DNA of 63,960 nucleotides, filler included, from Globobulimina sp. (taxonomy: Eukaryota), in the NCBI GenBank assembly GCA_003354225.1. It is 25 parts of 25 records of this genome, joined end to end, with 100 filler letters (N's around TTAATTAATTAA, not from the genome) between each part and the next. Parts side by side here need not be neighbours in the genome. Positions count along the whole stretch, not along the records: positions 58,939 to 61,399 come from PIVH01006569.1; 24 more parts are not named here. One strand, given 5' to 3'. This document shows, in pieces, positions 1 through 63,960 of the stretch. The notes under the pieces were generated by a model. That model was not told the DNA's origin, ran no database searches, and worked only from the letters and a program-made list of their open reading frames with translations. The position numbers and the translations under genes were made by a program. Position 1 is the stretch's first letter; the number at the start of each line of letters is the position of its first letter.

Positions 1-56
1 TGAAATGGCACTGAATTAGTGATTTTACTTTCTTTTCACTTAAATGCACTAACTCT
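1..56 (-). mobile_element. MITE terminus (48-bp terminal inverted repeat at 9-56)
   Basis: 9-56 matches 33502-33549 with 2 mismatches; reverse complement of 1-18 equals 33320-33337. Confidence 0.8.
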
Positions 57-153
57 TATGAGATTGTGACAGATAAAGTGTATGAAGACGATCATGGAAA
101 TCATTTTTTACTAAGTTTTTGAATTTTGTAGTTTAATATAAGAGCCGTCAACC

Positions 154-924
154 ATGTCAAACTGGACAGGCACTAAGAACCCAGGCAAGTTAAACACTTC
201 AATGTGGGAGACAGCATTTAAAAAATCCCCGGACAAACCCAAATCACCTGACAAACCAAAAAAAGTCAATTTATACGGTAAATCATTCTATGCTGACAAA
301 GATGCAGAGACTTCACCCAATGCATCACAAGAAGCACCCAAAGCTGTTATAGTAACAAGTACTAGTTCTCCAGAGCCAGATGATGATAATAAGGACAATT
401 TGATCCAAGTACGTGGCACATGTATCCAATTAGGCTGTCAATGTGTGAGATATACTGAGAATCCAAGCAAATGGAGCAAAGGCAAATGTAAATGTGGCCA
501 TCCTCCAATTAAACATAAACAAGCATGGGTGAAAAAAGAAGATGCTATGGGCTCACCACGCTCACCACGCTCACCTCGGTCACCTGCTGCTGCACTACAA
601 AAATCCCCACCTACATCGCCCAAAAAAGAGCCACAAACACAACCTACACCACCGGAATCGGCAGAAGAGGAATTGGATAATTTATGGGGTGAGGAATTCA
701 CGGATAGATTGGAAGAATGTGTGACAAACACATTTGGTTATGATGGAACATCGATATTGGAAGCAAAATATTTATTGCATTATTTAAAAAAACGGGTAAA
801 TTTCAGCTTTGCCGGACAGAAACAGCATAGAGATGCATTAAAATATGTATCGGTGCAGAGATTTGGATGGAAAGTTATTGGTACCTATGGCTACAATGTT
901 TGTGTGTTGGAGAGAGAGGACTGA
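154..924 (+). CDS. Pro/Ser-rich protein with a Cys/His zinc-binding-like motif
   Basis: Intact 256-aa ORF; CIQLGCQC...CKCGH...H motif; SPR repeats. Confidence 0.6.
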   Translation: MSNWTGTKNPGKLNTSMWETAFKKSPDKPKSPDKPKKVNLYGKSFYADKDAETSPNASQEAPKAVIVTSTSSPEPDDDNKDNLIQVRGTCIQLGCQCVRYTENPSKWSKGKCKCGHPPIKHKQAWVKKEDAMGSPRSPRSPRSPAAALQKSPPTSPKKEPQTQPTPPESAEEELDNLWGEEFTDRLEECVTNTFGYDGTSILEAKYLLHYLKKRVNFSFAGQKQHRDALKYVSVQRFGWKVIGTYGYNVCVLERED

Positions 925-1278
925 TGCTTGATTATTGACATATATTTGAGTTTTATTTTTGATGTATATTTTAAATATGTAAACACGTTTTTGTTTAATG
1001 GATTTGTTGTATATAATTTTGTTTTTTTCTATGCATTGTTTTGTTTACTGTTTATAAAGTTTAAATAAATGTAATTTATTTCATAGTCAAGTCAAATACG
1101 GCATATTCTTATAGTTGTAACCTGAAATTGATCTGCATTGAGATCTTATACACTAGAAACGGATGACCTTTTTTGTACACGTTTCCATTAAAACATGTAC
1201 AAAAAAAACGCAATTTCGCACAAATGTGGTTTACTTATTAATATAATATTTATAATTAACTATAAATAATTTACAATG

Positions 1279-2021
1279 TTATGCTTGCCATGTAATTGAG
1301 ACAGAAGTTTCACTTAATATATGAGCTCTGTTGTTACATTTATTTGTTCGATATCCGGTGGTCCAAACAGGACTTTTTTCCAACACACCATTGTATGTAA
1401 TACTGATATTATAAAATGTGACACCATTATCGGGTGGATATTGTGCACAGTCCGTACATGAATGCTCAAATACAAAATAAGCGATTGTGTATAATTTATA
1501 AACACCGTTAGTCTCTTGTACCGGTATGGTAGTCTCAACAAATTGTTTGGTTCTTGTGTTTTCGACATGCATTAAATACGCATTTCTTGTATAATTAATC
1601 CATGAATAGATTACATCGCCAGGTGAGGTGCTAACTGTTTTGGATTTTGTATCATGCGATGGATGCCATTGATAATATTCATTCATAACAATCCAATTAT
1701 CACTGCCTGTATTTTAATACCGTTATTTACGATGGACAACATTTTTAATTAAAACAAACAAAATATTGTACCTGAATTATGCCAAACATTTACTGGTTGG
1801 ATTAAATTGAAATTATCTGATGATTCAATACCAAACCACGGACAAAATCGACAACCACCTCTTGTTGGATTAGCTGCATTTTTCCAATATGCTTCAATGC
1901 GCGTAATCATTTCATGTGTATTGTTAGCTTTCACTGCTTTGGCATAACCTAACCATCCACTTGCTGGATCTTGACCAAATACACATGATAATAAGAATAA
2001 AAAAGTTACCAAGGATTGCAT
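1279..2021 (-). CDS. Secreted glutamic-peptidase (G1/eqolisin-fold)-like protein, 2 exons
   Basis: Signal-peptide-like N-terminus; GT-AG intron 1707-1771 joins the two ORFs in frame; WFGIE..LIQPV, SPGDVI and YFVFEH parallel G1 motifs with catalytic Q/E. Confidence 0.55.
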
Positions 2022-2134
2022 GTTTTACGTTGAGGTTTTTCAAAAAAAGGTTGATGTTAAATTAAAAACTTTTTTTTGACCTAAAACCATGCAACCAACA
2101 AAACAAAATCTCCTTTAAATTGAAGAATCGATAA

Positions 2135-2464
2135 ATGGATGAATATCATCAAAACGATGAAGAATTAAATTTAACGCTTCAAAATTTACGAAAACCTCCA
2201 TTAAATATTTCATTACCAATCACAACATTAATATTAACAAACAATAAATGTGCAAGATTACAATTTTTAAAACGACCACATTTCCACAGTTTAAAATGTT
2301 TAGAATTAGATGGTAACGAACTAAATAATATCAACAATTTCCCACAATTAACGTCGTTACAAACCTTAAACTTAAATGATAACAACATAGAGAATTTGAG
2401 TAAATTACTGAAAATATTACGTAAACATTATTATTTAATCCAATATGTCCAAAAATTGGCAACC
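2135..2464 (+). CDS. Leucine-rich repeat protein (LRMDA-like), 3' partial/disrupted
   Basis: LxxLxLxxN repeats; expected LLFNPICP cap appears in another frame near 2428-2451. Confidence 0.65.
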
Positions 2465-2564
2465 NNNNNNNNNNNNNNNNNNNNNNNNNNNNNNNNNNNN
2501 NNNNNNNNTTAATTAATTAANNNNNNNNNNNNNNNNNNNNNNNNNNNNNNNNNNNNNNNNNNNN
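2465..2564. other. Artificial contig spacer (first of 24, recurring about every 2562 bp)
   Basis: N44-TTAATTAATTAA-N44, with stops in all six frames; contig lengths fall monotonically from 2464 to 2461. Confidence 0.99.
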
Positions 2565-2643
2565 GAATTTTTATCTTTTTTAGGGAGAATTGTTTTATGG
2601 GTGTTTGAATGGACAATCAATGTAATTTGTTTTTGTATATTTT
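2565..2643 (+). repeat. Inverted duplicate of 3168-3246 (probable fold-back chimera)
   Basis: Reverse-complement match of about 79 bp with one mismatch, at a contig end. Confidence 0.85.
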
Positions 2644-3264
2644 CTTAAACTGTTTAAAGAAATGATATGTTCGCGTTGGTATAAATATACTCAGCACTCC
2701 TTGAGGAATAACTAAAATATCTAATATTCCAAAAATAAAATTGCACACTAATTTCCTTCTTAATTTGCAGTAATTATCATCTAAGTAATCATCAAAATGG
2801 TACGTTAATATTCGACAGAATGCGAAAAACCGTGTTGGCATCGCCATTGATAAAATACCAACGCTTAAACAGAACAAATCTAATAAACCAATCCATGCAT
2901 TTATAAATAAAATGTATCGGACTTCAGGAACATATTCAAAGTCCGCATAGTTTGAAGAGTTGTTATACGCTTTGGCACAACCTCTGATTGTGTGGACATA
3001 TCTCGTAGGTATCACTAATGAAATGACAGCAAATGGGCATACTAAAATATCTAAAATTGCCAGACCTAAATGAGCTACCGATGTTATACGAAAATCACCG
3101 ATTGACGTATTATTCAAAACATCTTTTAATATCCATATTGTTGTCCAGATGAAACATAACGAGACTAAAAATATACAAAAACAAATTACATTGATTGTCC
3201 ATTCAAACACCCATAAAACAATTCTTCCTAAAAAAGATAAAAATTCTTGTAATTCATTGGACAT
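2617..3264 (-). CDS. Repetitive multi-pass membrane protein, 3' end cut by the inversion
   Basis: Three R..(G/A)(I/L)LD...PTR hydrophobic repeats; same unit as 25634-28095. Confidence 0.65.
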   Translation of the reverse strand: MSNELQEFLSFLGRIVLWVFEWTINVICFCIFLVSLCFIWTTIWILKDVLNNTSIGDFRITSVAHLGLAILDILVCPFAVISLVIPTRYVHTIRGCAKAYNNSSNYADFEYVPEVRYILFINAWIGLLDLFCLSVGILSMAMPTRFFAFCRILTYHFDDYLDDNYCKLRRKLVCNFIFGILDILVIPQGVLSIFIPTRTYHFFKQFKKIYKNKLH

Positions 3265-3456
3265 GATATGATGTCTAGCTTCGAGCTAGATTAAAAAAAA
3301 GGCATTAACAGTTTGTATTACGGATGGAAGATTAAACAAATTAGAAATATGATTGAAATATAATTATGCACAGAAATGGAAACGATCGATAGAAAATAGC
3401 ATATAATTATAAGAAAAAAAAATATTAAAAATTATAAATACTATAGCCTTTATTTT

Positions 3457-4911
3457 CTATACATTGTTAAAAAATTGCAGGAACACTTTACTAAATTTCA
3501 CCCAATCTTTGTTGGATTTGTTAACAACTAAATAACAAACATCTTCCAATGCAGATGACGACAAAGTACCTGGGCGATTCCCGTGCATTGCACCTAAGCC
3601 GTAAAACAATCTTTTCTGTTCATGTTGAGATAATCCAACATTCATTCTTTCGACCACTTTTAGCCATTTTTCAATTTTTATCGTTGCGCCATTGATATCT
3701 ACATGTTGCTGCCAATAATCTTCTACCTCAAAATCCAACTCTCCCTCACTCTCATCCTCATCATCCACATTATTTGTCTCAAATAGTAACCATTGTGAAT
3801 ATTCTCCAACTTGCTTGCTTTCATATGGTCGGACTCTGACAGCATAACATTGATCTAAACACAATTGGTCCACTTCATAATATGCCATATTATCCATAGC
3901 ATTCACTGTAAATGTTTGAACCAATTTAACGTTTTTATTTTTTTCTTGTGTAATATTTTCCATTTGTTTCTCATCTAAATGTCCTGCATATAATTCAATT
4001 TCATATTTTGTTGCCTTACTATTCTCATCTGATAATATTTCAATCCAAGCATTTTCATAAATGTTTTCGTTGATTAATGCCACAGTCGGTGCCGCCAAAT
4101 CAAATTTCATTTTATATTTGATACATCCCCATGATATTACATCGCTAATAATTGCTGATTTATCAATATTAAATTCAATTCGTTTCTGTTTTAAGTCATG
4201 AGCATTAAAATGTAATTGTTGTATTTGTAATAATGTCTCATCAATCAGTTTAACATTCAGATTTGAACGTTGTTGAACGGTATTAAATGAGTTTGAGTTT
4301 GAAGCAGAGTAGTTAGCAGAGGATGCATTTTGTGCTTTGATGACATTTTTACGATTATTCGCATTCTTTTCCAGTTCTGTGTTCAATTCATTTTTATATT
4401 TCTGCACTTTTTGATTCATCTCATTTAATAATACACTTTTTCTCTTTTCGACATTTGATATAATTTCATTAAATGAAGCATTTACAATCTGTAAATTGTT
4501 CATATGCTCTTTCTGTAAATTACTAATTAGATTTTGAATGGTGTTTTGTTGTTGTTTTAATTCTTGAAATTTATTATTTAAACTCATCATCGCCGTTTGT
4601 TCTGCTTCGGTTATAATTACTCGTTGAAATTGGATTTGTGGCTGTTGATTGTTGTCGTTTTGTTTTAATTTCATAATTTTGGATCGAACTCGTGGTATAT
4701 TGATAGCACTCAATCCCATGGCACTCAATACTTCGGTTAATTCATCACGTGGCATTTCAGCTAATTCAGACACCGATATGTGATTTTCTGTGAATACTGG
4801 TATTAAATGAGATAAATTATTCGATTTTAACCATAGACTTGTGCCCTTTTTGGGTTTTGGTGATTTCGACCCTGTTGGTGTCTGTCCTTCATGAATAAAA
4901 GCGTATGCCAT
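3457..4911 (-). CDS. SAM domain + coiled coil + FN3-like protein
   Basis: WLKSNNLSHLIPVFTENHI (SAM-like); heptad region; YEIELY and YAVRVRP (FN3-like). Confidence 0.7.
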   Translation of the reverse strand: MAYAFIHEGQTPTGSKSPKPKKGTSLWLKSNNLSHLIPVFTENHISVSELAEMPRDELTEVLSAMGLSAINIPRVRSKIMKLKQNDNNQQPQIQFQRVIITEAEQTAMMSLNNKFQELKQQQNTIQNLISNLQKEHMNNLQIVNASFNEIISNVEKRKSVLLNEMNQKVQKYKNELNTELEKNANNRKNVIKAQNASSANYSASNSNSFNTVQQRSNLNVKLIDETLLQIQQLHFNAHDLKQKRIEFNIDKSAIISDVISWGCIKYKMKFDLAAPTVALINENIYENAWIEILSDENSKATKYEIELYAGHLDEKQMENITQEKNKNVKLVQTFTVNAMDNMAYYEVDQLCLDQCYAVRVRPYESKQVGEYSQWLLFETNNVDDEDESEGELDFEVEDYWQQHVDINGATIKIEKWLKVVERMNVGLSQHEQKRLFYGLGAMHGNRPGTLSSSALEDVCYLVVNKSNKDWVKFSKVFLQFFNNV

Positions 4912-5569
4912 GATCTGTTGAATGTTGATACCTGCTCAAAAATTAAGGTTTTCTATCTGCAAAACCTTGGCCAACAACATAAAGCAGATTTGAATCATTA
5001 ATAACATCATAAACAATTTATTGAATTTNNNNNNNNNNNNNNNNNNNNNNNNNNNNNNNNNNNNNNNNNNNNTTAATTAATTAANNNNNNNNNNNNNNNN
5101 NNNNNNNNNNNNNNNNNNNNNNNNNNNNATCGGCGTGTCGGATTCCTGCGAGGAGATGTCGCGAAGACGCGGCTTGTCGCAGTCGGCGCCATGGCCCGTG
5201 GACTTGCTGTGCTGTTTGGGGATTGTTAGCGTGCTGTTTGGATTTAGCTTTTTGTGCGTTTTGTGGTGGATTTGCTGTGCGGATTGGGAGCGGTTGACAT
5301 GGTTTGCATGGTTCGAGGTTGTTTTGTGTGATTTGGTTCGGTGGTTTATATTTACGTTTGTTTGTTGTGACGGGAATGCAAATGTATGCTCTGTGGTTTT
5401 GTGTTGTATTTACATGTTGTATTTACATGTTGTATTTGCATGTGTTGTATATATAGGTTGGTGTAGAGGTATACCATTAGTGTCAGGATTATTGTAATAT
5501 TGGTAAAATTCGTGATTCATATTTGAAATTCGTTGTACTTTGACTAGCAATATGTAGCCAAACGAAGGG

Positions 5570-7434
5570 ATGGTAACTTTACTAAGAAAGTTGAAAAACG
5601 CACATAAAAAACACTTTGAAATCATGGATTGTTCATTATTTGATAAAGATGAACGGTTATGTTTGATAGCAACACCTAACAGTAACAACATGGGATGTGG
5701 TTGGTGCAATGATAAATGCATAGATCTTGAGTGTGAATGGAACTTTTTCGCAGGTTATGACGACTCCATATGTGATAATGGAGTGTCACTATCCACCTCA
5801 AGCAACGGCAAACATATTTGCGCTGGAAAAATAACATTATTTTATGCGTTAGTTTTGCTGCAACTTTTACTATTTGTAATACTAACAATCACCGTCTTGA
5901 CTTTTCATTGCAAATTCATGAAACTGTTCATCAACAAAGCATGTAATCCAAAGTTCAATTATCGCAAGAAATTTTCCTTCATTTTAGCTATATTCCATTA
6001 CATTGTCGCATTGTATGTCATCTCTACGCAACAATCCATTGCTATACTCATTCGTTTGTTATCTACAGAATTTTCGGCATCGTTACGTGTTTATATTCAT
6101 TCGTTTCCTTACAATCCGAAATAAATTCGAGCGTCGTGATTTGGCCTTACGTGGTATTACTAATCGCATGGTGTGACATTGGTGCCTTATTAGACATGAT
6201 TCCGTATTGGATATTACCATATAACACAAAAGAAAAAACAGGCAACACACTGCAGCTACAAAGCAAACGAAACAGAGTCGTATTATTTAAATTTATTGCA
6301 TTCACTGCCTATTTGCTTACGTATTTTTTGCTTGTATACGCAGCAATATTTTCCAACTCTGAATCGACACTGTTAATGTCGGCAATATTATGGTGAAAGC
6401 ATAAAAAACAACAAAAAGCAGCAGAAGAAGTAACGGACTCTGTTGCGGTTAATATGACGCCCAGTTTTTATGGAAAAAAAGGCACTCCGACGGAGGAATT
6501 TGCATTGAGCCCCTCGACGTATTCGCAGTTTTTAGTAAACCGCCCGTTGAGAAGTAATAGCGATCCGTCACAAAGTCACCGTAAATGGTCGATACTGTCG
6601 AATAAGAATCAGAATCAGCGGCAAAATGATTTGTTTTACTTTCAGTTATCTGCGGCTGACATGACTGTGAACCAAAGGGGTTATTGCGGCAAACACAGCA
6701 TTTCCAATGTTGATGATGCAAACATTAAATCGAAACAGCAACGCAGCAAATCATTGGCAAAAACTAAACACTGTAAAAGCAAACGGAAAAGACAGAGGAA
6801 TGCAGCGAATGCCGCGAATGCAGCAAATATTCGGATTGATCCATATCGGAGAGGATTTTATTTGTTTTTGTGGATGTTGGGGTTTGCTGTGAATATGTTA
6901 TCATATTTGGACTATAAACATTGCATGTTTTGGGATGTGAGCTTAATTATGTTTATTTATATTGTGTTTAAGCGATTTGATCATTTATTGATTGTAATTA
7001 TAAATCCAGCGCATAGGAAATGTTGTGCTAAGAAGCAAATTATTTGTGATGCTGCAGCTGCAGAGACAGGAATTGATGGTGTTGGTAATAATAATGATAT
7101 TGAACTGGATACGAAAGCAAATAAAAACGAGTTAAAGGAACCATTGATTGTGACACAAGATGGCTGCAATAATGACACAAATGAGAATCACAATGATGCA
7201 AAACAAGAGGAGTATGGCAGTGAGAGTCGCAGTGAAAGTGAGAGCAGTGACAGTGTGGGGATATATGGTCCCGGCTCATTGGCAGAGGGTAGAATGGACG
7301 AAGGATATATTGGTGATCGAATATTTGGTGTTCAAATGGATTTCGTTTCCTTCCCAACAGCGGGAATGGCTGCTAACACCAAAGCAAATACGTTAGGGAA
7401 TTTAGGCACAATTTATCAATCTCAAGCGTTATGA
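5570..7434 (+). pseudogene. Multi-pass membrane protein gene, interrupted
   Basis: Three consecutive ORFs linked by a 1-nt frameshift (~6120) and an in-frame TGA (6394-6396). Confidence 0.45.
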
Positions 7435-7591
7435 AATCCTCTTTAAAAAAGATGCGGCAAGTGAAAAACACTATGATGATCTTGTTGATGAACTTAATAT
7501 GCTTAAAATGGAAAAAGAGATTACTATCAGAAAAATTGAAAAATATGAACTTCAGGCTGCAAAGTATATAATACGTTCTCCATATGACGGG
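7406..7591 (+). other. Fragment resembling a bacterial HlyD/RND membrane-fusion protein
   Basis: AQFINLKRYEILFKKDAASEKHYDD...IIRSPYDG resembles the MFP helical hairpin and IxAPxDG motif. Confidence 0.5.
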
Positions 7592-7692
7592 CNNNNNNNN
7601 NNNNNNNNNNNNNNNNNNNNNNNNNNNNNNNNNNNNTTAATTAATTAANNNNNNNNNNNNNNNNNNNNNNNNNNNNNNNNNNNNNNNNNNNN

Positions 7693-8019
7693 AAACCATT
7701 TTTAACTGATTTAACTGGTAAACCGGTCATCGTCAAACTAAAATGGGGAATGGAATACAAAGGATATTTAGTTTCTGTTGATAATTACATGAATTTACAA
7801 GTATGTATTTTCCTTCATCCTTGCGCTTATTTCTAAACATTGATAAATAAACAAATTACCTACAAACAGTTAGCAAGTACAGAAGAATACATTGATGGGG
7901 AGTATGCGGGGAATTTAGGAGAGGTTTTGATTCGATGTAATAATGTTCTGTATTTAAGAGGAGTACCAGAAGAAGATGAGGATCAGGACGAAAACATGAA
8001 AGACAAAGAGGAAAAATAA
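7693..8019 (+). CDS. SNRPF: Small nuclear ribonucleoprotein F (SmF), 5' partial, 2 exons
   Basis: [46 protein letters not shown]...[17 protein letters not shown] intron 7801-7869; missed by the ORF track. Confidence 0.96.
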
Positions 8020-8180
8020 TTAAATACACCTGATTCGATTTACATTATTTAATCAATAATCACAATGTTCTAATCATATTCATTTCAACTGATGCGATAT
8101 TTGATAATCCTTGCAATCAAATTCTGTAGTACTGTTTTCTTTTAATTAAACATTTTTCACCAAAACTGTTGTCTGACTTC

Positions 8181-9092
8181 ATGGCAAACTCTGCAGTCGT
8201 GGCCATCACTGAGTTGATAACCTCATTTGAAACAGATAGATCACCCAAAAAAATTACTCTTACAACACGCGTGGTCAAGGTAGAAAAATTCAGTGATAAT
8301 TACCACGATTTTGATATAAATGAATTAATGGAAAACAAAAAATTAATGGAAGCGTTATTGATGGAACAAAAAGAGACTAAAAACAGCGATGAAATCATTC
8401 CCGTCAAAAAATCATATCTTCCATCGGATAAAGAATTGGAAATTATTAAAAATAACTTATCTGAGATGAAGGCTATTGAAATAAATGAACAATCCGCAAT
8501 CATAAATTATGAAACAAAGTTCAGAATTGATAGATTTCAATTTGCCATTCAATTCATGATATTTCCTAAATCATTCATTCATTGCTGGCTAGGATTTATA
8601 GCAACATTTAACAACAACAATGCAATGAGAATGCAAATGCAAATGGGTGGTATTGGCGGGGAACAAATGGGCGGACCTGTATCAATAACAAATGTTGTTA
8701 AAAAACATTATTTATCAAATTTAATGATATCTATACCGCATCGGAAGCCTTTAAGCGATGAATTTGGCAAAACAACAATGTCTTCCTTAGCATTAATATC
8801 AAGTCATGTCAATGATTCAAACAACAATAACATTCAGCAAATGGGTGATAATAATTTTATGTTGTCTTCAAATGACTTAGCACTGAAATTATCAAAAATG
8901 TTAACAAGAAGCAGCAAAAAAACAGTTCAAATCTCTGTGGATATCCCTTCGCAAATTTTAAATGCTCCAATATCAAACAGGAATAGATTAAGCCATACGG
9001 ATGGTTTAAAGGACACAAACATGCTATTTGAGATCGAGAAAACTGTTTTGAACATTTACAAAAATATTAGCACATCAACAAAAGCAATATAA
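8181..9092 (+). CDS. Proteasome assembly chaperone 4 (PAC4/PSMG4)-like
   Basis: Order of FIHCWLG, SNLMISIP, LALKLSK, KTVQIS and EIEK matches the PAC4 pattern, with insertions. Confidence 0.55.
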   Translation: MANSAVVAITELITSFETDRSPKKITLTTRVVKVEKFSDNYHDFDINELMENKKLMEALLMEQKETKNSDEIIPVKKSYLPSDKELEIIKNNLSEMKAIEINEQSAIINYETKFRIDRFQFAIQFMIFPKSFIHCWLGFIATFNNNNAMRMQMQMGGIGGEQMGGPVSITNVVKKHYLSNLMISIPHRKPLSDEFGKTTMSSLALISSHVNDSNNNNIQQMGDNNFMLSSNDLALKLSKMLTRSSKKTVQISVDIPSQILNAPISNRNRLSHTDGLKDTNMLFEIEKTVLNIYKNISTSTKAI

Positions 9093-9133
9093 CAAACAAC
9101 AAAAAAACAAACAGCGCCCCCATGATCACTACA

Positions 9134-9869
9134 CTATAAAAGTTTTCCGTCTGAATCAGCAAAAATGGGTTCAAAGATTTCCTCAGCCTCGCTATCTGTG
9201 ATATATGTATACGAGGAATGTGATGCTTCCTCATATTCCCATGATGTACTACTTTCCTCATTATCACCTACATTGTTTAAGACAACCATTAGTTTTTTAA
9301 ACTCATCGAAATCAATTCCTCCCGAGTTATCACTGTCCAATTCAACAAATAAAGCATCCAAATCATCCATATTAAGCGCTTCACCCAATGATGCTAACAA
9401 TGCGCCTAACTCTTCTTTTTCTATTAAGCCAGAACCGTCAGCATCAGCAATATTGAATGCAGCTTTCATATCTTCGTCAGTCATTTTATGATCTGCATTC
9501 GCATCGAAATCTATATCCACAATGACAGGCTTCATTAATACCACAAATTCATCCCAGTTTATTTGTCCATCACCGTCGGTATCATATTCTTCAACTAACT
9601 TTTCAAATTCATCACGAGTCATTCTGGGATCCAAATTTAACAAAATATCCAATAATTCGTCCTTTTCAATGCTGCCAGAGCCATCTTTATCAAATAACGC
9701 GAAGGCTTGTGTTTAACACATATTTTTTAATTGTTTTTAAATCGTTTCCATAGCATTTTTAAAATTCAAAAATGCCAAAATATTTAAAGCATGTAACATA
9801 TAGCATATCTTTCAGTTTTTCAATGTCTTTTTCATCAAGTTTGTGATCATCGACTGCGGATTGTGCCAT
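9134..9869 (-). CDS. Calmodulin-like 4-EF-hand protein (211 aa) with AT-AC intron 9709-9808
   Basis: EF loops DKDGSGSIEKDE, DTDGDGQINWDE, DADGSGLIEKEE, DSDNSGGIDFDE; exon 1 9809-9869. Confidence 0.9.
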
Positions 9870-10256
9870 GATCAGTATGTAGTTGGCTGAAATTTTCGCA
9901 ATTACGACTTGCAGTGTTGAGTGTTCGACAAAAGAAATATTTAAGTGACACAGTAATAACTAATAAATTGTATCAATATTAAATTGATTTAATATTACTC
10001 GCTGTTAGCAACACAAAGCAGTCAAACCACGCAATTACAAAACAATCACATAGATGAATGCATAAATAAAAAAATCTAAAAAAAAAATCACACAAAAACC
10101 ATTATAATTATATACAAACTAATGTAACATGAAAAAAAAGCGGAATTGCAGAAAANNNNNNNNNNNNNNNNNNNNNNNNNNNNNNNNNNNNNNNNNNNNT
10201 TAATTAATTAANNNNNNNNNNNNNNNNNNNNNNNNNNNNNNNNNNNNNNNNNNNNT

Positions 10257-12071
10257 ATATTAAAAACAGAGCGTCGAGCGGACCAAGTACAGCTATTTGA
10301 GGTTGGCAGCTTACGGGAACTACATAGCTCACATTCAGAGGAGTTAAAAGAAGACGATTATATGGCCAATATATCGGTGAATAAAGCACAGAGAAACAGT
10401 AATAAGAAAACAAAACACAAAAAAGATAAAGGAAAACGATCCCCGGATAGTGCTGACGTGCCATGTAATGATAAGATGGCGAGGAAAGAGTTGCGATTCG
10501 AGTTATGCCATGAAATTAAATTGTCCTCCACGTGGATTATGTGTGTCGCTATCCATCATTCAGGGAATACGATCGCTATCGGCGGCTTAGACACAAATGT
10601 AACTTTGTTTGATATCACCGGCATAAATGAGCCGCACGATGATGGATTTCCAAACATTGCTACCAGTCCAAAATGTATGTATTTAACGCAATGTATTCTA
10701 TGTTTATTCTTCATATACTATGTGTTGTGTGGTACAGACAAGAAACAAAAGTCAAAGGTGGGCTCAGCTCCCTCCTCACCCAAAAGTGCCAAAACATCGC
10801 TGCATAAGTTTGAATTTGAGGTCTCTGACAAGGAATTGCTGTGCGGTGAGTTATCGTATTGGAGTGAATATATTTCGTGTATAGAATTCATGAATGATGA
10901 TACACATATTATTGTAGGCTCAGGCGATGGCAGTGTGACTATATGTGACTATGTGACCTGTTCACAGATATATAGCTGGCGCTGCGTGGATGATGTGACG
11001 AGTGTCGATTATTTATACTTGCAACCACAAGATATGAAACATTATAAATCCGCCACGAACCATACTGTTGCCAGTAACGTCAACGCGCGGCAACAAAAAA
11101 AGAAAAGGAAAAAATGGAGGTTCACTAAGAAGAAACACAAAAACGATTTTGATGACTCTGACAGCGACTTAATGAGCAATAATGCGTTGCATTATGAATA
11201 TAATGAGAAAGTTAAGGATACTTCGAATGCGATTATGATATTAATTGGAACCTGCACTGCGAGACAGGACGAGCACAATATATTCATTGACGAATATACT
11301 TTAATATCGGATACGACTGCGACTGTAAAACATAAGGAGAAAATTGTGGATTCGAATGGGGGGAATATGAGGTTTAGTTTTTGTTTACAGGACAAGAAGT
11401 GTGAAAGTGTGAAATTTTCAGCCAATGGCAAGTATTTTGCAGTGGGTGGTGAAGCTGGCAAATATGAGATATATGAACGACATTCGATGCAATTGGTACA
11501 TGAGCGGTATACGAAGGATGAGCAAGATATTGCTATCAGACAACGCAGACCGAATATGTTCAAATCAAAATCAAATTTAAAGGTGATTAGTGATGCAACT
11601 GATGATGATGAGGAGGAGGATGAGGAGGATGATGGTGCGGCAGTTACGTGCATGACATGGATCAATGACTATTCGTTGGCGGTGGGCAATGTGAAAGGAG
11701 AATTTATTTATATCTCTACGATATTGAATGAATATAAGATACGGACTTTTGTATTGAAGGAATGGATGCTTATTTTGGATAAAAAGTTTGATATTTGTAA
11801 TGATGAGGTTTCATTGATGAGCGCGGATAATATTATTGAAGAGATACATGCGTTTGTGGGCTGTGATGTTATCGATAATGTGATCGAAACTAATTTTGGG
11901 GAAAGAACGTCGTGTTTAACATCGCATCCGTATTTTCAAATGAGACCGATACATAACAGTCGGAATAATACTACACCGATTTCCTATGTAAGTCACCAAA
12001 GTAGGAAGGAAGGACTCTGTGTTTCTGCTTCGTGGAGCAAGGTGTTTCAAGGGTGTGTGTTAAAAGGGTAG
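10257..12071 (+). CDS. Divergent G-protein beta-like WD40 protein, 5' partial
   Basis: STWIMCVAIHHSGNTIAIGGLD, YISCIEF..D..IIVGSGD and RTSCL...SASW parallel G-beta blades; probable 63-nt intron 10675-10737. Confidence 0.7.
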   Translation: MLKTERRADQVQLFEVGSLRELHSSHSEELKEDDYMANISVNKAQRNSNKKTKHKKDKGKRSPDSADVPCNDKMARKELRFELCHEIKLSSTWIMCVAIHHSGNTIAIGGLDTNVTLFDITGINEPHDDGFPNIATSPKCMYLTQCILCLFFIYYVLCGTDKKQKSKVGSAPSSPKSAKTSLHKFEFEVSDKELLCGELSYWSEYISCIEFMNDDTHIIVGSGDGSVTICDYVTCSQIYSWRCVDDVTSVDYLYLQPQDMKHYKSATNHTVASNVNARQQKKKRKKWRFTKKKHKNDFDDSDSDLMSNNALHYEYNEKVKDTSNAIMILIGTCTARQDEHNIFIDEYTLISDTTATVKHKEKIVDSNGGNMRFSFCLQDKKCESVKFSANGKYFAVGGEAGKYEIYERHSMQLVHERYTKDEQDIAIRQRRPNMFKSKSNLKVISDATDDDEEEDEEDDGAAVTCMTWINDYSLAVGNVKGEFIYISTILNEYKIRTFVLKEWMLILDKKFDICNDEVSLMSADNIIEEIHAFVGCDVIDNVIETNFGERTSCLTSHPYFQMRPIHNSRNNTTPISYVSHQSRKEGLCVSASWSKVFQGCVLKG

Positions 12072-12407
12072 CAGTAATTTAGTATTAATCTGGAATATCG
12101 CACATATTGTTACAATGTAATGATCATGATTTGTTTTGTTGGTGTTGACATATTTGTATATAATAAATTGTTTTTTTATGGTTTTAGTTTTAGTTTGAAA
12201 ATTTAATAATATATGATTTGTATACAACTTGTATACCACTTGTATAGCAGCTATACTTTTCGTGAATTTTTGGCGAATATCCAAGTTGTGCAACATTATA
12301 AATAATGTGGATACAGTATAATTATTATAAATAATACAAGTATATATGTCAGATTATATGACCACAGAGAACATTACAATTATACAATTATACAATTAAC
12401 GCATAAA

Positions 12408-12716
12408 CTACAATTTGAATGCTTTAAATCCGCACATTTCTAAATTTCCCATTTTGATATATTGTGAAAATACATCTCTTTCTTTCGCATTCAAAGTGCT
12501 CACATTTGAATCGTATACAAAGTCCCAGTTTTTAGGATCAATAAACTCAACATTATTAAACCCATTTTGTTGGAAATATTTTGTAATTGTTGGTTCTTTA
12601 TAAAAAAATCCAGTTATCTGCGTTCCAAAATCAATTTTATATCTGATCGCCTCATCCATTCCATCGACATCTTTGATGGTTTTATTTGCAGCGATTCGCG
12701 GACCGCCTTCGATTCC
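12408..12716 (-). CDS. C-terminal fragment of a hypothetical protein (possibly methyltransferase-like)
   Basis: Frame open from contig end to stop; FQQNGFNNVEF. Confidence 0.35.
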   Translation of the reverse strand, partial: GIEGGPRIAANKTIKDVDGMDEAIRYKIDFGTQITGFFYKEPTITKYFQQNGFNNVEFIDPKNWDFVYDSNVSTLNAKERDVFSQYIKMGNLEMCGFKAFKL

Positions 12717-13085
12717 AANNNNNNNNNNNNNNNNNNNNNNNNNNNNNNNNNNNNNNNNNNNNTTAATTAATTAANNNNNNNNNNNNNNNNNNNNNNNNNN
12801 NNNNNNNNNNNNNNNNNNAATTCAATTATAAATTTGTTCTTGTTCTGGATTTGCAAAGCGTTGCTCAGATAATTGAATAAAATGTATACAACGTATCGGC
12901 CAGGGAGGTGGTTATCTTTTGGAATATATCGTTAAGATGTTAAGTGTCTTAATTCATAGTTGCAACATGGCAGATGCTGTGATAATTATTTGTGTGACGG
13001 TTGGTGTAATATCATTTTTTGTATGGACAGGAGTTGTTTTATATGGTCGTAAAGATTGCGGAGAGTTGTTCTATTCGAATAAATG

Positions 13086-14154
13086 TCATAAATGATTATT
13101 AAACCATAAAATATCTTGAATGGCTACTTTGTACTGCGGTGCTGCACTGCACTTTCTTTCAAACAGATAAATGTATTCCAAATTATAAAACATCAAAATA
13201 ACACTGTTAATTTCCGATGGTGATCTTTGTACAGATTGATTTCTGATATATCCACATATTAATACATTATTTCTGTTGTATGTAGCATTTGCCACAGCAA
13301 ATATATTACAAAAGTAAGGTAATTGTAAGCTAGATTCAGTTATCTGCATTGTATCAATGTTCATGATATAAATGGCACGGTTAAGTCCAATGTAAGCATG
13401 AAATAAAACTATGTATTTTTCATTTGATGTTAACGTTGCAACAACGGACCAACCCATTGATTTAATGGGTAATTTCTTTTTTGATTTTGTCCATTTTTTC
13501 TGAGTGAATGAGTAAATATAAATTGAATCCATTGACAAACCGCCATCATTTCCTCCAAATATAAATAAACATTGTTTTGATTGGATATAAATACTCTCTG
13601 CTCTGCAAAGTCCTGTCTTTAAATCCTTAATATATAACAAAAACATTTTTATTTGTATGATTATCTGAGAATTGTACCTCGAATTTATGTAATTCCTCAA
13701 ATTGCTTATTTTGGTCATTCCATACGATGTGTTGAGTGCTGCTGTTTCCTCCAATAACATGAAATTGCTGATTTACAACAATTGAAACTGGATATATTCC
13801 AATTCTATATTTGCATAAATGTTCAAATAGAATTACTTTTGTTTCTAAATCAATAATAAAGAAATGTTTGGTATAACCATCATACAAATATAGTTTTTTA
13901 TTATATTTATCAAATGCTGCGGTATGATAACTAAAATCATGTCTATTCTCCAAATAATCGTTTTTGTTATACTCTATAAATAATTCCGTTTCATTTTTAT
14001 CAATAAAATATTTATAAATGCCTGGTCTATCATGTTCTAAATCGTATTGTGATGATAAAATAATTTCATTGTGATTCATGAGAATTGGTTTAGTAAATTC
14101 ATGTGAATAGAAACGATCCTTCGAATTCAGCTTCACAAAGTTAACTGCAGCCAT
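13086..14154 (-). CDS. Kelch-repeat protein with C-terminal GYIR module, 2 exons
   Basis: HVIGG and FIFGG Kelch motifs; GT-AG intron 13626-13677 restores frame. Confidence 0.8.
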
Positions 14155-14557
14155 TATTAGATAACTTTTTTCTGCGCTGAAAAATACGTAAACTGATAAT
14201 GGCACAAGTTGACATGGACACAACATAAGCTGTAGGGTTACAACAAAAGCAAAAGATGAATTAGTCGGACTCGAACAGTTATAATAAAGTTATCATTTAT
14301 ATGCATTTCAGATTTCCATATTAAAGTCCGTTGATTTTCCCTCGAAACCTTAATCATTTTCCCATGTCGCAAGTTCATATTATAAAATCTAACTTGTCAT
14401 TAAAACAAATGCGCAAAGTTACTCAGTTTTGGGGAAAGCGTTAATATATTAAATATAAAGAAGATAAATGAAATGGACAATATGTATAAGATAAATGAAA
14501 TAGAAAATATGAAGAAAGAGTCGGGAATATTAGTGTTGGGATATTTAATTATTTAAA

Positions 14558-15281
14558 TCATCGAATAAGGGGATTAGTTTGCGATAAAATAGTTTCATCA
14601 TCCACCTCTTCATCGACGTCGCTCCCTTTAGTTTTAATAGCTATTTTTGCGCTGTCCGCTTCACCAACAATTTCTACACATTTTGTTTCATTTCTAAACT
14701 GCATCATTTTACAACAATATACACGTTTTCCTCGCTTATATCGTATCAAAACATAGCTTAATATCACCAGACACGCCACCAATGACAAAAATATCGATGC
14801 ATATACTACACCGGTCTAAAAAATAATATTCAAATTCATAAACTAAAGCAAACTCAATTTTATAGTTTGTAACAAAACTAAACTATTCCTTTGTTTGTAT
14901 CCGATGCGAATTCTTCAGTTTGTTGCTCATTTGCATTTTGTACACTGTTGCTTGTATCTGTGGAAATTTCCACACATTGTGTAGTGCCATTAACTTCCAT
15001 TAACGTACATGTATCGAAACATCCTTCCATTAATTCTCCAATATAACATTCACATGGAACTGTCACATTTTTTAATTTAATTAATTCACTAAAATTTGTG
15101 GGACAGTTTGCTGTCGCCATAGGAGTTGATAATATATCATCAATATTTGATGTGAGAAAATCATCTGACTCTGTTGTTATAGGTGTTGTTGTATTGAAAA
15201 TATAATCATTACCAGAACAAGGTTTATCTTTGCCGTGTTTATCATGTTTCTGGTTATCTGCACCATCCATACTATCGACTG
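14558..15281 (-). CDS. Single-pass membrane protein, 5' partial, spliced
   Basis: Thr/Cys-rich ectodomain; GT-AG intron near 14816-14883; TM segment followed by basic residues. Confidence 0.6.
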
Positions 15282-15557
15282 NNNNNNNNNNNNNNNNNNN
15301 NNNNNNNNNNNNNNNNNNNNNNNNNTTAATTAATTAANNNNNNNNNNNNNNNNNNNNNNNNNNNNNNNNNNNNNNNNNNNNAAGAGTTATTGCCCATGGT
15401 CAGCATACTTAGTTACAAAGTGAAGCACTCAAATGTTAGTAAAAATAGAAAATTTAAATGTTGATTGAAGAAATGAACTAAAAGCAAAAACCCTAATGCA
15501 ACTCTGTTGCCCCCTATTACATGTTATATATCTTAACGATTTTTGACAGTAGTGAAC

Positions 15558-16943
15558 ATGTCGTTGCTTCCTTTGATTAGATTTCGACATTTAGACACGC
15601 AATTGACTGATGATGAATTTTTTTATCAATTTACTAAGTCTGTTGGAAGAGAACTAATCACAAAATTATTATTTAATCATTTTAAAACTAATCCCAGCCA
15701 AATATCAACAATTACAAACATTCAATCCGGTATTATTACAAAAAGAGAAGAAAATCAACAGATATTACCGTATGATTGTATCGATACATTACCATCAGAA
15801 CTAATTAGTGAATGTGGATCGTATTTACATTATAAAGAATATTATCGATTGGCTGAATGCAACAGAAAAACATATATTGCATGTTATGCATTTCCTAAAA
15901 TACAGGAATTAGATTTAAGGTTTGCAAATATGTCAGAATCGACGGATATGATTCATTTGAATGCATTTAAAAATATTGGAAAATTATCAATGAGTACCAG
16001 ATCTTTCAATGTTTTATCAGCATCAAATAAGCGAACATGGTCCAATAATAATTCATTGCATACATTGGAATTAAACAATACCAATAAAAATGAAACCTTA
16101 TCGTTTATCAACCAACATTTAATTAATTACAATACCATTACAACATTATTCCTTTGTGCTTTTACACCAGAATTAATTCAAGCTTTAGCATCAAACTTAC
16201 AATTTACACAAATTCAAACTTTAAACCTTATCTACATTGCCGGTAATAATTCAAATTTAATCGAAAAAACTGAAATAAAAAAATGGTTTCCATTTGTAAA
16301 ACGATTACGGATTTTTGACGGAACCAATCCAATGTTTTCAGGTAATATTGTTGAAGCATTACATAATGAAATAGAAACATTAACAGTTACTACTATACGT
16401 ACGCCAACTCCTTCAAATATAACTTATCCAAAATTACAATCAGTAACGTTCTGTAATCCAAATGATGTAAGTTTTTTAAAAAAAATACCAGAAACACAGC
16501 TGAAACGTGTTACACTTATCGACTGTGAAAATATTATAATAAATCCATTTATTGAGAATACAATATGTAAACAATTAGCATTAGAACATGTTGCAGTTTT
16601 GGGTGGTAATTCACTTTATTTTTTACAGCGACTTGAAAGGTTGTTGATAAAAAACTGCAGGAATATTAAACGGAAATGTAAAAGGTTACGTATTCAAGTT
16701 GAATGTGAGACAGCTCATTTTCGAAATGTAAAAGGTTACGTATTCAGAGTAAGCCATGCATTGAAAGTTTCAAATATTGATAAGTGGTGTTTAGAAATAG
16801 AGCATAATGTACGTCATAGTTTTGAGAAAGAATATTTAGAAAATAAATTTAATGAAATGAAAAGAAATTATTATGTCAATTATCAAATTACACAAACAAA
16901 ATTGACAGTTATTGTTTCGAATAGCAAAGAAATGTTCAAGTGA
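15558..16943 (+). CDS. F-box/LRR-like protein
   Basis: IDTLPSELISECGSYL F-box-like motif followed by degenerate LRRs. Confidence 0.65.
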   Translation: MSLLPLIRFRHLDTQLTDDEFFYQFTKSVGRELITKLLFNHFKTNPSQISTITNIQSGIITKREENQQILPYDCIDTLPSELISECGSYLHYKEYYRLAECNRKTYIACYAFPKIQELDLRFANMSESTDMIHLNAFKNIGKLSMSTRSFNVLSASNKRTWSNNNSLHTLELNNTNKNETLSFINQHLINYNTITTLFLCAFTPELIQALASNLQFTQIQTLNLIYIAGNNSNLIEKTEIKKWFPFVKRLRIFDGTNPMFSGNIVEALHNEIETLTVTTIRTPTPSNITYPKLQSVTFCNPNDVSFLKKIPETQLKRVTLIDCENIIINPFIENTICKQLALEHVAVLGGNSLYFLQRLERLLIKNCRNIKRKCKRLRIQVECETAHFRNVKGYVFRVSHALKVSNIDKWCLEIEHNVRHSFEKEYLENKFNEMKRNYYVNYQITQTKLTVIVSNSKEMFK

Positions 16944-17062
16944 TATTCTTGTTTGTATTTTTTATTCATAAATTATTGTTCGGGGTTTATCGGTCGCTAT
17001 TTATCGGATTTTGGGATATTTTAGAAACATCCTACAGTTGGGAAAAACAACAGCTCTCCCAC

Positions 17063-17194
17063 AGTTACATAGCAGTAAGACTAAATGAAAAAGTGCAGCG
17101 CCACATAAATTGAAAAAGTGCGGCGCCACTATAGTTAGCATACGCAGACGCCACAATGTTGCGCTTTTAGTCTTACTGCTATGCTAACTATAGT
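17063..17194. repeat. Small inverted-repeat element with internal direct repeats
   Basis: CATAGCAGTAAGACTAAA pairs with TTTAGTCTTACTGCTATG; TGAAAAAGTGCRGCGCCAC occurs twice; extra arm at 17128-17142. Confidence 0.65.
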
Positions 17195-17425
17195 ATTCTA
17201 TACAAATTACTCAAATATCTTTTTACCTGAGAAAAAGCATCATGTAGTTATTAAGTCTTCCGCTAAACAGATAGAAATACCGTACAATAACGCAAGTTCT
17301 GTGAAAACCTTTCAAGAGTAAGTATAATTCCCAATCCTTTCGTAAGGACTAGACTCTGAAAGGCATAACTAAAGCAAATCTCTTGGCAGACCGACTCAAT
17401 CTCGACAGTCAAAATATACACCACG

Positions 17426-17844
17426 ATGAAGAAAAACAGAGATCAGAACACAAAAAACAAATCACCGCAACAAATACTCAAAGGCAAGAAACGCCCACAA
17501 AAACCGGCGCCATCCAATAAATTTGCGCTTAACACATTGTACTCGCAACATAATAAAATTGTGGATGATATCAAGAACATTCAGAAAGATTTGGAGCAAT
17601 TAGGTGAGAAAAAAGAGGACGTTGCTCACAGGAGTAAGCAAAACGCGGTCCTTCGACATTTAATGGATAATAAAAGAAAATATCGAGAACAATCAAGAAT
17701 TTGGAATTAACGATGGGTAAGAAAAGGAAAAAACCGCAGGAAAGAATATCCGTGGGAATGCCCACCAACCGCAATAAAAATAAGAAAAAACAGACGAGCG
17801 ACAATAAAGAAAATTCAGATTCCTCCCATATTGTCAGCCTTGAC
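17426..17844 (+). CDS. Lys-rich coiled-coil hypothetical protein, frameshifted and 3' partial
   Basis: Two overlapping ORFs joinable by one base near 17690. Confidence 0.4.
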
Positions 17845-18101
17845 NNNNNNNNNNNNNNNNNNNNNNNNNNNNNNNNNNNNNNNNNNNNTTAATTAATTAA
17901 NNNNNNNNNNNNNNNNNNNNNNNNNNNNNNNNNNNNNNNNNNNNCTTTTGCTTTTTTTTTTCTGTTGTTTTATATCATTAGGCTTTAATTTAGGATTTGT
18001 AAATAGTGTATGAACGAATCAGTTAACTTTTTGGCTTTCTTAGTGTTTTTGAAGAGAAGGTTATTTTGTTTGAAAACCTTAAGTTTTTCGTTTGTTTTTT
18101 A

Positions 18102-19112
18102 ATGGCTAACTACGTGCAAGAAGGCATGCGCAGTGCAACAACATCTCATCGCAATGTCTGTAACGATGAAACCATTGAGTCAGAATGGCTGCGATCCACC
18201 AATTTACCACATTTAATCCCCATATTTAAGCAAAACAACTTGACATTACAGGAATTGATGACAATGGAAGAACAGACATTATCTCAAGTGTTGATGTTAT
18301 TAAATATCAATAAATTGAACACTTTGCGTCTTGTCAATAATATAAAAAATTTAAAAGCATCACAGAAAAAACAACAGAGACCAAATCGTATAATCATTAC
18401 AAAGGAAGAAACAGTGGCATTGAGAGAATTGGATAACACTTTGAAAGACTTATCAAACCAAACAAAATCCATCGAACAACAAAATGCATTAAATGAGTCA
18501 TTCCGAGAAATATTGAGAAAGGTTCAAAAGAGACAACATATTTTATTGAAGGAAATGAAATCGAAACGTGATGAATATAAAAACATTTTATCTCAACAGT
18601 TACAAAATATTTCAAAGACAATTAATTATTTAACAATCGCAAAAAATCAATGTGAATATAATATAAATAATCGACGTGATCTGTTATCAGCAAATGACGA
18701 TAATGTTCAATTAATTGATTCAATATTATCGCAAATAGATATAAAAAACACTAATTTTAATTGCATTCAGCAACAGATATGTTTTGAGCACACAAAATCT
18801 GAATCTTTGGAGAGTATTAAATGTTATGGCTCCATCAAAATGACGGATACCAATATTGATTTAAAAAACAATAACAGCGGCAATATGATATTAGATATTG
18901 TTACAAATGAAGAGATCCAGCAACAGCAACAGAAGAATAATAATCCATTACCACCTCCACAACAACAACAACCGCCGCATATTATAAGTAATTTGTCGCA
19001 ACAACAGATGATGCAGTTACAGCAGAAAGGGTATTCAATCCAACATAATCCGAACCGGCCAGGGTCATATATTGTGATGCCACCGATGGTACAGCAACCA
19101 CAGGGAAATTAG
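18102..19112 (+). CDS. SAM domain + coiled-coil protein with Q/P-rich tail (paralog of 3457-4911)
   Basis: WLRSTNLPHLIPIFKQN and RIIITKEE align with the 3457-4911 protein. Confidence 0.7.
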   Translation: MANYVQEGMRSATTSHRNVCNDETIESEWLRSTNLPHLIPIFKQNNLTLQELMTMEEQTLSQVLMLLNINKLNTLRLVNNIKNLKASQKKQQRPNRIIITKEETVALRELDNTLKDLSNQTKSIEQQNALNESFREILRKVQKRQHILLKEMKSKRDEYKNILSQQLQNISKTINYLTIAKNQCEYNINNRRDLLSANDDNVQLIDSILSQIDIKNTNFNCIQQQICFEHTKSESLESIKCYGSIKMTDTNIDLKNNNSGNMILDIVTNEEIQQQQQKNNNPLPPPQQQQPPHIISNLSQQQMMQLQQKGYSIQHNPNRPGSYIVMPPMVQQPQGN

Positions 19113-19581
19113 ATATTGAAAGAAAAAGAGTTGAAATAGAAAAATTAACTTTAATATTCATAAAAAATGTAATAAATTAAACACATCCAAACAAAGATGG
19201 TAATACAAATTAACCATCTTCAAAACTTCAAAACTTCTAAGAAATCAATCGTATTTTATCAATGTCTTTAACACAAACTACGGTGCTCTTGCCAATGATT
19301 GATGGGACTAAGAAACATAAAGCAAATACAAATATGACAAAAAGGAAAAAAAATCACAGAAAATCGATAATGATTTGAAAACCCCGCTTTTGCTCCCCCG
19401 CCCTACAAAAAAAAAAACACAAAGACATAAAAAAATATTCTAAGATTGGCTAGATATTCCAATTTTAATTTTGTTCATGGCATTGTGTAAATGCTACTAT
19501 TATTATTATTATTATACAATACAAGTATATAATACAGAGATCGCTTAACAAAAAAACAACAAAAAATAATATACGTCAGTT

Positions 19582-20407
19582 TTATATGTCAGCCATTTGC
19601 AACTCATCGAATGGAGCAGATGTTGATGCACTGCTTAAAGGGGACATATTGGGCACTGCGTCGTGAGAACTTGCAGTTACAATACGTACTTTGGCCTCCA
19701 TTTTCTTATTGGATTTCGTTGTCGTTGTCGTGGTTGTCGTGGTTGCAGTCGTTGTAGGTGTCGTACTCGACATATCTTTATTTTTCTTGACATATTTATT
19801 ACGATCATGCGTAGTGTCCCGCGATGACTGTAACTCCGATGCGTCGCCATGTAATCTGTCAGCAATCCTAGATTTATGTTGATATTTTCTGCAATGAAAA
19901 CAATCATTTATTACATTACAAATGATTTTCCACCTTTTAACATTTTTGGAATGACACGACAAAAATATGGAGCCAACACCGGCCAAAGGCAATGTAAATG
20001 CCATTTGGATATACAAACCGCTCCACAATGAATACCCTTTGTAACATCTATCAATATCACCTAATTTGGCTCGAAACGTCAAACAAAACATTCTTTCCTC
20101 CGCAGCGTCCAATATCATCGGTCTTTTATTATGAAACTGTACATAATATAAATAATATTTATTTATTGATTTATTTTAATTTGATTGCTTGCTTTTTATA
20201 TACAAAAAACTGTCAAACAATCAAAAAAGAAAAATATAGCACTTACCACCCACGATAATTCGCACACAAATATCCAACAAATTAATTGAAATATAAAATA
20301 CCATAAAATTCGTCTGCCCAAACTTTTCATCATTTTTCTATGCTGTTCGTTTGCTGAATGATCTGTAACTTACCATAATAAGTATATAGCAAACGGCAAA
20401 AAAATAA
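19582..20407 (-). CDS. C-terminal part of a multi-pass (GPCR-like) membrane protein, spliced
   Basis: Hydrophobic helices on both sides of a GTAAGT...CAG intron (~20138-20246); Thr-rich tail. Confidence 0.5.
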
Positions 20408-20507
20408 NNNNNNNNNNNNNNNNNNNNNNNNNNNNNNNNNNNNNNNNNNNNTTAATTAATTAANNNNNNNNNNNNNNNNNNNNNNNNNNNNNNNNNNNNN
20501 NNNNNNN

Positions 20508-22681
20508 ATGGTCCAAAATAATTGTTGACCAAAAAAGATAGTCACAATTCTCACCCCAGATATTTCCAATGCTAACATAGAGATTGAAAAATCGTCAGTT
20601 ATAAACAGTACCGAACCATCTCTTCGTTGTTCATCTGCAGTGGCTACGAATTGCAAGAAACAGGTCCGTACAAACCCAAATATAGTACATGCAGACAATA
20701 GAATAATTTTCCAATTTTTATCCATTTTAATTGAATCTAACGCTGCAATGCACATAATTGCTAATATCATCCAGATGGCAAACGAAATATATTGGATGAT
20801 GGCTAATTGTATACTAATACCAAAATCCGTATATATTTGCGGATTTAAATATAAATCATCAATCGCAGACGATATGACATAGCTCATTCCGTAACCTGTT
20901 TGTAACCAAAAGTCAAACGATGTCACTGCAAATATAAATGCTTGTTTATTGCATGTGAGCATAAATAAAACAGCATACGGTACAAATATAATAAAACCTA
21001 TAATAATCCATATTATTTGATACAATATGGCAGTCTTATCATCTGTGGCGGTTTCGTCCATAATTAAAATTATTACATATACAAAGATAGTAAGCACCAA
21101 TAGAATTTTTGCAGTTTTGCTCCAAAATAGTTTAATTATTGTATCTGCTGTTTGTTTACTCGTCAAATAATGAAGAAATGTATCTTTTTCATCAAAGAAA
21201 TAATAGATATTTAGATCCATATCGTCTTTTTTTTGATCAATACTGGTTAATGTCAGCGTTCGTTTTCGTAATTTCGGTCTGATGATCTCATGTATCTCCA
21301 TTAAATCTGAGTCATTCAGCTCGATTTTGCCATTCATATTTAAATAGTCAGCTAATATTTTATCAATTCCACCCAATATATCCACGAGCACTCTGGCATA
21401 GCGATCATTATTTATGCCCCGTTTTAGTTGTTGCTCATGTAATAACTTTAAAGTCTGTTTACTAATAATGAAACTTTCACTATTTATCTTTGAAACATCT
21501 GTTTTTCTGTCATTATTATGTTGCAATTGGTCCGCTTGTTTTTTCCCGTTTAAGTTTGTATCATGGCCGTGGTCAACATTCCAAATAATATATGGAGTTT
21601 TGTATAAAACTATTCCTTGAATCTTTCCATTTTCCTCTTTCCTCGAATATGCTAAACAGGCCTGGCGATACAAAAAAATATTCAATATCAACATTGTACT
21701 GATTTCCAGAGACACTATGGGCACAGCAAAGTGCGCTCCTATTTGGATGAGGCCATACTTTGACTCCTGAGATTCGCCAGATCCATCAGACGATTTTATC
21801 GTTGTTGCGATAACATAATAGGAGGCAAAAATGGCCACCAATGACACTATTATCGTCTTTCCAATCCGGTGAATGCGAATGCCATCAAACAGAGAAATAA
21901 CAGCAATCATTAAAATAAAGGCTGTACCAAACAATACTCTTTCTACGATTGCTAATTTTGGATATGGCCATCGATCATATTGCAATACATAATAATCAAT
22001 CCAGATTGCAATAAAATGACATACTGACACAAATATTTTAAACCAAAACTCAAAGCCTGCGCCGATTAATCGCAATGCGATTCTATTGATTGTCAACAGC
22101 TTATACAAACAGTACGGTGTCCAAATGAACACACTAAATGATAAGGAATATGCGATATGCTGTGCAGTTCCAAAATTGTATCGGGTGAAGTTGCCTATTA
22201 TGTTATACATTAATAAGGTTACAACAATTGATGATAAATACAGTTTACTTTCATAAAATGCTATTAATTTATCCACAACGTTTTTATTCTTTATATAAAA
22301 ACTTGATTTATGGAGAAGCGTATCATTTTTATAAAATGAATAGCAAAAATCTTCTTCATTGTAATTGCGCGATGTATTGGTGTTGGTAGTATTGGTTAAT
22401 ATCGTTTTTGTTTTATGCCGAGTGAAGGTTTTTGTCCGTTGATGTGACCGCAGTTCAGATTTGGTGCTGGTTATATTGATAATTTGCGTGCATTGATCTT
22501 GTGTCAATGCTAAGCCGTCAATGACACTTTGAGACAGATAATCACTCAAAACTTTATCAATTCCGCCAAGAATAGTAATTATTGGCAATGTGTTTGATGC
22601 GTTATCTTTCCCCTCTGCCAATTGTTGTTGATGGATATGACAAAGTGGATTTGAATCTGCTTCTTTCACTGTTTCAGACAT
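20508..22681 (-). CDS. Internally duplicated polytopic membrane protein, 3' partial
   Basis: Two copies each of ILGGIDKxLxDYL, DTxLH, PY..TxN..A..FxFW and LEIS. Confidence 0.75.
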
Positions 22682-22741
22682 TGTCTAAAAGAAAAACTTC
22701 AAACATTATTGTTTTTTGATAAAAGGTGAATAAATACTGGC

Positions 22742-22970
22742 ATGATGCATTGTGTTGTTGCATATATTTTATTATCGTATGTGGCCTTTAGCCAACCATT
22801 AATGGATACGTCCAACGCAGAAACAGCAAGATATGCGCTTCAAAAAGTATTTGGTTATCTATCTGCTGATGATTTAGAACTGTTTGATGAGACCACAGCA
22901 GATTCCTTTTCGAGTGTAATGGATATGTTTGATGCATCATCATATATGGCAAGAAATGGCAGTTTGCCGG
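22742..22970 (+). CDS. Secreted hypothetical protein, 3' partial
   Basis: Signal-peptide-like start; frame open to contig end. Confidence 0.45.
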
Positions 22971-23070
22971 NNNNNNNNNNNNNNNNNNNNNNNNNNNNNN
23001 NNNNNNNNNNNNNNTTAATTAATTAANNNNNNNNNNNNNNNNNNNNNNNNNNNNNNNNNNNNNNNNNNNN

Positions 23071-25533
23071 CCATTTCCATTGCTTGTTTTAATATTATTT
23101 CACATGTTTTATAATCCTTTTTTACAATTCTTAAACAATTCGCATACACTGCTGAATACATTGCATAATAGTCCTTAGCACCCACAACATTCATATCTCT
23201 GCGCATCAGTTCCATTGCTTTACTATAATACACCATCGCTTGTTTATAATCTCGCAATGCTGTTTCATACAAATATCCATAATAATAGGTAATATTATGG
23301 AGCGGCACCGCTTTTGTCATATGTTCTGACGACATACGCATACATTCATCCATTAATAATTGCCATTCGACATGTTTCCCAATCAAACTATATGACTCTG
23401 CCACTTTTGTAACAATTACAAATCTAAATTGTGTGTTTTCTGATGAATCACGGAAGACTTTTAATGAATAGTTTTTACAAATTTCCATCATTTTATATGC
23501 TTTTTCATCGCGATGATGCAAGATTAAAAATTGTAAATACTGAAAATGAAAATCCATCCAACGACTTAACTTTTCTCCACTTTCCAGAGAATAATGCTGC
23601 AGTAAATAGTCATACATTAATTCAATTTCCTTTAAATCCCGTTTTGATTTCTTCATTTCATAAATATATATTTCCGCACGATGGCAAAATTCAGTTTCTT
23701 TTTTTTTGTCTTTTTCAATGAATACTTCATTAAAAAACAAAGAAATGCTTCTTTTGAATAATGCGTCTGAATGGTTAAAATCACCAAATTCTTTTTTTAA
23801 TTCAATCAAATTAATATCTCGATCGCTGTTTAATTGATGTAAAAGTATTGCATATCTAAAACAAACCCAATGATTATTATTATTTAAATCATACGCTGAC
23901 TTATAACTTTTTGCTGATTTCCATAAATCTCTTAATTCGTTTGCTAAAAATGCGCCATATTTGCTATATAATAACATCAACTCTTCCTCATTTTTTATTT
24001 CTTCATTTCTTTCAATCTCTTCCTCAAAAAACTTATCGGTGCCGCGTATTTTTTGAATTGCTTTTTTCAATGCTTCATATTCGTTTTTCTTCATTGCGAA
24101 CAATATTTCATTTCCATAATCCCGACTTTTCACATATTGTAATAATATTAAACCAATTTGAAAATGTATTAACGACAAATCATAGTTTATTAAACCGCCA
24201 TATTGATACAATACGAGTGAATAAATCAAATGTACTTCAAAATTATTTGGACATAAAACTAAAAACCATTCGCAAAAATATTTACACTCCAACCAACACT
24301 CCACAAGTTTCTCTTCTTTGGCTTTTTTGAGTAAAATGTGCAAGTAATTTATGCAGCGCGCCCCCAAAGAGGTTTTTTGTTCTTTGATTGTTTTTGGTGG
24401 CTCATTAAAAAATGTTAAGCCCACTTTCAAATCAATATGTACTTTAGCTTCAATTGCCAAATTATAATATTTTTTAATGTCATTAATTCTCGATGCAAAG
24501 TGATAACTTTGTTTCCATTCATACATAAAATAACCACATAATATTTTGACATCTGACGGGATTGACATGCAAATAACAATTCTAATATAGCCAAATACTA
24601 AAAGTTTTAACTTTGCAGAGATATCAAAATCTTCGTTTGCTGCGTCTTTCATATTGAATGGAAAAGCAATTTGTTTATCTTTTGCTGGATCTGAAAATCG
24701 CAACGAAATGATTTGTAGATATAAGGCATACGCGGAGTATACATTTCGTTGATTAATATTTAATTTGATTGCTAATTTCAAGCAATTTTCACCATTTATG
24801 ATATCTTTTTCATTTAATTTATGATGTCTCATAACAGATTGTGCATAAAAAATGTATAATTTGCTTAATACGTATTTATTATTGGTATGTTCCTCTTCAT
24901 TTTCTTTATTATCCACAGCCGGATCATCTTTATGCTTTTCGTAATTTATAATATAATCATTATATCTTTTAATCATTAAATTGATTCTGTTTTCCATCGA
25001 ATGTAATCTTTCCACATTCTTCAAAAATACAATATAATTTTCTTGAAACAGGAATTTTCTTTTTGCAGATTTATAACCAATTTGGTCCCAATCGTTTGCC
25101 ATAATTACACCAACATTGTCACCTAAACCACCATCACTTTCATTGTATTCAATTGCTTTCAAAAAATAATCGCTGGCTAAATCATAGTTTTTCATATTTT
25201 GTTCTAACATCAATGCATACGAATTACATAAAAAAGCAGCAGTTTGATCAGTTTCGAACCCATTATTTCTAATTAATATAGTTATGCCAAGTTTGAATTT
25301 ATTGCTGGCATCATCGAATTTCTTCAATGCTCTTAATAACCGGCCATAATTACATAATAAATTCGCATATATTTGAGCTCCAATAATGTCGTTATTTTTA
25401 TTATTGTCGGCATTATAAAGTTCCATAGCAATGTCGTACTGTTTCTGTGCTGCTTCACATTGTTTTAAGTCATGCAACGCCGCGCCATATTTAATCAAAG
25501 CAGCAAATTTTTTTGATATTAATGCATTTGTAA
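23071..25533 (-). CDS. TPR-repeat protein with internal GYIR module, partial at both ends
   Basis: Repeated NYG/YA..L...A...Y..A TPR pattern across about 820 aa. Confidence 0.8.
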
Positions 25534-25633
25534 NNNNNNNNNNNNNNNNNNNNNNNNNNNNNNNNNNNNNNNNNNNNTTAATTAATTAANNNNNNNNNNN
25601 NNNNNNNNNNNNNNNNNNNNNNNNNNNNNNNNN

Positions 25634-28095
25634 CACGCGATCAATTTGATGATGCAATTTATAATTTAGCCTTTCATATTGCTGGCCGCGATGCCACTCA
25701 ATTACCAGAACAGTTATTATTTGCCGTGAAAATCAATCAAATCGGTTGGAAAAATGCACATTCACTCGATCAACAATATATACATTATATCAGTCAACAT
25801 CAAATGGACGAGGAAGCAGACTTAGATGCTGCAGGTGATTATGACACAAGTGGTCATTTCGTATACGATTCAAATTACGTTACCCAGGCTCACCACCAAA
25901 TGGATTGGTTATTACGATACAATTGGTCCTTTCGCATATGGTGTGTCAAGAATATATTGTGGAGTTTACTGGATGTCTTAGCATTGGCCATCTCTGTGCC
26001 AGGCATTATACTGCGACCAGTGACGTGGTGGCGATGTTTGAAGGCACTGTGGAATGAACATTTGAAAGAACAGGTGTCGTGGGGCAATTTAGCAAAGATA
26101 TTTGCATCAAATATATTAAATGCGATATTTGGTATCATTGATGTTGTATTTTATGTGTTGTCTGCGTTTGTGTGTCTTACTGGAATAAGATTTATTCATT
26201 TTAAAAACAATTATCAGACTATGCGCCATGTCCATGATGCATTAGATGCAGAAAATGCGAGGAAACGGAAAAACTTAACATTAAAAAAGCAGGAATCAAA
26301 AGCAAAATTATCATTAACTCGCGATCGGCGGAATTCAGGCAAATTGAGTAAGGAAGTTGAGTATAAATCGTGTGTGGAGAGGTATTTTCTTTGGGTTTGC
26401 GGCTATAAATATTTATTGGATGCTGGCGACGATAATATTGATTTTAATGAAGGCTTAACTGTGCGCAATTTGGTCAGATATGATTTTACATTCAGATGGC
26501 AGTGCATTTTTAATGCTGGACGAGCTATATTTGATTGGTTTAATTTTATTGCAACATTCCCTGTGGTCTTGGTATTGTCACGAAGTTGGTCCTATGTTCA
26601 TATTCTAAGATATTTTAAAAACGATTATCTGAATGACGATTATTTGAAAATGTTTAAGTTTTTATGGTTGAATATTCTATTCAGTATCAATGATTTATGG
26701 ATATTACCAATGGGAGCATTGGCCTTCATATCTATCACCAGACATACTCGAATGAGGAAGGAATGGATGTCCTATTTTGCGCATACAGTATGTTTTCAAG
26801 ATGGAAAACAAGAGCCAGAGCCCAAAAAATATAAAATTGTGGTGGGTGATGCTGAAACCAAAGCGGACGAAATTGATACAGAATATGAAAAAGTAGCAAC
26901 CGCAGAACCTCTGACACCTCAAACACCAGTTACAACACTGGGATATGAGGAGGAAGAGGAAGAGAAAAAGGCAGTCGGTACCAGTGCTGTAGCAGTGTGC
27001 ATTGGTGATGATGATGTGGATGATGTTAAATCTGCATTGGTAGTACGACCCCCACCACATAGAAGACTAAAATCGATGGATGCATTATCTGCGGCTCATT
27101 GGTCAAATATAATAAAATATGATTTTAAATTTCGAATACAATGCGTTTTGCAATGCATATTAGGTATAATTGATTTAGTCATATTAGTGATATGTTTGCC
27201 ATGTTTATTAGCCGTACCCCGTTGTAAATCATACATCCGTTGTTATTTATTGTTAGCTCGAATAGATCGAGAGATGAAATTATATCATTTATTGCGCAGT
27301 ATAACTGATCCGTTTCTGTGGGCGGTGTTATTAATGAATTTAGGCACAGCAATCTTAGATTTTCTACTATTCCCATTGTTTTGTGTGGCATTGATCAGCC
27401 GACCATTCTCATCGTATAAAGTGTTAAAGAATTTGTCCAAAGCAAGAAAGCAACGGCATAAACGCATAGAGGATGAAGGCTTAGTGTATGATCCAAAATA
27501 TTCAGACTCGAATAGAGCAAAAGTAATGTGTTGGGATACCGCCATACGGAAGAAATTTGTAATGCTATCTATATTGGGCCCGATTGAATTAATCGGTGTT
27601 GCCTTTGCTTTATGCACGATATGGACACGTCCGTTTGCCTGGGCCCGCTGCGCAAAATTATTATGGAAACGAAGGAAATCTGGCTCTACGGATTTAAAGA
27701 AACATAAAACAATTTATATTGCAATGGGGTTAAATGCAGCCTGCTGTATATTTGATGCTATATTTACTATTCCAATCGCCATTATTGATTTTGTATTGAT
27801 ACCATTTGGAACTATTCATACCTTGGTAGCTTTTGCCTATATGATTTATAGTAATTCGCAGAAACCAACTAACAAACAATTGTTTGACGCTATTGAGGAT
27901 AATGATAAAATACTTAATGAGCTCATGGAGCAAAATAATGGTTCTCTCAGTAAACAAGAGCAAGATGCAAATAATGCATTTAACAAGAAAGTAATTGTCA
28001 ATCTGTTACGTTTTGATGTAAAATTCCGGAAATATTTAGGTTTGACGCTGATTTTAGCGGTCTTTGATTTGATTGTGTTTCTGTTAACGTTGCCC
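25634..28095 (+). CDS. Large repetitive multi-pass membrane protein, partial
   Basis: About nine hydrophobic units with an intramembrane D/E; YDFxFR recurs. Confidence 0.7.
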
Positions 28096-28326
28096 NNNNN
28101 NNNNNNNNNNNNNNNNNNNNNNNNNNNNNNNNNNNNNNNTTAATTAATTAANNNNNNNNNNNNNNNNNNNNNNNNNNNNNNNNNNNNNNNNNNNNAAAGG
28201 GAGAGACGTTGAAGGCACTGTCGTAGAGAACAGTTATACGAGCAAAGCAAATTCTATTTTGAAAGGAAAAAAACCTTAGTTCTGAATTATACAGTTTTTT
28301 TGTTGTTGTTGCAAAATAATTAAACA

Positions 28327-29325
28327 ATGAGCACAGATAAAACCACCCCGTTTGTCGGTCACAAAACAGAACTTAAACCAGTTGGATTTGAAGAAATGTT
28401 GGAACAATGTCGATATGCTTGCTGTTGTTGTTATTTTTGTTGTAAATGGTTGTTAAAATGTAGATGCAGAGATAGTATTCCTTTGTTTTTGACATTACTC
28501 TGGATGATGAATGCCAGCATTTGGATTTTATATACATCAAAATTGATTTTAATTCCATTTAACTTCCCATCGTTGTATATTAATATTACCATTGTAATGG
28601 CATCGCTCTTTTCCATTTTATCACTATCAAACGTAATGATTGTATTGTACAAACATCCTGGACCAATTCACAAAAAATGGAAACATTGGAATGGTGAATT
28701 TAACACAAAACCATTAATGCCGATCCATTGTCGAACAAATATTGATGCACACAATTGCAATATAACGGATATGGAAATGGAGGATTGTCCGTTAAATAAC
28801 GAGACTGTGAATGAGAATGATGGCAGATATTGTAAAATATGCCAACAGTATAAACCGCCGCGTACTCATCATTGTACGCAATGTAATATTTGCATTGATC
28901 GTATCGATCATCATTGTGTTTGGTTAAATCAATGCATTGGATATAACAATCATCGCTATTTCATACAATTTCTAAATTATTATTTCTGCTTAACACTGTG
29001 GATCATACCATATGTGTTTATATTGTTTATTATAATGATTTATAAAACGGTTGGAAAATTATCATTGATTATGGAGTTAGAATGGATGATGGTATTTTTA
29101 TGGAATGCTCTATTGCTTTCGGGTGGGTTGTTTATATTATTTATGACCACACAGTTATTGAGGAGACAATATTTTTTATTGTCAACTGATACTACATTTA
29201 TTGAATTTATTTATGATAAAAAAATAACGCATGGTCAATATTCAAAAGGCACAAAATATAAAAACTTGAAATTTTACTTGTGTAATCCGACAATTCTCCA
29301 TTTTTTACTGCCAATAAAAAAATGA
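28327..29325 (+). CDS. DHHC palmitoyltransferase
   Basis: CKICQQYKPPRTHHCTQCNICIDRIDHHCVWLNQCIG; four TM segments; TTFIE. Confidence 0.96.
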   Translation: MSTDKTTPFVGHKTELKPVGFEEMLEQCRYACCCCYFCCKWLLKCRCRDSIPLFLTLLWMMNASIWILYTSKLILIPFNFPSLYINITIVMASLFSILSLSNVMIVLYKHPGPIHKKWKHWNGEFNTKPLMPIHCRTNIDAHNCNITDMEMEDCPLNNETVNENDGRYCKICQQYKPPRTHHCTQCNICIDRIDHHCVWLNQCIGYNNHRYFIQFLNYYFCLTLWIIPYVFILFIIMIYKTVGKLSLIMELEWMMVFLWNALLLSGGLFILFMTTQLLRRQYFLLSTDTTFIEFIYDKKITHGQYSKGTKYKNLKFYLCNPTILHFLLPIKK

Positions 29326-29548
29326 GCTGTGAATTGTCAAATGCATAGTATTTTGATTTTACATCTCTAAAAAAACTACACTTCTTCACCAACTCCAAAT
29401 TAACGTCTTTCCCCTCTTCTATTCTTCATTAATTCCTCAAATTAACAAATCAAGAACAATGTGTATGTAACCATTTAATACATGATTTAATGACAGTGAA
29501 TCCATACATAACTATACTCTCCAAACAGCCGTGCAAATATCAATTCGA

Positions 29549-30657
29549 ATGAGCACAAAGGTACTACGCATCACACGGATAAGATTCAATCCAAACGTGC
29601 ACACCGTGTTTGATGTAAAGAAAGCATTTTGTGATGAACATGACAACAGTAAAACACCTGACAAATTAATATTACGTAGAAAGGGCAAAGAATTGAAACC
29701 AGATACTGCCAAGTTATCAGCCGTCAGTGTCCGAGGCCGTATAGTACTGTTAACAATGTCATCTAAATTAATTGGCGGTGCTCTATATATCCCCAATGCA
29801 AACAATGTATTAAACACCAAAAGAAACCGAAATTTAAACACATCCGATCCAGAAATTAAAATTACCCGCAATGCTGACTGTGTTTATGGTGACAAAATTG
29901 GGCAAAATAAAGCGCAAATGCCTTGTGGTCACGCATATTGCCCAGAAACTATGTTCCAAGCACTAAAAAGTTATGTGATTTGCTATGTGGTGATATATTC
30001 ATATCTTATCTGCGAAATTGCGCTATATAGATTTAATAAGAAAAAACCAATATGATTACGACCCAAAATGCTCAATTTGTGGCAAACTTTTTGATTTTGA
30101 GTTATGTGCCAAAGTCGCAGACTTAAATGATGGCGAATACTTATATTTTCTTCAAGAAATTGAAAAACGATCCTCCCCCGAAATGAAACCTTGTCCAACA
30201 TGTCATTTTGACTGCGAAAGACCTGCATCTTTGAAGAAATTTCGTGTGAATTGCACATCGTGCAGTGGTGGTATGTTATTTGTCTATATTTCTATGTCAA
30301 TAATTGCGAATTTGCGGATATAAAATGTGTGCGCTGTGCAGGTGATTGGTGCTTTATATGTGGTGGCAAATGGATAGGTGGCGGATTCAGTGTATGTGGG
30401 AATAGTAGCTGTCATTCGGCGGATATTAATACAATTTTACGAGAGTGTGCGTTAAAAAAAACAACGTATGGAACTGGTGATAAAATGGTGGAGGTGCCTG
30501 AAATGAGAGCGTGTCCAAATTGTTTGGAATTTATAGATCACGCAGACGCCTGTAAACACATGAAATGTGAGAATTGTTCGCATAATTTTTGTTTTTCATG
30601 TTTGAAGGGACAGGTAAATGGCAGTTGGCAATGTTCATCATATCGGGTACAATGTAC
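29549..30657 (+). CDS. RBR E3 ligase (Ubl-like + RING1-IBR-RING2), 3 exons, 3' partial
   Basis: Introns 29970-30030 and 30271-30341; CPNC..I....ACKHMKC..C.HNFCFSC RING2 with catalytic-position Cys. Confidence 0.85.
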
Positions 30658-31019
30658 NNNNNNNNNNNNNNNNNNNNNNNNNNNNNNNNNNNNNNNNNNN
30701 NTTAATTAATTAANNNNNNNNNNNNNNNNNNNNNNNNNNNNNNNNNNNNNNNNNNNNCGAGTTTGCCTGCAAAATGATGGAATTACAGGGATAGACCACG
30801 CGCGGTATCACGGTGATGGTCTGTGTCAATTGGAACTGCGTCTTCATTTTGATGCTTTTGGGCGGATTACGCAACGAAATGGTCGCCACAATATTCACCA
30901 AACCGACAGAATGCGCCGCCAATCGCACCGATAAACCCGTACAGACGCTGTTTCTTTCCTTCTTGATTTACGCCGTTTATCACAGGACAATGACATAAAA
31001 TCACATCGCCAGCGTCGCC

Positions 31020-33010
31020 ATTGTTCGCTAATACATTTTCCAAATCGGATAGTTTTACTAATTCCATTTGGTTCCAGTGCAATGAAGGAAAGTATTTGTA
31101 ACAATCATTATATTCATAATAACAACACCGCGGACAGATAAATTTCAATCTTTTCGAATTAAAAAACTTTCTCATTTGTTTATCGTCCAACATAATACAT
31201 TCCGCATGATACCATTCGGCGCATTCTTCACAACCAATCATTTCCGGAATTGGCTCATTCTTTTCTTTCATAGAAACGGTATACGTAAATCTACAAAAAC
31301 AATAACAATGATTGCCAGCATTCAATCGATATTTATCCATTTGGATTATCCCATTGTTGCAATACATGATATTAAATTGCATAAAGGTGAAATTTATCCA
31401 TTTAACTAAGTCGCATTTATCACCATGCGGGCGATCCCAATATAAATTGTCTAATTTAGTCAATATATTTTCCATATAAACATCTGTGGATTTAATGGAG
31501 TTAAAATGCGGAATACTGTCGACATTGAGGCATTGTGCTAATAAACCCATTTCTGATGATAATATTTCTAAGTTGGAATAGCTTAAAATGGAAGAAATGA
31601 AATTCTTGTCATAAAAATCTGAAAATATTTCTATTCGCTCACTAATTTTTGCGATTTGCGAGATTGCGACATCCAAATTATTCATATATTTGTTATCAAT
31701 GCAATGTTGAATAATATTGACAACATTTAGGTCATTTTGCTTATTTTGTATTTTTTCGTTTAATAATAATAACATTTTACAATCAGCATTCCCCGAAACA
31801 AATAAATCCAAACAAACTGAGTCAAATAATGATAAATCCTCATATATTGCGCTTATTTTTAGCCATTCTTTATTATCGTTATTTAATCCCAATCTATTTC
31901 CTTCTGAAAATAATTTAGCTAAATCCCAATCTGACTCATTATTATTTATCCCATTTAGATAATGCATTGCGTGCCATCTCCAATGCAATGTATTAATTTT
32001 AAATTCAATCAATGTGTTACTTAATACCTGTACACGTTGGACATTTTCTTTTATTTTGATAATTTCGTCCAAATTAATGTCAATTAATACATTGACATCT
32101 TCGTTTATTTTATTTATGAATCGATTACATTCAATCATACATTCTCGAATATTATTTAACATTAATTTTGCGGTATTTTCTAACGGTGATTTTGCTGCGA
32201 TTAACAAGGATTTTTCTAACAACTCCTGTATGGAATCAATAATATCATTTTCATCCTGTCTTTGTGTTAATATTTGATTTTGTTTATAATCAAAACAATA
32301 TCCATTCATTGCTGTCTTCCACCAAAACGTATTTGTGTTGTTTGAATCGTTTTGTTTGCGTCGTTTATATGCTCCATTTAAATATTTATTTTCCTGATTC
32401 AAATCATGATTTTCATCAAATTCGGAATAGGTTCGTTTTCGGCCATTTTTATTATTATTATTAGTATTTTTTGACAGTAATTTAGATATTTTATTTTGTA
32501 AATATGTCTCCCATTCTTCAATATTAATGGCAACGATGTGTTGTTGAATTTGCATTAATTTGTGATTTGCGTCAATATCAATGTGTAAATCCTGTGCTGT
32601 TTGAATCAATCTGTTATATTGACTCAAATCGTATGTTTTATCTTTATTTTGTATGCAAACAAACTGATCCTCGCATTGTGCATAAACACTTTGTAATTTA
32701 TCCAATCTCTCAGTAAACAAATCAATCAATTTTACCGTCTTTTTGATGTTAAAATGTTTTCCATTCTCAATAAGCTGCGCCAACTGCTCTATATTATGAT
32801 TATTATATTTTAATTGTGTTTCGACCGAATTAATCCACGACGAAATCCCGACATATTGCAATAATAATCCATATTCCTTCGGTGTATCATTCATAATTTC
32901 AGCATATTCCTCAAACTCAATAAGTAAGTCATGACATTGCGACACGTTTCCATCCAACAGCGCTTTTGCATTATTTATCCATTTCCTTATCGGTGACAAA
33001 AATTTAATTT
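31020..33010 (-). CDS. PHD-finger chromatin protein (KDM5 PLU-1-like helical region + PHD), partial; ends approximate
   Basis: CYCFCR...MIGCEECAEWYHAECI...FICPRC; flanked by GC-richer unrelated sequence. Confidence 0.7.
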
Positions 33011-33013
33011 TCA

Positions 33014-33219
33014 AAATATCGTCGATGACGCTCCAAATCCCACCATTCGCAGTCTTCTAAACGCAGATCGCTCAAGTCTGCGAATACAAATGCTTTCGGA
33101 CTCAGATCGCGAGCTTTTGCGGCGGATTCGTACATTTATCGGCCAATGCCCAGCAATGCCGCAGTTGTGGCACGGCGCGTTTTTGTCGAATAAAACCTCT
33201 TCGCGCAAGATCGTGAAAT
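33014..33219 (-). pseudogene. Degenerate fragment of a 5'-3' exoribonuclease (XRN2-like)
   Basis: FTILREEV...CHNCGIAGH zinc knuckle, then KAFVF and WDLER/IDD in shifting frames. Confidence 0.6.
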
Positions 33220-33319
33220 NNNNNNNNNNNNNNNNNNNNNNNNNNNNNNNNNNNNNNNNNNNNTTAATTAATTAANNNNNNNNNNNNNNNNNNNNNNNNN
33301 NNNNNNNNNNNNNNNNNNN

Positions 33320-33549
33320 TAATTCAGTGCCATTTCATTCGTTCAGCAACGATATCAAGGTTTTCAACTCAATTAAAAACTTAATGTGCTACAAAATATG
33401 TAAGTAATTGTTTATTATGTCATTTTACATATAAATACGTTGATATAATTCAGTATTTATTCGTTTAGTCTGTTAAATATTGATTGTAGACGGATAAAAT
33501 CCACTGAATTATCGATTTTACTTTCTTTTCACTTAAATGCACTAACTCT
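33320..33549 (+). mobile_element. MITE, near complete (right TIR 33502-33549)
   Basis: Begins inside the left TIR; homologous to 1-56 and 61262-61399; non-coding. Confidence 0.8.
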
Positions 33550-34156
33550 ATTCAATGTCTGTTGAATTGGACGCTGTTTTAAACGTTTGATGTAATTTAA
33601 TGATGAACATCCAGGCCAATACTTGACAGGTTATTAAAATAAGGATTATCATAAAAGCACTCCAACCCAATATTAACTGTGAAGAGACTGATTGACTGAC
33701 ATAGGCAGCAAAATAAATGCCACCTAAACTTAAGCTGACAATCCAATCAATATAAACTGTGATGAAACAACATTTGGAGATGGACTGTGTGGTATCTTTA
33801 AATATAGATTTTAATCGTAAATATAATAAAACTTCAAACCAAAAAAAGTGCATTCCATAGGATATAAATAACAATGTAAAGGATGGTACATATAATGGAC
33901 TGTTTATGCAGCCTGCAATTGAGGAGGTGATGCGGGAGATTCCAAATGTAAATGAAAAGAAATAAAACATATAATATGAATACAATAACGTTTTTGAAAA
34001 TTTTGATAAATGTCTGGGTTTGCTTTCGCTTACTTGGTACAATTGCGATACTTGTCTGCATGATATAAAACATAATGCAGTTTGAAGAAATCCCATAATC
34101 AAATATGTTGAAATAATTAGCATCCGACCCGCATCACGGTTTTTACAAAGTGCCAT
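33548..34156 (-). pseudogene. 7TM/GPCR-like gene truncated after about TM5 by the MITE
   Basis: Five TM helices with LYLRL..IF and MFIIKL; TAG stop spans the MITE junction. Confidence 0.6.
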
Positions 34157-34445
34157 GATGGTTTACTTCGGTATTAGATTATAAAAACAGCTTAAATATC
34201 TTTGTTCCCGAACGTTTCTCATCAAACGTTTTTCAATGGAAACGTTCCTCATCAAACGTTCGATGAGAAACGCACCGCTCTTTTCATTTATTATTAAATA
34301 ATGTGTTACATAAAATCTTGTGTACAAGTTCAATTTTGTTTCTCTTTCAGCTGTATTTAAATATTTTTTGCTGTAGTTAAAATTATGAATATAATTAGGT
34401 AATTGATTATGAATAAATCAAAAACTATTGCTTATACTAACTAAA

Positions 34446-35434
34446 ATGTTATTGATTTTAATAATATTATTAGTCAGCTTATTCTGTCAAGTAGCGACTG
34501 ATAAATTAACAGACTATTGCAATTTGCTCGGTGTTGACAAAGATTTCACAGAATATGGAATTAGAAAAGAATTTAGAGCAAAATCAAAACTGTATCATCC
34601 TGACGTGTGAACTCCATTATATTTAGTAGTGCGAGTGTTTACATAATACATAATCACACAGAAAAATCCAGCCGATCCTAAAGAAGCAGTGAAAAAAATG
34701 AATGAATTGGTGGATGCTTGCGACTTTTTACTGGGCAAAAATGTTGATCCAACAGACAGTGAAGCTGATCATCAACACACTAAGATATTTCTCAGAAAAA
34801 TGCAAAAATCCATTGACGAAACAGAACAATATGTCAAAGAAGGTCGTGCGTGGTCAAAAGCATTTAAAGAAAAGCATTTAAAGAAAAAAAGCAATCAGTC
34901 TAATAAAACAGAAGAAACCAGAAGACAATACTTTGAAGAAGAAGTTGTTCAGAATTATACAGATGACATCAACAGATTGAAAAAACAGATCGAATTCGCA
35001 TTAGAGCAATTAGACGCATTCGATGTCGATATCAATAAATATTTAATGAGCTTGAGAAAGTTCAATAATATTGAACAGTATGAAGGAAATTCGAGAAAAA
35101 TACTGATTGTGATGGTTCTACTTACTATAGTATTTCTTGCATCTCATTACTTGAATAATGAATTTCAAAAAAGTATGTTTTATTTTTCTGGTATTTGGTT
35201 ACAAAATTCATGTTTTTCTAATTAGATACCATGAAGAAGGAGATCGATAATTTATTAAAACAAAATGTCTATACAATCAAAATTAGCGAATTACGTCGCT
35301 TAATCCGTCGGTATTACTCTGTGTTAGGTGATATCAAGACATCTGGTAAAGGCAGAACAAAATTTAATATCATCAAAGAATTAAAACAAGTAACACTCGA
35401 GCTCAACATATCACACGCAAGCTCAACAGTATAG
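34446..35434 (+). CDS. Signal peptide + J-domain (DnaJ) protein with C-terminal TM, 3 exons
   Basis: DY..LLGV...IRKEFR..SKLYHPD|KNP; introns 34605-34661 and 35173-35225. Confidence 0.8.
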
Positions 35435-35881
35435 TTGAACACTAATCATTTCGTGTATTAGTTAGACAGAATATTTTTGTTGTTGTATATAAGGGAATGT
35501 TGGTAAATGAGGTAATTAAAATTGAATCCTAGGCGAGGATACAAAAATGACCTCATCCTCTTTAATTACGTCTTTCCCTTAACATCTCAAGGTCATATTT
35601 GTACCAATAATTCAATTAATTTTCCAGCCTATTTTTTTTTTGATATGTTGTTTGCAAAGTGAAAGATGTTACAATATTATAAAATGTTACAATTTGAAAA
35701 CTCTGAAACCTCACTGAAATCAGTACATCATCCAAATTCAAGAATGTCAGCAGTTGAAGCAGTACAAACTGATATCAATCANNNNNNNNNNNNNNNNNNN
35801 NNNNNNNNNNNNNNNNNNNNNNNNNTTAATTAATTAANNNNNNNNNNNNNNNNNNNNNNNNNNNNNNNNNNNNNNNNNNNN

Positions 35882-36900
35882 TTTTAATGTTTCATTTGGT
35901 TGTGGAAAATATACAGTTTTGGTTGAACCATTACCACATTCATACTCATCATTCCTTCCGAAACAATATATCTTATTTATTTATTAAAATATATTACAGA
36001 CAACAATATAAAAATAAATAAACACAAAAAGAACAAAACTTTGTTATTTAAGGATAATAATATATTATGCCAATAACCACAACATATTTTACCAATTTTA
36101 ATATTGTTTTGAATAAAATATTGTATTCTTGTTGGTGCATATCTTATATTAGCATCTCCATGGCCTAAATTACCATTGGCACCAAATCCCCACGACCAAA
36201 CACCATAATTATCATCAATTGCTAAGGTATGATAACATCCACAATATAAATCCTTAAATTTTATTTTTGTTTGAATTTCTTGAATATTTGGGGATAATTT
36301 AATATCTTTACCTAATCCTAAACCACCAAAACCACCATCATAACCAGCAACATATATTTTACCATTACTTAAAAATGTTGTATAATTCCCTGATGTGGCT
36401 ACTTTTTGAATCGATAATGATGTATTAATTGGTGTCCATTGCTTATTTTTTTTATTTGTTTTGATACCAAATTGATTATAATAATTCTCTCCGACCGCAT
36501 ATAATTTATTCTCATTTGAAATACAAAATGAATGTGCTGATCCGTTTGGTGCTGAAAATATATTTTTTATCTTCATATCTTTCATTTGATGCCATATATT
36601 AATATCACCACAACATTCATATGTTCCATCATCAAATAAAATATATGCTACACCATTCCAATCACTACCACAAGTTACAATATTTTTTATTTCTTTTTCA
36701 AATGTTTTTATTTTTGTTATTTGTTTAATGCCTTCATATCCTCCATTTCGAATAGAATATAAATCAAATATTTTATATATTAAATAATGAAATGCATGAA
36801 TGATACTAATAATATCTGTATGGATGTATTGAGTCCTATATTTCCTGATGTATCCACTTACTAATAATTGGGACAGTCTTTTCCTGACAGCATTGTTCAT
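35882..36900 (-). CDS. RCC1-repeat protein with N-terminal GYIR module, 3' partial
   Basis: CGCYHTL, WSWGFGANGNLGHG, CGYWH; intron 35972-36039. Confidence 0.88.
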
Positions 36901-37066
36901 AGCTGATTTTTTTTTGGATACTAACTAGCTGACTTCAACAAAATGGTGAGATGATGAGATCATTATAGATAGACTTGTGAAAAACAGCATATTTTGCGTT
37001 TAAATTCCAAATTATTGATTTGTTTTATATAAATAATATAATTATTAAAACAATTCTTTTATCTCA

Positions 37067-37987
37067 ATGACCACTTACACGGAACAATCGCAACCATCTG
37101 ATTGGAGTTGTTCAGTGTGCACATTCAAAAATACATCATCACCTCAAATATGTCACATATGTGGACAGCATCGCCAATGCAAAGATGAGTATAAATATAC
37201 AATTGATGAAGAAAGCAAACTGAAACCAAAAGCAAAAATACGTTCAAACAATGAACAGAATCCACAGAAGTCGGAAGACATCAACAAAAACGTAGATGCA
37301 CAAATATTTAGATATAACAAATATGATATTCCTATTTTTGGTGTTTTACTCATTGCCGGTTCAATTGTTCTTATTCTTGGGATATTCGATATTTTACAAA
37401 TATATTATACGCTCATTGCATTCATTGGGTATGTTATATCCATCACAATGGCCGTCATGTTAAACGCAGACGAAATTGCATTGAAAACAAAAATCAAAAT
37501 ATTAGCAACATCATATTTTATTATATTAACTGTATTATCTGTGTTAAGCGCAAGCTTTGTTAACATCTCAATGTCAGGATATATTACCACCACATCGCTA
37601 TTATCGTCGTGGATCATCATTATAATAATGTTTTGCTATGAATATGGTAAAAATGGTACATTAGCATCAAAAGTAAAGTATTTATTGAACATACAAGCGC
37701 TTATTGTCCCGGTATTCGTTCATTTTGCTGACATCGCAACTGATATTGGCACAACGTTTGAATATTACCAAAGGTCCCAATCAGATTATGATGGAAGTAT
37801 TGAGTACGATGCCATATTTTCTGCTTCAGTCTTTATCTTAATTTTTTCTCGAATTGTCGAAGCTTACATTATTTGGTATCATACGCGATCAATATTTGAC
37901 ACAATATTGCAATTTTTCGATGTCTATCTGATAAAAACACTCGGCATTGAATGGAAATTAAATTACAGAGAAGCCGGCATTGTATAA
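37067..37987 (+). CDS. RanBP2/NZF zinc finger + multi-pass membrane protein, probably truncated
   Basis: WSCSVCTFKN......CHIC; several TMs; ADIATDI; ends at a bacterial-like fragment. Confidence 0.7.
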   Translation: MTTYTEQSQPSDWSCSVCTFKNTSSPQICHICGQHRQCKDEYKYTIDEESKLKPKAKIRSNNEQNPQKSEDINKNVDAQIFRYNKYDIPIFGVLLIAGSIVLILGIFDILQIYYTLIAFIGYVISITMAVMLNADEIALKTKIKILATSYFIILTVLSVLSASFVNISMSGYITTTSLLSSWIIIIIMFCYEYGKNGTLASKVKYLLNIQALIVPVFVHFADIATDIGTTFEYYQRSQSDYDGSIEYDAIFSASVFILIFSRIVEAYIIWYHTRSIFDTILQFFDVYLIKTLGIEWKLNYREAGIV

Positions 37988-38002
37988 ACAGAGCAGTAAG
38001 TA

Positions 38003-38232
38003 TTGGTAACAACCTTAATTAACGAGGCAACGCCTATCACCGCCCCGCTTATATTTGTTCTTGACGATTATCATGTTATTACCAATCAACTTATTCACGA
38101 TAGTTTGACCTTTTTACTTGATAACATGCCTCCGCATTTCCATCTGGTGATTGCCAGTCGAGAAGAACCACCGCTACCTTTAGCTCGTTTACGAGGCCGA
38201 GGGCAACTGACCGAATTGGGTCTGGCCGATTT
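38003..38232 (+). other. Bacterial MalT-like (LuxR/STAND) regulator fragment
   Basis: FVLDDYHVI...IH..LTFLL..MP...HLVIASREEPPLPLARLRGRGQL.E....DL; higher GC than flanks. Confidence 0.85.
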
Positions 38233-38722
38233 AACGTTATTTGTAACATGATGGTTTCTTCTCGTTTGCTTCCCAAAATGACAGTTTCCAATCGCAATCG
38301 CGAAAGCCTTTCATAGAGGGCCAGCCTCCGATGTGAATTCTATNNNNNNNNNNNNNNNNNNNNNNNNNNNNNNNNNNNNNNNNNNNNTTAATTAATTAAN
38401 NNNNNNNNNNNNNNNNNNNNNNNNNNNNNNNNNNNNNNNNNNNTTATTATATGCTCATTATTATAAATCACTTCCCCTTCTCCTGAAACAATGTTTTGTT
38501 GATGCATTTAGTTAGAAGTGACCTGTGTAATTCAAATCCTTTTCAGATAAAATGTGGAGTTATTTTGCACACAGGTTCTCGTGCCCAGAGTTTCAATAAT
38601 GGTTTTTGCTAAATTAGATGTTGCAAAAATATATTTCCCTAATTTAGCAGTTTTTAAACTCCTAAAAAACAGCTTAGTCCAGTTGTGCGTTGTGTATTAA
38701 ATTAAAGTTTAAAAGTTTAATA

Positions 38723-40663
38723 ATGAGCTCACTTGGTTTAATTGGTGGTTCAATTGTTCAATTGAATGGTAACAATGTTAAAATTAACCTATCATGTCAT
38801 TATGATACTACCTTATCAAATTACAAGACAATAATATCAATGTCATGTCATTCAATGCGTTATGTCTGGTATGATATGCCACAAAATTCAACCATTGGAC
38901 ATTTATTAAATAAAATAAGAAAAATATATAACATCAATATAGAATCTATTCAAGAGTTTGATCTTTCCACTCAGATTCCAGACATTCACAAGATTCTCAA
39001 TTCTAATTTGAACATTGCACAAAACATAAATAAACTCGTTGTTCATTTGAATGATAATAACAATTCAAACGAAAATCAATTTGAAATACAACCATTAATT
39101 AATAAGAATGCAGATTATAATCTGTTAAAGAAACGATTGTCGCCATTTTTAGATAATATTTATTGTCCATTACAATGTGTATTAAGATATAATAACAACA
39201 CTAACCACAAAATCTATAACGACGTACCAAATAAAGCGCAAATCACCGATTTTCTTAATAATATAAAGGCGTACGCATCAAATGTAGCATCTATGGACGT
39301 CTTGTTACCATCGATGGTGATCAAAATCCATCACCAATGTAAACTATATTTTTTTTATGCATTTACTAATATGATATTTTTATATTCAAACGAGAATAAA
39401 TTGATATCAGAAATTGCCTCGAAAATAATAAATAATAAATATAATGTAAGTTTCAATGATATTTTAGATTTATTGCCGGCTGCAGATGGCTATACCTTTA
39501 TAGATGCAAACAATAAATACTTTGAATTAGATTTGTATCAGGAAATAGATGCCAATCTATTGAGTTTACACACCGCGCCAATCGCGGAAAACACTTGTAA
39601 TCGATGTGTAATTTGCCAAGAGAATGTCTCCCAATCTCAGTTCACGAGAATCAATTGCTGTCATCATATATATCATTATCAATGTCTCAAACAATATCTT
39701 CAGCATTTAAGCAATACTGTCGCTAATCCATTGTGCCCATTATGTAGGAAATCGTTTACCTCATTACAAGTGCATAACAATTTGCTACTGCAAACATTAG
39801 AAATTAACAACCCTGAATTTGATATTATTGCTCATGATCATGAATTGCAAGACAGCGATATCAGTTTTCCTTTATTCAGTGACATGGAAGAAGACGATGG
39901 GGATTTAATTGCGGTCTCAAATAATAACTACAACCACAACAATTTCTTGTCGCCGAGTTTTGATGAATTAGATGAATTTTACCGGATTGGATTATCATTA
40001 ATAGACAGTACGCGTACCACACAAAGTTCGAATATTACGGAGATTAACGATGAAAACGAACAAAATGAGCCAACTCCAATTGATGAACCAACCCCCGTTG
40101 AGAATGAGAGTGAACATAACATTAATAATAATGATAGAGATTCGTTATCATTCTCATCATATTCTGATAAAATTGGTCGTTTATCATTATCCAATGTCTC
40201 CATCTCCACATCGACAACGTTTACAGTGGGTGGCGCTGGCCGGGATCGAGAGAGTCAGAGTCAACCAATACGGCCATCACTGCAATATATTTATTCACCG
40301 CTACTCTATACAGACATAAGTAATGATGACAGCTCTCCCACACCGACCACTAAAGTCCAGATAAATCCATATAACATTATGGAAACAAAGACGATATCTA
40401 TTCCATTCTCTGATTTTTCATCTGCATCTGCTGATGATCTAAATGTGCAAACTTTCCCTTTAAGCAACAATAACAATAATAATAATAATAATACTAATCA
40501 GTACCTACGGCTCCGGCCGAGGTTAGGATTATATCCTATTGATTCAACGCAATCCATTCAATCAGAGGTATACGTATTGTATGTAATGTATACATATACA
40601 CTGTACATATATTATATATCGACAGAGACAGATATAAAAATAACAAAAAAAATAAATAGGTAA
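38723..40663 (+). CDS. RING-H2 E3 ligase-like protein with disordered C-terminus (3' end may be spliced)
   Basis: CVICQE...CCHHIYHYQCL...CPLCR. Confidence 0.75.
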   Translation: MSSLGLIGGSIVQLNGNNVKINLSCHYDTTLSNYKTIISMSCHSMRYVWYDMPQNSTIGHLLNKIRKIYNINIESIQEFDLSTQIPDIHKILNSNLNIAQNINKLVVHLNDNNNSNENQFEIQPLINKNADYNLLKKRLSPFLDNIYCPLQCVLRYNNNTNHKIYNDVPNKAQITDFLNNIKAYASNVASMDVLLPSMVIKIHHQCKLYFFYAFTNMIFLYSNENKLISEIASKIINNKYNVSFNDILDLLPAADGYTFIDANNKYFELDLYQEIDANLLSLHTAPIAENTCNRCVICQENVSQSQFTRINCCHHIYHYQCLKQYLQHLSNTVANPLCPLCRKSFTSLQVHNNLLLQTLEINNPEFDIIAHDHELQDSDISFPLFSDMEEDDGDLIAVSNNNYNHNNFLSPSFDELDEFYRIGLSLIDSTRTTQSSNITEINDENEQNEPTPIDEPTPVENESEHNINNNDRDSLSFSSYSDKIGRLSLSNVSISTSTTFTVGGAGRDRESQSQPIRPSLQYIYSPLLYTDISNDDSSPTPTTKVQINPYNIMETKTISIPFSDFSSASADDLNVQTFPLSNNNNNNNNNTNQYLRLRPRLGLYPIDSTQSIQSEVYVLYVMYTYTLYIYYISTETDIKITKKINR

Positions 40664-41005
40664 ATCGTTTATAGCTGATATATCGTAAAAATATTTTTTA
40701 GATTGTTGAAATTTCGCGAGATAATTTATTTCTCCCTCCCTCCCAAAAAAAAGAAAAAAGAAAATATATTTTCATATATTATGTGTTTTTGACTTTGTTA
40801 CTTTTTTTTTGGTCTGTTGTATTAAACTATGTGATACGTTTTGTTGTGAATTGTTTTTTTTTATTTTATTTTTTTCCTACCTCCTTTGATTGCGTGTGAT
40901 TAGTGNNNNNNNNNNNNNNNNNNNNNNNNNNNNNNNNNNNNNNNNNNNNTTAATTAATTAANNNNNNNNNNNNNNNNNNNNNNNNNNNNNNNNNNNNNNN
41001 NNNNN

Positions 41006-43467
41006 ATACAAAGTGCATTATACAGGCACGGAGACTGCCATATGGTACAGAGAAACTTTAATAGTCACTCCGATAAATCCTCCTCCAAATTATAACCGTA
41101 ACTGCCGTACAAAAAACTGCCATCTCACAAGTGTCATTCTCCACTGCGGCGACGAAGACATAGGAATTCATTCACTTTACAATTGTCCCCGCAATCCAAA
41201 TATCAACCAATTATTTGATTATCCCTTGAATGTTAATAAAAATATAATTGCGGGAGATTTCAATGTCCCAAATGTGATTTGGGGCAGTAATTCATCCACA
41301 AATGAGTCAAATGAGTTTATTGATGGATTAAACTTCTTGGGAATGCAAATTCTAAATATTAATAATCCATCTTATACACATATCCACAAATCCTATAAAA
41401 CGCGTTCCGCCATTGATCTAACGCTCATTTCTGACAATCTCAAACATACAAACTGGTCAATTCTCCATTCGTTGTATGAACCAAACTGCTCCGACCACGT
41501 TCCCATTGTTACTACCTTTGAAATGGAGAACGTTTTTGGTTTTAGCGAAACTAAGAAAACTTGGAACCTGTCGGACCACAAAAAATGGAGTAAATATTCG
41601 GAAACGCTGGAGAAGAATATAAATGATACAATATTTGATCAGGACCCAAATGTATATACAGAACAATTAACGTATTTAATCCTATATACTGCAGAAATGT
41701 CCATAGGATATAAACATTATTACCGTGGCCACAAACCATGGTGGAATAACAAAATAAAACAACTAAAAAGGAAATGTAAACGACTTCGACGTCGAATACA
41801 GAGAATGAAACGAAAAGCAAAGAGATATTCCACGGACTTCCATATATTCCCTAGATATAAACGCTTAAAACCACTCCTAAATAAATTGCAATCGCAGAAA
41901 ATAAAAGCAATCCAAAATGCCAAATCCAAATATAATGCCAAAATAAATAAATATATACAAACTTGCAAAGATTATGGTCGCCGTTTCTGGCGAACAATAT
42001 CTAGCAATAAAACTAATGATATTAACACAAATAACATTCCCCCATTAAACTTTAAAAATAATAATAACATAATTGACCCACATAAACAAGCAAAAGCTTT
42101 ACAGGAAGCGATGACACGTCCTCCAAAACCAAAAGCCAGTGCTTCCCATAACGAATGGCATAAATACGTAAATAAATTTGTCCCGGAATTCCTTAATAAA
42201 CATAGAAATTCCACTGTAAATAATTCAAATGATTCATATAAAATAAATAAAGATAAAATAGTACAAAATAAACAATCCAAACTAAAAACTCCTTCACAAA
42301 TAAATACATCGATAAGAATACCAAATAATGAATACCAACTATTAAATGACCCAATCCTAAAATATGAAATCCGGTCAGTAATCAAAAAATTAGATACACA
42401 TAAAGCATACGGCCCGGATAGAATACATAACCAAATGATTAAACATGGCGGGGAGCCGCTCATTGAATGCATACTTCCGTTATTTAATAAATGTATGATA
42501 CTTGGAGTATTCCCGGGATATTGGAACTTCTCCCATTTACTGCCAATACCAAAGCCAAATAAAGACCACAGCAATCCAAAAAATTACAGACCCATTGCGG
42601 TCTCTTCATGCCTTGGAAGAGTTTTTGAAAAGATACTAGCAAACAGACTTCAACACTTCTGCGTTGCCAATAAAATATTTGATAATTTCCAATGTGGCTT
42701 CCAAATCAACCGTTGCTGCGATGATGTGTTAACAACTTTTATAACTGACATACAAACATCTTTTGATATGGTCAGTGATACCGATGTCGTTTTTACCGAC
42801 TTCTCAAAAGCATATGATAGTGTTTGGCATAATGGTCTAATATATAAACTAATTAAAAATAACATAAAAGGAAATATATTAAATGTTCTTGCCTCTTTCA
42901 TACAAACAAGATTCACAAAAGTCATAGCCAAAAAAGCAGAGTCGAATTGGGTTGCTCAACCAATCGGAGTACCACAGGGATCGGCACTATCCCCTATCCT
43001 ATATATAATTTTTACAAATGATTTCCTTCTCAAATATCCAAATTTCGTCCACTTTGCATGCTTTGCAGACGACACTGCTTTCTGGACTAGTCCAGGCACA
43101 AAGGACCCAATCCGCTACAAATTCCTCCAAAAAGAACTAAATAACTTCGGAGATTGGTGCGAAAAATGGCAGCTACTCATAAATCCATCAAAGTGCCTTT
43201 CAATGAATTTCTCGCACGTCATTATCCTAAATTCAAAGAGCAAATTGACCAAAATTCCAATAAAAAAGTCCAAATAAGTAAATATAATATAAATTCTATT
43301 CCAATACATTACGCGAAATCAGCCAGATACCTCGGATTATGGTTTGATGATAGATTAAATTTCCATGCCCATTTTGCGAGAATTAAAGCCAAATCCATGC
43401 GTAGTTACTGGCGGCTATATTTTACCATGAAATCAGGCATTAAATTGACTCCAATGTCCATTGCAAT
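41006..43467 (+). mobile_element. Non-LTR retrotransposon ORF2 (APE endonuclease + RT), partial, frameshift near 43215
   Basis: GDFN, SAIDL, SDH (APE); YRPI, DFSKAYD, GVPQGSALSP, FADD, YLG (RT). Confidence 0.95.
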
Positions 43468-43569
43468 NNNNNNNNNNNNNNNNNNNNNNNNNNNNNNNNN
43501 NNNNNNNNNNNTTAATTAATTAANNNNNNNNNNNNNNNNNNNNNNNNNNNNNNNNNNNNNNNNNNNNGC

Positions 43570-44526
43570 ACCGAGTTTAATGCGACGTGCAGTACCACCA
43601 CCCGACCAGGCATTGCGTGGTCGTTTGCGTTCAGTGCCATTGTAGTACAGATTGAGAAACCGGAATGGAAGCATGGCGCGAGATTCATGAATGTTGTGCC
43701 GTTCAGCGCGTATAAACACGAAGACGAACATTTGTTTGTGGGGCCGGATAATTTCCTGAAAATTGCCTGTATTCATCAGAATTTATCGACGAAAATTACA
43801 TCGACTGAGCCGTTGTTATTGTTGCAAATGTTGACGCGTAAAATGGCCAATTCTATCGATATGAAAAAATATATACAGACTGCGGCCAGGAATAATATTT
43901 TAAACGATTTGTGTCATAATTTAAAGGAGATAGAGACTTTAGAAAATAAGGAAAATAGTAATGAATATAAATACGAGTTAACAAATTTGTTTTTGGAGAA
44001 AACAGCAAAATTGTATATTAAAGTGAAATTAATTCAAGATTTGGTTCGTTGTTGGATGAAAGGGAAAGGAAATCAAAAAAATGGAGGTGAAAATTTATTA
44101 TTTTGGTTAATCGATGGCGATGTTGATGTGATGTATAAAAAAAAGGAATTTCAAATTAATTTTTTTGGAATAAATCAATTGTTTCGAAATATTACAGAGG
44201 TTACATTTGATTTTAGGTCGTCGAATCTGAAATTATCGCATACGGAAAAGGTAAACAATATAACATGGGATAATATCATTCAATATATGTTTAGAAACAA
44301 ATCCAGCAAACCTAATGACTCGAAAGTGTGTAAAATTGTATTGCGCAGATTAGCTAAATTGCCATCAAATGAACTTATCAATAGAATTCAAAACAAATTA
44401 AAATTAAAAGATTCACGATGGGATGTTCGAGCGGTTGCAAATACCATCATATTTTTCAGAGGATCGACACAATATATCCATAGAAAACAGAATCCTAAAA
44501 AACATGAAAAGCATTCTAAATCTTAA
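43570..44526 (+). CDS. ADP-ribosyltransferase-like domain protein, 5' partial
   Basis: Frame open upstream of 43687: CSTTT..IAWSF...FSAYKHEDEHLF (STS-like and ExE motifs). Confidence 0.55.
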   Translation, partial: TEFNATCSTTTRPGIAWSFAFSAIVVQIEKPEWKHGARFMNVVPFSAYKHEDEHLFVGPDNFLKIACIHQNLSTKITSTEPLLLLQMLTRKMANSIDMKKYIQTAARNNILNDLCHNLKEIETLENKENSNEYKYELTNLFLEKTAKLYIKVKLIQDLVRCWMKGKGNQKNGGENLLFWLIDGDVDVMYKKKEFQINFFGINQLFRNITEVTFDFRSSNLKLSHTEKVNNITWDNIIQYMFRNKSSKPNDSKVCKIVLRRLAKLPSNELINRIQNKLKLKDSRWDVRAVANTIIFFRGSTQYIHRKQNPKKHEKHSKS

Positions 44527-44724
44527 TATTAAGCATCAAAAAGACAAACCGAAAGTGCAACGAAAACGGAAGGCACTCTCGGACAAATTGGCTCTTTTGA
44601 AAAGTAAATTGTCCAAATAACTCGTTCAAATATGTTAATTGTTATTTGTTTATCATAAATTAAAAATTGCTCTTACAAATATTGTAAAAACGAAAACGTT
44701 TTATACATTTAGCAACGTAATCAG

Positions 44725-45261
44725 ATGTGGTCATTAAATTTTGCCTTTTTAATATATACACTTGTTCCAACTTTATCGAGTCATCCATGTAATTGGTTTG
44801 TATGGTCGCCTCCATACGAGGTTCCCATTGGTGTATGTTTTAGCAATATTGTTAAATCTGGAAATTCATCAGAAATGTTTACATGCCCATTTACGCAAAA
44901 CATATTCGAAAATAATGCAGAATGCAACGGAAGAGCGTCTGCGAAAAGAGCTTTCCATCCAACTGTCGGTGAATGCTATATAAAGGATTGCACCGACTCT
45001 GATCCGTTGGTACGTTTCAAACAGAACCAAAGTGGTAATTGTACAGAGGGTGAGGTTGAGTATTCTGTAGAGGTATTATTAACAAATGATTGTGTAACTA
45101 TGGATGATTCCACTTCAATAATGGCAAAATGCAATGAAACTACAATCAGTTTTGAATTTTATGGAGATACGGAATGTGAAAATGTGGTGAAACAAAACAT
45201 ATTACATAATGGATGTAATGACCCTGCGCCTAATGGGAACGTGGTATATATAGAGAATTAG
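44725..45261 (+). CDS. Secreted/surface Cys-rich protein (3' end may be spliced)
   Basis: Signal-peptide-like start; regularly spaced Cys. Confidence 0.55.
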   Translation: MWSLNFAFLIYTLVPTLSSHPCNWFVWSPPYEVPIGVCFSNIVKSGNSSEMFTCPFTQNIFENNAECNGRASAKRAFHPTVGECYIKDCTDSDPLVRFKQNQSGNCTEGEVEYSVEVLLTNDCVTMDDSTSIMAKCNETTISFEFYGDTECENVVKQNILHNGCNDPAPNGNVVYIEN

Positions 45262-46129
45262 AGATTATAAATTGTAGTGTTCCAACGCCAATCTATGATC
45301 ATAAATTTGTTAAGATTAAATATACGCAATTTCGGGTAAAACAGATTTTTAATTGTGATATAAATAATTTATAGGATGCTGGTTCTAGTTTAAAACAGAA
45401 TAATTTGCAACAAATGTTGGATACATATCGGTATATATTATATATGTTTTGTGTGTCTAGTCTGTAATGGAAATTAATATAAATAGCGGTTTACATAAAG
45501 AACAAGGAGAGTTGATGTATATTGAAATGGTACGTATGGTAACTATGGTTGGTGAAAAATGACAAAAAATCTTATATGATCGTGTTTCACTTTATATCAT
45601 TTAGTATGATCTATTGTTTTTCATACTCAGTATACAACAAAAAATCACGATTGGGTACGAGGTTTATGGACGTTGCCATATCACTGACCATTAACTGCTT
45701 CTGAGCGGATTTAACTGAACGGAGCCTACACAAGTTAATTAGTGACTATTTAGTGACAATTTTTTAGTAACTATTTCAATACAAAAACGAAAAATGATAA
45801 CTATTTAGGAAATGTGTTTCGATCCAGTTTCCTTCAGTATTAAACGGAAGAGGTTTTTAACATAGTTGGCAGGATCTAGTAAATATTGCATGTCTAGCTT
45901 ACAAGATTTATTTTCTCAATCAAATTCTCAATTTTCTTCATTAAATTCATCATTGCGATATGATGATAAATCCGCAACTCAAAAACCAATTTATTATATC
46001 GATATGAAAATTCAAATCCTATCGAATTGNNNNNNNNNNNNNNNNNNNNNNNNNNNNNNNNNNNNNNNNNNNNTTAATTAATTAANNNNNNNNNNNNNNN
46101 NNNNNNNNNNNNNNNNNNNNNNNNNNNNN

Positions 46130-46998
46130 ATACCATTCAAATTCTGTTTCCCATCCTTTCTGCAAATATTGTACTCCTGATACATCGTTGCAAACACTTG
46201 CCGCTGAATTAAACTCTGCCCAACATCCATCGAATAATAAACGAAATAATTCTACATAAACAGATTTAATTGTATATAAATATGTAAGTTTCAAACAGAA
46301 CATACGTTATAATTACCACTCCTCGCATATTTTGTGTTGACAGCAGCAATAGATTTACGATATAATGCGGCTGGATAATCAGATATTAAATGTGAGCCAG
46401 TGCTCATACCACTTTTTTGGTAAAAAAAACCAATAGGATGAGTACATGGACCGTTTTTTAATTCAATTGAAACACCTATTTCGATTCTACCTTCAATTTC
46501 AATCTTTTGGTCCTCATGAAAATATATTTCAACTCTGAAAAATATTACAGATAAACTTTATTTAGCAAAAAAACATAATCATACGTACCCTGTACTGCAA
46601 CCATCTTGAACAGATGCTGAACATATACATTTCACAAAATAACAATTTCTAACCATCCTTAATCCAGAACCTTTCTCTGGAATCACCGGAACAATCCAAT
46701 AAGGATAATTCTCTGAATGCAATGAAAATGTATGTAACATTGAACGGATCTGTTTCATTTTCAACTCACCTTTTTTTATTTTATCAACATAATATTCAAT
46801 TGGAATCGTAAATAATATTGCTTCGTCATAATTAAATCTGACGAATGTCTCACAGTGAATGTTATCGACTGTAACTCGAACTGTGCCTGGATTCTGCACA
46901 TCATGCTGTAAACAAGAATGATTGAAATATTCATTATGTACTAATTGATAAGATAATGTAGATTTCCAAGAGTGTAAGGATGACTGGTTATTATTCAT
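46130..46998 (-). mobile_element. Intron-containing Sola-like DDE transposase, 3' partial
   Basis: Introns 46535-46588 and 46252-46316 give THPIGFFY...HLISD...LFDGCWAEF...EFEWY. Confidence 0.5.
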
Positions 46999-47270
46999 TA
47001 TGTGTGTGAAAGTTGTTGTTTGATAGAAATATTTTTCTATTTCTGCAGAAACACCGCTTCATAATCAGAATGTAAATGTAGCTGAGACTAACTAAGCTGA
47101 GACTAACTAACTGTCTAAAACTAACTAAGCAAGCTAAAATCATAAATCCTAAAATAAAACAATGCATCAGTTATTGATTATAAATGCATGCATCAGTCAT
47201 TGCCTTCTACATTGTTGATTGTTGTAATCCAATCCAATGAGCAATCATCACCACAGCATTATTGGTATTA

Positions 47271-47405
47271 GATATGGTATTTGATATGGTATTTGATATG
47301 GTATCTGATATGGTATCTGATATGGTATCTGATATGGTATTTGATATGGTATTTGATATGGTAACAGATAACAGAATAGATAACAGAATAGATAACAGAA
47401 TAGAT
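47271..47405. repeat. 12-bp minisatellite: about 8 x GATATGGTATYT (last unit hybrid), then 3 x GATAACAGAATA
   Basis: Read directly from the sequence. Confidence 0.95.
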
Positions 47406-47634
47406 TCATAAAATAGTATTTCATCAAGTAACATTAACCATTGAATTATAAATTGTGTAGTATTTTTCATTGAAATTCTACAGTGACAACTTAGTAGCGT
47501 CCATACGTACATATGGTTAAATGTGTTGTCGTTAGGGGTTGTTCTTATATTGCCCACTATTTAAATAATATACACCAACTTGCTGCCATGATTTCTTTTC
47601 TTTTTCCACAAAGCTATAGGTTTTTTGATTGAAC

Positions 47635-47810
47635 ATGTCACAGCAAGCAGATGACTGTCCAATCTGTTTACAATCACTAAAATACAATCAAGAAATATCA
47701 CATCTAGCATCATGTTGCCATAAGTTTCATAAACATTGTATTAAACAATGGCTGAGGATTACTGTATGTAATGATCGAGTATCATTGGTCCATGTTCAGA
47801 CTGTTGAAAA
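47635..47810 (+). pseudogene. Decayed RING-H2 domain
   Basis: CPIC...CCHKFHKHCI..WL; the final CxxC (CSDC-stop) lies in another frame. Confidence 0.55.
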
Positions 47811-47872
47811 TAAAATAAAATACATAGAAACATCCAACATGTCCCATATGTAGAGATTTAACAAGTATTGCA

Positions 47873-48508
47873 ATGGCAGATGATACAGAATGGTTACCAC
47901 CAAAAAACAGCAAAACCAATAAAACAGTTAAAAAAAGTCAACGAATTGCACGAAGATTGAAATGGAAAACCAGACAATATATTTTGGAATGTTCTCAATG
48001 TCAGAAATCGTTCAAGGATAAAGATTTATTGTTTAATCATGAAAAGAAGCATAATAAAGCAAGGACGGAACATTATAATTATAAATGTGGACATTGTGAC
48101 TATTCTGATTTATTTAGCAATACATTTGAAGCACATAATATATTTAAACATAATGAAAGCAAACCTTTTCAATGTAGAAGATGTGGAATCAAATTTAAAC
48201 ACTCAAACAGTCTTAATAAACACATTAGATCCATACATTGGAAGATTAGGGACTATAAATGTGATACATGCGATGCTACATTTTATAACCAACACCATTT
48301 GATAGCACATTCACGAACTCATTCATCAAATAAAACGCCATTTAAATGTAAATTATGTGGCAGAGGATTTAAGCAGAGAAGTAACCTAACAATACATCAA
48401 GCGGTCCATTCATCTGAAAAACCATTTCAATGCGATACATGTGGAAAGAGATATAAATACAAGAGTGGTCTACGCAGACATCAAAAGAAATTACATCAAG
48501 TGCATTAA
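47873..48508 (+). CDS. C2H2 zinc-finger array protein (6 fingers)
   Basis: Six CxxC...HxxxH units with EKPF-type linkers. Confidence 0.92.
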   Translation: MADDTEWLPPKNSKTNKTVKKSQRIARRLKWKTRQYILECSQCQKSFKDKDLLFNHEKKHNKARTEHYNYKCGHCDYSDLFSNTFEAHNIFKHNESKPFQCRRCGIKFKHSNSLNKHIRSIHWKIRDYKCDTCDATFYNQHHLIAHSRTHSSNKTPFKCKLCGRGFKQRSNLTIHQAVHSSEKPFQCDTCGKRYKYKSGLRRHQKKLHQVH

Positions 48509-48691
48509 TATGTCATTAATCATTGTTAGTATTTTTTCACAAACCAAATAAACTGCGTTACTACAAACTCTAATATTTCTTTTCTCACTTTNNNNNNNNN
48601 NNNNNNNNNNNNNNNNNNNNNNNNNNNNNNNNNNNTTAATTAATTAANNNNNNNNNNNNNNNNNNNNNNNNNNNNNNNNNNNNNNNNNNNN

Positions 48692-49316
48692 AAGTGGTAT
48701 TGTTTTGATTTATGTGATTCATTTGTTGTTTAAATTAATTGTAAAAAATATTTTATTTAGATTTATACAATTAATTTCTATCAATAATATATTTGTAATT
48801 CCATGGAGTTTGGCAGAATATTGTGTATATATAACAATTATAATATATTCATTTATATGTCTCATATTTAATTATGATGTAAAACAACAATATCCTGACA
48901 TACAAACACATCATTTAATTATTATTTTATTATTAGTTGTATCAATTTGCAATTTACTCCGACAAATTGCATTGAATAATAATTCATTGTTTAGTTTTTA
49001 TGAAATATTGTTATGCATTTTATTAATATTTACAAGATGGGATATTTTATTTGCTATATTAGAAAAACAACAATATTTTGAGCTAATTATAATTAATATT
49101 TGTTTATTTATAATATCATATTTTGAAATTTATGATATCACAAAATATTGTAATAATTTTCAGGCAAAAGCATTCTTATCACTTTGTTCACAAATATTTA
49201 TTATGCAAAAAAATATAAATCTTACGATTTGGCAGGAAAAATTTGTACTGACACCGATATTTCAATCGGTTATTTGTTGGGCTGTTTCAAAAATTATTAT
49301 CCAAAAATATTTGTAA
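48692..49316 (+). CDS. Hydrophobic membrane protein fragment
   Basis: Long open frame in very AT-rich DNA with multiple hydrophobic stretches. Confidence 0.4.
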
Positions 49317-49445
49317 TATAATATGTGTATTGACATTGTTGTTGACATTGCATACATCACCGCTAAACGACATTCCTTTGTATACATTTCATTTGTTCTA
49401 ATAATGAAAAAAACTTAAGAGCGTACAGCTAGCCGCACTTTATTC

Positions 49446-50678
49446 ATGTCCACTTTTCAAAATTGTTGGGTGGAAAGAACGAGAGAGGTGCTACTCAACA
49501 TTGAACAGCGACATATTTTCACTCGTTACCGAAAATGGACTGAAATAGTGAACAAACAAACGATCGATTTGCAAATTGCAATATTTGGTAACTATAATTC
49601 AGGTGTCACGTTTAATGTTAATTTATCAAATAAAGAGATGAATGAGTCACTGCAGTTTTTGTATGAGTGGAAAGGTTTAAATCCAGGAAAAGCGCCATAC
49701 TCAAATATACCCAAAACATTAAATGAATACCAGAACAAAGCCAAAAATTGGACCAATGGAAGAAGAGCAAAAATTGGGGCCAATACATTCTTTCCTTTAT
49801 TCATCACCAAGGCAGAAAATGTACTTATATTTCCATTCTGTTTTTTTTTAACATCTATAAAAATCATAAAACATCTATAAAAATATACAAATCCCTAATT
49901 TTTAAGTTTGCGCAAATGTTATCACAGCATACTTTCAGCCAACAAAGATTATCTAAATTATATTTCCAAGCATTAATGTACAAATATCTACGCAGTTTAT
50001 GCGAATCAAAAGTAATGCTAAATGGGATCGGAGCTAGGTATATATATAAATCATAAATCTATAATTATGTTAACGTTCATTTACATTTATCTGTTTCCAT
50101 TTCCATGTCCATGTTTACAATGAAAAATGTTTCTATACTCAACAATTTGCAATCTGTATTGAGAAGGGTTCGTTTGGTATGTGACAACTCGTTGAAATCA
50201 GCCAAATCTAAATTAAAACGCATATTGCAATCGTATGCAGCTGATGTATCATATCGCGATACGTTCCCAGCACATCGACAACAAGCCGTTGATTATTTTT
50301 CTGTTAAGTTTTGTTTTTGTTTTTGTTCCGATGGAATATTGTTGGCGGATTAAACAGAAACAGTTTGAGAAAAACAAAAGTGAGCTGCTGAGATTATTGA
50401 AAGCGTCGCAGAGTCTGTCTGCAAAGAAGGAGGAGACTAATCAGAATATTAAGGCCAAAGTGGATGGAAATGGAGAAGAGATATTGAGAATAAATCCATT
50501 TAACAATGTATTTGATATGCTGCAACAATTGGTAACCACACAAAATAAGCAAGCTTTTGTTTTATCAGATATTGTAGGACGTGTTACAACGTTGGAGCAG
50601 AATACAAAGACTGTTGATAATATAATTGATACGGTAATGTTCATAAATGAGAATGATTTTGTGTTTAACAGCAAATAA
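49446..50678 (+). CDS. Multi-exon hypothetical protein
   Basis: Four staggered same-strand ORFs separated by GT...AG AT-rich gaps. Confidence 0.4.
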
Positions 50679-51327
50679 TAAACTTTTTGTTAGTTTGCTG
50701 CGATTTGCAGCGATTTGATAATTAACTAACTATTAAAAAAAACATTGTAAATTTGTGTATACAAAAATATGAACACAAAATGAACACAATTTATACACAG
50801 ATTTGTATGTTTGTTTTTTTGTATGTTTTTCTCATTCCAATCGTTTTTTTTTCTCATTCGACTATTCTACTTTAGAATAGGATTTGGTTCAATTTTTGGT
50901 TTGGTTTGGTCCATAAAATTTGGTTCAATTTTTGGACTAGTTTGACTAGTTTGGACCAATTTGGACCAATTTGGACCAAATCTGATTTAGTGAAATATTG
51001 AAATAAATGGACTAGCTCGAAATATTGAAATAAAAACACTGACATTATCCTAGCACTGTATGTAAATCTCCATAGGATTTTAAATTGTTTAAACACGCGG
51101 TATTCTAAACACGTCCTATTCTAAAATAATTGACAATTTTTTGTAAATCAGATNNNNNNNNNNNNNNNNNNNNNNNNNNNNNNNNNNNNNNNNNNNNTTA
51201 ATTAATTAANNNNNNNNNNNNNNNNNNNNNNNNNNNNNNNNNNNNNNNNNNNNCAACTCTTAGTAAATCAAGAATCAAAGTTTTCGAAATCAAAAATCAA
51301 AATCAAAATCAAGAATCAAGAATCAAT

Positions 51328-52092
51328 CTAACACACAAATACTTTATACTTTTCAACTAACATTTGTTTAAAATCGTCATTTTCACATAAAATATTTATA
51401 GAACATGCGCGATCCCACACATCGGGACAAAATATAAAGCGGCCACAAGTAATTCCTATTTCGTACAAAGCACACTCGAATTCATACAGTAACAACTTCA
51501 GTGCTTTAGTTTTGTTCACAATCCATTTGATATCGTCGTCATTGCTGCCATTTGCAAATAATATGATCCTCAATAAATATACTAATAATGTATTGGTTAA
51601 CTCTTTATCTTTAACCACTATTTTTGTATAATTCACCAATATCGGAGTCAGTCTAAGATCTTTAAATATTGTTTTAAAAATTTCCATAGACGATAAATTC
51701 GCAATACATCTTAAAATTTCACGTTTTCCTTGAATACAGCCATTGTGTTTCTGCAGTCGACATAAAAAGTGATATATTATACCACTCTCCAACCATTTTT
51801 CACCATCAATAGCTTCTTCAAAATCAGTGATCAAATTCCCAACACAAAATGTAATATTTCCCACCTTTGATAAATCATTGTCGTTAAAATGGTTTACAAA
51901 TATATATAACTGCAATTTAACAACGAATTCCTCCATAATTCTTTTGTTTGGCTTTATTTTGCTCATATTGTAACAAAGTTGTCCTATGATACCCGCATTG
52001 GTAGACACAGTGCTAAAGCTGTTTGTATTGCGTCGGACTGCGTCAAAAGCAGTCAACATTTGTGTTGCCATTTGGATCCATTGAGAAGACAT
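51328..52092 (-). CDS. Helical (ARM-like) hypothetical protein
   Basis: CVGNL and CIANL ARM-like helices. Confidence 0.5.
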   Translation of the reverse strand: MSSQWIQMATQMLTAFDAVRRNTNSFSTVSTNAGIIGQLCYNMSKIKPNKRIMEEFVVKLQLYIFVNHFNDNDLSKVGNITFCVGNLITDFEEAIDGEKWLESGIIYHFLCRLQKHNGCIQGKREILRCIANLSSMEIFKTIFKDLRLTPILVNYTKIVVKDKELTNTLLVYLLRIILFANGSNDDDIKWIVNKTKALKLLLYEFECALYEIGITCGRFIFCPDVWDRACSINILCENDDFKQMLVEKYKVFVC

Positions 52093-52166
52093 GTTACGTG
52101 TTCAATTTTTTTGTTACTAAAAACAAATAATTACAAGTAGCATTGCCATATGTTATATGTATCAAT

Positions 52167-53459
52167 TTACAAGTAATCAGTATCAATGGTACCATAGACA
52201 TTGGTTCCTTCCTTTTTTGTTTTAACCAATGTTTTTTGTTTCTGAAATCCAAACCATGCAATAAAGCCAATCAATGCCATTCCAATGACTGATGCCACAG
52301 TATAAACATACCATGAATTCCATTCAAACACTGATGAATCAGTACTATCATTAGCATCATCGCATAAATCCATACCACGACTTCGTGCTCGTGCCACAAT
52401 ATAATCAAAATCAGGAATACCTTTCAATCTGCAATGTATTGCATCAGTCGATACCCATTCGATACCCAGAGATTGATTCGAATAAAAGCCAATCACTTTA
52501 TAACCCGGCAAAGCATCGCCGTACACTTTCATTGCATTCCCATTGTGAACAAAGGAACTTTCATTATCTATCAATGGAACGAATACTTTATCATTCAAAA
52601 TGAATGAATTTGTATATGGCTCATCATTCGGTGCATACACTCGATAGATTTGCCATTTTCGATTAAATGAATTCATTGTATTGCGCCAATATTGCACAAT
52701 CATTTCCATTTCGTGATATCGCGCATCTGTTTCGTTAAACTGTTTAATTAATATTTTCTGTCCAGATAAAAATTTGGACCAACAATCAATGTGATCGATA
52801 TAATCGTGATTCGGATCCTGGAACACATAAAAATGTTCAATTCCCAGCAACTGCTTCATCACATTATCAATATAGGCACACGATGGAAGTGCTACTTTTG
52901 AACTTGTAATGTTACTCAAATTGCAGTATTGGTGGTTTTCAGTGTATATAATGTGAGTTGCTGCAGCAATGTCACATCCATCGGTCATATAATTACCGCC
53001 CGTATTACGGATCTCTGCTTTGTCCAAATATGTCAAATTGAAATAAAGAGACAATTTGTAGGCTATGGCGTTATCGTTTGGTCGGTCTCGATTGTATTTA
53101 AAATCAACAATGCCAATATTATTATTATTGGAATATTCTGAATCTGAATATGAATGAACAAAGAACGGGCCATAATCGCGAGTCCAATAAGAGTCAGTCT
53201 CTGTGATTATAAATTGTATTCTGTCCATATCGATGTCCGCAGATTCTGGAAATATATCGTTTAATATATGAGTGTAGTTAGCTGCTATCAAACAATATAT
53301 TATCATATCATCGTCATTCAAGATTTCAATCATTATTTGCATTGGAATTCCAAATGGATAGCGGAGCAAAACACCTTTCATTTTGTCAAATTCAGCTATA
53401 CTCCGAGTAAACGAAATATTATTGATTGTGGCAGAAACCATTTCCAATTCTCGTCGCAT
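52167..53459 (-). CDS. Agmatine deiminase / Porphyromonas-type peptidylarginine deiminase family, C-terminal TM anchor
   Basis: WTRDYGP, GGNYMTDG, HIDCW, YTNS, DAIHC catalytic motifs; TM and YGTI tail. Confidence 0.9.
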   Translation of the reverse strand: MRRELEMVSATINNISFTRSIAEFDKMKGVLLRYPFGIPMQIMIEILNDDDMIIYCLIAANYTHILNDIFPESADIDMDRIQFIITETDSYWTRDYGPFFVHSYSDSEYSNNNNIGIVDFKYNRDRPNDNAIAYKLSLYFNLTYLDKAEIRNTGGNYMTDGCDIAAATHIIYTENHQYCNLSNITSSKVALPSCAYIDNVMKQLLGIEHFYVFQDPNHDYIDHIDCWSKFLSGQKILIKQFNETDARYHEMEMIVQYWRNTMNSFNRKWQIYRVYAPNDEPYTNSFILNDKVFVPLIDNESSFVHNGNAMKVYGDALPGYKVIGFYSNQSLGIEWVSTDAIHCRLKGIPDFDYIVARARSRGMDLCDDANDSTDSSVFEWNSWYVYTVASVIGMALIGFIAWFGFQKQKTLVKTKKEGTNVYGTIDTDYL

Positions 53460-54614
53460 CCTTGCACTTTAAATATACAAATGTAAATTAAAATACTTTT
53501 CTCAAATTATAATTAGTAAATAAATGGTGATCTTAACACTGCAAAACCAAACAAATTTGGAACATTTGCCGATGAAAACCAGTAAATAATGCTAATACAA
53601 ATTAAAATCGCACAGCATATTGTTGTCGACAACACTGTTTTACTGAATGCAATTATGCACCAAAAACTCAAAACATTTTTATATGAAATATTGATTAAAT
53701 TGGTGGTGTTGAAAANNNNNNNNNNNNNNNNNNNNNNNNNNNNNNNNNNNNNNNNNNNNTTAATTAATTAANNNNNNNNNNNNNNNNNNNNNNNNNNNNN
53801 NNNNNNNNNNNNNNNAATTTGCCATCACTTTTAGTGAATGTATTGGGAGGAGAGGGGGGAATCGCTCGTTTAAAATGTGGGATATTATTATTGCTGTTAT
53901 TGTTTGGTTGCCTTTTTACATTTTGTTCCCAATCTAATTGATAGAAGAACATTGCACGTAATCTAAATATTTTGATGGTAAATTTTCTGGCTGGTTTATC
54001 CCAAACGGGATTCTCATTATTTCTGCACAGTTCGCCAGCAAATTCAACAATGATATAGCCATCATCTGATAAGTCAATACTGTCATTGGTATGGAATAAT
54101 TTTTGAAATTCTTTCGGCACATTCATCCGTTGCTGCTGCGATGGTCTTAATATCAATTTAATATTATTCTTCATATTTCCATCTTCATTTGCTTGGTTTA
54201 ATGGTCTTTGGATGTTTGCCACCTTCGGCTTATTGATAGAGCTCTTACGTTCCATGCGATTAATCGTATAATATCTGGGTCTGCGGAAATGCGTATCTAA
54301 ATTATATTTATTAATTAAGTTTATTGTTTTTAGTATAGTTAATTGTTTTATTTGTGGATATGTAATTTTTGTGTCATTTTTATTAGTTTTTGTTGAATGG
54401 ATATGAAATTTATTATCATTTTTTAAATGTGCATTGTCGTTCTCTTTTACCGAAGTAATTTCGAGTAACGACAAGTTACCTGTTTAGGGCAATAGGTATA
54501 TTCAATATTCTTAGAATGTAGAAACGGGAGGATTCAAAATGTCAGCCTCCGGGAGGGGGGGGGGAAAGTTAAATTGATTTCTTAAAGTTTTGAAGATGCT
54601 TTTAATCTAACGAA

Positions 54615-55751
54615 ATGAATATTGATCGAGTGGATGATGGAGATTATCATCCATCAACATATGAATTATCAGCAAATCATACAAAAGTCACAAAGAAGAC
54701 ATTTTGGTCTTATTCAGCTTATTTCAGCAATCGTGCTTATTTCAGCAATCGTGCTTATTCAGGATTACATCAATGGCACTTCAAAATATTAAAATGTTCT
54801 TATTCCACTTATAATTATATGGTCATTGGAATTTGGAAAGCAAATCATAAAATAGTGAAAGATGATTTATTTTTTTTTCAGACACAGAAAGACAAAGGAT
54901 ATGGATGGGATGTCAGAGGAAAAAAGATATATTCGCATCAAAGTGATGACTGGGAATCATATGGAGACAGAGGATGTAATGAAGGTGATACAGTGACAAT
55001 GATATTGGATATGAATCATAAAGAATTGAGATATAAAATAAATGGTAAAGATCAAGGCGTTGCTTTTAAAGATTTAAAAGATACAGAATACAGAGCTGCT
55101 ATTTGTTTAATGGAAGGCGAGCAAACTATTGAATGTGTTCAATATGAACACGATGGAAATATGAATCAAAATAAAAATAACAACAAAAATGAAGATGATA
55201 TAAAGTGTAATTTATGTGATACAAAAACACAAAAAATAGATTCATTAAAAAAAGAAATAAAGAGTTTACAGATAGAAAGAAATGAAAACAAAACGCACAG
55301 AGAATCTGATAAACAAAAATATGAAACTCAACGACAACAAATTATCGATTTAAAGGATGAATATAAAAAACAAATAACTTTATTAAAATCAGAATATGAA
55401 TCATTAAAAAAAGAAACAATTACGATTAAGAAAGAGAAAAATGAGAAATCTGCAGAAAATGAAGAGTTGAAAGCCAAAATATTACGATATCAACAAAAGG
55501 AACAAAAATATGACGAAATGAATACATCAAATATTGGATTAAACGAAGACTGTAAAGCGTTAGAAATGGATTTAGAAGAATTGCATACAAAATATATTCG
55601 ATTATTAAACGAAACAAAACCGAATGAGAATAAATATATGGAATGGGATCATGATATGATCTGTGAGTGGATTATATCATTGAATCATAATTATAAACGA
55701 TATGAAGATGTATTACGAAATAGTTTGAAAGAGGAAGAGGTTTCAGCCTGA
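54615..55751 (+). CDS. SPRY/B30.2-like + coiled coil + truncated SAM domain protein
   Basis: WHFKI, MVIGI, GDTVTMILDM, INGKDQGVAF; WDHDMICEWI SAM start. Confidence 0.75.
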   Translation: MNIDRVDDGDYHPSTYELSANHTKVTKKTFWSYSAYFSNRAYFSNRAYSGLHQWHFKILKCSYSTYNYMVIGIWKANHKIVKDDLFFFQTQKDKGYGWDVRGKKIYSHQSDDWESYGDRGCNEGDTVTMILDMNHKELRYKINGKDQGVAFKDLKDTEYRAAICLMEGEQTIECVQYEHDGNMNQNKNNNKNEDDIKCNLCDTKTQKIDSLKKEIKSLQIERNENKTHRESDKQKYETQRQQIIDLKDEYKKQITLLKSEYESLKKETITIKKEKNEKSAENEELKAKILRYQQKEQKYDEMNTSNIGLNEDCKALEMDLEELHTKYIRLLNETKPNENKYMEWDHDMICEWIISLNHNYKRYEDVLRNSLKEEEVSA

Positions 55752-56377
55752 ACCATTTAATCATCTTTTGCAACCATGTATTGTTTGCAACCATTTAATC
55801 ATCTATCAAATATCAAATATCCATTCATATTCAATATCAAGTTGATATTGAGTCAGCAGAATCTGTTTCATTGAACGCAAAGCCATGACCGGCCATGATC
55901 CATGATCTCTAGTTAGTTTCCTTAAATATGCAGAGTCAGTGAAAAACTGTATCAAGATGAAATGCACCTTTGTCATCATGATGTTTAGGTTTAACGGCCA
56001 TCGCTTTTGTGTTTCACACATCTCTCTCTAGTTTAGTGTGGCATTTATCTTAAATAATCAATGGCTTGGTGGAAATAATCAAAAAAACCTTTTTTTTTGA
56101 GTGTGACATACTTTAGCATCATGTCCAATGTCTCTAAATACATTTTCGGTAAGAATAAGCTGGGCAGAATGAAACGAATATTAGAATGCGACTCCACAAC
56201 CTATGATGGTGTACAATGGATCCCCAATTACAGAGCCGTGCATCAGACAAGCAGTTTGTATCAATTTTTCATTTTCANNNNNNNNNNNNNNNNNNNNNNN
56301 NNNNNNNNNNNNNNNNNNNNNTTAATTAATTAANNNNNNNNNNNNNNNNNNNNNNNNNNNNNNNNNNNNNNNNNNNN

Positions 56378-58197
56378 GATATTTGAAACAATATCTTTTC
56401 AATCTCTCTTCTTCAAATTCGTCAACAATGGATGTAATAAATCCTTTTGATTCCAACCTGCTGCATCTACCACAAATATGTAAATACGAAGTGTCAACAT
56501 ATGGCATTTCCGCACAAATAATATGATCCAACCAAATAAAATCCAAACCGCGGCAAACCGTCTCGGTGGCAATAACCGCGTCGATGGTTCCCTGCCGGAA
56601 TAATTTTAAAAATTTGCTTCTCATCGTTTTATCATTAATATATTCGTGAAGCAAGGCACATTTTATATCATTTTCAGATAAGCTCTCTGCGAAATGCATC
56701 GGCGAGGAATCTTTATTGACAACGATAAGAACCGCCGGGTTATAAACTTTCTTCTTTTTGGGATCACTCCGAATGGTATTAATTAACTCCGCTGCTATCA
56801 ACGGCTTATCCTATTATATAAACAAAAGAAACATAACATAGCTTACCTTGCTATTACACCATACGTACCTTACTATTATCCACCGCTATATATTGGTGCT
56901 GTATATTTGGCGAAATGAACCTCTTTGGAATATGTGTCTTATTGTCAGTGACATAATTATTTTGCGCCGGATAGGTTGATATTAGCTGCACCGGATATGG
57001 TTGCAATATTTGTTGAATTGTGTTTTTTAACTGATTGCTAATTGTAGCACCAACAAATAATGCGTGACATTTATGATTGTCACTGTCAACGTTGCTTTGT
57101 TGCTTTATGATGCCATTCAATATCAACTGCGCAGGTTTTAAGTGTGAGTGATTCAAATATTTCTTGACTAAATCTTTGTTTTTATGCACATTTTTTACAT
57201 GCGTCGGAAACAACGAATCAATTTCGTCAAATACAATATAATTCATCTTCGATGGTTTGATAATTGAATATAGCAACAACTGACGAATCCGTTTCGGTGT
57301 AGCTATGATTATCGATGGTTTCATTTTATTTATGTAATCTATGTTATAGTCCAGCGATTCATTGCTATTACAATTTAAAACACAGTGTTGGACATTGAAT
57401 TGTTTATTCTTTTTATTTTGGTTTTGATTGTTTGCAAAATAACTGCTTGTGGCATGGTTATGTTTGTAATTATCTGTGTCATACAAATATGATTTGATCA
57501 TTGCTTTAATTTGTAATCCCAACTCATTGCTCGGTATAACAATGACAACCTGCCCACATTGTAATGGTTTTAAGTCATTCAAAATCGGCAACAAATATGC
57601 CAAGGTTTTGCCAGTGCCCATACGCGATTCTATGATGCTGGCCGACATTGCGTAATTTGATTTGAATTCCATTATTTTATCAAAGGCCAAGGATTGGATC
57701 GGTAATGGAGATAAACCGTGTCGTAAAGACAAATTATTTTGTAGTTTTTTGCGTAAATTCATGCTTTCAAATGTTGAATGAGATATCGTTGCTATTTCGG
57801 GAACTGGTGATAAATAATCATGTTTTGACTTAGTTGTCTCTATTAAGGCAGTGGTATTTGTATCGATTGCTGTTTCATCGATAATGTCATTGATGATTTC
57901 ATCAATTTCAGCGTCGGAGTCTTCGTCCAATACATATTTATCCTCGGCAGGCTCTGTGTTTTCGTTAAGGAGAATTGGTTGCATTATGTTTTTATTTTGA
58001 TTTGGTACAGCATCAATCAATGCGGATGACGACAATAGATCGTCTAAAGATACTTCTTTTATCATATTGGATGTGGGTGCTTCACTGCAGAATGATAATA
58101 ATTTATGTGTTTGGTACAGGTTTGAATGAGATTGGATTTTGATGAAAGCATTGCTTTTACGAATGTAATTGATGAGTGTTGAATGAGAGCGCATCAT
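56378..58197 (-). CDS. DEAD-box-like RNA helicase, degenerate motifs, 2 exons, 3' partial
   Basis: GTGKT, PSNEL, TPKR, DEID, GAT, RGLD, HICGRCSR; intron 56811-56868. Confidence 0.85.
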
Positions 58198-58414
58198 GCC
58201 AACAAAGATGTTTTTTTTGTGCGTGAAATTTCTAGAAAAGGACAACTGTTAACGATATATAACCGAAATTTTAAAAAGTACGTGAAATAATATATTCAAA
58301 ACAACCAAAAACAAGAAAAAAAAAGCAAAGATAATATTATGAGTGCAAGGTACGGACATTGATGCTACGAATACAATAATAATACATTCACATACAAAAA
58401 ACAAACAAAATACG

Positions 58415-58838
58415 TTATTTCGTGTTCATCCAAATAACAAAGGGTTCATAAGTCATTTGATGCAAATATCTAAACACTGCATTCCACATTTTATCAAATA
58501 TTTTCATATTTATCTCTTTTTTAAAACTCATATTCGTCTCATTCTCATTCTTCCCATCACCACTCTCAAACAAACACTCTTCGATATATTTCACAATCGA
58601 CTTATCCGAAAACTGTATTTTATAATTTGCCATTTTATCCACAAAATGGTAATAAATAAATTGCGAATACTCAATCAAATTTAATTCCTTTTGGGTCTCC
58701 GGATTCATATTCAACAAATCAAAGGACAGCAAACCATAAATCTCCTTATTTCTGTGTTTATGCTTCCTTTTCCTCTTATCACCGCCGGCAAAATAAAACG
58801 AAAACCTCGCTGGGAACGGGAATTGCATGGTTTTCTCC
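58415..58838 (-). CDS. C-terminal RGS-like domain fragment
   Basis: IYYHFV...IQF and IFDKMW..V..YL...TY..F resemble the RGS C-terminal helices. Confidence 0.5.
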
Positions 58839-58969
58839 NNNNNNNNNNNNNNNNNNNNNNNNNNNNNNNNNNNNNNNNNNNNTTAATTAATTAANNNNNN
58901 NNNNNNNNNNNNNNNNNNNNNNNNNNNNNNNNNNNNNNAAAAAAAAACAACAAGTTTATATATTTTATG

Positions 58970-61125
58970 TCAATAACTCTCTTCTTCTTCGTCTTCGTCA
59001 TAATCATCATCATCTTTTTCATCAGATTCCTCATCGTCGGGATCCACAATTTTCGCCTCTTGATATTTTTTATATTTTTGAATCAATTCATTGATATTTT
59101 TGTCCGCTTCAATAAATTCATACGAATCCATTCCTTGATCGTAAAACTGTGACAACATTTTTTTTTGCTGGAAATTGGTCTTAAATATTCCTCTCATATT
59201 TTTATATATTTTTAAGATCGCAGTGGAATGAATAACGGACGTAGCTATTAACGGTGTATATTGATCATAATACCAACATTGTTTATAAATCAATGATGAC
59301 TGAAATGGCATGGGATCAATTACTAATTTATCGTCGCATAATTCGTTGGTTAACCCTCGCAATTTATGATCAAAATCGTTTATTATCGCATCATTATTAC
59401 TTTTATAAACAGTGATATGTTGAATAATTTTGCCAGATTTTATCATATCAATTTTGGACGCTGCTCCACAGGAAACATTGTTCATTTTCGACAATATTTC
59501 AGATTTTATCTGCGCTGCACTCAATTGAATCTGTCTTGTTTTCTCACTGAAAAATGGAGAATGTGCCATACTTAAATGCGTAGCGCCAGCATGCAAGGCA
59601 AAGCTCATATACATTTTGCTGAGATTACTAACTAATTCTGGTTCGCCATAAAATCGAAAGGAAGATGTCACGCCACTTAAAACCAACGATATCAACCAAT
59701 TATAATCTGCAAAAGTAATATTCCCAGGCTTTGAACTTAATTTTTCAGCAATTTGATGAATGGCTGCATTATTTATTGCAAATAGTAAATCAGTTTTCGT
59801 CCGCAATGTATTTAATGTCAATAAGGAATTATAATTGGATAAGACATCACTTTCCTTCTTCTCAATGGTAGCTGGATAGATGCAGAAATTGGCAAATATT
59901 TTGCCAGAATAATCGTCTCTTAATGCGCTTTGGATTAAACTTGTGAGTCCTCCGCCGCTGCCACCGCTGATACTATGGAAAATATTAAAACCTTGCAAGT
60001 TATCACATAATTCAATGGTGGACCGTATGACATCTTTGATGTTGTAAAATATCTCCTTACCACTCGTGTAATGTCCCTGCGGCCAATAACTATTTAGTTT
60101 TGTTGAGCCTGCATGGTGCAAAGTGAGTTAGTTAGTAAGTTTTCTACTCAATGAAAAATGTGAAAGCGCTTTTGAAAATAATCAAAACACAGACTTTTGG
60201 TACCTGAATATCCGCAAAACGAATCTGTATCAATCAACGAGCCCAAATACCCGGCTTGTAACGCATTTAAATTATCCAAATCCAAATCGACGAATATTGA
60301 CCGTGGACAAAATGTATCCTCCTTGCAATTGAAATATGTATTGATTTTATCCAATAATATATTATCCGTATTATCATCCAAATCGCCGATAAATTCTCCC
60401 GTTTGGTTGATTTTATGTTCATTCATGATAAGTTTATAAAATTGGCTACCAATATTTGTGCCTGATCCACCCACACAAATTGTAATGATTTCATTGCCCG
60501 AAACAGTAAATGGCACATCGCTGAATTGATTATTTGCGGCGGAGTCCGCTGTGCCAAAATATTGTGTGTCATATGCAATGGCACAATCTGGCTTTTTCAA
60601 CAATAAATCAGTGCGCGATAAGAATGAATCCTTATTTTCATTGTCTGTTCGTGCTGATACAGCCATGGATATTTTAGACTGTGTTGAGCCACATATCATT
60701 GTTTCCATTGAGGTTACGATGTTTTTCATAATGTTTATATTTTCAATGGTTTTGTCACTTTTTAAAATGACGATTATGGCTGTTTTATGCGCTGCTAGTT
60801 TATAAATTGATAAATTATGTTTGGGGAATTGTTGCATTGCGACGGATTGAATGGATGAAACGACATTGTTTGATAATTGTTGGCTTACCATTTTGGAGTA
60901 TTTTTTATTTATTTGTTGGATGTTTTCAATGTTGCAATATATTAAAAATGTTGTATGTGTGTTATTTTTACAAAGTGCGTCCATTTTTTTATGTAATTCA
61001 TCGACGTTGCCGACATTTTGTGCTTGTCCTGATGGGTACTTTTGTTCTTCGTCATTGTTTAAACCTGCTTTTTGTGCGATATTTAATATTTGTTGTAGCG
61101 CTGCTAACTGCTCTTGAGTTGCCAT
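58970..61125 (-). CDS. Degenerate GGDEF-like domain fused to divergent beta-type tubulin (686 aa, 2 exons)
   Basis: Intron 60109-60203 (GT...TACTAAC...CAG) joins the ORFs in frame; EIITICVGGSGTNIG, PRSIFVDL, WPQGHYT, CDNLQGF, HSISGGSGGG, GMDSYEFIEA, acidic tail. Confidence 0.85.
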
Positions 61126-61261
61126 GGTGTAAATACAAAATAATGTGTTTTTAAATGGTAGAGAATGGGTGGAATTAATACACGAAAAACAAAATTGTCA
61201 CAGGACGAATTGAGCGTTTTTGTAGAAAGAAAAATGGATCGAGAAAACAATAACATTTAAT

Positions 61262-61399
61262 AGAATTAGTGCATTTAACTGAATTGAAAGCAAAGTCGAT
61301 AATTCAGTTTATTTTATCCGTCTACAGTCTATATTTATTAGACTAATCGAATAAATGTTTAATTATATCAATCATATTTATGTTGAAAGGATATAATAC
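61262..61399 (-). mobile_element. Diverged MITE copy (right end)
   Basis: Reverse complement aligns collinearly with about 33415-33549, with scattered substitutions. Confidence 0.75.
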
Positions 61400-61538
61400 N
61401 NNNNNNNNNNNNNNNNNNNNNNNNNNNNNNNNNNNNNNNNNNNTTAATTAATTAANNNNNNNNNNNNNNNNNNNNNNNNNNNNNNNNNNNNNNNNNNNNA
61501 TTTTGATAAATTCCGTTTGCCGCAAAATTGCAGTTTAA

Positions 61539-63960
61539 TTTTTTTTTTTCAAGGAAAGAACCAATTTAAATATGGCATCTAAATTTAATTAAATATATTC
61601 CACATAGAATCAATACTAAAAAGGAAAGATTGGGACAAACTCATAATAACAAAATCAAAGAAATGAGTTTGTAACACACATAAAACACAACACAATAACT
61701 ATATGAATAGATATAAAATGATCAAAACTATTTTATTATATCCAATGCATTGTCGCTTCACTAATTTAAATTAATTAATTGTTTTTAAATAGATTTTCTT
61801 GATTATAGATTGAGTAATGATGCAGAAGAGAGACTGCATTTGCCTTATTTAATCGGGTTGAAATATACTGGAAGCAATATCCTGTTGAAACAGATATTTC
61901 TTCATTGATAGAAGCCGCACGTAGTTTCGCTACGCGTTTAATAAACTCGACGGCGTCTTTATGAATGCCCCCGTAATCCTCCATTATAAACGGGAGATAT
62001 ATTAATCCGTTTACATCCGGATTTATATTATTTAAATGATTTTGATATTTATTAATTTTGTGATCATAGAAATGCTTCGCAGCACTCAATTTTTCTCGGG
62101 CCGCCAGTTCGTAGCGACTGTCACAAACAACTGACGTAATACCAATATCTAAAGCCAATGACTCACCGTTCGGCCCCCAATTATTGATATAAATATCAGC
62201 TGGTTTCATTTGATTGTTATTGAACATATGTCTCAATTCTATTGAGTGTTTAATGTCAGCTGCATCTAATAAGTGAGATACTGCATTTACAATCAAATCA
62301 TGTTTATATATTATGCCGGTGCCATGTTTGCATATTATACCATGGTCGCCATATTTATCTACTTTTTCATTGCAGGTCATGCAATTTTCATTACTTATTA
62401 TTAGTATATGTCTCAATTTGCGTTTAATAAGTATTCGCCACTCAGGATTGCTGTAAATCATTCCGTAGTTCTTAATCATTGGCGCGTTAAGCCAGGCATT
62501 TGCATTTCTGTTACACTGCGATTGCAATGCTGCCTTAGCTTTGCCAGTAGCAATACTTAATAAATAATTTAATTGTTTTGCTTGTATCGCATTTATCATC
62601 CATTTGGTTGTATGGACGGCACTGTCGAAAGTCTGGATGTTATACCGGGGATTTACTGATGTATTATAGATTGATAATGAATATGCGATGCGTTGCTGTA
62701 CGATTTTCATATGATTTATATATATATCCGATGCAATTAATCGTTTACAAATCACTTTCGCTGCAAATATAGCTGGCAAATAGATCGCGCTTATTTTATC
62801 GGTCGCAGTGCGCATACCTAATCCAGCTTTTTTTGTAGAGAGGCTACATTGTAAAAATTCAACGTCGTTCAATATAAAACCAAACATTAATGTACATAAT
62901 TCGCGTAATTGTTTGTCGTATATCCTCGCAATTTGTATACTTATTTTTGGTGCCAAGACTCTAATCCAATATATTATTTTGGAAATATTTATGTAATCCT
63001 TCATAATTTTAGTTTGTAAATGGGCTTCTTCCATCGATGCAATTTTGTTGATACTTTTCTTAATTTTATCTAATTTTATTTTCATTTTATTGATTATGTA
63101 ATCATCAGAGCCAATGGGTACGTTTAAACACTCTGAATTTCCATATTCATTAATTTTAAATTGTTTCAAATCATCAGATAGCTGGTCCCAAATCATATTT
63201 TTGTTGCCACCGCAAGTTATTATACTTTTTGAATGATTTAAATGAAAACCAAAAATCGGTCCAATTGTTTTGACAATTTTAATAATAAGATTTGCGTCGC
63301 TAATTTTTAACAGTTCAAAGGTGTCGTCGACATAGCCGGCTTCGCCTTTTTTGATAAAATCAGGTTTGATTTCAATACATTTTTTGAGCACGGTTTCATT
63401 GAATTTCTTTGATACAACATTTGTTAATACGGACGACGACGTGCTTCCTTGTCCCAGTCCCTGTTCATTCTGTAATATATCATCATTATTTAAATAGATA
63501 TAATACGGTTTGTGATATTTTTGCCTGTTATTGAATATCAGCTTTTTGGACAATAATGTATTCCGGGTTTACTTTAATAAATTTGCACGCCGCCTCCATA
63601 CTTAATATCATAGCCTCTGCACCGGATTTTTCCTCTGAAATCTGCGTAGAATCAATAGCTAATCGAATTTGGTCCGATGCGATGTCGATGCCAATCATTG
63701 TGGACAATGTTATAATTGAATTACTTATAATTATTGGGCGGATATCGCAACAAATTCCGTTTTTAATTTTATTTGCCGGAACCAGGCGGCCACCGTTAAT
63801 GTATGGGGCAACGTAGGAATTAATGTTGCCGTTAATAATGAGTTTAAATAACGCTTTGAAAGCACGATCTAACTCGGTGCCACTGCGTTGTTTCCATAAT
63901 TGTATGATATGGTTATTAGATAAGCCAATAATGCCAGGGGCCGCGCAGTCGTTTAATTTG
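61539..63960 (-). mobile_element. CRE-like non-LTR retrotransposon (RT + zinc knuckle + RLE endonuclease), 5' partial, disrupted
   Basis: AAPG, IRPI, GAEA (upstream frame); GLGQG, YVDD; CMTC..D..GDH..IC, KHD, PADI..ALDI, K..KY; A11 run at 61539-61549 after 3' UTR. Confidence 0.9.

Follow-up and report, generated by a model that had tools for sequence, protein, structure and literature searches.

Tubulins are among the most architecturally conservative of eukaryotic proteins, and to our knowledge no alpha- or beta-type tubulin has been described with a folded extra domain at its N terminus. Eukaryotic tubulins carry a T4 signature of the form [SAG]-G-G-T-G-[SA]-G; a lysine at T7 marks beta-tubulin, alpha-tubulin having its catalytic glutamate there, and a C-terminal tyrosine is an alpha-tubulin trait. 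Tubulin relatives of the Misato/DML1 type are thought to serve as GTPase-like scaffolds, while in the gamma-tubulin small complex two tubulin-fold subunits stand side by side through a non-tubulin dimerising part. GGDEF domains are mainly bacterial and rare in eukaryotes, one example being the diguanylate cyclase of Dictyostelium.

Foraminifera show very fast microtubule assembly, helical filaments, and beta2 and alpha2 tubulin paralogues; the passages of the source drawn on here report these alpha2/beta2 duplications for Retaria and do not mention fused domains (PMC5455982). In bacteria, the diguanylate cyclase YfiN/DgcN acts at the FtsZ ring, according to the excerpted text of PMC4992967. 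The passages of PMC7159879 drawn on here, on tubulin and GGDEF, deal with conflict systems of bacteria and contain no tubulin-GGDEF fusion, and the portion of the Filoreta preprint at hand (PMC13371060) holds nothing on tubulin architecture. Among the matches listed for tubulin and GGDEF domains in eukaryotes, as far as their excerpts go, there is no such fusion. The first-pass annotation of the locus presented here knew of no described example, and full-text literature searches likewise returned no description of a GGDEF-tubulin fusion; supplementary tubulin lists (PMC5455982, Reticulomyxa genome) could contain the gene uncommented.

The locus comes from Globobulimina sp. (GCA_003354225.1). 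The window, meaning the whole stretch of 63,960 nucleotides that was analysed, strings together 25 contigs, each 2,461-2,464 bp long and unrelated to the others, with N runs and a TTAATTAATTAA spacer between them. One of these, the 2,461-bp contig PIVH01006569.1 (58939-61399), carries a two-exon gene of 686 codons on its minus strand. Its product is, with high confidence, a single polypeptide composed of a conserved helix, a dead GGDEF-fold domain, a linker of ~20 residues, and a complete divergent beta-type tubulin with an acidic, Tyr-ending tail. Its features are as follows.

58970-61125, minus strand: whole coding region, 686 codons plus stop in two exons; 2061 nt with one terminal stop
60204-61125, minus strand: exon 1, residues 1-307 and the first base of codon 308
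61060-61125, minus strand: N-terminal helix, residues 1-22, strongly conserved, with nine invariant columns within 9-22
60556-61005, minus strand: degenerate GGDEF-fold domain (predicted), residues 41-190 (fold ~37-190), element order a0-b1-a1-a2-b2-b3-a3-b4-a4-b5
60781-60801, minus strand: former R-x-G-G-(D/E)-E-F active-site hairpin, residues 109-115, K-L-A-A-H-K-T in the HMM and hhalign alignments
60493-60555, minus strand: linker from the GGDEF-like domain to tubulin strand S1, residues 191-211, pLDDT 37-46, partly conserved
60204-60492, minus strand: tubulin start, residues 212-307, matching beta-tubulin residues 3-91 (E 6.8e-11 to 3.2e-9)
60448-60471, minus strand: tubulin T1 loop, G-G-S-G-T-N-I-G replacing G-Q-C-G-N-Q-I-G
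60109-60203, minus strand: intron, 95 nt, GT..AG, phase 1
58973-60108, minus strand: exon 2, residues 308-686, the remainder of the tubulin
59948-59968, minus strand: tubulin T4 signature, S-G-G-S-G-G-G replacing G-G-G-T-G-S-G (GGGTGGG and IGGTGGG in relatives)
58973-59044, minus strand: acidic C-terminal tail, residues 663-686, last residue Tyr, with the same ending in P0003 and P0005
58970-58972, minus strand: stop codon, directly after exon 2

Relatives are few. An exhaustive phmmer search with the N-terminal 210 residues against 1.84 billion representatives gave 5 matches at E<=1e-3, 3 of them real: P0003 (708 aa, EukProt Nonionella stella), P0005 (690 aa, ENA), and the fragment P0004 (139 aa). 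The remaining two, P0006 and P0007, are spurious, consisting of 17 and 10 repeated matches of ~4-5 bits between residues 150-178 and Thr-rich repeat proteins. A search for the same architecture elsewhere, as the first-pass annotation had suggested, thus had a positive outcome: P0003 and P0005 are both GGDEF-tubulin fusions. In P0003, whose sequence is collinear with that of the window protein, identity is 49% in the exon 1 part and 60% in the exon 2 part. A word-index search found no N-module relatives of 168-538 aa among 509 candidates, and P0003 as the only longer protein with the module; pattern matches in JGI metagenome contigs (597 and 70) included none confirmed by tblastn. The fused architecture is apparently confined to this lineage, and the gene's host is probably foraminiferal.

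The reading of one spliced 686-aa gene stands, since the two-exon frame is present on the minus strand, all the strings first quoted from it are found there, and the splice appears in contigs of all four public runs aligned to this one. Each of these runs has one contig in which 60107/8 is followed directly by 60203/4, so that exactly 95 nt bounded by CT..AC on the plus strand are missing; with the intron skipped in every run, the splice is more than a prediction. The runs have no library type on record and none is recorded as RNA, and their intron-less contigs are most simply read as cDNA. Depth by bin is 1.3-10 in the intron versus 15-130 in flanking bins. The coding region is collinear with P0003 and P0005 across both exons, exon 1 running from the N-terminal helix through the GGDEF-like domain and linker into the tubulin, of which it encodes the first ~96 residues. 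The open frame has its first ATG at 61125; P0004 begins at the same residues, and contigs of runs X1 and X2 terminate nearby, at 61144-61151. Thirty-nine of the 40 listed variant places fall in the coding sequence, 29 synonymous and 10 not (51 further places lie beyond the 40). The fused gene is real, spliced, under purifying selection, conserved, and apparently expressed. The earlier description 'mid-contig' needs correcting: the gene nearly fills the 2,461-bp contig and for that reason leaves no usable gene neighbourhood. Searches of the whole window by tblastn with P0005 and with P0008, an unfused tubulin discussed below, found no second tubulin-like gene.

The two parts meet at residue 212 (nt 60492), inside exon 1. 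Two contigs bridge this point, one of 932 nt from run X2 (60226-61151, 2 differences) and one of 732 nt from run X1 (60433-61144, 4 differences), and the bridging contigs also lack the intron; together with the two collinear full-length relatives they bear out the join. The fusion had also been described as uninterrupted and of even composition, and so it is: no stop lies at the junction, and composition is even across it. Since the linker (residues 191-211) contains no Met, the tubulin lacks a separate start codon. Pieces of the ~95%-alike contigs from runs X6 and X8 break off at 60492 and pick up again at 60500 and 60521; this may be a branch of the assembly graph where the tubulin start is conserved, or it may have a biological cause.

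Structural modelling indicates that the N-module (residues ~37-190) is a GGDEF fold, as had been proposed from its motifs. The AlphaFold model of the window N-module has pLDDT 68 overall, about 80 in the core, and pTM 0.69, with pLDDT near 44 in three of the five models; both this model and that of the 47%-identical relative P0005 were built on alignments of 4-6 sequences. Compared by VIA-align with 48,161 representative chains, the window model matches 3pjx_A best (Z 16.3, rmsd 2.3 A, 142 residues aligned), and the N-module in the P0005 model does much the same, with 146 residues aligned at Z 16.6 and rmsd 2.4 A; in both cases the first 33 ranks are GGDEF throughout. Class III cyclases reach Z 11.3 (3et6_B) and 11.2 at best, under all 33 GGDEF rows, so that the predicted fold lies nearer GGDEF than class III nucleotidyl cyclase catalytic domains. 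Foldseek gives 47 matches at E<=1e-3 (top E 4e-6), every listed row GGDEF. The N-terminal helix is modelled at residues 4-19 with pLDDT 44-47.

Sequence comparisons point the same way. The Pfam GGDEF profile PF00990, with a curated cut-off of 23.8 bits, is matched below threshold and at equivalent positions in two of the four family members, the window protein (residues 43-176 against profile 18-151 of 161, 13.2-13.5 bits) and P0003 (17.5 bits); P0005 and P0004 give no match to this profile, and no family member reaches its cut-off. By hhalign, the 4-sequence family profile aligns with 17 E. coli GGDEF domains over 143 columns at E 1.9e-5 (probability 77.7%), compared with E 0.043 or worse and at most 43 columns in controls (1 reversed and 20 column-shuffled). 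Protein-language-model features place 24 of the 30 nearest clusters in GGDEF (top score 0.96); with PF00990 excluded, the neighbours are BcsE, GdpP-GGDEF, PelD-GGDEF, and GTP cyclohydrolase III, all at 0.85 or below. NCBIfam yields three weak matches, all on GGDEF regions of LapD, DosP, and PRK10060, and the family profile finds 0 chains among PDB sequences at E<=10.

The HMM and hhalign alignments bear out the motif correspondences first noticed, mapping DxDxFK..ND to N-I-E-N-I-Q..N-K, GG(D/E)EF to A-A-H-K-T, SiGva to SMAVS, and ADxAL to TDLLL, and in them, as anticipated, the catalytic residues are gone. The acidic pair is replaced by H and K, with K114 invariant across the family; relatives have T-Q-N-K-T, N-E-S-K-I, and S-A-V-K-T at the GG(D/E)EF position. 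At the end of strand b1, the metal-binding D-x-D is N-I-E in the window and N-I-D/E in relatives, the first Asp becoming Asn in all four. At the RxxD I-site, five residues before the active-site motif, the window protein has P-K-H-N-L and the relatives show no conservation, and the second guanine-binding Asp (G-D of a2) aligns with S-Q. The Asn aligned to the guanine-contacting residue of helix a1, N73, is invariant. With the GG(D/E)EF motif, the metal-binding Asp, and the RxxD site lost, the module should be catalytically dead and should make no c-di-GMP, judging from these alignments.

Residues 212-686 form a complete, very divergent beta-like tubulin, in keeping with the full-length tubulin first read from residue ~210 onward. 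Pfam Tubulin PF00091 scores 47.4 bits in exon 1 and 93.8 bits in exon 2, both above the cut-off of 33, and 158.9 and 139.5 bits in the relatives. By phmmer, exon 2 aligns to beta-tubulin 98-450 (E 1.2e-45), and P0005 residues 221-687 align end to end with beta-tubulin 3-445 (E 2.4e-59). The beta-type assignment is supported by best hits, the best 60 solved-structure matches being beta chains in each of three PDB searches (exon 1 part, exon 2, and P0005), and by T7, where N-L-S-K in the fused protein and D-L-R-K in yeast beta-tubulin have their Lys in the same column; the original class assignment is thereby supported by best hits and one residue and stays provisional, and NCBIfam has no tubulin class models.

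Identity to canonical beta-tubulin is only about 30%. The intermediate domain is the most changed, while the nucleotide-binding half and the outer H11-H12 surface are better kept; a hand count of P0005 against beta gives about 19% over beta 292-384 versus about 33-41% over 3-191. Pfam Tubulin_C (PF03953) has no match at E<=1 in the window exons, P0003, or P0005, and its region is still aligned end to end to beta-tubulin by phmmer. The changes of GQCG to GGSG in T1 and of GGGTGSG to SGGSGGG in T4, already remarked on in the first reading, recur in the alignments; the canonical T1 (G-Q-x-G-x-Q-I-G) and T4 signatures are absent, and the loops stay Gly-rich. T6 and H7 retain their guanine-contacting Asn residues. 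GTP binding may persist but is not assured, because T1, T4, and the position just ahead of the conserved Trp in T3 depart from the canonical sequence. In the AlphaFold model of full-length P0005 the N-module alone is folded (pLDDT 70-86), the tubulin half having pLDDT of about 25-40.

Overall, we lean toward a lineage-specific tubulin paired through an apparently dead GGDEF module. Complex prediction with two N-module copies gave ipSAE of 0.65, 0.67, and 0.67 (best of three controls 0.00), with at least 52% of contacts agreeing between runs and partner pLDDT of at least 76. Among proteins of known structure, the mark for a dimer was passed by 21 of the 30 that form pairs of one chain and by none of the 23 solved as single chains (17 of 29 and 0 of 30 among eukaryotes), and by one of seven eukaryotic proteins lacking an older solved relative; the predictor may have passed the pair because it had learned from the many GGDEF dimers already solved. 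The predicted interface comprises residues 72-99 and 142-149, includes the invariant polar residues Q83, N86, N87, S90, and S91, and leaves out the N-terminal helix. Invariant residues make up 11 of 23 positions there versus 37 of 128 elsewhere in the core, a weak enrichment that is not significant (one-sided Fisher p = 0.063). On this modelling it is about an even call that the GGDEF-like module homodimerises through the invariant a2 helix (Q-L-S-N-N-V-x-S-S-I) and the end of a3. Among the roles first suggested for the protein (capping, sensor, or dimerisation), dimerisation is the one strengthened here, by computation. Such dimerisation would hold two tubulin bodies together, and the pair could then act, more tentatively, as a bivalent unit of the microtubule system (a cross-link, end cap, or seed) in place of an ordinary lattice subunit. 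The tubulin is most changed in its intermediate domain, which makes lateral and minus-end-facing contacts, and better kept in its nucleotide half and H11-H12.

Several other readings can be envisioned. An artefact, whether an assembly chimera or read-through of two neighbouring genes, might be suspected in a short contig of a very fragmented assembly, the more so as the X6 and X8 pieces both stop exactly at the domain boundary. The X1 and X2 contigs nonetheless cross the junction while skipping the intron, the same collinear architecture recurs in two full-length relatives from other sources, the junction has neither stop nor Met and no break in composition, and runs X6 and X8 likewise hold both halves; this reading is scarcely credible and already close to refuted. 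It is also quite improbable that the N-module is no GGDEF homologue at all and represents convergence or another ferredoxin-like or palm fold, for example one like class III cyclases or GTP cyclohydrolase III. All sequence matches do lie under curated cut-offs, the PDB profile search is empty, and shallow alignments may push structure predictors to a common fold. GGDEF nevertheless stands about 5 Z units above class III cyclases in two separate models, the 143 hhalign columns are in register at an E value none of the 21 controls approached, and Pfam, NCBIfam, and language-model matches all indicate GGDEF-type domains.

Two further alternatives concern function. The degenerate module may bind a guanine nucleotide or cyclic dinucleotide, as bacterial degenerate GGDEF receptors do, and signal to the tubulin to tune polymerisation. 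The invariance of N73, the persistence of basic residues at the a4 position, and the clustering of conserved polar residues about the former active-site face would suit such a sensor, as would, at the level of a lead, the c-di-GMP-binding BcsE and PelD-type neighbours that come nearest once PF00990 is excluded. The metal-binding Asp, the acidic pair, and the I-site have all been replaced, S-Q occupies the second guanine-binding position, and no literature linking GGDEF to foraminifera or Reticulomyxa was found, that joining GGDEF and Rhizaria concerning amino-acid sensors in the excerpts at hand; we consider a sensor distinctly unlikely. Alternatively, the protein may be a non-polymerising pseudo-tubulin, a GTPase-like scaffold outside microtubules whose GGDEF-like module is an interaction domain for an unrelated process. 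Low identity to canonical beta, the strongly altered intermediate domain, the missing Tubulin_C match, a weak match to Misat_Tub_SegII, and the altered T1, T3, and T4 loops speak for this. The end-to-end alignment to beta-tubulin and the retained T6 and H7 Asn residues speak against it, as does an H11-H12 surface kept with the acidic Tyr-ending tail in all three full-length members, which is hard to explain unless a microtubule-type outer face is presented to motors or MAPs. A pseudo-tubulin seems rather unlikely.

Returning to the paired tubulin, its boldest form is a foraminiferal self-pairing tubulin in which the putatively dead, dimerising GGDEF module holds two beta-like bodies side by side, as a one-gene analogue of the gamma-tubulin small complex or as a bivalent cap or cross-linker; we rate this version as unlikely. 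If true, such a protein could seed, cap, or tie microtubules and helical tubulin filaments, and could partly explain the exceptionally fast assembly and bundling of reticulopodial microtubules. Were the module still to sense guanine nucleotide, a bolder variant, a GGDEF-type receptor would be coupled directly to a eukaryotic cytoskeletal polymer. Foraminifera are a classic case of unusual microtubule behaviour, and the fused gene offers a concrete candidate for how they organise tubulin; it likewise appears to show clearly how a signalling fold found mainly in bacteria can be put to structural use in a eukaryote.

Among the systems that come close is beta-tubulin itself, both canonical beta1 and the divergent beta2 of Retaria. 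The full-length body of the fused protein aligns to beta 3-445 and carries W-x-x-G-H-Y-T, C-D-x-L-Q-G-F, G-V-T-x-x-x-R-F, G-M-D-x-x-E-F-x-E-A (H11-H12), an acidic tail, and the T7 Lys. It differs from beta-tubulin in a 211-residue N-terminal extension with a folded domain, in its T1 (GGSGTNIG) and T4 (SGGSGGG) loops, in a strongly diverged intermediate domain with Tubulin_C undetected, and in a tail ending in Tyr. P0008 (488 aa, ENA) is an unfused, divergent beta-like tubulin, the only one from the word-index search, which is insensitive here, with 33% identity to window exon 2 and 35% to P0005. It shares the G-N-E-I-x-T-x-C-x-G start of S1, C-D-N-L-Q-G-F, N-W-L-I-S, a T4 loop of the [S/T]-G-G-x-G-G-G type, and the T7 insertion (E-P-x-I), and it opens with M-A-T-Q-D-E, similar to the start of the fused proteins. 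Unlike them, it extends by only 17 residues at the N terminus, has no GGDEF-like module, is much nearer canonical beta (296 bits versus 205 for P0005), and its tail does not end in Tyr.

On the GGDEF side, the nearest counterparts are bacterial degenerate GGDEF domains (LapD, FimX, PelD, BcsE, and GdpP), which share the predicted fold, the loss of GG(D/E)EF, and the position of a structural or regulatory module beside another domain; in the VIA-align rankings of both models LapD's GGDEF domain comes first (Z 16.3 and 16.6), rows within 1 Z unit being tied. Here, in contrast, the module is eukaryotic, is fused to tubulin instead of EAL, HAMP, or PAS, falls under the Pfam cut-off, lacks the RxxD c-di-GMP-binding motif, and is preceded by a conserved short helix and variable linker in place of a signalling S-helix. 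The gamma-tubulin small complex would be a functional analogy only: the plus-end-facing nucleotide domain appears better conserved in the fused tubulin by hand count, but there is no sequence affinity to gamma-tubulin, and no GCP-like partner is known. YfiN/DgcN, as far as the passages of PMC4992967 go, is likewise a protein with a GGDEF domain that acts physically on a cytoskeleton of the tubulin superfamily; there, separate bacterial proteins meet, with an active GGDEF and FtsZ as partner, whereas here the two parts form a covalent eukaryotic fusion whose GGDEF domain is, by its motifs, dead.

The first-pass annotation had described a single spliced gene in which a GGDEF-like domain precedes a complete, divergent beta-type tubulin; that observation is confirmed, and the structural part of its interpretation is supported. 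On the minus strand, exon 1 (307 codons plus one base) is open from an ATG at 61125 up to a GT at 60203/60202, and the exon 2 frame is open after an AG at 60110/60109 to a stop at 58972-58970. The intron is 95 nt long, the split codon encodes Gly, and the product has 686 residues. The splice is confirmed: all four aligned public sequencing runs contain one contig each in which 60107/8 is joined to 60203/4 and 95 nt reading CT..AC on the plus strand are skipped, and depth in the intron bin is 1.3-10 vs 15-130 in the adjoining bins. Library types of the runs are not on record, and the intron-less contigs are most simply read as cDNA. At the 5′ end, contigs from runs X1 and X2 terminate at 61144-61151, with adapter sequence in one case, which fits a 5′ UTR of ~20-26 nt and a start at ATG 61125; P0004, a fragmentary relative, has the same N-terminal residues as the window protein. 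The gene is under purifying selection. Among the 40 variant places listed between the window and the run contigs (51 further ones exist), 39 lie in the coding sequence, 29 synonymous and 10 not, and the three that fall in the N-terminal module are all synonymous.

The window consists of 25 unrelated, separate contigs of 2,461-2,464 bp each rather than a single locus, joined by N runs around a spacer, TTAATTAATTAA, that carries stops in six frames; the contigs are apparently ordered by length. Adjacency of genes on either side of a spacer is meaningless. The gene's own contig (58939-61399) has 33% G+C and, as had been claimed, is even in composition. Features of the gene and of the neighboring contigs are as follows.

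56854-58248, minus strand: ORF of 464 aa with a DEAD/DEAH-box helicase domain (Pfam PF00270, E 8.1e-17), on a separate neighboring contig
58973-59044, minus strand: long acidic C-terminal tail with Tyr as last residue; the C-termini of the relatives P0003 and P0005 are alike (3/3 full-length fused proteins)
61060-61125, minus strand: residues 1-22, a short conserved helix, near-identical in the window and Nonionella stella proteins
61775-63568, minus strand: Asn/Ile/Lys-rich ORF of 597 aa on a neighboring contig, with no Pfam family at E<=1e-3

Upstream of the gene, at 61255-61345, depth rises to 253-597 in three runs, and beyond 61256-61267 the sequence of many run contigs is unlike the window; this looks like a dispersed repeat close to the contig end. 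Depth is also high (45-412) at 58939-59021, and contigs have loose ends at 58980-59014, where the acidic tail is encoded; similar Asp/Glu-rich low-complexity sequence occurs in other transcripts.

The tubulin part starts at residue 212 (nt 60492), within exon 1, and the two parts are indeed joined there: a 932-nt contig from X2 (60226-61151, 2 differences) and a 732-nt contig from X1 (60433-61144, 4 differences) both span the boundary. The boundary contains neither a stop nor a Met, and the usual tubulin start M-R-E is replaced by G-N-E, so the tubulin part is not producible alone. Over exons 1 and 2, P0003 and the window protein are collinear at 49% and 60% identity, through the splice site as well, and P0005 also shows this collinearity. 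With junction-spanning contigs, an uninterrupted boundary, and collinear relatives, a chimeric origin is effectively excluded. A separate observation concerns X6 and X8 (~95%-alike data), whose tubulin-side contig pieces both stop at exactly 60492, where the first aligned codon of the tubulin begins, and restart at 60500 and 60521; this could reflect an assembly-graph branch at paralogue-shared tubulin sequence or a local indel.

Sequence signals for the N-terminal module (GGDEF-like at residues ~37-190) are weak, yet all point to GGDEF. Against the Pfam GGDEF profile, the window protein scores 13.2-13.5 bits (residues 43-176 on profile positions 18-151 of 161) and P0003 17.5 bits (residues 77-206 on 17-145), both below the cut-off of 23.8 bits, and P0005 and P0004 give no match in that search. 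NCBIfam yields three weak matches, on the GGDEF regions of LapD, DosP, and PRK10060. In a protein-language-model search, GGDEF accounts for 24 of the 30 nearest clusters (top score 0.96); with PF00990 excluded, the next-best clusters are BcsE, GdpP-GGDEF, PelD-GGDEF, and GTP cyclohydrolase III, at <=0.85. A profile was also built from E. coli K-12 GGDEF domains, using 17 of the 18 matches and omitting a partial one, L019. Its HMM aligned all four family members in register (16.5, 11.8, 11.4, and 6.6 bits), and hhalign of the family profile against it gave a probability of 77.7%, E 1.9e-5, and a score of 37.7 over 143 columns, compared with scores <=18.0, a best E of 0.043, and <=43 columns for one reversed and 20 column-shuffled controls.

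By predicted fold and this profile-profile comparison, the module is a remote GGDEF homologue, in line with the original reading of the N-terminus. Structure prediction for the window module used a four-sequence alignment and five models, two at the best level and three near pLDDT 44; the best prediction has pLDDT 68 overall (~80 for residues 40-190), pTM 0.69, and the order a0-b1-a1-a2-b2-b3-a3-b4-a4-b5. Foldseek against the PDB returned 47 chains at E<=1e-3, with GGDEF proteins in every row listed. VIA-align against 48,161 representatives placed GGDEF domains at ranks 1-33 (Z 16.3 to 12.9), headed by LapD 3pjx_A (rmsd 2.3 Å over 142 residues), and class III cyclases first at rank 34 (Z <=11.3). 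In the full-length model of P0005, the N-terminal module alone is folded, with the same topology as the window model, and again ranks 1-33 are all GGDEF (Z 16.6, rmsd 2.4 Å, 146 aligned).

By Pfam cut-off and every catalytic criterion of its sequence, the module nevertheless falls outside the active GGDEF family, and the catalytic residues reported lost are all replaced or absent. All four members have Asn (N-I-E/D) in place of the metal-binding Asp that closes strand b1, and G-G-(D/E)-E-F has become A-A-H-K-T in the window protein and T-Q-N-K-T, N-E-S-K-I, and S-A-V-K-T in the relatives, with an invariant Lys in the former motif. The RxxD inhibitory site is absent, and G-R-N after a4 is deleted. 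Kept and invariant are N73 of a1, Q-L-S-N-N-V-x-S-S-I on a2, and S-R-x-D-L-L-L on a4. The conserved N-terminal helix is followed by ~18 residues that vary between the window and Nonionella stella proteins, and it lies outside the predicted dimer interface described below; its conservation suggests a docking motif for a partner.

The tubulin half is recognized by Pfam Tubulin (PF00091) above cut-off in exon 1 (47.4 bits), exon 2 (93.8 bits), and the relatives, whereas Tubulin_C matches no member at E<=1. With phmmer, residues 221-687 of P0005 align to beta-tubulin 3-445 (E 2.4e-59), window exon 2 to beta 98-450 (E 1.2e-45), and exon 1 residues 212-304 to beta 3-91. The 60 best matches listed in each of three tubulin-part searches are all beta chains, and the T7 Lys of beta has a Lys counterpart here; the putative beta-type assignment comes from these best matches and the T7 residue. 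Every beta-like hallmark string named earlier is present, and the GQCG and GGGTGSG loops are changed as noted (T1, G-G-S-G-T-N-I-G; T4, S-G-G-S-G-G-G). Tyr or Phe replaces Asn before the conserved T3 Trp. The protein is thus distant from canonical beta, and its identity of ~30% is graded: by approximate hand count on P0005, it is 33-41% over 3-191, ~29% over 192-291, ~19% over 292-384, and ~36% over 385-445. Best kept, therefore, is the nucleotide-binding half together with the outer H11-H12 helices, and the intermediate domain is most changed. A terminal Tyr is an alpha-tubulin-like ending (tyrosination or a CAP-Gly EEY-type motif); in the fused proteins it sits on a beta-like body, and P0008, an unfused tubulin, has no final Tyr.

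An exhaustive phmmer search among 1.84 billion representatives, with the first 210 residues as query, gave five matches at E<=1e-3. Of these, P0003 (708 aa, EukProt, Nonionella stella), P0005 (690 aa, ENA), and P0004 (a 139-aa fragment) are genuine. The other two were rejected as artefacts, being repeated 4-5-bit matches to Thr-rich repeat proteins. The JGI metagenome contigs searched contained no family member. With four members found and none in those contigs, the family looks confined to foraminifer-like protists.

Diguanylate cyclases work as dimers, and degenerate GGDEF domains often have structural or receptor roles. When two copies of the window module were predicted together, ipSAE was 0.65, 0.67, and 0.67 (best of three controls, 0.00), which passes a mark reached by 21 of 30 solved homomeric pairs and 0 of 23 solved single chains; for eukaryotes the figures are 17/29 and 0/30, with only 1/7 reached where no older solved relative exists. 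Contact agreement between runs was at least 52% and partner pLDDT at least 76. The predicted symmetric interface (residues 72-99 and 142-149) includes the invariant polar a2 residues, and invariant positions are weakly enriched there (11/23 vs 37/128, p = 0.063). Because this enrichment is weak and the pass may be memory of solved GGDEF dimers, the chances that the module dimerizes seem evenly balanced.

Such a dimer would pair two tubulin bodies, and it is possible, if doubtful, that the pair works bivalently within the microtubule system, cross-linking, capping, or seeding. Retention of the acidic tail and of the H11-H12 surface suggests that a microtubule-type outer face is still displayed, and the changes in the intermediate domain speak against the protein being an ordinary lattice subunit. 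That the fused protein is instead a non-polymerizing scaffold seems unlikely, and a sensor role for the N-terminal module quite improbable.

A word-index search, which has low sensitivity when the query is this divergent, gave a single unfused tubulin, P0008 (488 aa, ENA, 33% identity), itself beta-like and divergent, with 296 bits to beta. It has several family-specific strings and nearly the same first six residues in common with the fused proteins; a 17-residue extension follows those residues, and the T1 loop reads G-Q-A-G, like that of alpha-tubulin. P0008 may be the fused family's unfused sister or ancestor.

The openly searchable full-text literature contained nothing joining GGDEF with foraminifera or Reticulomyxa, and what it gave on GGDEF and Rhizaria was unrelated. 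Among the matches listed for tubulin, "GGDEF domain," and eukaryot-, titles and abstract openings indicated no such fusion. It may be that the gene sits unremarked in some protein list. In the accessible portions of the account of Retaria alpha2 and beta2 tubulins, these are described without extra domains (PMC5455982). GGDEF and tubulin domains are each a known kind; their combination, in which a eukaryotic tubulin carries a dead GGDEF domain, appears to be a new architecture.
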